Origin: Lingula anatina
Lineage: Eukaryota; Animalia; Brachiopoda
DNA length: 64,000 nucleotides
NCBI GenBank assembly: GCA_051362555.1
Contig: CM120643.1
Span: 14,296,644-14,360,643, forward strand
Direction: 5' to 3'
A model generated the notes under the pieces. It was not told where the DNA came from. It ran no database searches and saw only the letters and a program-made list of their open reading frames with translations. This document shows positions 1-64,000 of the stretch, piece after piece. The number at the start of each line of letters is the position of its first letter. Within the stretch, counting starts at the first letter, position 1. Position numbers and translations under genes: made by a program.

Positions 1-70
1 CGCGCCATGCTCAATGTCAATATTGACAATATTACAAATTTAATATTCTAGTTTCTTTAAAAAAACTCAC

Positions 71-1310
71 CTTCTTGAAATCGTTGACTGCAGTAAATTT
101 TGGGACATCATTGTGTTTCACGCCGAAGAAAGTCTCAGTTTGTGTCTGCAGGTTCACCGCAATCTTCTCTTGAACGATATTACCTTCCTCGTGGAAACGA
201 ACGGCAAAGGTCTGGCGGAAAAAAATAAAAGCGAACGATAAAGAAAAGTATATTGTAAAATAGGAATTACTTGTTTAAATTTCCCGTTTTGTTTAATTAT
301 TCAAATGTCAATTTAAGCCTTGTGATTTTAAACCTCTAAAAATAGATGTAACAGAAACAAAAATTCAATAAGTTTGATGCATGTTATCATTAGAAGCAGT
401 ACTTACTTTTGCTTGCTCTAGCTTGGTTCGTTGTTAAAATAGATAAATGAATAAATAAATAAGGATCGAGAATATCAGTTTAATGCACGTTGTTATACCT
501 GTAAATGAACTTGTGTTCACTCAGTACCAAATTGTGGGAATTGTGATAGTTACCACTTCTCAAAATAACTAAATATGCTATTTATATTTTTTAATTATCT
601 AACGACATGCTACTGATTACTCTTGAAGTGCTTCTAAGAATGTTGGTTAAAAAGCTTACCGCCATTCCGTTTTGCAGATACCCTATGTAAAATCCCCCAG
701 TGATCACCAAGACAACAACAGCCACACCCAAGACGGCAACAGACACCTTCCAGCCCGTCTTGGATTGACCTTTGACCTCAGTTGGTCTGCAAGCCTGGAA
801 ATTAAAATTTTATTATAACTTGTCGTCGATAAAACTCACGACTGCGCAAGAGTGCATTTTGGTTAAGAAAAGATTGAATTCGGACAGGCAGACGGTTTAT
901 AGATTTAAAGCAACTAATATTATAATCAGCATCGTTTTTTATGTTTAATTTTGAATAAGGTTACTTCGGTTGGTTCAGTACCAATCTATAATTAATAGAG
1001 GCCGTGCAAAATACCTTATAATTCCTAATTTTACCGTTGTATTCTCAAGATATATTGGGATAAAGCTTAAAGGTATTTTCACAATGAATAAATAAAAAAA
1101 TGGTGTAAAATACGGAGTGGATTTTTTTTTTTTTTTTTTTTGATAAACATTAGTACAGCAAAGCGGCACTCTTAATGATGCTGTTGTGAAAAGGCATCTC
1201 TTTTCGGTTGCAGTTATAACGTGAAACTTTCCCGGAGGAAGCTTTAAAAAACTTACCGGCGGAAGTCCGACTTGGAAAGAATCGACGGTGGCGACTTTTT
1301 CTGTAGACAT
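71..1310 (-). CDS. BRICHOS-domain type II membrane precursor, tandem copy 1 (5' part only; continues past the window start)
   Basis: GT-AG exons 1257-1310 (MSTEKVATVDSFQVGLPP), 660-794 (ACRPTEVKGQSKTGWKVSVAVLGVAVVVLVITGGFYIGYLQNGMA, TM helix) and 71-211 (TFAVRFHEEGNIVQEKIAVNLQTQTETFFGVKHNDVPKFTAVNDFKK). All are phase 0 and near-identical to copy 2. Probable non-coding first exon ends at 1680. Confidence 0.85.
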
Positions 1311-2042
1311 GCTGATAGATGACGAGCTAGGTTTCACCAACAATCCTGAAAATAAGTCTGTAATTTGATTAACTAGAGAATTTAAGCTTTGTTAAAAAAA
1401 ATACTGATTGCCAACGAAACGATGCACATTGAAGTGTGCAGTTTGCATACACATCATTTTCAAATTAATAGCGAATATAAAGCTTAGTGATATTTGCGCT
1501 TCGTACCACATATAATGTAACGAGTGCGCCTTTTCATCTAAACATTCCCTCAAAAATATGCATTGTTAAGTTAACAAAACATTAGAATTATTGAAATAAT
1601 TGATAAAATTCACCACATTAAATAAAAGTTTCCCTGACGAAAACCTTTCAGCTCAAAGTGTATAAAATCATGTACTTACCTAAGACTGGCTTCGAAGTAA
1701 AGGGACTCTTCACAAACCCTTTGGTTGTAAAAATTTCATTGACGATACAGCCCTATGAGAAATTCGCTGCTTTTAAACACCTCTAAATGTCCTTGAAATA
1801 ATTCTGGCTTCTCTGTTATTGGTAAAAAAAAAAATTTCTTTTCCGCGTTGTTGTGCAATGCTACGTACCAGGCATATAATGCTTTGGGCAGCATTTCCCT
1901 TTTTTTGCATTGTCCGTGAGTGACGAGCCATTTAGGTGTCAGCTGAGGTGTTGACAGTGAATTAAGGTGTCGCCGTCTTCAGATAATTATGATGAACGAG
2001 AAAGAATCATATCCAGTGACTTATAAGGTTACTTTGCGATGC

Positions 2043-2240
2043 GAGGCCCGTAGCCTAGGGGTGGGGGGTGAGGGTGGGGGGAGCTTGCTGGGTTCGAACA
2101 AACCGTCCTTATTGCCAGGAAAAGGTCTACTCTGGATAACATTTGGTCTAGGTACACGAAGGCTTGATGGTTTAAGTCCACTTACCCCCCCCCCCCCCCC
2201 CCCCCCCCCCCCCTTTTTGAAATTGCTGGTTAGGGGCCTG
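2043..2240. mobile_element. MITE of the CAGGCCCGTAGC...GCTACGGGCCTG family, 5-bp TSD
   Basis: Degenerate TIRs flanked by gatgc/gatac. The paralogous copy at 8476-8644 is flanked by gatac/gatac, and another family member lies at 43135-43299. Confidence 0.7.
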
Positions 2241-4416
2241 GATACGTAGATACGTTACCGCAAGATGTTATGATTTCAGAGAAATTCGATGATAGAGATT
2301 GTCTGATCGCCCCGTGTAAACACCGATCATGTATGTCTACTGTCCCATCTTTCTATATGTGAAAATATTATATGAAATCTGCAAGGTGATTTTGTTGTTC
2401 AGTGTACATGTGCTGCAGATTAAAAATCATGAGGCAACATCATGTGGGGTCGCTCGTTACAAAAGTAATTCATGTGGGGCGTTGCTTTTTTTGCTCAGCA
2501 TATATAGTTATCTGGTTATTTCCATGTTATTGTCATAAACGCCAATGCTCCGAGGTAGACCCTATAAAAAAAGAGGACAAAAAGAGGAAAATATAAATAA
2601 GTACCGGTACCAGTACCGCACGCACACCCAATGATCGAATATGTTATTATAAATTTGCATAGTATGTTATGTCATTTTATGTGGTTTTGAGATTTATTAG
2701 TTGACAACCCAGCGAGCATTTATTACAGTTAACTGTTGTTAGAAAAAGGTGTCAAACAGCACACTCCCGTAGGCTCCGTGACTTCATCTATGTCAAAGAG
2801 ACTTTTACCAACTGTGTGGTTTGTGGCGAATCTAAAAAACAAATAAGCCTATGGTTGTGTTTTCAACAGTGTGACTGATGAAGTTCCAAGTGTTGGGGCG
2901 AAAGCTCTCAGGTACGCTTTCAGCTTATGGTGTAGAAATACGAAGAGTTTTTAAAACTATTTTTAAAATAAAAATTTTATCATTATGAATCATATAAATC
3001 ATTTGATCTGCTAGAGTTTGCGTCATTTGTGCATTTTTAAAAGGCATTACACGTGAATTGTAGCTATTATGAAGATCAATGTCAGGCTTTCTCAAACCAG
3101 AAAACTCTCCCCTTCGCCATAACTAATAAAATGCAATAATTTTCTAAGAATAGTGAAATCTGCTGAAGATTGAAGATATGGAGAGTGTGGAGCTTTCAGT
3201 ATAAATGATAAAAACATAAAAAAATGCAAGCATCTCTTAAATTAAATGCATGCATTATTGACTATGATTATTTATGTTATTGACTATTTATCTGAAATAT
3301 ACAGTAATAAAGACCATGTTGTTTGGCCAATAATTTTTTCTTGAATTGTTATCCTTTAGAAGTTTACAGCCTAAAACAAGCCGTCACTTTAACCTAGCTC
3401 AGTAACGCATGCACAGACTTTTTCTGTCCCGAGTCTTGGATGATTTCTTGATATCTTAATTCTTCACACATCTATCTATTTATTTTTTGAAAATATTTTT
3501 TATCTATTTATTTTTTTTCATTTATTTATTATTTTCATGAAATTTAGCTGTGGGGGGAAATAATTTTATGGAGGCTGGAGAAGTCTGACCAAAACAGAAT
3601 GAATTGATTTCAATTAAAAAGAAAATTCATAAAGTTCTTCATAGACACTACAACTATTTGTTATGCTATAAATTTTAAACAATCCATGATGTATGACTAG
3701 TATGTCAGTTATATTGGATTTATCATTATATAGCATCTCTGCCTCTAATTTGTTTATTGCAAAAACACCTATAAGGAAGTAGATGTTGATATTTCATTTA
3801 CACAATGCCGAGTTCCTATGACCAAATACCGCCCATTATGATGCGTATCCGAACATCATGGATCTAACGTGAAGTCGACTAAATCTTTGATGATGACTAT
3901 TTGAATATAATAAAGAAAGTGACTACCATTAAATGAATATTTATTGCACCTTGTGTACCGGTGAAAATGTATACGTGGATATAAATATATAAGAATGTGA
4001 CATTGGTTTACAATATTAAACACGCAACTAAACATGATAACTATAATTAGGAATGATTAAATGTAAACAATCCACGTGGTTATCTTGACATTTCATTTAA
4101 CATCAGAGTGATACAAAATGTGAAGACTCAAATGGTCATTTTAGGATTTATTTTGTACCTTGTCAATATTCTAACAAATAGAGCTGTAATTAATGTATTT
4201 ATCACTCAGATTATAGCATACATTGTTCTATCATAAACAACATGATATATTATGAAAATGCACTTTTTAACATGCAAGCATGCATTCTATATCGTCAACA
4301 GATTAGTTTGACCCGGTAGAGAATTTTAAGATATTTTAAATATTTAAAAGATATTTTACATTTTTCAAGACAAATTGTGCACAAAAATAGCGTAAAGCCA
4401 TTCTCTCTCGCGATGT

Positions 4417-7400
4417 TTAGAAACTAACTGTGAAGATATGTCTCCCAAATACACGAACGCATACAGCTACACTTCGTTGTGCTTCTCTTAATTCTGGTGC
4501 TACGCGTCTCTGCCCTATAAAAGAAAAAAAACCTTAAATTATTTCCCGACTGATTTCCGAAAATATGCATCAACGATTTTTTAACCTTGAAGTTTGAACC
4601 AACTAGTAAAATTAGGAAAAAAGAACAGAACACGAGGGTTAAAATTGAGAGGAAGAAATAGCAATCTGCGGAGTATTTTACTATGATGACAGATCTATAA
4701 AGACTAATATGTCACTTACTGGAGTTGACTCCTGGAGAGCTGACAGGTACAGTCCAATATACAGGTAAACCTTGGCAGTGGCTCTTGATTTCAGCAGGTA
4801 AGAAAGAAGCGTCCCCAATGGCGGGCTTGACTGTCTTGAAATAGTGGTATTCGCGTGGCACCTCATCCCAAGTTTCGTTCTATAACGATAATACAATAAG
4901 ATGTTAATGAGCATAAATTTAAATTGCGAAACTGAAATTCAACTGTATAAAAAATGCGACCAAATCTGGGACAGCAGTGATGCATCACATTTAATTGAAA
5001 ATTAAGTAACGACCAAAGTATTAGATAATTAGTTTTAACACACAATTTACAATTAACAAGTGACTTCAACACTTGTCCATTACTTAACGGTCTTGCTCTT
5101 AAAATATGTTTTGTCACGCTCTACAAACATGCTGCTGTTGACGGCGACAATTTAATCACGCAGTCACAACTAACGCAATGTCGCTATCATCAGTTTATGA
5201 ATATTTGAGTAGTTTTTAGTTGCAGCAGCTATATAAGCCAGTGCATATTAGTGCTGGAGGCAGTCAGGTTGTTTGCTTCAGTTCGTAATAAGGCAGATGT
5301 CTAGAACATTTTGTACGTTTGAATTTAGTTGTTAATTTATATCGATATGGATGATATAAGTAAATCGTCGTCATCTTAACGGATTAAATAAGTCAGGGGT
5401 TATGTTTCGAGTTCATGGAAGATGTCATCTTTTATAATGATATTCTGTTAATATGATTCTGTATATTAATATTCTGTACATTATCCTTTTAGACGATCCT
5501 GTCTTATCGTGGCCGTCATAGTTGCTGCTAAATTTAAGTTGCCAAATATTATGTGAGTATTATTATCAGAAAATATATAACAAAACTAGATCTTCAAAAT
5601 ACTTAACTATGTATTTATGGTGTCATGTTACATTGTTGTCGTTAATAACATGTATTTTGCTCGGCCTCTCTCTTTTTTAATTTAATTTGTGTATACATTT
5701 ATTGTATTTCAGTCTCTTTGTTATTTATTATTTCATTATTATAAATGTATTTATTGCTTTTTACTTTAGTTTCATCACTACCAATAGCACTAGCATTATG
5801 TGTCATTACGTAGGTGAACAATAAAGTAATGACTTAAAAGTCATGTTTTTGAGACTTGATGTCAGCAGCAACACATGCGTTAAGGCTAACACGTCTTCAG
5901 TCGCGTGAACGATTGCGTGCGTTCCTTGCTTTTTTACCTTGAGTCTGTTGTCGTTTTCTAAGACACCAGCTGCCACTTTTTATATTAGGTAGCCAAATAT
6001 CGATAATTCTAAGCGACCCTGTAACTGCCGATTTTTAAGCTCCAAAATCTTAAAACTAAGACATAAATATCTTTGACATGCCACCAAAAGTACTGAAGGA
6101 AATCTCTGCGAGCAGTTTGTCTACTCACAGCGTGGGCATCCAGTTCGTTCTTGAGATCCTGGGGTTTTGGGAAGGTTGTATCTAGCACTCGGACGTAGCA
6201 GGCCCCGGCAGAAGGTACATGAACAACGGTGATGCCCTTTAAGATAAAAGTGGACAATGATTTTAGTTAAACAGAAATTTTGTGACCTCAAGCACCTAAG
6301 TATGAATGATTGATATGATATGATATTTCAAAACAGAATTGTCTTTCCAAAATAATGAAACTACATCATATACAATTGATCGATGGAATTCAATGCGCCG
6401 TTGTTTGTAATCTACATTTTATTGTCTGAGATAAGAAAACGTCGAGCTAAGGAAAATAAAAAGCCATGAAGCATCATTTTGAGCGCAATGCTTAATGTCA
6501 ATATTACAAATTTAATATATTTAAGTTTCTTTAAATAAAACCTACCTGCTTGAAATCGTTGACTGCAGTAAATTTTGGGACATCATTGTGTTTCACGCCG
6601 AAGAAAGTCTCAGTTTGTGTCTGCAGGTTCACTGCAATCTTTTCCTGAACGATATTACCTTTCTCGTGGAAGCGAACGGCAAAGGTCTGGTAGAGAATAT
6701 AAAAGCGAACGATAAAGAATAGTATATCGTAAAATAGGAAATACTTGTTTAAATTTCCCGTTTTGTTTAATTATTATTAAAATGTCAGCTTAAGCCTTGT
6801 GATTTAAAACCACTAAGAATAGTTGTAACAGAAACAAAAATTTCAATAAGTAGGCCTACATGTATGTTACATGTTATTGTTAGAAGCAGTACTTACTTTT
6901 GCTTGCTCTAGCATGGTTCGTTGCTAGAATAGATAAATGAATAAATAAATAAGGATCGAGAATGTCAGTTTAATGCATACTGATATACATGTAAATATAC
7001 ATGTGTTCACTCATTCCAAATTGTGGGAATTGTGATAGTAACCACTTCATAAAATAACTAAATATGTTATGTATATTTTTGAATTATCTAACGACAAAAG
7101 CTACTGATCACTCTTAAATTACTCTAGAATGCTAGTTTTAAAAAGCTTACCGCCAGTTCGTTTTGCAGATATCCTATGTAAAATCCTCCAGTGATCACCA
7201 AAACAACAACAGCCACAGATAAAACAGCAACGGACACCTTCCAGCCCGTCTTGGATTGACCTTTGACCTCAGTTGGTCTGTAAGCCTGGAAATTAAAATT
7301 TTATTCTTACTTGTGGTCAATGAAACTCACGACTACCCGAGAGCAAATTTTGTTAAGAAAAAATTGAAATAGGACAGAGATATATGTAGATTTAAAGCTA

Positions 7401-7733
7401 CTATTATGTTGATCAGCGGCGCATTTTAAATTTATTTTTGAATAAGGTAACTTCGACTGGTTTGGTTGCATTCTCAAGATTCATTGGCATATAGATGTGC
7501 CAGCCTTAAAGATATTTTCAAAATAAGTAAATAAATAATGGTGTAAAATACAGAATGGAATGATCATATGTCCGGCGAAACGATACTCTTAATGGTGTAG
7601 TTGTGAACCGGCACCTCTTGTCGGTTAAAGTTATATTTCAAACGTGAAACTTAACTGGCGGAAGCTTTAAAAAACTTACCGGTGGAAGTCCGACTTGGAA
7701 AGAATCGACGGTGGCGACTTTTTCTGTAGACAT
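4417..7733 (-). CDS. BRICHOS-domain type II membrane precursor with C-terminal furin-released peptide, tandem copy 2 (complete, 231 aa)
   Basis: Exons 7680-7733, 7151-7285, 6546-6686, 6129-6236, 4720-4879 and 4417-4514 join in frame (696 nt). TM helix, then the BRICHOS hallmarks NDFKQ-GITVVHVPSAGACYVR and SHCQGLPVYW (conserved Asp, two Cys, YW), then RQRR and VAPELREAQRSVAVCVRVFGRHIFTVSF-stop. Confidence 0.88.
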
Positions 7734-9263
7734 GCTGATAGAAGTTAAGTTAGGTTTAACAGAGAATCCTGAAAATAAGTTCGTAATTTGATTTATTAGA
7801 GATTTTAAGATTTGTTTAAAATACTGATTACCTACGAAACGATGCACTTTGAAATGTGCAGTTTGAATACAGATGTATATGCACCATTTTCACATTAACA
7901 GTGAGTATAAAGCTTAGTGATATTTGCGTTTCATACCACATATAATGTAACGAGTGTTCCTTTTCATCTAAGTGAACTCTCAAAGATTTGCATTGTTGAG
8001 CAGACCAAACCTAAAATAATTGAAATAACTGAGAAATAACACCACATAAAATTAAAGTTTCCCTGACGAAAACGTTTCAACTGAAAGTGTATAAATTCAT
8101 GTTCTTACCTAAGACTGACCTCGAGTGAAAAGTCTTCTCCTCACAGACCTTATGGTTGTAACTTTTTCAGAAACGATACAGCCCTATGCGAAATTCGCTG
8201 CTTTTAAACACAACTGAATATCCTGGAAACAATTTTGGCTTCTCTGTTATTGGTCAGAAAATATTTCCTTTCCGCGTTGTTGTGCAATGGGACGTACGAG
8301 GCACATAATGCTTTGGGCAGTAGTTCCCCTTTGTACATTGTCCGTGAGCGACGAGCCGTTTAGGTGTGGCGACTGAGGTGTTGACAGTGAATTAAGGTGT
8401 CGCCGTCTTCAGATAAATTGTGGTGAACGAGATAGAATCGTTTTCAGTGACTAGTTAGTTGTTACTTTGTGATACGGAGGGGGAGAGAGGGGGGGGGAGG
8501 TCGAACGAACCGCATTTTTTTGACCGGAAAAGGTCCACTCTGGGTAAAATTTGGTCTAGGTACACGAAGGTTTTACATGGTATAAGTCTATTTTTTCGGA
8601 AAAAATATCCCCCCCCCCCTTCGAAATTGCTGTTTACGGGCCTAGATACGTTACCGCAAGATGATATCATTTCAGAGAATTTCGATGATAGAGATTGTCT
8701 GATCGCACCGTGTAAACTTTGAATGGTATAATGGTGTAATGTTTGCTACATCCATGTCGACTGTCTTATCTTTCCAGATGTGAAGATATTATATGAAAGT
8801 GTGCTGCAGATTAAAATTAAAATTATGAGACAACATCAATGAGTCATCAGCTCATTTGGAGTCGCTTGTTATAAAACTAATTGCTACAAAAATAATTCAC
8901 ATGGGGCGTTTAAATTTTTGCTCAGCGTATATAATTATCTGGTTATTTCCATTTTATTTTCATAAACGGGAAGGCACCGATGTAGACCCTATAAAAAAGA
9001 TGACAAAAAAGGAAAATGTAAATAAGTACCGGTGCTGCATGCTCACTCTACTGGTACGTGTACAATTGAATGTGCAAATGTGGTATTTTGCTGTTTTTTA
9101 ATGGAATTCTTGTGTGTTATTATAAATTTGCATATTAAAAATGTCATTTTATGTGGTTTTGAGATTTATTAGTTGACAACCCAGCAAGCATTTATTACAA
9201 TTAACTGTTGTCAGAAAAAGGTGTCAAACCGCACACTCCCATAGTAGTCTCGGTGACTTCGAC

Positions 9264-9432
9264 CAGGGGCGGATTTAGGCCGTCTTCTGGGTCTTCCGGA
9301 AGACGAACAGATTTTCAAGTTTACATTGATGGGTATCTAATTTTTTTCTGTCGGAAGTCGGTCAAAAATGGAGGATGGATCAATAAAGATAATTTGGAAG
9401 ACTGTCAGAAAATATCTCTGGACCCGCCCCTG
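9264..9432. mobile_element. MITE CAGGGGCGG...CCGCCCCTG, 5-bp TSD (tcgac)
   Basis: TIRs with a tcgac duplication. Absent from the paralogous site in copy 1 (about 2786). Same family at 32813-32979 and truncated at about 34102-34177. Confidence 0.85.
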
Positions 9433-9776
9433 TCGACTATCTCAAAGGGACAGGATTCTACCAACTGCGTGGTTTGTGGCCAATCTAAATAACAACTAGG
9501 CCTATGGTTGTGTTTTCAACGGGGGGAAAGGATCATATACATCATTTGATCTGCTGAAGGCTGCATCGTTTGTGCATTTTTTAAAGGCATTGCCCGTGAA
9601 AGAATTGTAGGTATTAGGAAGAGCAATGTCAGGCCAGGGAACTCTTCCCTTCGCTCATAACCAATAAAATGCAACACGTTTCTGAAATATAGTGAAATCG
9701 ACAGAAGATTAAAGAGATGTAACGCATGCACAGGCTTTTTCTGTCCTGAGTCTTGGATGATTTCTTGATATCTTAA

Positions 9777-10113
9777 AGGGATAATAACTCTTCGTTTCGG
9801 CCAAAAAATGAATTTTCCTGGAGTAAACAACAATTTTCCCATACTTACCAATGGTTAATAAATCCATTTTCACATTCAAAGTTAGTCCCTGTTTTTTTTC
9901 TAAAAAGTTTGGTTTTTTGTTAAAATCTCTTAAGAGATTTTAACAGAGTATAGCCATCAATGGAGGTCACGTGGTCTAAAGACAAGCTCAGATATCAGAA
10001 TAATAGCTATAACTGCCGTTTTTGTGGTAAAACAGAATATATTTTATTTCTATGAGTTATTCACAATGTTTTTATTGTGAAATATAGATCTCATATGAAG
10101 AGTTATTATCCCT
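9777..10113. mobile_element. Non-autonomous DNA transposon with TTAA TSD (Kolobok-like termini)
   Basis: ttaa|agggataataactcttc ... gaagagttattatccct|ttaa. The paralogous site in copy 1 (about 3455) has a single ttaa. A related inverted copy starts at about 41250. Confidence 0.85.
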
Positions 10114-12163
10114 TTAATTTTTCACAAATCTATCTATTTATATTTTGAAAATATTTTTATCTATTTATTATTTTTTCATTTATTTATCATTTTCATGAAA
10201 TTTAGCTTTGAGGGAAATGTACAATGGAGGCTGGAGAAGTCTGACCAAGACAGAATGAATTGATTTAAATTAAAAAGAAAATTCATTACGTAGTTTATAG
10301 ACACTGCAACTATTTGTTATGCTATAAATTTTCAACAATCTATGATTTATGACTAGCACGTCAGTTATATTGGATTTATCATTGTATAGCATCTCTGCCT
10401 CTTATTTGTTTATTGCAATTTCACCTATAAGGAAGTAGATGTAGCTATTTCATTTACACAATGCCGAGTTCCTATGACCAAATACCGCCTATTACGATGC
10501 GTATCCGACATATATATAGATTATAATGGTTTTCCTGACACCTGCTGTCCTCGATTAGGACACGGGAGGTCATTTCACTCGCCTGACCGCTTCTTCGCGC
10601 ATATGGGATGCCCGGATAGAGAAAAAAGATTTCCGTTTTTTACGTTCCGTATTGTTATTGTTGTGGACGTTCAGTTACAAAAAAGGGTAAATAATTAATT
10701 GCAGCATAATGCAAGGATGGATTTGACTTGGAATTTTCGAATCTTTATATTTTTATCTTTATTTCATGTTTATCTGCAGAAAGGTTGCGCTTAAAAACCA
10801 TTGCAGCATAATGCAAAGAGATTTACCTAGAAAATGCCAAATCTTTAAATTTTATTTTAATGTTTATACACAGGAAAATTGCATCCTTAAAACCGCACAT
10901 GTTATTATAGATCGATAGATAGGTATTGCTTGAACCCTCCAGGATGCCACGAAAAAAATTATTCCATCATTATCACAAAATCCGAAAAGCATATGCCATG
11001 CTGTTCAAGGTAAATTATTTGAATGCACCATAACGTTAACTTAGCATCGTCACAGCTTATGCTCAAACCGTGCAAGAAAAAAAACCTGACTGAGTGAAGG
11101 AGGAAATAGATGAACAAGAAGATTGATACGTAACACGAGGTGGCAAGGACCGAACATCGTATGCGCGCCCGCGAGTTAGATGTCCCTGTAAATTGTCATA
11201 TTATCACCATCCTTCCGCTGATAATTGGGGGTTTCTCCATAAATTGGCCACGTCCTTCCTTAAACTGGACGCTTGGACAACGAAGGACGAGGAAATAAAA
11301 CGCAGTAACCTTAAGTGGCGTTAACAGTGCGGACAGTGCCAATTTGTTAAGGTCTGCTTTTAATGGGGTTTAGTTCTTCCATTTTTTCTTTTTTTTAAAC
11401 TCTGATTTAATTCCAGTTTCACTGCATACGCCAGCTGTACCCCTCTCTCTGGTATACAGTGCACTGGTTATCCATGTTGGTTAGATAGACTTCGATTTCT
11501 ATAGTTTGTGAAAGTCGTCTACAATAACAGTCGAACATTTTAAAAATCGTTAACCTTTAACCCCACATGACAAAGCAATGAGATTAGCAGTTGACAGTTG
11601 GATTTTGGCTCCATTAGGAAGATTGCAAGGGGCATATTATTTTCTTAATTCGGAAATTTGGCAGCCAATTTGATAAAAAAATGTTATCTTATAAAATCCC
11701 ATTGAATACTTTCTTTTTTGCATTGCTAATGCTGAATGTTGTTAAGCTTTGTTGTTAAGCTTTAAAATGTGTTTCTATCGTATATTTCTTACATTTAGAT
11801 GAAGCAAACACTTTCTAACGGAATATGTTATCATTTGCCGTCTTTTTGTCTCACGTTTTCCTATCAGTATGCATGTCGATGTGAAAAGTTGCCAGAATTA
11901 TTTTACCTTTATGCATACCTTTGTTTGGAGATAAGACACTACAAGATGAAGGTGTTTTTAAACAGATGGCAAATTGAAGTAGAATCCACTATATTTAAGG
12001 TATGCATTACTCATGTATACCGTATTTTCTATTCGACGTATAATTGTTTCAATGTTATCAAATTTCTAGTTGAGCTACGATTGTTACATGTTTATAATGC
12101 TATAATGCCAGGATCAAACGAAATGACTTAAAAAGAAATTCTACTCTTGAAAGCGTTAATTTG

Positions 12164-12199
<36 letters not shown>

Positions 12200-12379
12200 G
12201 CCCCCCCCCCCCCCCCCCCATTTACGAAAAGATGCCAAAGCAATTACTCCAACATCCTATCTACGTTTTTATTGTAAATTGGGAAGATTGGTGTTAATTT
12301 ACCGTATAGATCTTAAAGGAAAAAATAAGTATTATTACTGATGCATCTGTGAAGATCTACTTTACAGATGTCATATATG

Positions 12380-12415
12380 ATCCAAGCTTTCGGCCCCTAG
12401 GCCTTCTTCGGGGAT
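12380..12415 (-). ncRNA. Penelope-type minimal hammerhead ribozyme motif, probably degenerate (core U4 to C)
   Basis: Minus strand reads ATCC-CCGAAGA-A-GGCC-TAGG-GGCC-GAAA-GCTT-GGAT: stem I ATCC/GGAT, stem II GGCC/GGCC, palindromic AAGCTT stem III. Confidence 0.5.
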
Positions 12416-13099
12416 TATTGTTGTAGATTGTGTAAACAAAGCCCATTTAATACTGTACATGTATAATATACATATGTAAGTATCTTGTCCTATCACCAAC
12501 TTGCACTATGGGCTTATGTGGTCTGCAACGGCGGTTTAGTCAATAAATAACGTTGATTTTCTCTGCTCTGAAGAACTTTTATTACGCTCATACGGATTAC
12601 ATGGGATTAAAGAAGTGGGCGCAGCGTCTCTTTGATTTAAGATGTAGGTACAAAGGTGCCGGGCTGCGATCTCTCTACCGTCACCCCTATGTCTTTCCCG
12701 TGGGTTGCACCTGTGAGTTTCAGCGTCCTTTGAGGTCCACTAATTCTTAAAGTTCCTATATTTGACCTGTACACTATGGTTTCGTCCAATTCTTTGATTA
12801 TCAATATAAAAATTTTTGACATAACCTGAACTGGTAATTACCTGAATTCACCAAACTGCTGTATAAACACTAGTACATGGACTGACACGAAAATTATTGC
12901 ATCTATCTTTTCTTTCTACTGACCAGAGCCATTTTAATTATTGTTGATGCGATGCGTTTGCTGACTACTAAAGGTCGCTAATTAAATACGCTTTGGCTAC
13001 TGTTTCGGAAGGTAGGCCTAATTATATTTGGACAGTGCTCGAGCCTGCTTAATGAGATAAGTCTTTAATCCAAAAATGCTTTTATGATCACTTAGTTAG

Positions 13100-13125
13100 T
13101 GATTATTATTATTATTCTAAACTTA

Positions 13126-13167
<42 letters not shown>
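13100..13167. repeat. (TAT)n microsatellite
   Basis: Direct reading. Confidence 0.95.
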
Positions 13168-13168
<1 letters not shown>

Positions 13169-13290
13169 AACTTATAACACTGCCATTTTATAGTACCTTC
13201 TTTGTAGTTAGTTATATTTCAATATCAACTGTAGAGTTGTGGATTCATAGCAGATTGTTTTTCGTGAACGCTGTGACTGGTTCACTTCAT

Positions 13291-13627
13291 GACCTCCGCC
13301 AAGAAGGTGTGTACATGTGTTTTCCTTCGTCCGTCTTTCTGTCTGTCTGTCTGTCTGTTTGCTTGCTTGTCATTAGCCTAACTCAAATAGTTATGGATAG
13401 ATTCGCATCAAACTTTCAGCATAGGGGAGGAACAGGCTTTCTTTTAACTGATTTTAGTGGCGATCCTTGGTCCAGATCACCATCTGAATCCAAGAATTTA
13501 AAAAAGATTCTTCGGCATTGAAAGATGGGGTCACTGACCTTGACCCGCTGTGCAATGACCCGCTCAACTACCACAGTTAATCATCACAAAGACCTTGGCG
13601 GAGGTCTACGCTCTCTGAATGCTCTTC
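13291..13627 (+). mobile_element. DINE-1/HINE-like (Helentron-associated) interspersed element
   Basis: Subterminal inverted repeats gacctccgccaag / cttggcggaggtc, an internal (GTCT)n tract and a short 3' tail. This layout is typical of HINE/DINE-1 elements. Confidence 0.6.
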
Positions 13628-14203
13628 TGGTATTGAGTTAACGATCATACAACTTTATTCTGGCTGCCCTATGGCCTAAACTTCATATATAGTCTTATAA
13701 GGCCTAGACTTTATACGAATAAAACGGCTGGTCATTGTCTTTATCGCTTAAATAAGCGCTTGCGTGATTTTACAAAATGCGTATAAAATGTGGTGGGCTT
13801 CTTTATGTAGAAGAGTATGCCCTCTCAGACACCGTTACCCTTTTTTAATATGCACGTGAGTAGGCTACATCACTTAGGCCAAAAATGTAATAAATATATA
13901 AGCCGGCTTACTTAATGTGAACTATACTTGTTTACTAAGATGTTTAGTTCATCAGTCGCTCTATACCCCCCTCCTCCCCCCCCCCCCCACCATAACTGGC
14001 AGCACACGCACACACACGCAAAAGGTCACCCTGAGACTCGTCTGCGAAAGTTCCTCAACGTGTTTACCAAGAAATGCAAGCTGATGATAATAAACATTTG
14101 AGAAACTTAAAAAACACCAATGCATTCTAAAAGTCTACTGTACGTCAGGCCACAGGGTTTGTTTATTAATGTGTTGGTATTTATCTGCATGCATCACGTG
14201 GTC

Positions 14204-15436
14204 TTAGTCAGCCGTCGTCAATCTTCGGAACGATCCCATAATACCCCATTCGCCATCGTTAGCTGTTTCTGTCGGTTTGGGTCGTTTTTCCTCATCAATG
14301 CCGTATTCAGCGTCTTTCAATATCTCGTCCCGGTATGAGAGCATTTCTTCCTTCCAGTTTTCTGGGGAATGAAGTTTTGATATGGACATTAAGTCATCCG
14401 TTTCTTTCGTTTAAGTAACAGTATACGTGTTGCATAATTGAAAGGATTATTTTGGGCCATAAAGTTAGATGGCCCGCGTTAAGAACCAAATTGGTAGATT
14501 CTGATTTGCAACTTCACAGTTTTAATGTAAACTAACGTAACACTGACCAAATAAAACATACTCACGTATTATGTCTTCCATTGGCCCCGCCTCGCCACCG
14601 TATTCCTCGGGTAGCATTCGCTTTGGGATCTCTTTATAAACAGAGTCAAGACTTCCCCAGTGAAAGTGAGTCTTTGAAAAGAAAGAATAAGCGCAATTAT
14701 TTCGTCATGCTTTAATTAGGTTTCTGTGTGTTACAAAATATGATGAATCGGTGAAATAAAATTAAAATAGATTGAAAGCTTTTAACCCAGTTAATCTTAA
14801 TTATCGTGTCTGTATGCTTTGATTTCACGTGTCACATTATTTTAATAACATTCTCCAGTTTCGTTCATGATAACATTCTCCAGGTTTTAACAGACACCAG
14901 TTTGATATCATCACAAAATTTTATTATGATCTAAAGTATGCATCATTTCTTTCCAACAATAAATCTTACTTGTGTGCTTTGTCTTTGGCCATTATATAGT
15001 TATACAGTGATAAGCCAGAGAGACATAATGCTTCAAATATCGCTTCAATTTGATAAGAAAATATCTTGCATTTTTAAAGGATCCGTCATATATCTCACCC
15101 GATTTACAAACTTTTCCTTCATGAAGAGTTTGCAGATCTCCCATGTAGCATTGAAGATAACAGGCGTGTTGTAGTAGTTGGAACTTTTCCATCGTATTGG
15201 ATAGGCGTCCTGAAGTTATAGAAATGAAAACTGTAAAAAATCAATTCCAAATCTAGGCTATATTGCCCACATATCAGCCAAGAGGCCTGCACTTTATCCT
15301 TTTAAAATAAAATAAGTTATCAATGCGTTCTTCATTTTAATGTTAAAACATTAACAAAAATAAAACAAATGTGACTTGGGGTGTTTTGCTTATATTTGTG
15401 GTATTTTTCATCCTTCAAAACATATAGGCAATTCCA

Positions 15437-15525
<89 letters not shown>

Positions 15526-17717
15526 CACACACACAGACTCACATACACACACACACACATACACACACACGCGCGCGAGCGTTTTTATAATAATTAAAAA
15601 ATCATAATCCAGGACCCACTGCAACTTTTACCTGAAACACTTTCACCGATTTCGCAATGAGATCTCTGGTCCACTGGGTCAGGTGGCCGACAGACAGGTC
15701 AGTACAGTCCGTGAAGTCCACTAGGCCGTAAACCTGGGTTTTTTCGTCCTTCAGTAATATATCCAGGGTGAGTATGATCAGCCTACACATATCCACGATG
15801 ACGTTAGGTCTGGCCGGGTCATAGGCTAGGAAAAGTGGACTCAAGATTAACTGCACTGTGCCTTGGCTGGGCGTAAGGAGTAAAAGACTTTAAAGCGGTT
15901 TTATCCCGTTCCCGGTTTAAAGTTTTCCTCCAAACTCAAAAAATTTGTGTTTATCGAATGTGTTTATATCTAAAACTTGCTTTTAACTAACACATTTATT
16001 TCATATTTGCTCGTGGCCGAAATCGATTATTTTTAATTAAAATGTATATTTTTATATGTTTTTAGCTGAATAATCCATCATCATCATTATCATAATCATC
16101 ATCATCATTATTATTAATGTTGTCTTGTCCAGAAAGTTTCTGTGCAGACAGATCATATATCTATTTGATATCCTCTGAGAAAAAAGGCGATATCAGTAAA
16201 AAATTAAGAAATCATTTAATGTTTCATTTATGTTTTTCTCAGTCTTTCAAAGAGACTTTTATATTAGCCTATTTATATACAGTTAAGCTAGGTCCTATAG
16301 TTAAGTGAAGTCATTCTCGAGCCAAGTTCATTCTAGTCAAGTTCATTCTACATAGCTTCGTACGCCCCATAGCAGTAGGCCGCATAAAATGTTTTAAATT
16401 TTGATATTCAGAAGAATACTATAGTCCACAGACTAAGAGAAAGTTATTTCTATAATGGAAACCTTCAACACCTACACATCGTAGTGATCACCACCTTTCG
16501 CCCTTTGTCGTCACGCCCAGGTAATGGAAAGAGAACTCTGAAACAAAGAGTTCATAGGGTAAACAATAGGGACCACATGTCACTGTATTAAATGAATAAA
16601 AGATTAATTTGAAGAACATGTTAATAAATAAAATATATAAATAAATAATAAAACACAAGATAATCATCTAACAAATAACTGAGTGAAATGACGATTGCTG
16701 TTTACGATTCTACAACTGCAACTTGCATTTAAATATGATTTCAATAAGAAATATGGAAAGCGCGACCAAAGTCCGTTTTTACTGAGAGGTTCACCCTGAT
16801 AATTCGCCTGTATGTTTTATATATGGGAGATATTATCCTAAATTTATTCTTGTAGAGGTTACATTCTTAAAATTATCTGTAAAAATCAGCAAATATGTTG
16901 GAATGATATGATTTTTTTCGTTAGTCATAGAAGTTTTCAGTTTAAGTGAATCAAAGTTGTATTTCTACAATTTCTACTTTTAGTGTGTAGTGCGACCGCT
17001 AAATGGCAGCACTATCGCCATTGGAACCGTTACGTAACGTATTTGGTTTTTACTTACTTCATCTCTAACAGTTCTATGAGCTTGGGATCGGCTGGGTCAA
17101 GGTTTTCAAACCATTCAGGCACACCTTTATCTGGTACGGACCGCATGGTGTAGTAATTGTCAAGTTTCTCCTGCGCCCGAAGTTGGCTGAATTTACTAGG
17201 GCGCAAGAAGCTGAGCAAGAAGTTGTCATCTACGTTAAAAGAAAATTGTTTTCAACACATTTAATCCTAAACTGAAAAATAAATGGAACCAATATGAACA
17301 GATCAGACAGCAAATAGAGAGCAACTAAAAAAAAAAGAGGTAAGACGAAGACGCATATAAGTACTAGTACTTTGGCGTAAGCTAAAATAATATCGCGATA
17401 CCTAGGGTCATAGTGCATTTTCAATCAGCGAATGACTTATGACTCATACCCATTAGGCTTTACACCAAGCTTAGGCGGCCTTTCTTCCGTACAAATGCCG
17501 TTGACAATAAGCAATTTTAAAAGATGAGAAAATCGTGTCTTAAAACTAGTTTTGAAGTGCACCGTAGGGATGCACGCAGTGAAATGCGTCACATTTAACT
17601 TCTTTTTCTTCTTCTTTCCGTATAGTGTTATTGGGATTTTTCCTTTTTGAAAAAGGGACGGTTTACTTAAAAGAGATTATGGACTGGTCTCCCCGTCCCT
17701 CCCCCCCCCCCCCCCCC

Positions 17718-17749
<32 letters not shown>

Positions 17750-17820
17750 AGGCTTGATGAAGATATTAGACACGTGGGGAAATGGCGTCCTGTCTAGTGG
17801 TTGGATGTGATGCCTTGAAG

Positions 17821-17899
<79 letters not shown>

Positions 17900-18821
17900 C
17901 CCATAGCGAGTAATTATACTTAAATATCTTAATCAATATAATAAAACACTTAAAACAATCACGATACCTGAAAAGTAAAAAATATACAATTGCCCAGAGA
18001 GCGAATTAACTTTTGAAATTGCAAAATTAGTTATTCAAGCACAAAGGCGTTATTTGCTTTGTCAACGATAAAATATGAACTTAGGTTTTAAAGAAAAATC
18101 GCTGGCAGGATTTTGGAGTACTTAATGGTGTCTTCAAATTGGCTATGAAACGGTGTTCGTGGGTGCTCGGGTAAGGGAGAAATTTGAGAAGCTGATTTTG
18201 CCATTTTACCCTAAAATCGCAATCATGAAGTCACCCGTCTGATGCCGTGTATAAATCTTTATTAGTTTAGTCACTGAACGCTGGAGATTTACCTGTAATC
18301 TAAAAGAATGTATGTAAGGTTTTAAATAAGAAGTTTTTGGCAAACGCTTATAGTGTCCTTAAATTTCACTGTCCTTGTGCCCTCTTTCCTTTCTTACTTA
18401 AAAATACCCTTGGTTTTGCATATTGGGATCGGTTGAAATCTTGGCTGACCGTGATTAGGCAATCAGGTACCTGTGCAGAATTTCTTTCTCCAATCACTCT
18501 CTATTTAAAACAAAATGGATTTTGAAATCTGAGGTTGCATTGAATCATTATTTATACCTGCTTCGAAAAATAAGGAGATGAAGATGAGTTACGTTACAGT
18601 AAAAAATACGAGCTGACATGTGGTAAAGCGGCACGAGGTTATGGTTTTGATTGATTTAACCGATTACCTGTTCGTGCTCTCAAGTGGGGTTGCTGCTTTA
18701 CCCAATTTCTTAGCGTTTCTATCTGCGATGCGCGCTCGATTGGGTCTTCATTTAGTTCTCTTTTCGCAGTCTCCAACGCTTCGTCGTCGAGGGTGCACTG
18801 GTAAGTCCCTTCTCCAGCCAT
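14204..18821 (-). CDS. CRAL-TRIO domain lipid-binding protein (alpha-tocopherol transfer protein/clavesin/pinta-like), 318 aa
   Basis: Exons 18668-18821, 17058-17229, 16476-16537, 15632-15825, 15099-15209, 14566-14671 and 14204-14361 join in frame (957 nt). Motifs: AKRELNEDP...[54 protein letters not shown] and C-terminal GSFRRL. Confidence 0.93.
15437..15570. repeat. (CT)n(CA)n compound microsatellite
   Basis: Direct reading. It explains the spurious [12 protein letters not shown] ORFs. Confidence 0.95.
17820..17898. repeat. (TC)n(TG)n microsatellite
   Basis: Direct reading. Confidence 0.95.
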
Positions 18822-19140
18822 TGTCACCTGCGTTTGGTTAGAAATCAAAAATAAGTGCACGAGAGACGTTCTTGCGACAGATCAATGTTCATTCAACCTC
18901 AGGCAAAACCTGCGTTCAGAATGGCTTGAAGATAAAATTGTTTCTGGTTAAAAAAACATCACCAGACAAATTTACGTTTTTTTACCTTAGGCGTAGTGAG
19001 AGATCCCTCTGTGCAGAATGAAATAGCAGAAAGACGTTCCTCTGGAGAAACTAGGCTGCTTAAGACGAACAATATGTGATTTTTTTATTATTATACCCGT
19101 ACGCAGCAGGGCCGCGGAGAATTCAGCTGAGTTTGAAGCC

Positions 19141-19147
19141 TTTATAC
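19141..19147 (-). promoter_or_regulatory. Candidate TATA box of the CRAL-TRIO gene
   Basis: GTATAAA on the minus strand, upstream of a plausible non-coding exon with an AAG|GTAAAA donor near 18985 and an acceptor just before the ATG exon. Not confirmed by transcript data. Confidence 0.35.
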
Positions 19148-20321
19148 CCTTTTTAATACAACAATACACTTCTCGTTCTGTTCGGTTGAATAATAATAAA
19201 AGTGCTGTGTCTCTATGAGTGAAAATCTTTAGAATTTTCGTAAATGGGCTGTAGGATTTTTTCTAGGGATGGTGAGTCATATCGCTGTTTTATGTCAAAA
19301 AGCGCATTCAGAACAGATGATCCGAGGACTAACTGATCCGACGACTAAAAAATGGCCGACCCCGCTTAAAAAGCGATGCCGCTAATTCCCTAATGGTCTA
19401 TCAGGAAAGTGAATGTAATGGTTATATATCCAGACAAATAGTGTCTAGTCATAACATTTGACAAAACCTTTAAATCAAGCTAAGGACATTTAAGAAGTTT
19501 GGATAGGGAAAGATGAAAATGGTTGTGGAAGTTACTCAAAACTAAATTGCACGTGCCCTCATTTCGGTAGTTTTGTTATCTAGACAGTTTAAGTTGTTTA
19601 TAAGGCCAAATAACAGATACAGGTGATATGTAGAAGTCAAAGTTTTTAAACATTGCCATGAAATGAAGACAGATTCTGAACAAGCTGCTGCTCTATGATG
19701 CCGAGTAGGCAGCCTGCTTCAGAAAATATTGTGTTGGTCTCGTCCCTGAGCTGGCTAGGTGGGCCCTACGCTAAACTGTTCAAATTTACCATTAAGTTGC
19801 TCTTGGTCATAAAAGGGTCTCTGGTTTGGGCTTGTATTTGATTGATTCCAACTCACTGACTGAAGACAAGGTGTGCAGCAGGTAATTCGATGGTGCCAAA
19901 AGCATGGGCCAGGTTACTGGAAATAGAAGACTGCTAATATTCTATTTGTTTTGATGCATTCTCTTCTTTGTGGGATCTCAGTGTTTGAAAAAATACTTCT
20001 AAACAATCCGGTATTCCTGCCAAGGGTTATAGGTAGGGAGTTTCGAAAGACGTTTGTTTTACACACTTTTTTATGGGTAGTTTTAGCTAATGGCGCTTTT
20101 AGATCCCAGTCCACCGCAGAAGTTGTCTGCATTGCTGCTCTATCGACAGGGGCTTCCTCAGAGGTCGTCTTGCATAGCCTAGTCGGAATTTTGTTTCGTA
20201 ATCTGAAGTTTTCATATATAATGAAATATATTAGTGTGGTGCATGCATGTCTTTTTTTCTTTCAATTTGGTTAAAATACTAGTACTTAACCGGAAAAGAA
20301 TTTCATCAGCTGTGTTAAGTT

Positions 20322-20503
20322 ATAAGAATGATGTGATTTTTTTCTTCAGTCAACAGCTAATATTGAGATAGGTTAGTGAGTAGAGGCTATACACCTGGAT
20401 AGCCTCATTCCCTGAAGAAGATGTCCTGATAGACATCGAAATATTGGAGGTAAAACCTATCTCAATATTAGCTATTGACTGAAGAAAAATCACATCATTC
20501 TTA
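20322..20503 (+). mobile_element. Penelope-like element remnant: about 50-bp inverted repeat enclosing a minimal hammerhead motif
   Basis: Arms 20322-20373 and 20454-20503 are near-perfect reverse complements. The loop holds CTGAAGA-A-GATGTC-CTGATA-GACATC-GAAA-TATT-GGAG (20412-20449). Confidence 0.6.
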
Positions 20504-23500
20504 GTACTTAGCCGATTTTTGATAGATTATCTATTCACATTCCATCAAGTCTATTCTAATAATGGGTTTATTTATTTTATCATTACATTTCACATCATGG
20601 TAGACTGGTATAGTATGCTAAGGTCGTTTTATATGGTTTTTGGATTCATATAATTAATAGATCCAAGATGACAGCTGACCGTGAGGGCAGAGGTAATGCC
20701 CGTACAGTTTGCAGATAACATGTACTGTTGGTGTGATTCTCGTAAATGACTATTACTTTATTTGTATATATGCCAGTTCGATTTGCATTATTATCGTCAT
20801 TTCTCTGATGCTAGAGATTAAGCACGCACAAGCGCGTGCACACGCACACGCACACACACGCTACAACAATCTGCTAAGGTACCGATTGCAGCAGAGATGA
20901 TAATTTCTTTTCCCCTCCAGATGGCGCTATAGAACGGTTTGGTTTGTCAAACCTGGCAAAAACTGCTCATATTGCAGCATGCAGTAGACCATATAAGGAT
21001 AGCCAGTGACCTACATTATGTCATTTTACTTTGGGGTGTGTAAGGTTGTGAAACTTAATTTAATTAATTTATTTTAGTGTATTTTGAAATATGCGGGAAA
21101 CAAAAGCTTCCTATATATTACTATTTTAGTACATTGTTAATGAAATTTTGTCTGTCAAATTATGGTACTTGATAAAGAGAAAGGGCGGTCACCTAGCCTT
21201 TCCTGCCTTCTACCCCGATGGATCATTTGAAACGTGAAGCCTTGAAAGAGATGTCACTTCTTCTTCTTCAGTTCTGAGTGACCAGGGTGTGGATGCTAGG
21301 CGGTCAGGATACCAAGTATATGGATATTTCAGTTTTAACCGATTCAACGAAACGTTCTAAGACAGTGGTTTTAGGTATTTTTCGAAAACGCATATTTGAT
21401 GCATTTTAAGAGCGGGTTTGACGCCTGCATGTTGTTCACTGGGTTTTGCCATCCATCATTATTTTCCCCACGTGATATTTTGTGTCCTCCATGCCTCCTT
21501 TATTTCATCACGTACCTCATGACAGTGAAAATTGCAGTTGTACCTCATGTTAACTACGCAGAATTTTAAACTACATCGGTAAAATTAGTTGTGGCAGTAA
21601 ATTTTTACTTACGAAATAGACACGATGGGGAAAATTCTGTGGTATGGCTCTTTTCGAATTTTGGTTGTTGAAATTTTGTAATTGGTTTTAATACGATTGT
21701 GTCAAAATTATAGAACAGCAAAATAGTCATAATTGAAAATTAAAGAACAGGATAACGGATTACTGATAAACTTCCATTTCTAATTTTGGCATGATTTCAC
21801 AAATAATACTAAAACGTAATATTTCGATCCATTGAAGTATGTGACCTATTTAATAGTTACACACTGCTTTCTGCGTGACTGATTATGAAAGCAGACATTT
21901 TCAAGGCATATGGAGCGAAATGCTAGCGCCAGTTTGCAAGTAATGTTTGAACGTAATTTTGATATTTCTCATTTATAGCTAATGTCAATATCACGTTGTC
22001 TAATCAAAAAGCCCCGCCCAAAGCAATTTACCATGATTCTTTAACTTCCAATGTTAAAGCCTCTCGTTAAAAAATTAAATAGCAGCATATTTAACACTGC
22101 GTAGTCATTAGTAACAAAATTTGTTATATTTAACCAAAGAATAAAACCGCCCCTTATGCCTTTAAACATGTCTTACTATAATCATAAGTCTGAGTTTGCC
22201 CCCGTGGCGTTTGTAAAACTATTTGCGGTATTCTTCAGCAAGACAGCAAGTTGTGACTTGATATTTACTTCTATGCAAATGTAATGCTCAGAAATACGGA
22301 AAACTAGTCCAGGAAAATTCGAAAATGATGATATTTAACCTTTTCATGAAAAGAAAAAAAAGCACCTGATCATGTAATTTTGCTCATTTGGTGATTTATG
22401 TTACGTCCTTTAAAGTGGTTTGAAGAGAAATAAAACGTACTGAAGCAGTCTTAAGTTATTGATCTTACAAATTGAACATAATCAATTCAAACAATTTTCA
22501 AAATTATTTAATGCTTAATTGACAAAATTCTATCAAAAAATCAAAAACTTTCATATTTTTTATTTTCTAAATGGCGAACATTTCACTCGTCACCTGGACC
22601 ATAGCATTTACAATATTTTCTCTCGCTTCGAACTCCCGGAATTAAATTTTTGATTTTGAAGGCATGCAATGCGGTTTAGACCTTTAATAAAGCAATTAAT
22701 TATTATTATTTTTTGGAAATTTCAGCAATTTTCCTTTTAGGTTTACTTTATCCAAAAACCGTTTCGAAAACTACGATCGTTTGGGGTTCCAAATTTGTAT
22801 AATTCTATCGCCAAGTGTGAAATCACACGTCTTCATCTCCACAGCGAGGGTGACTCAAAATCTAGTTACTTAATACCTCGTATCTGTAAAATCTTTTTAA
22901 GCTTGAAAACTTGCTGTCTTGTCGAGTGAAAAGTGTTATTTTACGGACCACAATCGATCATTTTGTTTGAGTAATGGAGTATATAAAGTACACACATTTA
23001 AGGCTCAATTTGCGATAATTACATGTAGTTGCAAACTGATTTGGCTAATCCAAGTCTACCTGTTAAACTGTGCATTAAAAGAACATGAGTATACTAAACG
23101 ATTTTTGTTATTTATCTAAATTTGCTCTTCTTGATTGTAATCTTCATATTACTTATTTTTTCTTAAGTTTAGGTGAGTAGTATATGCAATATATATATAT
23201 ATATATATATTTTTTTTTTGTAATTATTTGTTAATTATGGATTGCTTTTGTGGCATAAATTTGTTGAACAGATCTCACTTTTGCATAAAGATGAAGGGAA
23301 AAGTCAGGTGATCCAAAGTTTCCCATTTTCAAAACTCTGCTGCTTTTTAACAATTCTTTCTCGGCAGCGTCTTCAGTATATCGAGCAGCAGATGTATAAA
23401 TGATGTTTATGCTCTCGTATGAGAACATCATTTATGTTCAAACAAGTTACAAACCATTTGTTACAATTTTTTTTTTACTTTAAAATAGAAATGTAAGGTG

Positions 23501-24242
23501 GTGTAAGTTCATGTAATACCATGATTTGTCCTTCCATTTTGTCTAGGTTTGTTAATTACACATGTTGCAATTGCTAAATGTTTTTTTTTTTTTTTTTTTT
23601 TGATAATCAATGTCTCTAGGGGATTTTGTTAACATTCCCCATTCAAGTGTATCTCTTGTAGTTTGAATTTTGTAATTTTGTAATTTGAAAGTATCGGTTG
23701 TTGAGATTTATTTCACAACGGCTTTTGGCAATTACTTGCAAAACATAGTAAAATTGTTTTTTCCTTCCAAGCAATAACTGTCGGAATTTTGTCGTATAAA
23801 TTGTGAGAAAAATTCACAGCACTTTATAGTTCTTCTGAAACAAAAACAAAGGCAGAAACGTGTTATTCTGAAAGGGTGTCACATTTTGAAAATTCTTGGC
23901 AATCTGAAGTATTTTTGCGACTTGTAAAATCAAAATTTATCATGTCAGAGTAAAGCTTTTTTCCTGCTGTGGTGTGGGGTGAGACAGCTACTAGATCTGC
24001 CGTTGTTTTTGTTTAAAATGAAATTGTAAAATCTTATTCAAACATTAGTCAAGTAGTTCATTAGATAGTATATTTGTCAAAATTTTGTTATACATATCTG
24101 AGCATTCAAAACTGTGATTAAAATATTTTTTAAAAATCTTTAACAAGTGGATGTTTGAAAATATGAGAATACACTAGTGACAGTTTATTTTGCTTCAAAT
24201 AAAATACTTTACAATTATATGCAAAATGACTTGGCATTTTCA

Positions 24243-24606
24243 TTGGCTCGGTGGAACTCTAAGGGTTGGGGTTCGATTTGAGTACTTGGAACGTATTAGA
24301 TTCTTTTCCAAAAGGGCTTTTCAAAATTCCCTTTAGTTACTATAAAAGGAAAGTCTACCAGGGGTGGGTGGGCGGGAACACTTAGGAGAGTGGATAGCAC
24401 GCGAGACTCGGACACAGCAAGACTTGGGTTCGAAACCTGGCGCTTCTAGGTCCCAGCAAATTACCTTTTGCAAAAAAAATCTAAACGAGTAATTCAAACT
24501 GCGTCAAGTGGGTCCTAAGACCAAAGAGAAAGGCAAGAAGATTCGGTGGCTCAATAGGTAAGACGGCACAATCGTGAACAGGAGATGATGAGTTCGAGGC
24601 GAGCTA
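24243..24606 (+). repeat. Three degenerate tRNA-like (A box/B box) units, probably tRNA-derived repeat heads
   Basis: tggctcggtgg...ggttcgatt; agtggatagc...gggttcgaaacc; tggctcaatagg...gagttcgaggc. No complete cloverleaf could be built. Confidence 0.35.
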
Positions 24607-27600
24607 GAATAATAAACTTTTTTTAAAGCATTTGTACGTTTATTACTGTCAAAATGAATTATTCACAGCATTAAGCTTTTTACAAAAATAATGAAAATAT
24701 AGCATTTTTTTCCTCCAAATTAAAGCAAATCAAAAAGGCAGTATATATTTATCTGTATATGAAACAAGTCGAAGATTTTTATGCATTTTGAACATTGTTA
24801 CTAAAATACAGAATCCTTTGATTTACGAAAAAAAAGTTCAGGATTGTAACATTTGAAAGACTTTGGCAAACACTGATAATGAACAAAATGGATTTTTGAC
24901 AAATATTACTTTGTCTTCATCGAATTAAATCAAAAACATTTCCGTCCAAATTCAGAGGTTGTAACAATTTTAAAAATGCATATAATCTGCTGTAAGCGCC
25001 ATTCGTGCACTAATGCACACGCGCATGTAAGCACACCTTGTCCTATGTCGTCTTGTTGAATTTTGCACACGAAATCGAACAGACGCCAAAATTTCTTCAT
25101 GTTTGTAAGATTCCAGGATGTTTTGCCAATAGATATTTTTGTTTTTGTTTTTGTTTTCTTTGCAATAAATCAGAAAATAAATATCATACAGTGCGTAATT
25201 GTGGATGAAAATGTACATTTCCAAACATGGGAATCAGGAGCGACATAAGAACATGGGAAGCTTATATTTACAAGATAATCCAAGTCTTTTCCAAGTTCAG
25301 AATAATAATTATGCAAACAAAACTGAAAAGGTTACACAAAAATCAGTATACTACATGTGACTTTTCACATTCACTTAAAATAAACTCTGGTTCTCGGTTT
25401 TCAGTGATGACACTAAGCACAAATAACACAGCATGGGAATGCAGGACTGATATCTAACCTAGCCTGTCTTTCTCAATCACCTCTTGCTCCCGAAAATAAA
25501 TTAAGATGTATGACAATACAAAACAATTTCAATTAGAACGCTCCTATTCACGTTTTAGGCATGTTTTTCACTTGAAAAATTCAAACCAAATGAAGTATTT
25601 TAAAAGGTTTATATACACTTTGGTAGATTATCAAACTTAGCGTTTAGAGGAACAAAATAACATTTTAAGATGTTAATTCTGCAAAGTTCTTTAATAAATA
25701 ACTGACCAAACTGTAAGAATGGACTTAAGTATAACAAATAAAATATTAAATCCTATAATTAATTTTCAAAATTCTATAGATTTTGTTTAAGAATTAAATT
25801 ATTAATTGGTCACTATCTTTTTGATCAAAATTGACAAAAGTTGACGATCTAAAAATCAATTGAATCCTTTCAGATTACTCATTACCTCCCGAAAATTGGG
25901 CATTGGAACAGCTCAAGTGATTTTGAAAATATGGAGTGCAAAAAGCTATGATTAATGTCAGTCCTGCAGAAACATTTTAATAGACAAACGGTATGTAAAT
26001 GAAGACCATTGTCCGTTTTTTGTTTTTCGACACTTCTGTTTTGTAATAGAAGTCCTAAACGGCATATAAACGATCCCAACCCTGGAAAATTTTTGTAGCC
26101 AACTATGGGAACAGCTTTTTTTATCATAAACGGAACAAAGGTTTCAATTCTACTACTGTAATATTAAATTTATTTTTATTTCGGATAGCAATTTTTACCC
26201 CAAATTTTAGCTTTTAACTTTGTTTCAGCAAACGAACAATTGATCCCCGACCAGCACTGAAAACACTGAGAACCAGAGGAAGTTAATTCACAGCCACAGT
26301 GCCACATTCGTAATTGTTAAAGATCATTACAGTACATGTGGACAATTCTGCAGTAACGTGGGCACATTTTGCCAGTTAATGTTGGGATTTCTAAGGCGTT
26401 TTTTATACGTTTTATTATGAGTGTCTTTAGTTGATTTACATCTATTCCTCTTTTTTCGACTGAAGAAACGATAAATGCAATTAAACGTTTCCTACATACA
26501 TTTAACGTAATGCGGTTGCAGTGCCTTTCCTTCCCAGAAGTCAACATCATTTAAAATGAATAAGTAATTTTCAAGTTTACAGCGAGGTGTCAAGTTGCAG
26601 ATTTGCCCACACATATTTTCAGTGACAAATAGAAAACATTTCTCTTCTTGGAAATTAATATATGATAATTTTAAAACAATCATTTTATCATTCTATACAG
26701 ACATTATTTCTGTTAAATGGGAACTTCAAATCTAACGCTTCAGGTTTCTTAACACTATGATCATATAGAGCACTGTACTACGACATAGTAACATACACGT
26801 ATGATTACCAGCAAACCAGCATCATGCAGGGCGGATACTTAGTATGGATTTAATTTTTATGAGAAGTTTCAAAAATTAAAAAAAAAAAAAACGAATTTTA
26901 TTCGTTTTTTAAAGTGATGTTTAATTTGATATGTTTTGAAGCAGAATTTTACGACCAAAAGCAAACATAAAATTCCGTACTAAATGTCGCCCCTGCAAAT
27001 TGAAATTAACGAGCAGACAAACGTCGGCAATCTTGGCACGGGTGTGTGGCTGTATGTGTTGAACACGAAACGTGTCTTGGAGTAGGACGCTACTGGTATC
27101 TTCGTAAACGCTACTAAGAGTCACTAAAATGAAAGGAATTAATTCATATTCATGAAACAATGTCTTAAAATCTGATAAAGCTGTACATGTTCATTACAGC
27201 AATTCGTGTCAGTATCCTTAGCGTTATAATTAACAAATTACAGTAAAGCTTCAAAATTATTTAAATTATATATATTGAACCCTCATGGAAAGCTAATGGT
27301 GTCAGAAACAAAAGGATGCCCAAAAGATTTAAGAAAAGGATCCTTCACGTCAGTTAGATGTCCCCATGGTCATTATGCCTAGGGTGCGCCATTTCGGGAA
27401 AATATCGTCACTGCAAAACCTATAAGAAATGCTATGTACAACACATTTTCTATATCTGTAGGGAACTTACGCGATTCTAGTACTGCTGCCGGTTTCGGTG
27501 GCATCATTTTGGCCTACATGTGGCAGTAGCAGTAAAATGGCATGAAACATCCTTCTTCTCCATCTTCTACTGACCTACTGACCATGGTCCTATCTGAGCA

Positions 27601-29075
27601 CCTCTCACCAACACGCTCACCTGATTCACATAATGATAAAGAGGTCACCTACTTTCCGCGCGGACGCTTCGGTTTGAATTATAGTGTTTTATGAGAAGGC
27701 ACCATAAGTATACACACAATTTCTAAAATGGAAAGACTTTGGTACTGTACCTATCTATTGTGTATGATGTAGCTAAGTCAAATTAATATAAACTTTGACT
27801 TTAATAATAATAAAAATGCTAGCAGCTAGCCGTGTTCTAAGAAAATTAGTGTTTCAAATACATTGAGAATTTTGAACAGTTACGTCAATCTAATATTGTC
27901 TTTCTTACCAAATATTCAAAAATTGAAATAATGTATAATTCTGGTCTGGTGGTTTGAATAAACAACATACTACCCAACATTTGCATGAATATGAGTACAA
28001 GTAGGATATCAAAAATACTGCACTATCACCAGTCAAAGCATAAGGTTTCTAAATAATACGTGTTTTAATATTTTTTAAGATAAATAACTTGAGCATCAAA
28101 AATATACAAACACGCGAAAAAAAGCAGTTTTCTACTAGTTTAATCCACCGGTCTAAAAATAACGCCGAGTTGCCAGAAAGAAAAATAATTGTCCATCAAC
28201 AAAATGTCATTTGCAACCGATAGGTGGCAGCACGATCAACAGTGCAATCCTATGTCATGGCAAATGCTCGATTTCTCTTTCACTAACTCACTTTATTTTT
28301 TAACTATTCTGTAAGCTTTGGTCTGGCAGGATCAAGGTTGCCAAACCTAACTAGGAAAAGAAGAAATAAAAGAAAAAAAGAAAAGAAAAACGACACAGAG
28401 CTAGAAATCATATCGTGAAACACTTAGAACTTAAAATGAACTGACTGAAACTAACCTTATGAAATCAGTACTGGGGATGTACGGTACACAGAAAACATTT
28501 CTAATACAGAAAAAGTAAAAATGAAAATAATGAAAAATTAAAGAAATACTTTTATGCTACCTTTTTCGGGCAATATGTTTGACTTAGGTAACCTTTTTTA
28601 TTTACATGTAAGGTGGGCACATTAAATGCTGAGAAAAACATGTCCTGAACTGGATTTGAAGCACATTTTGAGAAAGGAAAATGGGATGTACGCGGCGGGG
28701 TAGACTAACCCGGATGCACCCGAGATTTACGGAGTTGGATTCTTTATAAAGCTTTTTTTATAAAACCTATTAAAATAGGCTAGGGTATTTGTTGGTCGTT
28801 TGTGGAGATGGGCCTGTGGTTCTGTAAAACTGCCAGATATTCTTAGTAGCAGATCGTATATTAAATACCGTACATTACATGTATATTAAGACGAATTAGA
28901 TTGCTAGATTCCCCAACGAGAAATAGTTTTCAGACAAAAACACATTTGCCTTCTTAATTTTGAGTTTGGCTCTGAATAACAGAATTTGAAGTTAATGATA
29001 TATCACCTATAGCGGAAATGTTCTTAATTACCAAAGTTTTATCTCGGCCCATGAGCAGAGATGTCATAAGAATAA

Positions 29076-29327
29076 GGGACCATTCCCAGGCCATATCGTA
29101 CTAACTGTGGATCGATCTATCTCCAAGGGGATTCTTGCTAAATTGCAGTCATCTTAAGCGGCTTAGATGTCTGTCACACCTACTAAGCTGCTAGGATGTA
29201 ATTAATCATCGTTTAGCAGCTTTAGTAGGCGTGCCAGACATGTAAGCCGCTTAAGCTTAAAGCAATTTAGCGAGAAACCCCTTGGAGATGGATTGATACT
29301 GTTAGATCTATCTAGGGATGGGAACCC
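29076..29327. mobile_element. Palindromic MITE (related copies about 34377-34590, 53675-53908, partial 61545-61675)
   Basis: Long imperfect internal inverted repeats, e.g. atctccaaggggattcttgctaaattgc / gcaatttagcgagaaaccccttggagat, with GGG...CCC ends. Confidence 0.7.
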
Positions 29328-29888
29328 AGTCCAAACGTAAAATAGTCCCTGGTCTTGAGTCCCGTTTAGGCTGGGTGAACAGTACCCATACTATTAATGC
29401 ATGCGAGGCTAATGTGCTAAACCTTAGCGTGTTCCCTTGCTTTACCTCCTTTTGCGTAACGGAGGTTGGCGAAAAACAGGTTGTAGGTAGCAATTTCACA
29501 GAAAGCTTCTATTTCTAAAAAGTGACCTTTTTATCTCCTTAATTAACCCCATTTTGAGAGATGTTAAACATGTAAAACATACTTTACATTTTGATTCAAA
29601 GTGGATCTTTTCGGCCAGAAGACCGATTCTATCTATCCACCTCCCCTCTCTGAAACCCCCTTGCCTCCAGCACTGGGCCCGAAATAATGCGACAACTACT
29701 TTTTATGCAGGTCATGCGCAGGTCATGGTACATGGACTTGCCCAATTTTTTGGAATCATTTATGCATTAATCTGCCGCGCCTCACAGCGTTCGCAAATAA
29801 AAGTCGCGCTTTTTGGAACGAAGAATTAAATCGCTAGCTTGACTTACTGGATTCATCCGAATTTGAGGTTCTCCTTCGATTCTCTCAG

Positions 29889-32800
29889 ATGATGCTGCGC
29901 ACTTGCCTGTTTGTCGTCTTTTGTGTCGCTATGCTCATCGATAACGCAAGTAAGTTCGACTATAGTGAGGATCGATAGCATATTCTTTAAGATTTAGTAC
30001 AGAAACATCAAACGTGCGAGTGAAATTTGACGTTTGAACATTTTGATAGGATTCCACATCATTCCGTTCTTCTAGGAAAAAAAATTAAAGATAATTACTT
30101 TTTTCTTTACTTTGTCTTTTAAATTCGAACAAATTTTGGTATGTATAAAAATGTAATATTTTCCTTTTAAATAGGCAATACATGTGTACCAAAGCCAATC
30201 TTAGTTTAAAAGCTATTCCCATGAAAAAAATCTATTTTAATATGAAGTCCAGGTTTATACGTGTACTACCTACCAAAAGTATCCTCTCCAAATGAATGTT
30301 AGGGTTTGGAATTCAACGTGATGTCACAAACTGTGTTCTTTCAAAACCCATTTTCAAGATTAAATTGACTCCAAAATGAGAAGTAATCATAGTCATTACA
30401 ACTTTAATATTGTTGACGGCGCCAAAAATAGTAATAATAATAAATTAAATATAAAGTAAATTTGTTTTCTCGCCAAAGTTCTGGGATGATTAATTTAAGC
30501 AGGGTAACTATAAATGGGACAGTATGATTCTTTTTGCTATACAAACCACAGAAAATTCACCCACCTTTTTGTAGTGCTATATATTAATACTGACATTGTA
30601 ATTTGTAGGTTCTTACGCATAGGCCCATGGTGTACACATAATTTTGATATTGCGGACAATGCGCATCATTTAAATGAGTCAAAACTGTTTTTTACTTTCA
30701 ATAATAAGCATTTTAATACAATAATTTTGGTGGTAATGCATTGCATTTACTTTCAGGAAGCGTAGTAATTTTGGGTAACTGTATACAGGATCCCAATTAT
30801 TGTTCCCAGTGTTCTGGGGGCAACGCTGGTTACTGCTGCCAGGGATGCGCCACTCCATCAACAGCTTCGTTTGGAACCTTCTTCTTGTGCCAATGTCCTA
30901 CCGCTCCTCCTGTAGTGGTGAGTGTTTTAATCAACCCATAACTGAACGGGATTCGGCAAGTAAAGATTTTTTTGCCTTATCCGCTCAGATAATGGGCACT
31001 AAGCAGTTGTTTTGTGTTGTGTGATATTGCTGTTGCATCAAAAGTACGTCGGTGAGAATTTGCTAATTTGAGCTGATGATGTTTCAGCATCGTTTTGTGG
31101 GTTAAAAATTGTAATATTGCTTTCAAACAGATCGCCCTCACTTGTAAAGCTAACAACACTCTATTATAGGCCTATGCAATTACAACAATGTGTACAACAA
31201 ACTGGTGCCATGAAATTTCCTTGTAAGGCTTCTGATTTTGTCAGGAAAGAAGCGAACTAATCCCTTTGTTTCATATAGTATCTGTATAAACAGGGGGTTG
31301 TATCTCCTCATCGAAACGCTTTTAAGTCAAACACTGTCACCAGATCATAGTTCACGCCTACCCTCTACCAGGGCGACAGATAGATTTTTTACAGATATTC
31401 ACAGATATGTCTCTAGATAGATAGACGGTCATTTTGGTCTGTAGTCACCCTGTTGAAAAATCTTGACTACAGACCAAAATGACCGTCTATCTATCTAGAC
31501 ACATATCTGTGAATATCTGTAAAAATCTATCTATCGCCCTGGTAGAGGGTAGTTCTCGCCCTAGTCGTCAGTGATGCCAATTTTGATAATAAGATCTTAC
31601 TAATTTACAGAGTTACGTGGGAAACCACCCACTACCTCACGCCATTTTGCAAATCAGTAATATGGACGATTAACGCAAAATGTGCAGAAGCACGTGTGTG
31701 GTGCATACAGCAAGGAGAGGGATATTCGTGCTTTAATGTGTTTATTTTTATTGCACTGATATCAAGATAAAATTTCCACATAAAGGAAACAGAAAAAAGG
31801 TTTTTTTACCTAATATATGCCTTCATATCACGTATCAAACCGCCTTAAATCTTGCGCACATGGTGAGATGCGTGCTAAGCTACCAGCCTGGTGAGGTTAG
31901 TGCCCATTTGGTCGCACTCACTATTGGTGTGGTTCGCACTTCATACAGTCCGAAATGAAGTAGAAATCCACAAAATTAAAATGGTTGATTTTGAGTTATA
32001 AGGGGAATTGTTGAATGGGATTTCTCTCCAATATCTTTAGCATTTAGCCAACAAGTTTCTGTAAAACAAAATGCATTTCAAGAATTCATAATTCACTCAA
32101 CTCTTGAAAGACCAGTAGATCAGCTGGTGACTCACCGTATGCACCAAACTCAATATGGCTGGTCGTGAGATAAGTTCCAAAACAGGATGTGGAACAGGAT
32201 CTGTTGATTACATCTTTTATTTGATTTTAATTTGACCATGCGATTTCTCTGAATGTTTTTACATCCATAGACACTACGCAATTTAGATAAGCAATTTAAA
32301 TATTGCTGCAGTGTTCAAATTGTGGGAGACCGAAAATGGTCTATAACATGACACGGCTATTTGTTGAAGAACGTGTAACCATTTTCTAACTATTCCTGAC
32401 AGCAGACGACCTTGTTTTAATCTGATAAATGGCTAATAACAGTGACATTAAACGTTACGTTACAGGATTCACCTCTTTATTGGGAATGTTAACGCACATA
32501 AAACTCATCCATTAACTGGTCCTGAAAAGGGCAACTTACAAGAGGCATTGGAAAACATCCAAAGAATTTTAGGGATTTTCTGATAGTGCGCCACATTTTT
32601 GTTAACGTCATGCATCCTTTATCGATTGTGTTCATAAACTTATACATCTATGAGCGCATTCCGAATAGCGGACTAACAGACCCGTGGATCAAATATGGCG
32701 ACCCACTAAAAAGCTTGCCGCTTAATTCCCAATTAGATACTGAATAGATTCCACGCGGTAATTATGCAGCAAGCCTTCAAGTTGGCGACCATATTTAATC

Positions 32801-33196
32801 GGCGGATCTGTTCAGGGGCGGATCCAGAAATTTTTTCTGGCGGTCTTTCAAATTATCTTTGTTGATCCATCCCCCATTTTTGACCGTCTTATGACAGAAA
32901 ATTCAGATACCCGTCAATGTTAACTTGAAAACATGACCAGCTTCCGGAAGACCCAGAAGACGGCCTCAATCTGCCCCTGCTGTTAGTCTGCTAATCTGAA
33001 AGCGCTCTTTCTGACATTCTGTTAACAGGGTACCTGCCAGACTGAGAGCACCACTCCCCAGTGTGGCCAGTGTAACCCGCAGGCACGCAGCACTATCAAC
33101 GGCCACTACATGTGCTGCTGTACCCCCAACCAATGGATAAGTATCACGATGTTTGGAACCATAATTAACTGCCAGTGTAATTCCAATCCCAATTAG
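29889..33196 (+). CDS. Small secreted cysteine-rich protein, 129 aa, two tandem 8-Cys modules (family not recognised)
   Basis: Exons 29889-29949 (signal peptide MMLRTCLFVVFCVAMLIDNA, phase 1), 30757-30917 (RSVVILGNCIQDPNYCSQCSGGNAGYCCQGCATPSTASFGTFFLCQCPTAPPVV, phase 0) and 33029-33196 (GTCQTESTTPQCGQCNPQARSTINGHYMCCCTPNQWISITMFGTIINCQCNSNPN-stop). Canonical splice sites, 390 nt in frame, AATAAA near 33458. Confidence 0.85.
31361..31549. mobile_element. Foldback MITE with about 88-bp TIRs, TA flanks
   Basis: ta|ccctctaccagggcga...gtagtca, a 16-nt loop, then tgactac...tcgccctggtagaggg|ta. Confidence 0.85.
32652..33007. mobile_element. Palindromic MITE carrying a nested CAGGGGCGG MITE (32813-32979, TSD ctgtt)
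   Basis: Host termini gagcgcattccgaatagcggactaacaga / tctgtt[insert]agtctgctaatctgaaagcgctc. Related left ends occur at about 19301 and 45239. Confidence 0.75.
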
Positions 33197-36100
33197 ACGG
33201 AAATGACAGAGGCTTTTCTTACTTTTACTTCTGTAAGAATACCAGCATCAGAGGAAACTACTGTATGCAGTCAATGACATAATACCAAGTTTTTTTTATA
33301 TGATTCAATTCATTTCTGTACTGGAACATAGATTAACATGACCTTCAACAATATAATAATATAATAATAATGATACATAATATATATAATAATTTGATAC
33401 AGTATGTTAATGAGCAAGTATCTTTATATAATGAACAGATGTACTAGTTAAATTACTAATAAAATGTTCTGAATAAGTGGAAAGTACAACTTCTTGGAAT
33501 GTTTGCAGATGTATCATTAACACAGCATACATTGACAAATATATGTAACATAACACAGCGTAATTAAAATTTGCAAAGCAATTTCTTCACTTCTTTTCTT
33601 GAAAGATTTCAATATAATATTGGAAAGGGAGACAAAATGATCTTTGTTGGCAGCACTGTTAAACACTAATATCATTTACAATTTGGTGACCTTGAGATAA
33701 AATCTCAAGGTCAGTAGGTCTGTTTCATACATTGGGCATTGAAGTATAAAAATTAATGGCATTCATCTTCAGTCGGCCTTTGGGTACACGGGCGACAGAT
33801 TCTGTCACACCTTCAGTGGTCGTTTTGTCTCTGTTTGAAAAGTGTGATGAAGTTTTTTGGAGGTGACTGACTATGCCACACATGATATAATTGTTATACC
33901 GGTAGATGCATTTTGTGAATCACACTCCCGTGTTTTTAATTTCCGGATTAATAAACTACATTAGAGCGATCAAAGCATGTACAAATGAAATGTCACTAAC
34001 CCCATCACGTTTTCGAGAACACGAGATTGTCGGAAGGTATTCCAGTTGGGGGGGGGGGGGGGGGGGGTAAAAGTGCCACAGTTGACGGACTTTATCCTGG
34101 AACAGGGGCGGATCCAGAGATATTTTCTGACAGTCTTCCAAGTTTTCTTTGTTGATCCATCCTCCAATTCTTCCGACAGATATAAAGCCGGTGTAACGTG
34201 ACAGAGTCCCCCATGACAGAGAGTCCGCTTCCCATTCATTTATACAGGAAAACCTCGCCCTAAATTTTGACCCACTTAGGTCAGACTAACCCTAACCATT
34301 TTAACTAAATAAAGGGCGGACTTTCTGTTAAACAGACACAATTAATTCGAAAACAATTTTGATAAGAAGACACTTAGGCCGTATTCCCAGACATTAAGAT
34401 CGATCTATCCCCGTGGGGAGTCTCACTAGATTACTGTCAGATAATACGGCTTAAATGTCCGTCCCGCCTACTACAAGCTGTAAGGGGGTAATTAACTTTC
34501 GTGCCCGCTCGGCTGACAGCTATTTAGCGTGAACCCCCAGGGAGTTAGGTCGATCTAGTTTGGATCGATCTAATCTCTGGGAATGGGGTATTAGTTACAG
34601 AGTTACCGGTACGTGGGGAACCACCCACTACCTTACACCATTTTGCAAATCAGTAATATGGAACGTCTAGTGATTCAAGACACTCTAGTCTTGTAAATGA
34701 CAACGCATGTAACTGCGTGATCTATTTAAACGTGCATAATTGTGTTATTTTTAAAAATACTTTCAACATTAACGTTGGATCATACATGAGTTAAATATCA
34801 TAATGTACGATACTTAAAGGTACACTCTAAGGGTTTGAAAATCCCCAAAATGCTTATTTTTATCATCCTCAGCTTCCTATAAAACCTTACATACACCTTA
34901 AAATAATCTTACCCCTTTAATATTTTTTCTGGAGCGCACATTGTACCATTAGAACTAATATGAAAATGATCGCTGTTATAATGTCTGGTCAGTCATTTTA
35001 AGCTAAAATTAAACTTGAAAAATTTTATCGAAGGTCGAATCCAAATGCAGAGAGGGATAAATAATTGCTTACTTTCCCAGGAAAATCCATTTTGGCGGGT
35101 AAATCTCATGGAGTTCATCTTTAAAAAGAGGCATGCAATGAAAATGGGGAGAGCCCCGTAAGAGATTGAATGGAGTACAGAGAGAGAAATGGAGAGAAGG
35201 AAAGGGAAAAGCAGTAAATAAAGAGTATGAAAGAACAAAAAAGTTTTGTAATATTTACCTCGCGTAAAAACAATAGCGAAATTCAATACCATCGTCACAT
35301 ATCGACGGATGGAAGATACAAGTAGACCGCCTCGGGACACGCGTCACTGATGTTGACAGACTGCTACCCAAGTTGTTAAGCTTATCATACGGGCAGCTGA
35401 TTTGTCTGAGAGATTGAGATACTTGGCAAACAAACGCAGACAGCTTACACGTTCAATGCTCTAGAAATACACAAGCGCTGCATTCGACAAAAGCGCCCGA
35501 TTCGTTATGGAGCACTATACATTTATGAAGGCCCAAAATGCAAGATTGTTACATGCATGCATTAAGTCAAAGTTCACCATCTGGAGGGGAAAAAAATAAT
35601 AAAATAAAAATTAACGCAGACACTTTTCTTGCGATAAATAAATTTATCAAAGCACAGATAATACGTATTGCAACGGTATGTGTTAGATGAACACTTTTAT
35701 CACAAACTGGTGTGTTGTACTTCATTAGAACAGTTCACCGATGGTATAACAATGCTGATAAAAACTTCTTTCTAACTGTTAATTATAATAAGATTGTACT
35801 GCCATGATGAATAGCCGTTAAATTCACTTTTTAAGCTTGGCTCAAAGGTAAACATTTGTACTGTGTTTTACCAATCAAATCAAAGTCTTAGACACATGAA
35901 AATATATTTTTTTTACTTTAAAGTATTTATGTTCGTTAAAACTTACACCACGATTTTCTAGATATGTGCACCACCTACGTCAAAATTTTATCTCAGAAAA
36001 ATGAATATTCTTATTACAATGTACCCGTCTTGAAAACAGAAAAAGATACACGAAAAAATAAACAAAGCTATTTTATGACAAATCATGCATTAGATAAAAA

Positions 36101-37689
36101 GTATATAATATAGAATACAAGTAGTCTCCATTACCCTTACGAAAGCTTCAGGATAAAAGCCATTATATAAAAATATGAATGATTATGTATGACACAATTT
36201 ATGTAACACAGAGAGATGCAAAGCATACCTGCATTTACCAAAAAACAAAAGGAAAATTATTACAGCCTTTGAGGTAAAAAAAACTTATAATTCTAGGATT
36301 TTTACCTTGAATGTTACACCTGGAACAACTCAATTCTTGTTACATTAAAATCCAACAGTCTCAAAAACAATGATGAGATGGAGGAAAAAATACCCCCACA
36401 CATGACTGGGGGTAAACTTTGGACATGCCTTTGCTGTCTTATTCTTTTAATAGCCCTAAATATACAAGAAACCAACTTGTTTAAAAATTGGACTGACATT
36501 GGAATTTTTTTCAACAACTCAGACTTATCTTATACACCAAATGATAACACATAATGTAAATACTTTAAGTTAAAGAATATTAGTATTTACAAAAAAAAAA
36601 CAAAAAAAAAAAAACTACATTATGGCCACATCACAAGATTACGTGGCATACTGCTATAGAACAGAATGAGGTTTTGATATGCATGTCTCTTAGCTTATTA
36701 AGTACAACTTATTTTGTTTTGTGACCTTTATATGGTGCTTTGACATAAAGCAAAATGTCAACCTCAAGGCCATTCTAGAATATCTTACCACAACCAAAGG
36801 TACAGAAAGTACGTCATTCTTTAATCTCAAACCACAAACTCCCTTTCTGCCTTCCAGGTAAACTCTATTACAATTATTCAAAACCTTAATTCAACCACTT
36901 ATTACTTTTTACTAACCACTTCAAAGTTCTTGGTCGAATTCCATATATCAATTATTTTTCTTTTGCTCACTTGAGAGAAAAATTGATGGTGTCATACTGT
37001 GATTTCACAGAAAAGGAGTGAAAAATGCCACTTTCTAACTCGTGAATGAAAAACCTTAATATGTGCCTGCAACGGATAAGCTGCAAAAGCTCAATTTTCA
37101 CACAATGCTTTGTACGTTTCCTATCTAATATAAAAACACCTCCGTTTAAATAACTTGATAATTTACGTTTCAACTGATCTTGCAAAACATCAAGATTACA
37201 AAATAAACATGCTAACTGCATTACAAAGTGGGGTTTTCATCATATAAAAATATTTTAGAATCCATGGTGATAAAAATGATCATAATATCCTATTATTCAT
37301 TATAAAAATATGTTAAAATAAAATCTTTAACTTTTATTTTCAGATATAAAGCATGTCGAAGAAATAATTAGAACCATATACTGTAAAATATGGATGCTAT
37401 GCTACTTCTTTAAATGGCTGCATCCATATAACAGTGCTGGATTTCAGTTTCCCTTTTATTAGCTAAAAATGGATTCATAAAGATGTTTTTTTTTACTGCA
37501 AGAAAAATAATCTGGGACTCAATAATTATTTGTCTCATGGTTTCTAATGAAAATTCCGCAAGGTCTTTCCTTCCATTGATCTTTTTATTCAATATCTAAA
37601 TATCTCAATATTTTCACTGTAAAATGTAAATCTTATGCTCCTTTTTTTTCTTATAAGAATGTCTATTTCCCAGTCACTTCATACATCTG

Positions 37690-40600
37690 CTAAAACATGA
37701 TGGCTGTAAGTGTTGCCAAGACAACAGTAACAATTCCATAGGTGGCAGCACTGCTCCCACTTGTTTTGTTCCCTCCTCCCTGCCCAGCAGTGTTAGTACA
37801 ACCAACACATTCTGGACATACCTCACACATGGTTTTCTGAGCTTGTGGCTGGTAGAACACAGTGGTCTCCACATCTGAAAAAAAATATTATGTGCATTTA
37901 GTACACCTGTCAGGCCTGTAGACAGCAATTTCAAGAAGGGGATTTTTCTTCTGAAAAAGTGGACCTCTTTATCTCCCCCCCTTCCTGACCCACACTGACA
38001 CTAACCTCTTCACAATAGCCTATCTTCATCGTGTCAAGTTACCTCTGACCACATTCGATTGCCCCCGCCGCCCGCCAATCAAATTTAAAGCCCGCACTCA
38101 ATGACTCATTGAGCCAATGAACGCGAACGAGTCAAAGTGCGCTTTGTTCAAATCCGGACCAATCAGAGATAAGGCTCAATATCAGGGACTTGCCGTAACC
38201 TGTGGGCAGCACGCAAAATACATCATCCCTCAGTAGATAATGATGCAGGGCCTCAAACTGCTCTGGTTTCAATTCCCATATACTCATATTTTGCAAAGAA
38301 TCAAGAGATAACTTAACACATTATTTTACGTAGTCACTCGTAGAAGACACCATGCTTTTTTTGTGTACGGTTATGCACTCGGCACTACTTGGATGTCTCC
38401 GCACTTGACAATAACTTTGTTGTTAGTATGGAGCTTGCGGAATCAGCCGAGGATTACCGATTGACGGTCAACCAATCAGCGTTTTCACCAAACTTTGGTG
38501 AAAAATTTTGAAACTTGGATTCGATTGGCTTATATTAACTAGGTCAAACTATTTTCGTCAGAGGTAACTTGACACGATGAAGATAGGCTATTGTGAAGAG
38601 GTTAGTGTCAAGTTATCTCTGAAGCTCAGGGTGCACTGGATGAACCCAAAACAATAAATCATAAAAAAAATTAACAACACTTAACTGAGACTGGTTCTTT
38701 AGCATGTGGCGCCATTCAAACACATTACATGTAATACCACATTGTACTTACTGGTTGTAAACAAGTGATGCCATAAGCAATATATGTAGTTGTCTAGACA
38801 ACAGCCACTGCTAGCTCTTTGTAACTTTGAACAAATAAATGAAACAAGCAGCAAAGCTGTTAAATGTGCAGACATAAAAGGAAATAATGATGCCATTATG
38901 ATATGGTGTGTATCGACAATTTATATGCAATTTTATATGATGCTTAACAGCAAAATCAACACCAAATTTTAAATATGCACAAAAAGTGACATGGACACTA
39001 GGAATACCTTAAAAGTTGTACAGGGTTTCCAGGCATTTCATGAACATTTCATAAAAAACTGAAACTCAAGCTGTATTTTAGCCCTATGTTTCTTTTCTGT
39101 AAGTTTGAGAATCGTAAGTGACATGGTTTTCCTTAAGTGGTCATTAACGAGACAGTTTCCAAAACTGGGTTTTCTGCAATATTGACGCAACATGACATAA
39201 AGCTTGACAACACCATCACCACCAATTTTTAACTATAAGTATTATGGATATTCAGAAAATGTGACCACTGTAGTAAAGATCTTCATGCCCAAGGAAATTC
39301 AAAGTCACACAATGAAAATTACAATATTTGAAAAATGAACATTTCACAAAAAATGCAACTTCAAATGATAATAATAATAATAAAATAATAATGTGATCAA
39401 GCTGATTTTTAACTAGACAGTATTTAAGTTATATACATTGGTTCTGTAGGTATGAAGACAATAGGTCAATCCGTTTTCCGTAAAATGTTATCTGTATTGT
39501 ATTGTATAATATATGCTGAAAAAAAACAGCATAACTTCAAAAAAAAAAAAAAAAAACTGTTTGATCAAACTGATTTTTTAACTTAACCTGAATTTTAGTA
39601 ATATTCATCACTCCTGTAAGTTTGAAGTCAATAAACCTACTGGTTTTCCTTGAAATGTGTCATTTATATTGCATATGGTATAGTATATGCTAAAAAAAAT
39701 TGTGGAAAAATGGTTTGATCAAGTTTACATTTGAGCTCTACCTGTATTTTGCTAATATGTAATTTTGAAGACAAAAGGTTAGGCATTTTCCCCTAATTGT
39801 GAAAACTCTGAAAGTGCATGGTGACGGCAATGAAAGACGCAGGTGATGGCTATATGCACAGACACTATATGTCTGTACATAAAAAAACTGCCTGAATTAT
39901 GATTCTAAAATTCAACATATTACCCCTGTGACACAATTATTATCCAAATATGAAGGTAAAAGTACTATCATTTGTCAAAAACAATGTGGAATAACTCATT
40001 CTGACAGTGATGCCTTTGTGTCTTTTGAATTAAAAGACATGACATGCTCACCAACAAGTTTTTGGACAAAAATGGAAAATACCACAACTTTTGGTATCGA
40101 GTACAGAAATAAATATTTGCCAAATTATTTTAATTTTTTTCAACTTGTAAAAGATTCACATTGTACATCAGCGCAAAAAATTATTTTTGTTTTAGTTAAA
40201 ATATGACATACATTTGTAAATATGCACTGGTGGAAATATGGATGTCAACATGCAAAGTTTTACAGATTGACACACATTTTTGCTTGATAATAAAACATAT
40301 GCTATGGATTGAGGCATTTCATCCATTAATAACAGTACTAAAAAGTAGTATGTGCACAAAGCTTTCACACACTACATATGAACAGTCCGGAAAACGTCCA
40401 ACCCTGATCATTTAGGACAGAAGACCTGAAAAACCAAAGATGATGAAGAAATAGGAAGATAAAAGGGATCAGTTGCTTTAATATCAAATCACTATATTTA
40501 CCATTTTGATAGTAAGCTGACAGTGTGATGGGGGCCTCCTGGACATTGGTCACTGCCGCCACCCTCTGGGCCTTGACCATCCAACATTTTTCATCAGTGG

Positions 40601-41446
40601 GTAACTACAGAAAAAAAAAAAAAAAAACAATGTGAGATGTTGAAGGTCATGTTATTAAGTGTTTTCGACGGTGTGTGCATACTATCACGTGTAGCAACTA
40701 GACATGACTGGGGATCGAGACACGATTGGCGCGACACGAATGGTGGACAGAAGGAGTCCAGTTGTCTATAAAAACATGTGGGATGTCCAAGGTCATGTTA
40801 TTATGTGTTTTAAACGGCGCATGCATGCTATCACATGTAGTAACTTGAAACAAATGGAGGACAGAAGGTATCCAATTGTCTATAAAAAACACGTGAACCC
40901 CTTAGGGAAATGGGGAGCATTTTAGTAAACAACTTCTGATTCATGTATGACAAATGAACCTTTAGGTAAGACTGTTACTGTAATAGTTTCTCCACACACT
41001 AACTACTTTTCAACTGATACATCCATCCCTTCATAAATCTAAAAATACCTCATCAAAATATGCAACGAGTTTCTGATCCTCAGTCTCAACTTTCTTAATC
41101 CCATCTTGCTTGCGGAGTTGGTCAGCATCAGCTGCATACCCCGAGACAACCCCATACTCTAGGGTAACCATACCACTTCTGTCAACACCAGTCCACCTGT
41201 GAGCAATGGAAATAATTTTTCATTGAAAACTGAAATTCCATACTGATTTAACGGGATAATAACTCTTTGTATGAGATACATATTTCATATGAAAATTATA
41301 AGCATAGAAATATAATTCCTTTTTACAATCAATATGGCAATTTCTTCAATTTTTCTGGTATCTGTGCTTGTCACTGGGCCATGTGACCTCCATAGATGGC
41401 TATCAAAGGTAATAATGTCTTAAGAGATTTTAAAAAATCTTTTTAG

Positions 41447-41480
<34 letters not shown>

Positions 41481-44400
41481 AGGAACTAACTTTAATGGTG
41501 GAATTGATTCATTAACCACTGGTAAGTATGGAAAAATTGTTGTTTTTACCCCAGGCAAATCCTTTTTTTTATGTTTTGTTTTTTGTTTTGCCAAAATGAA
41601 CATTTTTTCTCTCTTAAAGTTCTGAATAATATGTAGGCAAGAGAAAACACTGATACACTTGCATCTACCCAGTGACAATATATTTCACATAGGAAAAATG
41701 CCCAATACTGAAGAAAGTTCTCTCTAAATAATATTAAAATATACATTTTTTTTAGAATCAACATACTATGGTGTTTAAATGACTGGTTAGCATTAACAGA
41801 CTTGAAAAGAGCATGTTTTCAACATTTTAACTGACATTAGTTGCACAAAAATCATTAAAAAGCCATTTAAATTACTACCGAAGGAGTCTCATAATGGCAA
41901 AGCTTGGGAATGAACGTCATTCCGTTATGGCTTTTGAGATGAATTAAAATATGTGAAGTTGGTAGCTGTAATTGATGACAGCATACTAGATAGCTATTAA
42001 AAAACCAGTATCCCTCTTTAAATGCTGGTCTTATGAGAAATGCCAGTGAAGCCTAAACCAGGCCAGTAAAGATGATGGAATTTTGTTTACTAATTATAAA
42101 GGACTCATTCCTACTGAACCTATCGGTCTATATGGATCGTGCCAACTCCGCAGGGAATCTAACTTAATATAATCAATCTGTTCAACCGTAGATTAACAGG
42201 TCTTCTCATGTTTCCAAAAAACACTCGCATAACCATCAGCTTTTCTGTATTCTACTCAACACCAAGAAGTGGCGTGATAATCTGTTAAACTAATTGCAAT
42301 CAGTGAGAGAGTGTCCACAGAGTTGGATGGATCTGTGTAGTCTGACAGTTTCAGTGCATTTATTAGGCCAGTAGATTCTCAGATTCTTGTATTCTGCAGG
42401 GCCAATAGGCCAAGAAGCTCTATTATTATTAATAGCTTATTATTGATACGGTACCTTCCACAGACTTGAGCTTCCATGCTATTCTTGTCCTCGGACTCTT
42501 GAACATTCACTCTCAGTGCAATTCCATTGTTTTCACTGGAGCTGCCAGAGTCTCCGGTTTCTGGGAATGTCTTGATGTAGTTGGCTTTCTTATATCCCCC
42601 AGCCTTTACATTAAATATGGAGGACACCTTGTGAAATAGAAGAGAAACAAACATGCAAAAACTCATCTTATTAGCAAGTCTAAAAGAGTGCTAAACCCAG
42701 ACTCAGTAACTAAAACAGACCAAACACCATGGTTTTATTCTTTTCTTGATGAGATGGCTAGTTTGCTTGTCTTATCCTTAGCCATGAATCTTTAGGACAC
42801 CCGTGGAAAAAAAAAAACTTACATGTACATCTACAGCAAGATTAAGCATAATGCTGAAGGCAAAAGAAATTGCAAATTACACTAAACAAATTTTCTACTA
42901 ATTTTGAAATGGTAGTCTACAGTCCCTGTGCGTTAATTTGCAAGCTATCATCAGAAATCATAAACTCACATATCCCATGGCCGGCACTCTAAACAATAGG
43001 ATATGATTGCACTTGTATTTCACTAACACACTTACCTGTACTTAAATACTCTCTGGTGCATTCATCCTGTTGTTCGAAGCGCCAGACATGGAACAAGTAA
43101 ATACTTACTGTCCACTGTTTGCAATATGCAAAAGCAGGCCTGTAGCCAGGGGGGGTTCAGGGGGTTAGAAGAAGCGCAATTTTTTCAGGAAAAGGTCTAT
43201 TCTGGGTAAAATTTGATCTAAGTACACAAAGGTTTCATTGTAAAAGGTCCACTTTTTCAGAAAATAACCCCCCTTTTGAAATGACTAGCTACGGGTCTGA
43301 AAAGCAATTTCTACCTGGGCTGCACCTTGATATAATGACGCTGTCAAATGTCACATACAGTGGACACCTTGTGTTTTAACTAGAATACATATGTATAAAC
43401 CATTTTCACAAACATTTCATTGTCGCTTTTACCAATCACTTAATAATGCACTGAATACCTGAATCAAGCCGACACCAGTGCCGGTCACTCTTATGGTCAC
43501 TTCTCTTGTGCTCTTCTCCAGCTGTAACCAACAATAATACTGGCATGAAGATTTATAGCACACGTGTGTGAAACACCTGTACATTTCTTCTTAATAACTT
43601 AATATCTTTAAAGCTCTTTTGGGTTTGAAAATTGATTGTATGCAATATTTTGATGGATGAGAAATGGAAGATGACAGAGTAAGTTGTCATGTAACCTCTT
43701 TCCACTTCACTGACAAAAAAAAAAGGAAAAAAAAAAAGGGAAACTGACAGGGGAATTTATAGCTGTATACAATCAAGTTTATTGTCAGGTCGAAATATTC
43801 AGAATCATTAAAAATTTTCAAAGTTATTTCTTGATATTCATCCAGTGGGAAATACATAATGGTGACACTGTCTGTATTATTAATAATAATTATAATAATA
43901 AAAAAAAATAATAATAATAATATGCTTATCCCAGCTGAGTTATCTAGTAACAGTGTACATTATTGGCAAAAATTGTTTATTCCATAATAATTAAACAATT
44001 TTGAATGCCACAATGTGTAACACTTCGTTTATACACAGGTTTTATATTAAATGACATCAATGTGCATTAGGATGAAATACTTTAAGTTAACAATATGTGT
44101 ACACTTCACCTTCAAATCCATACATTACCTGTATTTTTTGCAACACAAGATCATTCTGGTCAGTAATTGGGGTGAAAGAGCTTGCAACATCCTGATCAGC
44201 GGTAACAGTGATCTGCAAGTTTTTATTAGTATTGCCGGACAGAGCTGCAAATTCCGCCAGGGCAGTAAGACCCATAACTGTGTCCTGAAATTAAATTAAT
44301 TAAAATAAAAAAAAAAAATAGTAACAAGAACTAAAATTAGAAGCAACTCTGGGAAAACCCTGTGCACTTAAATTTACATGCATTTTTTTTTTTTTGTTAT

Positions 44401-46449
44401 TAAAAAAGAAACAAAATCTCAGGACCTGCAATTCACCTTGTTAGCTGTCAAAAATAACTGCAAAGCTAAATTGAAAGTCGGATGTATCCTTTGTATTCAA
44501 ATTCAAATAAAATTCTATGTATTGTATTGCATTCTATTGTATCATGCTGCATATGTTCCCTTAGCAAAATGAAAAGCTTGCAGCAACAGTTTGCAGGAAT
44601 TTGCAAGAAAAAAATTATTGCTGCTAATTTGCAGCCATATTGCAGCAAACTTGCTGCAAATTTGCAAGAAGGAATTCCAGTTTGCAGCAATATTGCAGCA
44701 AACCCATCACAAACTCACTACAAATTTGCAGCAGATATGATATTTTGCTAAGGGTAATACATTACCTGAGTGGATCTGAAGCCTCCATGCCCATTTCTCT
44801 GAGATGTCAACCACTTCATCATGGGTATACCAGTGATAAGATCTCTCTTTGCCAAATACGTCAACAGGACATATGATGTCATCTCAATGGACGATGACTT
44901 GGCCTGATGGTGATAGAAACGGGAGCCACTCACAGGCATTGGGTCACTTTGATCTTCCCAAAACTTCATTCCGTCTATAAAAGAAATAGAAGTATTTACA
45001 TTATAAGATGTTCACCTCTTGAAATAAGGAATGGAGGCCATCCATACATCTTGAAATTATATTTGACTTTTCAACACAGAGACAAATTCCAAAACTACTT
45101 TACAACATGTCATAGTTATGCATTATAAAACTGCAAAAGAGGAATCATGACATAGGGCTACTAAGATGAAAAAAGAAAGCGACAACTATTTCAATTGATA
45201 TTAGACAAAGAGCAAATGCCGCTTTCCACAGTGCCATAGAGTGCATACAAAACAGCAGACTAACAGATCCACGGATCAATTATGATGACCCATGAAAAAG
45301 CTAGCTGCTTTATTTCCAATTATACACTGAACAGTTCTTAATAGAAAAAGGGAAATTTCATTCAAAATGGTAACACCTTCCCATCTTTGACTATAAGCTA
45401 AAAGCCAGCCGTAAAACCTTTAAATTAAAAAACCTCTATAAAACACCAGATGTCAGCACATGCCAGAATGATCCCTTAATTTCTGGACGGGCCCCTCTTG
45501 GGCAGCAGACTTCTCTTTGTAGCAATGTACATTTTACCTTTTTCTGTTGCCATGGGTTCCAGTTTGGCCAAAGTCTGGTCAGCCAGGGATTGTTTGCCTG
45601 CTTTGATAAAGGCATACGCCATAATGGACAGAATATATGGGTCAGTGATGGACGATAATTCAGTTTCCAAGAATCTCATTGCATCGGCCAAGTTGCGAGC
45701 ACTGCCCGAGGACTGGAATGAGGATTGTCACAGTGACAGTTCAAATTCATAGTAATAAAATGGAGAATTTGACAGATTGAAGACAAAAAAAATCTCAATG
45801 AGCATGTATTCCTGATGTTTTTTGACTATTATTTAGTACTTCTCAACCATGGCAACTTAATTTGTGCAGTTTTTACCTACGCCAACAAAACAATGTTTTC
45901 ACTGATGCTAGTTTGTCTGCATGTTTGTTATTGAATAAGATATCTCAAAATTGTCTTCAACATTTTTGATGATGATGATTTGAATTTTTAATATTCACGT
46001 ATTCTTTAGAAAAATGTATAACTTACAGAGAGTGAGGCCTGGGCTTCAGCTAAAGCTGAGGCCACATAAGCTGTCAGGGAAGTCCCACTGCCTGCTTTAC
46101 CCTAGTAAAATAGACAGTACACAAAATTTAACGAACAATTGTAATTGCGAAATTATCATGTGAAAGACTCTATGAAAATGAATTGATTGCAAGGTATACC
46201 CCCCTCCCCACCAAAGCACTAATAAAAGAAAGTTAAATGATTTGTTTTCTGATTTTATCATACTCAATGGATTATCTTAACTTTAAAGAGTTTTCAAATG
46301 CAAACTAAATTTGTTCCATAAGACTGTATATGTTATCTAGTTTAAAACAATTTTCATTATATCAAAAAATGTCAAAATTTTCTTTACTAATATAAAAGAT
46401 TGAATATCATATGGCAAAAATATAGAGATACAAATAGATACCCATGCCC

Positions 46450-46480
<31 letters not shown>

Positions 46481-49400
46481 ACACACACACATTTATCAAG
46501 CCCAGACCTGCATATCCTTGTGAATAACATTTCCTGGCTCTGGAAAAGAACCATCTCTGCTTTGTTTCTTCAAAATCCAGCTTGTAGCGTTGTTGATAAT
46601 GGCTGGGTCAATAAACACTTCTGGGTCATTCAGCATCTTCAGCTGGTGGAATGATTTCATCACAAATGCAGTCAACCTGAAATTAAAATAAAATCTTTAG
46701 CCTTAAATTTTGAAAGAACTAACCTAACTGCCATTCTTTCACAGTCATTCCAATTTCTCCATAATAACATGGTCATAATGAGAGAAGGACGTGAAACGCG
46801 GAGCAAGATCAAAGGATAATCGGCTTAACGTGAGCTCTTCGCGAAACCATGTGCGTTCGGATCACGCGACCTCCCGTACAGATAAGAGAGCATATCGCAG
46901 TTGTCAATGACTTTTTGTGTCATTTGGGCAGGTAGTTCGCGATAATGTGAGTCAATCTTTCGGGTGGATGAGACAAAACAATTATAGAGATTACGTAAGT
47001 ATAAGTACAATTTGTTCTGTCAATTTGGAATCTATGTGAGAATTTGATATGTTTATTCATGGAGGAATTCAAAATGCCCTATGTGGTAAAGGCAATCTTG
47101 TTTGTTGCCGTAAAATGAGCATTCAAAATTGTACAATTGTAGTGTAGTATACTTGTTTTCAGCTATGGTCCGATTGGAAAATATTTCTAGTGTCAAACTT
47201 TTCTTTCTACTTGAGAAATTAGCCTGAGACGTGGCAATAATGAAACCTTCAATCGTGTCTTGAATAAAAATGACGCAATTCCTCTCCGATTTATTCAACT
47301 CGCTGACATAGTTTTAGGTCTGGTATTTTTTACGTACGGTTTAGGGTGGCATTTACACTGCTGTGTACTATATGAAAAGGTTTATATTACTTGCTTAAGT
47401 GAGTCCGAATTAAGGAATGATAATTAATATTTTTAACATTCAATATGGGCTCTCGTTGCAATAGGGCACCACACACGCATTCGTGACCCACAAAAACGCA
47501 CCTGTGGGTCGTTTGATATTCTTTTATCAAAGTTGACATTAACACTGCTCTGAAGTATATATAAATGTATTTACACATTACCGGCTATGGTCTGCTCCAG
47601 TCTGAGAATGATAATTATTATTTTTTCAACTTTCAATATGGGCTCTCATTGCAATATGGCACCACACACGCATTCGTTATGCACAAAAACACACCTGTGG
47701 GCCTTTTAATATTCTTTTATCAAAGTTGACATTAACACTGCTCTGAAGTATATATATATATTTAAATTGGAGTCCCTAAACAGCATAGAGACAATTGACA
47801 AACACCTTCATTGGTCTTTTAATTTAAGTATAAATGTGGACATGTACACATGCAAACTTCATGATTATATTTACTTGGGTAATGGTCATAAAAGTGGATC
47901 TTGATCACATTTGAGATTAAAGTCTCACCTCTGTAATTGGCTTGCTGCATTGCATTATCTGGTTATCAGATGCGTTTGGATAGCACCTACCTGGCTTTAT
48001 TAGTCAACATGCTTTTAAACCAGTTATATATCAGTTCGACATATATCAATACAATCTTGGAAACGATAACAAGTATAGACAAAGGCCAGAGTCCGTTTTA
48101 ATTAGGTAACAGGAAAAAGAAACTGAAAACCCAAAACAAATTTCCACTTGTTGACCCAAGTCTATGTGCTAGCAACTACAAGATGGAGGCAATGCTGTAT
48201 CATAGCAACCACGAGGGACCGCGAGAAATTGCTTTATCCATGCAATAGAACAAAAGAATTTCAATGAGGCACAGCGCGCGCTACCTTGATCATAAGTTCT
48301 TCAGGCTCCCGTGGAGCTATCAAAACAGCTTATCTGAGACGATTAGCGAATGTTTACCCGAATGCACATAGCTTCAAAGGAAGATTCTGCATTTCACGTC
48401 CTTCTCTCATTATGTCCATGATAATAACTGCCAGTTATTCAAAGTATTTCACACTTAATCCATCTACCTTACATTTACAATTATAGGATCCTGGTTGCTA
48501 AATTAAATTTACCAACTAGTGGTCAGTGAGTAAAAGGAAAGTTTGGCGTAGTCAAACGACATTTTATGGCGACAACAATCTCTAGAGCTTAATTACGCAC
48601 ATGCGCATTCTGCACATGCTCAATTGTGCCCTAGAGGGGTAATCTCCATTGAGGCACATGTTGCTACTTATACCATGGGGCATCACTGCCTGGCCTCATT
48701 CTGCTTGATTCATTCTGTTCACGTGCATGATACAATTAAGCTTCAAGTTATCTCAAATCTTCAACTGAAATCTTCAGTTCAAAAAATTTCATTTTACCTC
48801 TATGAGAACTTTCCAGCAGTTCACTCGATCTGTTGAAGCGTACAGTGACAGATTCTGCACAACTTCAAGCAAGGATCAACAGTACAATTGCCGACTGTTA
48901 CATGATTGCGGTAAGTTTTATTTTCTCTAGCGATTTAGCAGTTGCTGTTGACAAAACGTTTTCTATCCAGGAGTTTCTTGTTTGCTCCCAAGGCGGTCAC
49001 TGTGACTGCACAAAGAAATTAAGGGTCCTTGCGTGTAGAATCTCCAGTCACCTGATGACATAGGCGGACGCAATGTCCCGAAATTTATTGGATATCACAT
49101 GGGCACCTGCTATGCCGATTCAGTTACCTACTTTTAGTTTCCCACTTCTATCATATTCCGTGTCAGACGTTTTACTGTTCAGGGTAGATACCTTAGTAAG
49201 GTATAGTATCTTGCTCAGTCTGACCTGCACATCGTTATAAACCAGCTTAATTAAAAAAATCAACCCTCCTTTCCTCATCAACTATTCGTTTTTGTTATCA
49301 CTGAAGTTACCATTTATACCTACTGTTTACTTATCATTGCGTTTCACATTTATAGCTCTGTCTTTAAGTCTTCTGAAGAAAATTTGTGGTCTTATATCAA

Positions 49401-50158
49401 TCACATCTCTCCTACTTGGGTTCACTTACTTAGGGCATTACAACGGCCGCATTACAACTGACAGAGCATCTCAAGGAAGACCGTCTATGACCAAGATGAC
49501 TGCAAGGTAACAAAGGGTGAGAAAAAAAGCTCCACCTTGTGTCAAACAGTTCTGATCTTTAATAACTTACCACATGCTCCCGCTGTTATCATTATTCCCA
49601 AATGCACTAAATGACCCATCATCATGTTGATAGTTTAGCTCTCTCTCATATCCTGGTAATCAAAATGCAATCATTAGACTACAACAAATTCAATTTATTT
49701 TCAAAGCAGCAGTTAACTATATAAAGTTTGCCATCTACGAGTTACCTGAAAATATTCACTTCAACACAACAAAACACAGGACTGGGGCATTTAAGTTTTA
49801 TGAACAAAGCCTCAAAAGTATAAATTTACCTTACAAATCTCATAATATTACTTGAAACTTCTCATAAAATACCCCATCTGTGCTCTGATAATCTACACAC
49901 CTTAGTTCTAGTTAACCTTAGTTCATTTATTATGGATACATACCCAATTTCATGAATTTGGTGGTCTTTGCACGGATGTCATTAGAGAGTCTGTCGACAC
50001 CTTCCAGATATTTTCTCACTACAATGTTGGGCACCAGCCCCAGCATGTTCTGCTCCCCGCAGCCAGTGGGTTGTCTCACCAGTCTCTCCAGACCATCCAG
50101 GGTGGACCCCATTATATCACCTGAGAAGAAAGCATTGGAAATGATTTAGATCCAGAAA

Positions 50159-50192
<34 letters not shown>

Positions 50193-51969
50193 TCTCTGTC
50201 TCTCTCTCTCTCTCAAAAATAAAACGTGAATTCAATGTAAGCTGGTTAACAAGTATTTTTTTTATTCTCCAAAGCTTCCTGAATTCTCAAATAGTTAAGG
50301 TTAAACATGTTACATGCTACTATACACACACAAAAAGAGCCCTAACTGGGAAAAATTTAGAAACAGTCTGGAAGAAGCACTCCCACCTCTCCTCTCCAAA
50401 TAAAAGCCCTTAAAAGAGAATCCCGCAGTCCAAATATTCACCACAACATTTATAAGTATCAGAAATCTGTGAACTATAATCAGTATATACTTTATTTCAA
50501 ATGTTTCTATCAGTACATTCAAACTAAGCTGTTATTTTCAAGCTGAACTTTGACAGCATGATGTCACTAGAAAAAAAACCAAGACTCCACGTGAAGTGAG
50601 TTGAACTTTTTAACCAAAATCTCATCAAATCAATTCCTATTAACACCTTACCAATGGCTGACACAGTGATGTACTCTGACCCAGGGACGAGGGTGCTGGC
50701 ATTTGCAATAGGCAGCTGAAGGGTTTGTTGAAATGGAGTCGATGATGTCACGTTCACTAATAATGATTGTGCAACTTCTTGGAGTTTACCCTCAGGCTGA
50801 AATTATCAATAAATTTAATCAGGTTCAAAGCTATAAGCCTTTCAACTCTATTTTACAAAAAGCAAATTGAAGAAGTTCCTGAATATGACCGGTACGTGTC
50901 CTTAAACCTTATCAGCAGTTCTACTGATTTTATTGGTAGCAGTAAATTATAGGGATAAGACTGAAAAAATCGGAAAATATGACATGGGGTCCAGAGGGCT
51001 TCCTAGGCCAATAGTATTTTTGACTCCAAAAAATTCGTAAATCTGGTACATGTAATAGTTGGAAAAATCTTATCCCTGAAATTAAAATCTTTTTTACTTT
51101 CAGTTTGCTTCCATGTGCTTTTCACCAAACCTTGACCTCCAAAATTTTTCTCTGCTTTTGACCACTGAGGTTGACATAACAGTGAAATTAAAAGCAGCAG
51201 GATTGTCAAAAGCCATCATGATTGTTGTCACCTTCACAAGCAACATTTTCTCCATCCCGTCTGCTGCAGAGGTGGACTGGGCATGCACCTCGACCTTGAC
51301 CCCTCCTAGGTCCTGAGGAACTATCCAGAAAGAGGTGGAAGTGCCTCCACCTGCTGGTACCTGAGAACATCAAAAATATATAGTAAAGCTAAACTTTTTC
51401 AAATGTCTGAGTGAAACAAAGTTTTCTCATATCTATAATCTTGAGAAATCTTGAAAAAATTTCCATTATTAGACAAGGGATAAAGTACAAAAATTATCAG
51501 ATCACAATTATTGTTATTTTATTATCATTTTTGTGAAAACAAAAAAAATTAACAGAATCTGGAAGTCATGAAAAGACTTATGTCACAGAAAAGAATGACT
51601 TTTAGCCCATTTTTGGTAAAATTTTCATAAAATTAGATTAGGCAGGTTCAATTGAAATAATTTCAATAAAAGGTGAATAATAAACTAAAAAGATTTAAAT
51701 ATATAATATGATTAGACCAGGAAATTTAAGGGGAAAAATTACTGACAGTAACCCTCACTTTTATGACATTCTTGACTTCAGCAAAGGCAAGACCTGAATC
51801 AATCTTGTTGCTTGATTCTTCCTTTCCTTGAACCTTAAAAGCTGTGGATCTTTTTAGAGTAACTGTCACCTAAAAACAATAAGACAAAATGCATTTTCAA
51901 CGATTATACAATGAGCATAAATATAAACAGCCCAAGCAATACTTTAAAATTTTTATCAGCATTATTGGT

Positions 51970-52002
<33 letters not shown>

Positions 52003-53068
52003 AATCATACAAAGTGATTCAGAATTTTGTTGTTACTGCCAGTAGCTACAGAGATGCTAGTAGAGATTACTCTCTATAGCCCATTGCACGTTACATTAAC
52101 TTTAACATGGGGAGCTCATAGTTTTTTTGAGAGTGAATAATGTGAAAAATATTAGATATAAAAAATAAAGACTGTAATTCAGGTATTGAACCCTTCAGAA
52201 ATTTTAGTTACCACTAGGATGGTGATGACAAGAAGAGATTTGAAAGCATAGAGTCTAATATTATATAAACTGAACCAAAATCACTATTCAAACTATCTTT
52301 TAAAATTATGTGATTAACAAATACTTTTCCATTTTTTTTTACATTCCATATAACAGCACATAACACAGGAGTTGAAATCAATCTGATTATTTCACAACCC
52401 TTTTTCAGAAGTTCACAACATTTTTTCATTAATTTTCAATATTATACTAAGACCCAGCCAATAAGCAATAAAATGTATCTCACATAAAAAATACCCATAA
52501 CTTACAGTTTGGTCCACTCCCATGTAGTTAAACACTATAGCCTTCAGTTCCAACTGTTCTCCTCTTACCACCGAATATGGCAGGTTAACAGTCACAAAGA
52601 ACGGTTTAAATGCACGCAGCTGAAAATTCAAATAAAATATGCCACTATATTTGACTGACAAGTCCATGCAGGCATGCACACACACAAATGCAAGTTATTA
52701 GACAAGTCTCCCATATTGTGTTTTAACAAGAAAGATCCTTAAAGGAAAAGGTAAAGAAAAAGTAAAAAGGAGTTCTGTCTACCATTTATTATATATTAAT
52801 AAAAGGTTTGCTAAAATGTTGATTTTGTATATGTATCAGGAGAGAGATTCAAGAAATAAAGCAAAAAGAAATCTATTATGGTAGAATATGTAAAACAACA
52901 CTGAATCTGAACTTTGATCTACTTACTGACATACAGAAAAAAAATCTGACAATCTAATGTTAAACTGCCAAATTTCACCAAATCAGGACAAAATTAAATT
53001 TCAATCATCATTAAAATTAAATGGATTTATTTTACATTTCCCCTCTTGGCTAGTAGATTTACTTTAAA

Positions 53069-53134
<66 letters not shown>

Positions 53135-56100
53135 TTTTAAATAAGATTCACAGTACCTACCTTAGCAGGGGTGGGGCCCACACCCAGTCCCATTGTGTCA
53201 CTGACGGCAAAAGCACTTGCCACCCAGGAAGTAATGGTATCTGGCACCTTGGTCTCAAATGATACTCTCCCATCAGACCTTAGTGAGAGAAATGAATTAC
53301 TGTTACATCGAGATACACTGACGACCATGGTCTAGTCACAATTGTATATAAAAACTACAAATCAACATGATAAATCTGAATTTTAATTTATTGAACTTTA
53401 ATTTAAGATAGATCCTACAATGTGAATTTGATGTTTACTTTTTTTTTGATAGTCATTAAAATTTTACTTTACCACATGAAACTTTTTTCAGTAAGAAAAG
53501 TATCAAAACTTTGCAAATGTTATTATAGCATTTAATTCACATATCACTTGTGCTGTAAAATCATAAATATAAAAACAGAAATCATACCAACAAATATATT
53601 GGATAATATACATGTACATGATGACGTTGGTATTTACAATCTATACCATATCCACAGTGCCTCAACTATCACTAAGGGTGTGTTCCCAATGAGAGACTGT
53701 ACTAGGTAGATCAGTCCAACTCCTTGGGAACTCTTGCTGAATGCAACCAGATTAACTGAATAGCATGCACCTCGAGCAGCACAGGAAAATTTATCACCTG
53801 TTACCTGCTCAAGGCGTGGCAGTCAGTTAATCTGATTACATTCAGTAGTCCTCGCGGAATTGGATCTATCTACCTAGTACGATCATAGTTTCCTTGTGAA
53901 CACACCCTTATACTATGGTGCCTGGGTGTGGATAGATATTAATTTTATTATCTAACGGTAGCTACTCACAAATTTCAAACACCCCATTTATTTCAACTGT
54001 AATAGGTATTCTTTAAATCAATTATTTTAGCCCCTTCATTGAAAAAAAAAATGTTTATTTTATAATACTTTTCAGTCATCTTTTTCAGATATTACTAACA
54101 AATCATTGTTTTGGGGGATTCCTTGTTATTTGATTAATTTTGTTGAAATATAGTGGGTAGTTACCATATAACAGAGAGCATGCTGTTAGTTGAGAATAAC
54201 ACAGTTAGCATCAAGTTATTTACTGAGTATAGAGGAAATCAAAACAAAGAAATACATGCTGACAAAAATGGGGACTCCAATTTAGGCATGTGTGTTGTAT
54301 ATCTGCATGTGTGTGCTGTACCAGTAGAGCTGCACGTGTTGTGTATAAGCATGTGTATGTGCATGTGTATATTTGCAAATGACCTTACACGGATGTTTAA
54401 GGCCTCACAAGTATTATTTTAAAAAACTGACTTGGGATGAGAAAAAAATTGCAAGAAAAACTGAGACAGTTGAAAAATTCGGTGAAGAATTAATGCTCTT
54501 GAAAACATAAGGACCTTCCTATTTGTATTCTGTAGGGAAATAACTTAAGTTAAAACCAAAAGTTCTAAAATAATACAATTTAAAATATTATTTTCTGTGG
54601 CTCTGAAACAAGTGGTTAAAATAAAAATGTCAGTGTCCTCAAGTTCTTTTTTCATTTTTAGAATAATTAAGATCTATTTTTATGTTTAACTTGACAATTT
54701 TGTACAAAAATTGTATAAGGGGGTTTATCACATTTTGTAACTTAAAGAAACACGAATGAGTATTGTGTTACTGTTTAAGTAAGCAAAAGCAATATTAATA
54801 AAACTGAAAAGCAACAGATAAGATTTGCAAACAAGCACTGCATCTTAAACAAAAAAGATAGATAAAAAGTTCAATGAATCATAGAATATAGACAACATGC
54901 AAAATAATGTGAAAAAGAATAAATATCAAGGTTAAAAAGTATATTTATGTTTTTTTTTCAAACTGGAAGGAAAAATCAAATGGAAATTAACATCACAATG
55001 TCCTATACAGTCATATGTATTAGTCAAATTCAGTGCATCTGAAAAAGATGAATCAAAAACTATTGAAAGTTTTTAGTTTATAACAATTACTCCTATTCAA
55101 AAAGTGCTAAAAGAAGGCAATGATAATTAGTTATGATGCAATACATAGATCTGTTGATCCACTTGGTTAAAGACTAAGTCTAATATAGTCTATATAGCTA
55201 TTAACTGTTTCTAATCTATGTTCTTGGCTGCTGGGGCAATGATGAATGGAGATGCCTATGTAACCAGTTTAAACAGACTGTTTTTAGTAACTTGAGGACA
55301 TTCATTTTCCACATATAGCATCTTCAGCAGCTTCATGCCCATAATCGACCACAAACAATCAACAGCCATGCATAAAAATACCATGCTTTGTCTAACCTAG
55401 CAGGAATTTACCCAGAAAAAGAATCTCTCCAAAGCCAAGTTTCTGGAAAACTCTTTCTAACTGTTTCAACAGGCTCCAGAGTTTTAGTAATACTTGTGTC
55501 ATCAACTGGATGAAAGGTCTTTTCAGAATCTGTTGCCGCAAAATCGTAGTCCATTTCATCATAATACATGTATTCGAAGGCTAAAAACAAATCAGCCATA
55601 GCTAAATGTATGCTTGAAAGTCCCTAGAAACAGCATGGTCCAAGACTGGCAAGCCAGAACTTAAGAAATATTGAAACAACAAGCACATATTCATTTTTTT
55701 CTAGATTTTTCTGGAATATGTGGTAATCAGGTATGACCAATCTAACCTGCCAAATGTCAACAGATAAAAGAGAAAGGCAAAAAGACAAAAATCTAAGGGC
55801 ATCAGGGGTAGCTTTCAACATGCTATGAAAAATGCTACTAACATTTTTAAAAAACTGTTTGGGACCATATGCACTGACATATACTACAGGATAGGCCACG
55901 TAAACTATAACCAGTTCTAAATGACATAAAAACCACTTTGAGCATCAAAGTTGGACTAAATACCAATTCCCTTGCTGAATTATCAGATTAAACATAGTGC
56001 ATCAATAATTCACTGACTACAGAAGCGCACAATTATGATATTCCCTTCATATAAAAGTTTTTTCTCATATTCCCATTCTATTTTCTAATAACCTACATGT

Positions 56101-59100
56101 AACATTCACAAAGACAAAATTTTCACTAAATTTTCCAAAGAGACTAAAAAGGAAACTGGTAGCAAACCCTAAAGGAAAATCAATGGTTGATTATTTTAAA
56201 GACAAATCTATGATGACATGTTACAACATCCCTATTTGTAATTAAATAAAAGACAGGGTGCAATTGAAAGCTGTGTAGGAGAATCTAACATTATAAAAGA
56301 ATGTAAATAAATTTAAGTGCACCCCTTCTTGGTTAAAATGTCTGAGCAAACCTAATATGGTAAATACTTGAAAATTTCGTCTCTTAAAAATTAACATTTT
56401 AGAATGTGTGAAGCTGACATAAGGTGACAAACTTTTCAAAGCATCAAGAGGGCCATTATCATTTTTGACAAAATTTTCAAAATGAAAAAAATTAGGTCAG
56501 TGGAGAATCATCTCCCAACAAAATTTCAAGACCGACTAAATTTTCAAGTTTTTACAGTACCAGTTTAACCATCACCACACTCCACAGTAGCCTGTTGTGT
56601 ATGAAGTTCTACATCTGAAGTGCTCCAAAGAAATCAATATACTGTCTGGGACCATTCTAGCATATCATTACATTCTGAATTTTCACCAAAGAGCTTAATT
56701 TTTAATTTGGCAATAAAACAATGTCACTGACATATATTTACTGAAAATAACTTAATAAGTATTTAATTTAAAAGATCACTATTTTCTGACGTATTTGGTG
56801 AAAATCCCATATGCCAGCATGATCCTGGACTGTAGTGATGAAGGTGACGAATACCCTGCCATCATCTCACTCCACAGCCAGGACTCGGGGAATGCTTTAC
56901 GGACGGTTGTTACGGCAGCTAAACGGCCAGATTCAGAAGAATCTTCAGCAGGGGCCAAAGCTCCATCCATTATACCACCGCCAATCCCTGCTATAGGCCG
57001 TTGCTCTAAGACTGGATAAGACAGAAATCATCACATTATGTTTTATGAACAAAACACATTGGTTTTATCCTGTTCGTTAACCTGGAGATCTCATCGGAAT
57101 GTTGACGTGCTGCTTTGATCCCCTTGGTTCACTCTTGCCCTTTTAACACCGTGTATCAAAATTATATATCAAAATAAAATGAAAGATACCAATAGGAGCT
57201 TTTGAGCAAATACAGGTGAAACTACAATGCAAAAATTTAAAATTAATAGCAAAACCAAATAGAAAATAATGCAATCATAAAAAGTGAACTGACTGGACAA
57301 ATGTCTTTTCAAAAGAGAAAAAAAAGCTACTGCTATACTGCGTCAAGGCATGTTGAGTTGCAATTTCTGTTGCCCTTTAGCCATTATGAACTGGAACAAA
57401 AAACTTCAACAAGGCTAAAAATGTACACATCTTGTATATAACTCGCCAATCTAGAGAAACATGCAGATCATTATCACAATACACACCCTACACAACCTTG
57501 GGAATCATAACAAACATGCTTATTAGAAATTTGCCTAATTTATTAGCTGTAATGCATGCAAAACACATCCACATCATTTTTTGTTCAAGATCTTAAAACC
57601 AATAAAAGAGACCCTCCACACGGCACTGTTCCCCACCATCCCTATGTCTATCCTCCTTAGTGTAAAAAAAAATCTATTCTACAGCAAAAACTTTAACATG
57701 TCACAATGTATGTGAAATATGTTATATGTTACTGTATCACAATTCCCCAATTACTTGTTAGTAAAAAGTCAACTATATAATGTATGTCTTCATCGAGTAC
57801 CCTGTAACTGCAGTGCTCCACAGCCAGGTTTCGGGGAAAAATTTGCGGACAGTGGTAACGGCAGTGAGTTCAGATGTGGCGCTCTTTCTCAGGACGGGAC
57901 TTGGTGCCACATTTTGCCGTAATACTCCCCCAAAGGCATCAGCTACATCCATTGGCTGGGCAAATGCAAAAACCGGCCCTAATGATTGAAAGAGAACAAG
58001 CCACTATGAACTGCTTATATCTGTATACAGACTGTAAATTAGTATGCTGGACAGGTGCATCTTGTAGCTTATGCACTTTTCTAGGCCTTTTCCCATGGAC
58101 GTAACTTGATTTAAGTCTCTTAATATATGCCCCCCTCTCTCTCTCTCTCTCTCACTCACACACACATACACACACCATTTTTTTAATTTAACATATATCA
58201 CATAACAATGCATTAATATATATATCTCTGGCAAACACAATACACACAGGTAACAGCGATTAAAATACCAATAAGCAATCCTCGATATAGCAATATACCC
58301 AAAAGTAGCAATATTAAGCAACACTCATTGGTATATTTTATACATTTAATGTACTGACACACCATATATAGTATTTGCACCTTATGCATAAAAATAAAGG
58401 TTATTGTAGTTATATCTGCTTTATAAATACATGAGCAATATACAAATAAATAAATACATGTAAATATAGATCAATGCACAAAAGCAGGCAAAAACAAGAC
58501 TAGTACCCTACTACGCTAGATTTCCAGAGCCAAGTTTCTGGAAACTTCCTGCGAACTTGACCTACAGATTGCAACGGCAATGTTACGAGAGTGTTTTCTG
58601 CTTCCATGTAATAAATTCCTAGGAAAAAAAAAGAGGCCAGCAATTGGTGATTGATGCAATATATCACATTAATGTTAATCAGATCGGTGGGAAGAATTGT
58701 GTGGGCATGTTTCCAAGGGCTATCATCGGATCCAGAAGAATCCATACATTTAACACATTCTTCCCTGGTATCTAGTTGGTGTAAACAGGTACGTGGAGCA
58801 TAGACAGATCAAAACCTAGGATAAATTACATACGGTAAAGTCTTGAAAATTTCGTCGCTTAAAAATTAATTAATATTTTTAATTGTGTAAATCCGACTAA
58901 TTTTTCAAAATTACCTCTCCCCGACTCCTGGGTATGACGAAATTTTCAAAAATCCGGCCTTTGGGCTTTTATCCTTAGCGACTGTTATCTTTGACGCTCC
59001 TGTATTGTGGGATATTTATTACTACTTCCTAAGTCATTTTCTGGTGGTAAATAATAATCTATTTATTAGTGCATCTCGATTAAGTTATACTTAACTTACT

Positions 59101-59623
59101 GTAGGCTACCCGAAAACATGTTGAGAATTATCTTCTCGGTAAGAAACATACCTCCTGATAGAGGAGAAGGATCAAGATAAGCCTAATTGCAACCTTGCAT
59201 CATAACCTGGACGCGACATGTTAAAAAAAATTACGCACTTGGGAACGTTTGTTGCATGCAGGACTTTTTCCAGGATTGAGTGTCAGGCCTTCTAAAATTA
59301 CCATCTGTAACTTCCTAAAAATTTACAGGGAGTTAAAATAATGATCTCCCGTTGACGATTTTCCGCAATTTAAGTTCCTTGAACTAATATGAAAACTGCA
59401 TTTTATTATTGCTTACATCGCGAACAATCTCCCGATGAAGATGTGAAAATTGCCTTTTCGTCTAGCAAGGATCGCGAACGATCTCCCTCTGATATGATCT
59501 TACGCGAACAAAGTCCTGAGAATATTCTCCGCCGAAGATATACCGTGAGCGGGGGAAGGGGGGGGGGCGGATTAAAGATCAAATGAAAATGAATATTTTT
59601 TTAAAAATCCAAAGAGTGTGTGT

Positions 59624-59654
<31 letters not shown>

Positions 59655-62600
59655 GGGGGAGGGGGGGGGGGGGGGTTAAATAATCTCCCGCTGACGATCT
59701 TCCGCGAACGAAGTTCCCTAAATCCCTTGAACTAATATGAAAATTGCATTTCATTCTTGCTTACATCCCGAACGATCTCCCGATGATGATATGAAAATTG
59801 CCTTTTCGTCTCGCTCGGATCGCGAACGATCTCCCTCTGACGATCTTACGCAAACAAAGTCTTGACGATATTACGCGAACGATTCTCCGCTGAAGATATG
59901 CCGTGAGCGGGGGAAGGGGGGTTAATGATAAAATGAAAAATATATATTATTTATAAAATTCAAAGGGGGAGGGAGGGTTAAAATAATGATCTCCTGCTGA
60001 CGATCTTCCACAAACGAGGTTCCCTTGAACTAATATGAAAAGTGCATTTTATTCTCGCTTACATCGCGAACGATCTGCCGCTGAAGATATGAAGATTGCC
60101 TTTTCGTCTCTCTCAAATCGCAAACGATCTCCCGCTGATGATCTTACGCGAACGGAGTCCGCTACAAATATGAAAATTATCTTCTCGTTTTGTTTGGATC
60201 GCGAACGATCTGTTGACGATATTACGCGAACGATTCTCCGCTGAAGATATGAATATTGCCATCTCGTCCCATTCGCATTGCGAACGATCTCCATGTACAA
60301 GCCAGGTAATCGTTAAATGGTCCTAAATTGAACATGGACATGAATAGAAGTGACGGATACATTTCACTTCGAGATAATATCTTGATTTTTTCATTGTGTC
60401 TTCCTCATTTAGGACAGCCGCCGATAACAATAACGGCGTTACAAATGACAAAGCCGCGGCCTGTGACTTCTATTTACCGGCTTGATAACGCACCTTAAGC
60501 CAGGTAATAGTAATGAAACTAAAGACAAAAGGCCGACGTTCCCGCAACTGAGAACGGGAATTCACATCTAAACCATCTATATTGTGAGTAACCGCTCGCA
60601 GGGGCGCACTTTTGTTCCTATCTCCCATTGAGAGTGTTATCAGCAATGATATCCTGATCGTATCATTGTCTTGAATCAACTGACGCATTACCTTCATGTT
60701 TGAGCTGGACAACGCGGCCATGTTTGGTGACGAACTTTTCAAAAATTATCGAGTACCTCATTTTCAAGGTCGACGAAGTTTTCAAAGGGAAAAAAATTAC
60801 GTCGGCGGAAAATCGTCTGCCGACGAAATTTTCAAGAACGACGAAATTTTCAAGACTTTACCGTAGTTTTATTTGCAATATATTCTGGGATAATTAAGGG
60901 AGATGCTAATTGATAGTAATAATAATGATGATCATCTGTCCATTTAAATCCTGTTGGTAAATAATAATGGGGAAGGGCAAATATGAACTTTTTTTCACAA
61001 CGCTTAAATACGCTGTTTAACTAGATGTTTCTGACCATTAAAACAAATTCTTCACAATTTTAACTTTAGATTAGGTTTGGGGTCAATTTAGCTCAAAAGC
61101 TCTAAAGTTCAAAGTAGTCACCAAAATTCCATCCTTAAAAATTCTATAATCCAAGTAACCAAGTATAAGCATTAAAATCACAAGCAGATATTTCTTTTTC
61201 TGAATTTTCAAGATGAGAGTAATTTCAGCTATCAAACACAAGAAGAGGACTACTACAGTGTATTGCACATATGGAAATTTTCTTTCACGACCCCTGACCT
61301 TACTGACCTATGACCTCACTGACCTATGACCTCTGTTGAGGTCAAGCATCTTGACATTGTGTTCTGCACTCAATGCACTGAGCCAGAAAACAACTAGTCC
61401 TGGAAAAAGTATTGTTATATGCCCTACTCCACTAATAATTATATCCAAAGCTGGGAAGGTTTGGCTCTTAGGGAATATTGGCATACTGTATCATACCAGC
61501 AGGATCCATCTTTTTCTGAGGGGTTTCTTAAGTTTAAGCATGAACGAAAGTGAACCCCCCCCAGTAGCTTTAGTGAGTGTGACAGACATTTAGGCTGCTT
61601 AAGCTGAATGCAATTTAGTGAGAATCCCCTTGGCATTAGATTGTTCCTGCTAACACAATAGGTTTATGGGAACCCAGTCTTAAACATGTACAACTGGCCA
61701 GGGTAAAGTAAACATAAATGGGGAGATGTGGCCAACTATTACCCAACTTTGTCTGTAGTCCAGAGCCAAGTTTCTGGAAAACTTTGACGTATTTTTTCTG
61801 GCTCTTTCAAAATACTCTTCTTTCCAAAATTATGTTCAGCTCCAGTTATCTGTACTCCATGAACAATACCTTTTCCTACCATGAAAATTGTTTTTTATGT
61901 CAATAAAATTGATATTTATCTACATAGCGTCTGGTAAGATATTTTTTAAAAAGTAGTTTGATGAAATAAAATTAGTTAGTAATGCATGATGCTTTATTTA
62001 TGTGAAATAAATTTCTGAAAAAAAGGAAACAAGTGAATTAATCAAATTCATGCTATAACACAGAAAAGATGAATAAATCAAATTAAGAAATTGAGTCAGA
62101 AGCTGATTCAACTTATAACCCGTTCATGGTTTGTGACATACTGTGGTAAAAGATAAAAACCTTCCAGCCATATTTTGTTCATAATCTGTTGGGTCATGCC
62201 AACTCATAAATATTTTGGTAAATTTTTGTTTCCACGTCATTTGGGGTTTGTAAAAAAGTAGGAAAAAGCTTTACAAATATGGGTATGGGGTTACTCAAGG
62301 CAGAAAACTGCTAAGAAAAAAATTAGATTTCTGATTAAAATAAACTCCCACGATTTTAGTTCTAAGCAGTCATTTCATGAGTGGAAATGTTAAGTTAAAG
62401 GCAATTTGTTATCAGATTGTCATTGAAAGTCAGGAAAATAGGTGAAAAAAATAAAATGAAATAATTTCTTGAAGGTGTCACTTTCTTGTGTTATTCTTTT
62501 AAAATGCTACACAGTTACATGTAAAGGCCTACAAGTTTATGGGTGACACACACTGCCACACATGAAAAAAAATCTACAAACAACAAATAAAAATAATAAA

Positions 62601-62956
62601 TTTAAAAAAATGAAAAAAAAAAAGACATTGAAAAAAACACTGAAAGAAAAACACTAACTACTTTAACACAAATTTTGATGAAAAAACAAGGAAAAAAATC
62701 AGTTTCACATTTAGAAGTGGTTGGGGCTGAAATGGTCTGAGCATGGCAAAAAGACACAAGCAGCACAAGTACCCAGCAATTTTGTCAATCCAAAGCCAAG
62801 TTTCTGGAAATTCCTTTCTCACTTCCTCTACAGTCTGGAGGCTGTTGCTGCTTCTGGATTGGTCTGCTTCAGCAACGTTGTCTGCAACTGGCAGCAGAGC
62901 TGCCATTTCAAAAACATTGTCGCCACCATCAGCTCTACGCAACCAGTTGTCTGTCA
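37690..62956 (-). CDS. CD109: CD109-like thioester-containing protein (alpha-2-macroglobulin/TEP family) with predicted GPI anchor; 5' part lies beyond the window end
   Basis: Constitutive exons, 5' to 3': 53161-53278, 52506-52619, 51759-51869, 51232-51360, 50652-50796, 49944-50120 (PTGCGEQNM), 49571-49652 ([19 protein letters not shown]), 46508-46676 (WLTAFV...VIHKDMQ), 46027-46101, 45538-45712, 44766-44974 (GGFRSTQ), 44129-44284 (DTVMGLTAL), 43459-43521, 42455-42627, 41049-41196, 40502-40604, 37690-37874 ([10 protein letters not shown] plus hydrophobic tail). All phases are compatible. One of at least six cassette exons precedes them. The symbol denotes subfamily resemblance, not proven orthology. 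Confidence 0.93.
37996..38622. mobile_element. Non-autonomous element with perfect 54-bp inverted repeats and an extra terminal hairpin
   Basis: 37996-38049 is the reverse complement of 38557-38610, and 38605-38622 folds back on 38558-38575. Confidence 0.75.
40630..40895. repeat. Diverged tandem repeat, two units of about 145 bp, intronic
   Basis: aaggtcatgttatt...ggacagaagg...ttgtctataaaaac occurs twice. Confidence 0.8.
43135..43299. mobile_element. MITE of the CAGGCC(C/T)GTAGC family, 5-bp TSD (aaaag)
   Basis: aaaag|caggcctgtagc ... gctacgggtctg|aaaag. Confidence 0.8.
44558..44754. mobile_element. MITE CCCTTAGCAAAA...TTTTGCTAAGGG with internal TTGCAGCA repeats
   Basis: 12-bp TIR. An internally shorter copy lies at 63421-63491. 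Confidence 0.8.
47426..47755. repeat. Tandem duplication, two units of about 190 bp, intronic
   Basis: ttcaatatgggctctc...aacactgctctgaagtatat occurs twice. Confidence 0.8.
50050..50064 (-). other. Thioester motif GCGEQ
   Basis: GGC TGC GGG GAG CAG on the minus strand, within [10 protein letters not shown]. Confidence 0.97.
53074..53131. repeat. (TA)n microsatellite
   Basis: Direct reading. Confidence 0.95.
55412..55580 (-). CDS. TEP bait-region cassette exon A (169 nt)
   Basis: ttttag|CC..GG|gtaaat; [57 protein letters not shown]. Confidence 0.9.
56358..56557. mobile_element. 200-bp MITE, TA TSD, short relative of the 58833-60863 element
   Basis: ta|tggtaaatacttgaaaatttcgtc ... gactaaattttcaagtttttacag|ta. 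Confidence 0.75.
56855..57011 (-). CDS. TEP bait-region cassette exon B (157 nt)
   Basis: atccag|TC..GG|gtattc; [53 protein letters not shown]. A second in-phase acceptor is possible 6 nt further in. Confidence 0.88.
57801..57978 (-). CDS. TEP bait-region cassette exon C (178 nt; not in the ORF track)
   Basis: cattag|GG..GG|gtactc; [60 protein letters not shown]. Confidence 0.9.
58507..58618 (-). CDS. TEP bait-region cassette exon D (112 nt)
   Basis: tcctag|GA..GG|gtacta; [38 protein letters not shown]. Confidence 0.88.
58833..60863. mobile_element. About 2-kb non-autonomous TA-TSD (Tc1/mariner-type) DNA transposon with internal tandem repeats
   Basis: ta|cggtaaagtcttgaaaatttcgtcg ... cgacgaaattttcaagactttaccg|ta (perfect 25-bp TIR). 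Internal repeats of about 340 bp are built on cgcgaacgatctcc (59330-60290). No transposase ORF was seen. Confidence 0.85.
61743..61875 (-). CDS. TEP bait-region cassette exon E (133 nt; not in the ORF track)
   Basis: tggtag|GA..GG|gtaata; [45 protein letters not shown]. Confidence 0.88.
62773..62956 (-). CDS. TEP bait-region cassette exon F (184 nt)
   Basis: atgtag|TG..GG|gtactt; [62 protein letters not shown]. Confidence 0.9.
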
Positions 62957-64000
62957 CTACATAACACAATGAAAAATCTTGTTTGACAGATAAACTCATG
63001 AAAGGAATTAACTGTAACACAAACAAGATGGCACTTTTTGTTAGTTTTGAAATAAAGTTATCCATGGTTGAAAATGAGGTAATTCTATCAAAAATGCAAA
63101 CAATAACAATCATTACAATAAAATCAAAACATGATTAATAATCTGAGACAACTTTAACATTAATTGTTATCCCTGCAGCTTTTCAATAGGTTTTGAGTCT
63201 AATAATTCCTTGTTGTTCATGAAACTTAAAAATTCATAACACATATTATGACATCTAGCCAGTATGGCCACAATGCTTGCCAATGCGCTAAGATGACAGA
63301 AGGCTCAATAACATAAAAAGAAACAAATAAAGGTGCCTCCTCCTTCAATCAGTCACTTTCATGTGAGCAGTGACAAAGGTGGACAACTGTAACAGTCAAA
63401 TGCCTGTAGCCACCTAACTTCCCTTGGCAAAATGAAACATTTGCAGCAATATTGCAGCAAATTGGCAGCAGACCTGATATTTTGCTAAGGGTAACCAACA
63501 GACAGATAATACACATAAGACTTGGTGTAAATCTCATCTTCAGAGTTGCATACTTATTTTAAAAAACAACTTAAATTACTTATTCATTTCATATTCAAAG
63601 ATTATAACCAGTATGTCTGTATCATATAAGTTTTAAGTTTCCAAGACTACATAAAAAGTAAAATTTAATTTAAAACTAGAGGATCAGAGAGGCGATACCG
63701 CCTCCGAATATTGTACCACCAGCTGGAGCAAGCGCATTCGTACAGACCCCCACATACACAAAATAAGGGACACAGCCACCAGTCTTGTGCTTGACAAGCT
63801 GTAAAAATGCAATCAACAAGAATTTTCAAAATATGCAAAAAATATATATAACTAAAAATGGTACAATCAAATTAAAGTTCATCGTAAGGTAGGTCAAAGT
63901 TCAATTTCAAGGTCACAGTAAGATTGCCAGTATATGTCTTCCTATTCAAGTTCAATAGTAACTATGGACTTTTCTCTGCCAGTTTTGGATATAAAAGAGA

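Follow-up and report, generated by a model that had tools for sequence, protein, structure and literature searches.

The window analysed here, i.e., a stretch of 64,000 nucleotides from the brachiopod Lingula anatina, carries a BRICHOS gene on its minus strand (7733-4417). In a model built from coordinates, this gene has seven coding exons (723 nt) in an open frame encoding a protein of 240 amino acids (aa), and all six introns have GT-AG borders; introns 1-5 are in phase 0, intron 6 in phase 1. Its features are listed below, along with those of a partial tandem copy (copy 1, the complete gene being copy 2).

4417..7733, minus strand: full exon set of the gene model (7733-7680, 7285-7151, 6923-6897, 6686-6546, 6236-6129, 4879-4720, 4514-4417)
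7680..7733, minus strand: coding exon 1, 18 aa, cytosolic N-terminus; read joint 7284/7679
7151..7285, minus strand: exon 2, anchor of type II membrane topology, spanning roughly residues 35-57 (helix 35-77 in the model of the paralog)
6897..6923, minus strand: exon 3, micro-exon of 27 nt, linker; read joint 6686/6897, with reads placing 27 letters between exons 2 and 4
6546..6686, minus strand: exon 4, strands on the N-terminal side of the extended BRICHOS fold, conserved Asp116; read joint 6235/6545
6129..6236, minus strand: exon 5, BRICHOS core, Cys132, profile positions 14-48 of PF04089; read joint 4879/6129 (1540 reads in run X7)
4720..4879, minus strand: exon 6, C-terminal half of BRICHOS, Cys190, Pfam profile positions 66-91; its last base opens the Arg209 codon
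4504..4514, minus strand: start of exon 7, rest of RQRR (R-x-R-R), a furin-type site with predicted cleavage
4474..4503, minus strand: spacer, residues 213-222, ending in Arg222; length and charge differ among alleles and paralogs
4417..4473, minus strand: core, residues 223-240, V/I/F-rich 18-mer with Cys227, then the stop codon; 9/18 identical to the paralog, the two listed read changes within it being synonymous
4135..4416, minus strand: 3' UTR, where AATAAA lies at 4152 and numerous reads end within 4135-4159
1310-1257, 794-660, 433-407 and 211-71, minus strand: coding exons 1-4 of copy 1, which then runs off the window

The most hydrophobic 19-mer of the 240-aa protein is found at residues 35-53 (KD mean 2.58), and the order typical of the superfamily (hydrophobic region, linker, BRICHOS, C-terminal beta-prone region) is present. 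The layout of the original prediction, with a transmembrane segment, a BRICHOS domain, RQRR and a tail, is upheld by the seven-exon model, the hydrophobic segment and the Pfam matches described below. RQRR corresponds to residues 209-212, the Arg209 codon being split by the 4720/4514 splice, while the tail (residues 213-240, VAPELREAQRSVAVCVRVFGRHIFTVSF) has 28 aa and a single cysteine (Cys227); RNA reads confirm that the furin-type site is made by the last splice and that the peptide has its own last exon, as had been proposed. From the donor to copy 1, an R-x-K/R-R motif within the first 16 codons follows 2 of the 161 AG sites, and the second of these (4509) lies inside exon 7. Neither an amidation Gly nor a repeated peptide cassette was found in the sequence of the 240-aa protein.

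Transcription was studied by mapping five (X1, X4, X7, X8, X9) of the nine RNA runs available under the species label, the source animals being 1-5% divergent from the window. Expression is high in the three runs of one study (X7-X9) and near absent in the two others, with a depth below 1 on exon bins in X1 and X4 and of hundreds in X7 and X9; at exon 6, the depth reaches about 1300-2400 in X7-X9 under a looser mapping setting that takes all paralogs together. The predicted last junction (4720/4514) is supported by reads that stop at 4514 and run on into the end of exon 6 (157, 93 and 95 in X7, X8 and X9, respectively), and by 646, 361 and 338 further reads in which 4719 is joined to 4496 by way of a 14-letter segment identical to 4513-4500. 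Alternative acceptors downstream of exon 6 (e.g., 4602) were rejected, since no bin at 4520-4683 exceeds a depth of 5, whereas the exons reach hundreds. In nearly all X7 reads, the Pro215 codon is missing and Arg218 is replaced by Thr, so that the exact allele of the window is absent from the RNA seen. Among the listed read differences that were classed in the exons of copy 2, 16 of 20 are synonymous; in codons 222-240, all three listed changes are synonymous, whereas the spacer shows the Arg>Thr change and the codon loss. Reads also contain an upstream non-coding exon for both copies (1344/1679 and 7770/8137, minus strand), and many molecules start or end near 1716-1735, which is a likely transcription start.

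BRICHOS domain, paralogs and family tree

Taken singly, two exons give weak matches to Pfam BRICHOS (PF04089), exon 5 over profile positions 14-48 (E = 0.0019) and exon 6 over positions 66-91 (E = 0.0032), each under the cut-off but in the correct order. A paralog from the same species (LOC106161061, XP_013393369.1, a predicted model named “uncharacterized”; hereafter P0001) was the sole match of a protein search with exon 6 (1 of 19 candidates) and scores 49.8 bits against the same profile, for which the cut-off is 25. P0001 and the 240-aa protein are 100% identical over exons 4-6 (47/47, 36/36 and 53/53 residues), and since P0001 passes over this identical stretch, the domain also stands above the Pfam cut-off in the 240-aa protein, as expected from the original prediction. 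The conserved BRICHOS Asp and the two Cys (D123, C139 and C197 in P0001) correspond to D116, C132 and C190; both Cys are invariant in the 72 aligned rows, which were chosen for having them. An AlphaFold model of P0001 computed from this 72-row alignment has a long helix at its N-terminal end and a BRICHOS domain rich in strands that is modelled with confidence (mean pLDDT 82). Foldseek returned no match at E<=0.001, Bri2 and SP-C BRICHOS appearing weakly at ranks 4 and 8, after ependymin-like proteins. In the Atlas, BRICHOS clusters rank first both by features and by structure, with an ITM2-named cluster at the top (score 0.95), while a search with the tail of the paralog gave no feature match.

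The two proteins are identical over exon 1 as well and belong to a common family, but P0001 has a longer anchor than the 240-aa protein, a poly-Arg spacer and a Cys-free core of 23 residues, the last two following RQRR in the predicted model. Its core shares 9 of 18 residues with the core of VAPELREAQRSVAVCVRVFGRHIFTVSF, R-x-F-G-R and T-V being kept and Leu replacing Cys. A protein search with P0001 recovered P0001 only (1 of 695 candidates), a search among shorter proteins yielded no match, and none of the 220 pattern matches of a metagenome scan was confirmed. PDB sequence matches to 4D2 (summed repeats of a designed protein) and to polymerases (E about 0.1) were set aside as irrelevant.

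The tandem duplication noted originally is real: copy 1 (1310-71) is 86.5% alike to copy 2 over about 1 kb, introns included, and carries 20 differences from it in 357 coding nt, with 12 codons changed synonymously and 7 non-synonymously, P0001 being a further paralog. Reads contain joints linking exons of copy 1 to exons of copy 2, which would fit paralogs homogenised by exchange, although mapping ambiguity gives the same picture. In copy 1, the acceptor of the 27-nt micro-exon reads AA rather than AG (433-435, minus strand); the micro-exon may be skipped in frame in this allele, or the AA may be an assembly error. Further tails were translated by hand from the reads. In one, Arg222 is preceded by just two Ala (joint 4477/4719, with 29 reads in X7 and 56 in X9), another reads AEGK then SVS (X8; a mixed consensus with an agreement of 0.84), and a third has a different, longer hydrophobic run directly before the Cys codon (313 and 90 reads). 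The spacer of one read-derived tail appears to be acidic. As P0001 and the read-derived tails follow the same RQRR, the Lingula family consists of a constant body and at least four tails.

Across the 1.84 billion representatives searched with HMMER, 85 matches were found at E<=0.001, all of them but P0001 at 22-34% identity and most of them combining a basic site with a tail rich in Cys. Precursors of this sort, whose tails are very diverse, are thus common across marine invertebrates, which makes one more family unsurprising. Among the 79 rows with both BRICHOS Cys, the sequence after the first basic site has no Cys in six rows and one Cys in two, some of these being fragments, while 11 rows have no basic site or too short a tail. 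A tree was inferred from these 79 BRICHOS bodies (132 columns, midpoint root), six of the 85 matches being dropped because of their length or of misaligned Cys, and vertebrate ITM2 rows not being included. P0001 falls in a mainly membrane-anchored group of 10 rows with borderline support (95/82), together with an Arenicola marina precursor, a Lamellibrachia protein and P0017, whose tail aligns weakly (E = 0.083) to the 20-residue peptide of PDB 7ALD, which we take to be capitellacin. In a different region of the tree is P0009 (XP_068701742.1), a BRICHOS precursor of the coral Montipora foliosa with a poly-basic site and a Cys-free, acidic tail of 21 residues; this tail alternates strongly (beta moment, p<0.001) and is a candidate for self-assembly.

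The C-terminal tail and its known counterparts

The last 18 residues are indeed rich in V/I/F/T (56%) around the single cysteine, as originally described, and their beta propensity exceeds that of every other 18-residue window outside the membrane region. The 28-mer and the 18-mer each have a net charge of +2, falling to +1 with the Arg218Thr change of nearly all reads, and the core of P0001 has +1; because of these low values, an antimicrobial action of the tail is plausible at most. Arg222 is a lone basic residue and does not form a furin site, yet several tails have a Ser223 start after a basic residue, which suggests that a second cut may occur there.

That the core folds as a beta-hairpin, as first proposed, holds for its beta-prone composition and not for the fold itself. 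A hairpin turning at F-G-R would be geometrically plausible: a three-residue loop would oppose V224, V226 and V228 to F240, V238 and F236 on one face. However, the beta periodicity of the 18-mer does not exceed that of shuffles (p = 0.21), a helical moment is significant for the 28-mer (p = 0.019), and the exon-7 peptide alone, modelled by AlphaFold from a single sequence, comes out as a helix with a pLDDT of 90. Such modelling of short peptides tends to favour helices, for which reason this helix is weak evidence. In the full model of P0001, the tail shows partial strands at low confidence (pLDDT 51-58), and a two-copy complex model of the 31-residue exon-7 peptide scored 0.03, a value that speaks neither for nor against pairing. 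An intramolecular disulfide closing a hairpin is ruled out, given one Cys in the tail and none in that of P0001, and the conserved C-terminal Cys pair of the ITM2 type is missing from both.

Several known systems resemble this architecture. In the general model of BRICHOS proteins, the domain keeps the tail shielded along the secretory pathway, up to a cut by a furin-like enzyme (PMC9714404, PMC10182729), and worm precursors of BRICHOS peptides consist of a membrane anchor or signal, BRICHOS, a dibasic site and a C-terminal peptide (PMC10745061). Polaricin (Amphitritides sp.) is a 19-aa BRICHOS peptide with one Cys and an intermolecular disulfide (PMC10608444), whether it is a helix or a dimeric sheet being unresolved (PMC10608444, PMC10745061). 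Like VAPELREAQRSVAVCVRVFGRHIFTVSF, it is BRICHOS-derived with a single Cys, but it comes from an annelid and its activity was tested, whereas the Lingula Cys is missing from the closest paralog and is known here from sequence. In Heteromastus filiformis, HfBRI-20 and HfBRI-23 are Cys-free predicted hairpins from membrane-anchored precursors, which share with the Lingula protein the anchored BRICHOS layout, the dibasic site and a tail of about 20 residues; compared by description, this annelid set is enriched in positive residues (HfBRI-28 has a net charge of +7), while the Lingula tail has +1 to +2 and a variable spacer (PMC10745061).

Moreover, preproalvinellacin is a tandem multigene family with its peptide in the last exon and signs of exchange among copies, as in the Lingula genes, but the pattern is reversed: alvinellacin paralogs have an identical peptide and a varying BRICHOS, whereas in Lingula BRICHOS is identical and the peptide varies (PMC5431198). 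Alvinellacin also has two disulfides, against one Cys in VAPELREAQRSVAVCVRVFGRHIFTVSF (PMC5431198). ITM2B/Bri2 is likewise a type II membrane protein with the extended BRICHOS fold and a furin-released, beta-prone C-terminal peptide (PMC9714404, PMC10182729), but in ITM2 proteins the tail is conserved and has a Cys pair, unlike the variable Lingula tails (PMC2751770). Finally, BRICHOS group A has no C-terminal cysteines and poorly conserved tails, which recalls the Cys-free tail of P0001 (PMC2751770).

The suggestion of a new type of BRICHOS peptide must consequently be abandoned, since polaricin with its single Cys (PMC10608444), the Cys-free HfBRI-20/-23 (PMC10745061) and group A (PMC2751770) were already described. 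The locus is expressed and apparently undescribed, and adds a brachiopod gene to a known kind of precursor; possible novelties are the phylum (Brachiopoda) and the combination of an invariant chaperone with a variable cargo. No paper on brachiopod BRICHOS proteins was found in the openly accessible literature searched, subscription papers lying outside its scope, nor were BRICHOS proteins found in the Lingula genome paper and one supplement; a 2018 paper on Lingula immune genes may already mention these genes. Beyond extending BRICHOS-released peptides to brachiopods, the family offers a natural set of several different cargo peptides accompanied by the same chaperone domain, useful for testing recognition by BRICHOS, while its low charge and high hydrophobicity make it a weak drug lead.

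Possible roles of the tail

We give a probability of about one half to the reading that the gene belongs to a transcribed multi-copy family of Lingula whose products are BRICHOS proproteins anchored in the membrane, with a predicted cut at RQRR and an aggregation-prone tail of 28 residues serving as a defence peptide. By analogy with the family, the type II membrane precursor would enter the secretory pathway, where BRICHOS would hold the V/I/F-rich tail and prevent its aggregation until a furin-like enzyme cuts after Arg212 and frees it; a second cut after Arg222 might yield an 18-mer. The freed peptide, weakly cationic, hydrophobic and able to switch between helix and beta forms, would then bind and disturb microbial membranes. 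This estimate follows from how the precursor is laid out, from the several gene copies with their variable cargo and from the tree. The alvinellacin-like tandem organisation, the constant body and the strong, run-restricted expression also speak for defence; against it stand the net charge of +1 to +2 (+1 for the core of P0001), the acidic spacer of one tail, the unsupported hairpin and the borderline tree.

Because of the low charge, two rivals stay in contention. The tail could be a secreted, self-assembling building block (a functional amyloid or beta-sheet gel in mucus, cuticle or coat), with BRICHOS delaying assembly until extracellular release by furin, a possibility that we consider unlikely. 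The weakly charged, V/I/F/T-rich core with its top beta propensity and the very high, restricted expression agree with it, as do the Cys-free, non-cationic and alternating tail of P0009 and the gel formed by a nicomicin fragment (PMC6265681). Yet a fast turnover of tails between young paralogs would be unusual for a structural polymer, P0009 sits in a different part of the tree, and BRICHOS and ITM2 terms were not found in one supplement of the paper reporting the Lingula genome and shell proteome. Almost equally unlikely is the idea that the working product is the shed BRICHOS domain, an extracellular anti-aggregation chaperone like ITM2B or gastrokines, the tail being a loosely constrained, built-in client. 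The invariance of the body between paralogs and the mostly synonymous read differences in the exons of copy 2 would fit such a role, but gene conversion could also account for an invariant body; similarly, the top rank of the ITM2-named cluster and the Cys-free, poorly conserved tails of group A (PMC2751770) point this way, and relaxed selection could give variable tails, whereas the core retains S-V, R-x-F-G-R, I and T-V across paralogs with synonymous listed read changes, and it is the spacer that changes freely.

A further, quite unlikely proposal is that of a brachiopod swap cassette, in which gene conversion would fix the body while the last exon swaps low-charge, Cys-poor peptides acting by controlled self-assembly, with a switch from helix to beta that forms amyloid-like nets or gels, and not by cationic lysis; if true, it would, with the coral P0009, point to furin-triggered functional amyloids as a class overlooked in marine invertebrates. 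The version of the original prediction, a new peptide class working through a single-Cys disulfide dimer, is now very improbable. An unpaired Cys in a secreted peptide is likely oxidised, polaricin offers a precedent (PMC10608444), and the Cys codon shows no read difference among those listed, but the description of polaricin and of HfBRI-20/-23 (PMC10745061) leaves no new class. The tail does have one Cys, as stated; dimerisation through it cannot be the principle of the family, because the closest paralog has Leu at this position. Cys is thus no family feature, given the Cys-free tail of P0001, and judging from these tails the single cysteine is incidental; under the defence reading, Cys227 may still dimerise this one copy in the manner of polaricin while being dispensable for the family. 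Least credible is a role in signalling, with the tail acting on a receptor as a hormone or pheromone: a convertase-type release and a restricted expression would suit this role, but the sequence lacks the amidation Gly and the repeated cassette, and the composition is strongly aggregation-prone.

Neighbouring features of the window

The remainder of the window holds several further elements. A thioester-protein gene (TEP/CD109/A2M-like) extends over about 62810-50060 on the minus strand, with a GCGEQ thioester motif near 50064. It includes six short stretches (about 62810, 61780, 58544, 57838, 56892 and 55449), each composed of a variable segment followed by a common motif of 11 residues, which look like mutually exclusive bait-region exons; such exons are described for snail BgTEP2 and scallop CfTEP (PMC7016707). 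Four palindromic elements of about 200-250 bp (31358-31552, 29101-29305, 20316-20510 and 53673-53910), with opposite-strand self-matches that are 71-92% alike, are probably MITE-type transposons. Finally, an open frame on the minus strand (15602-15889) presumably resembles an exon of a CRAL-TRIO/tocopherol-transfer protein.
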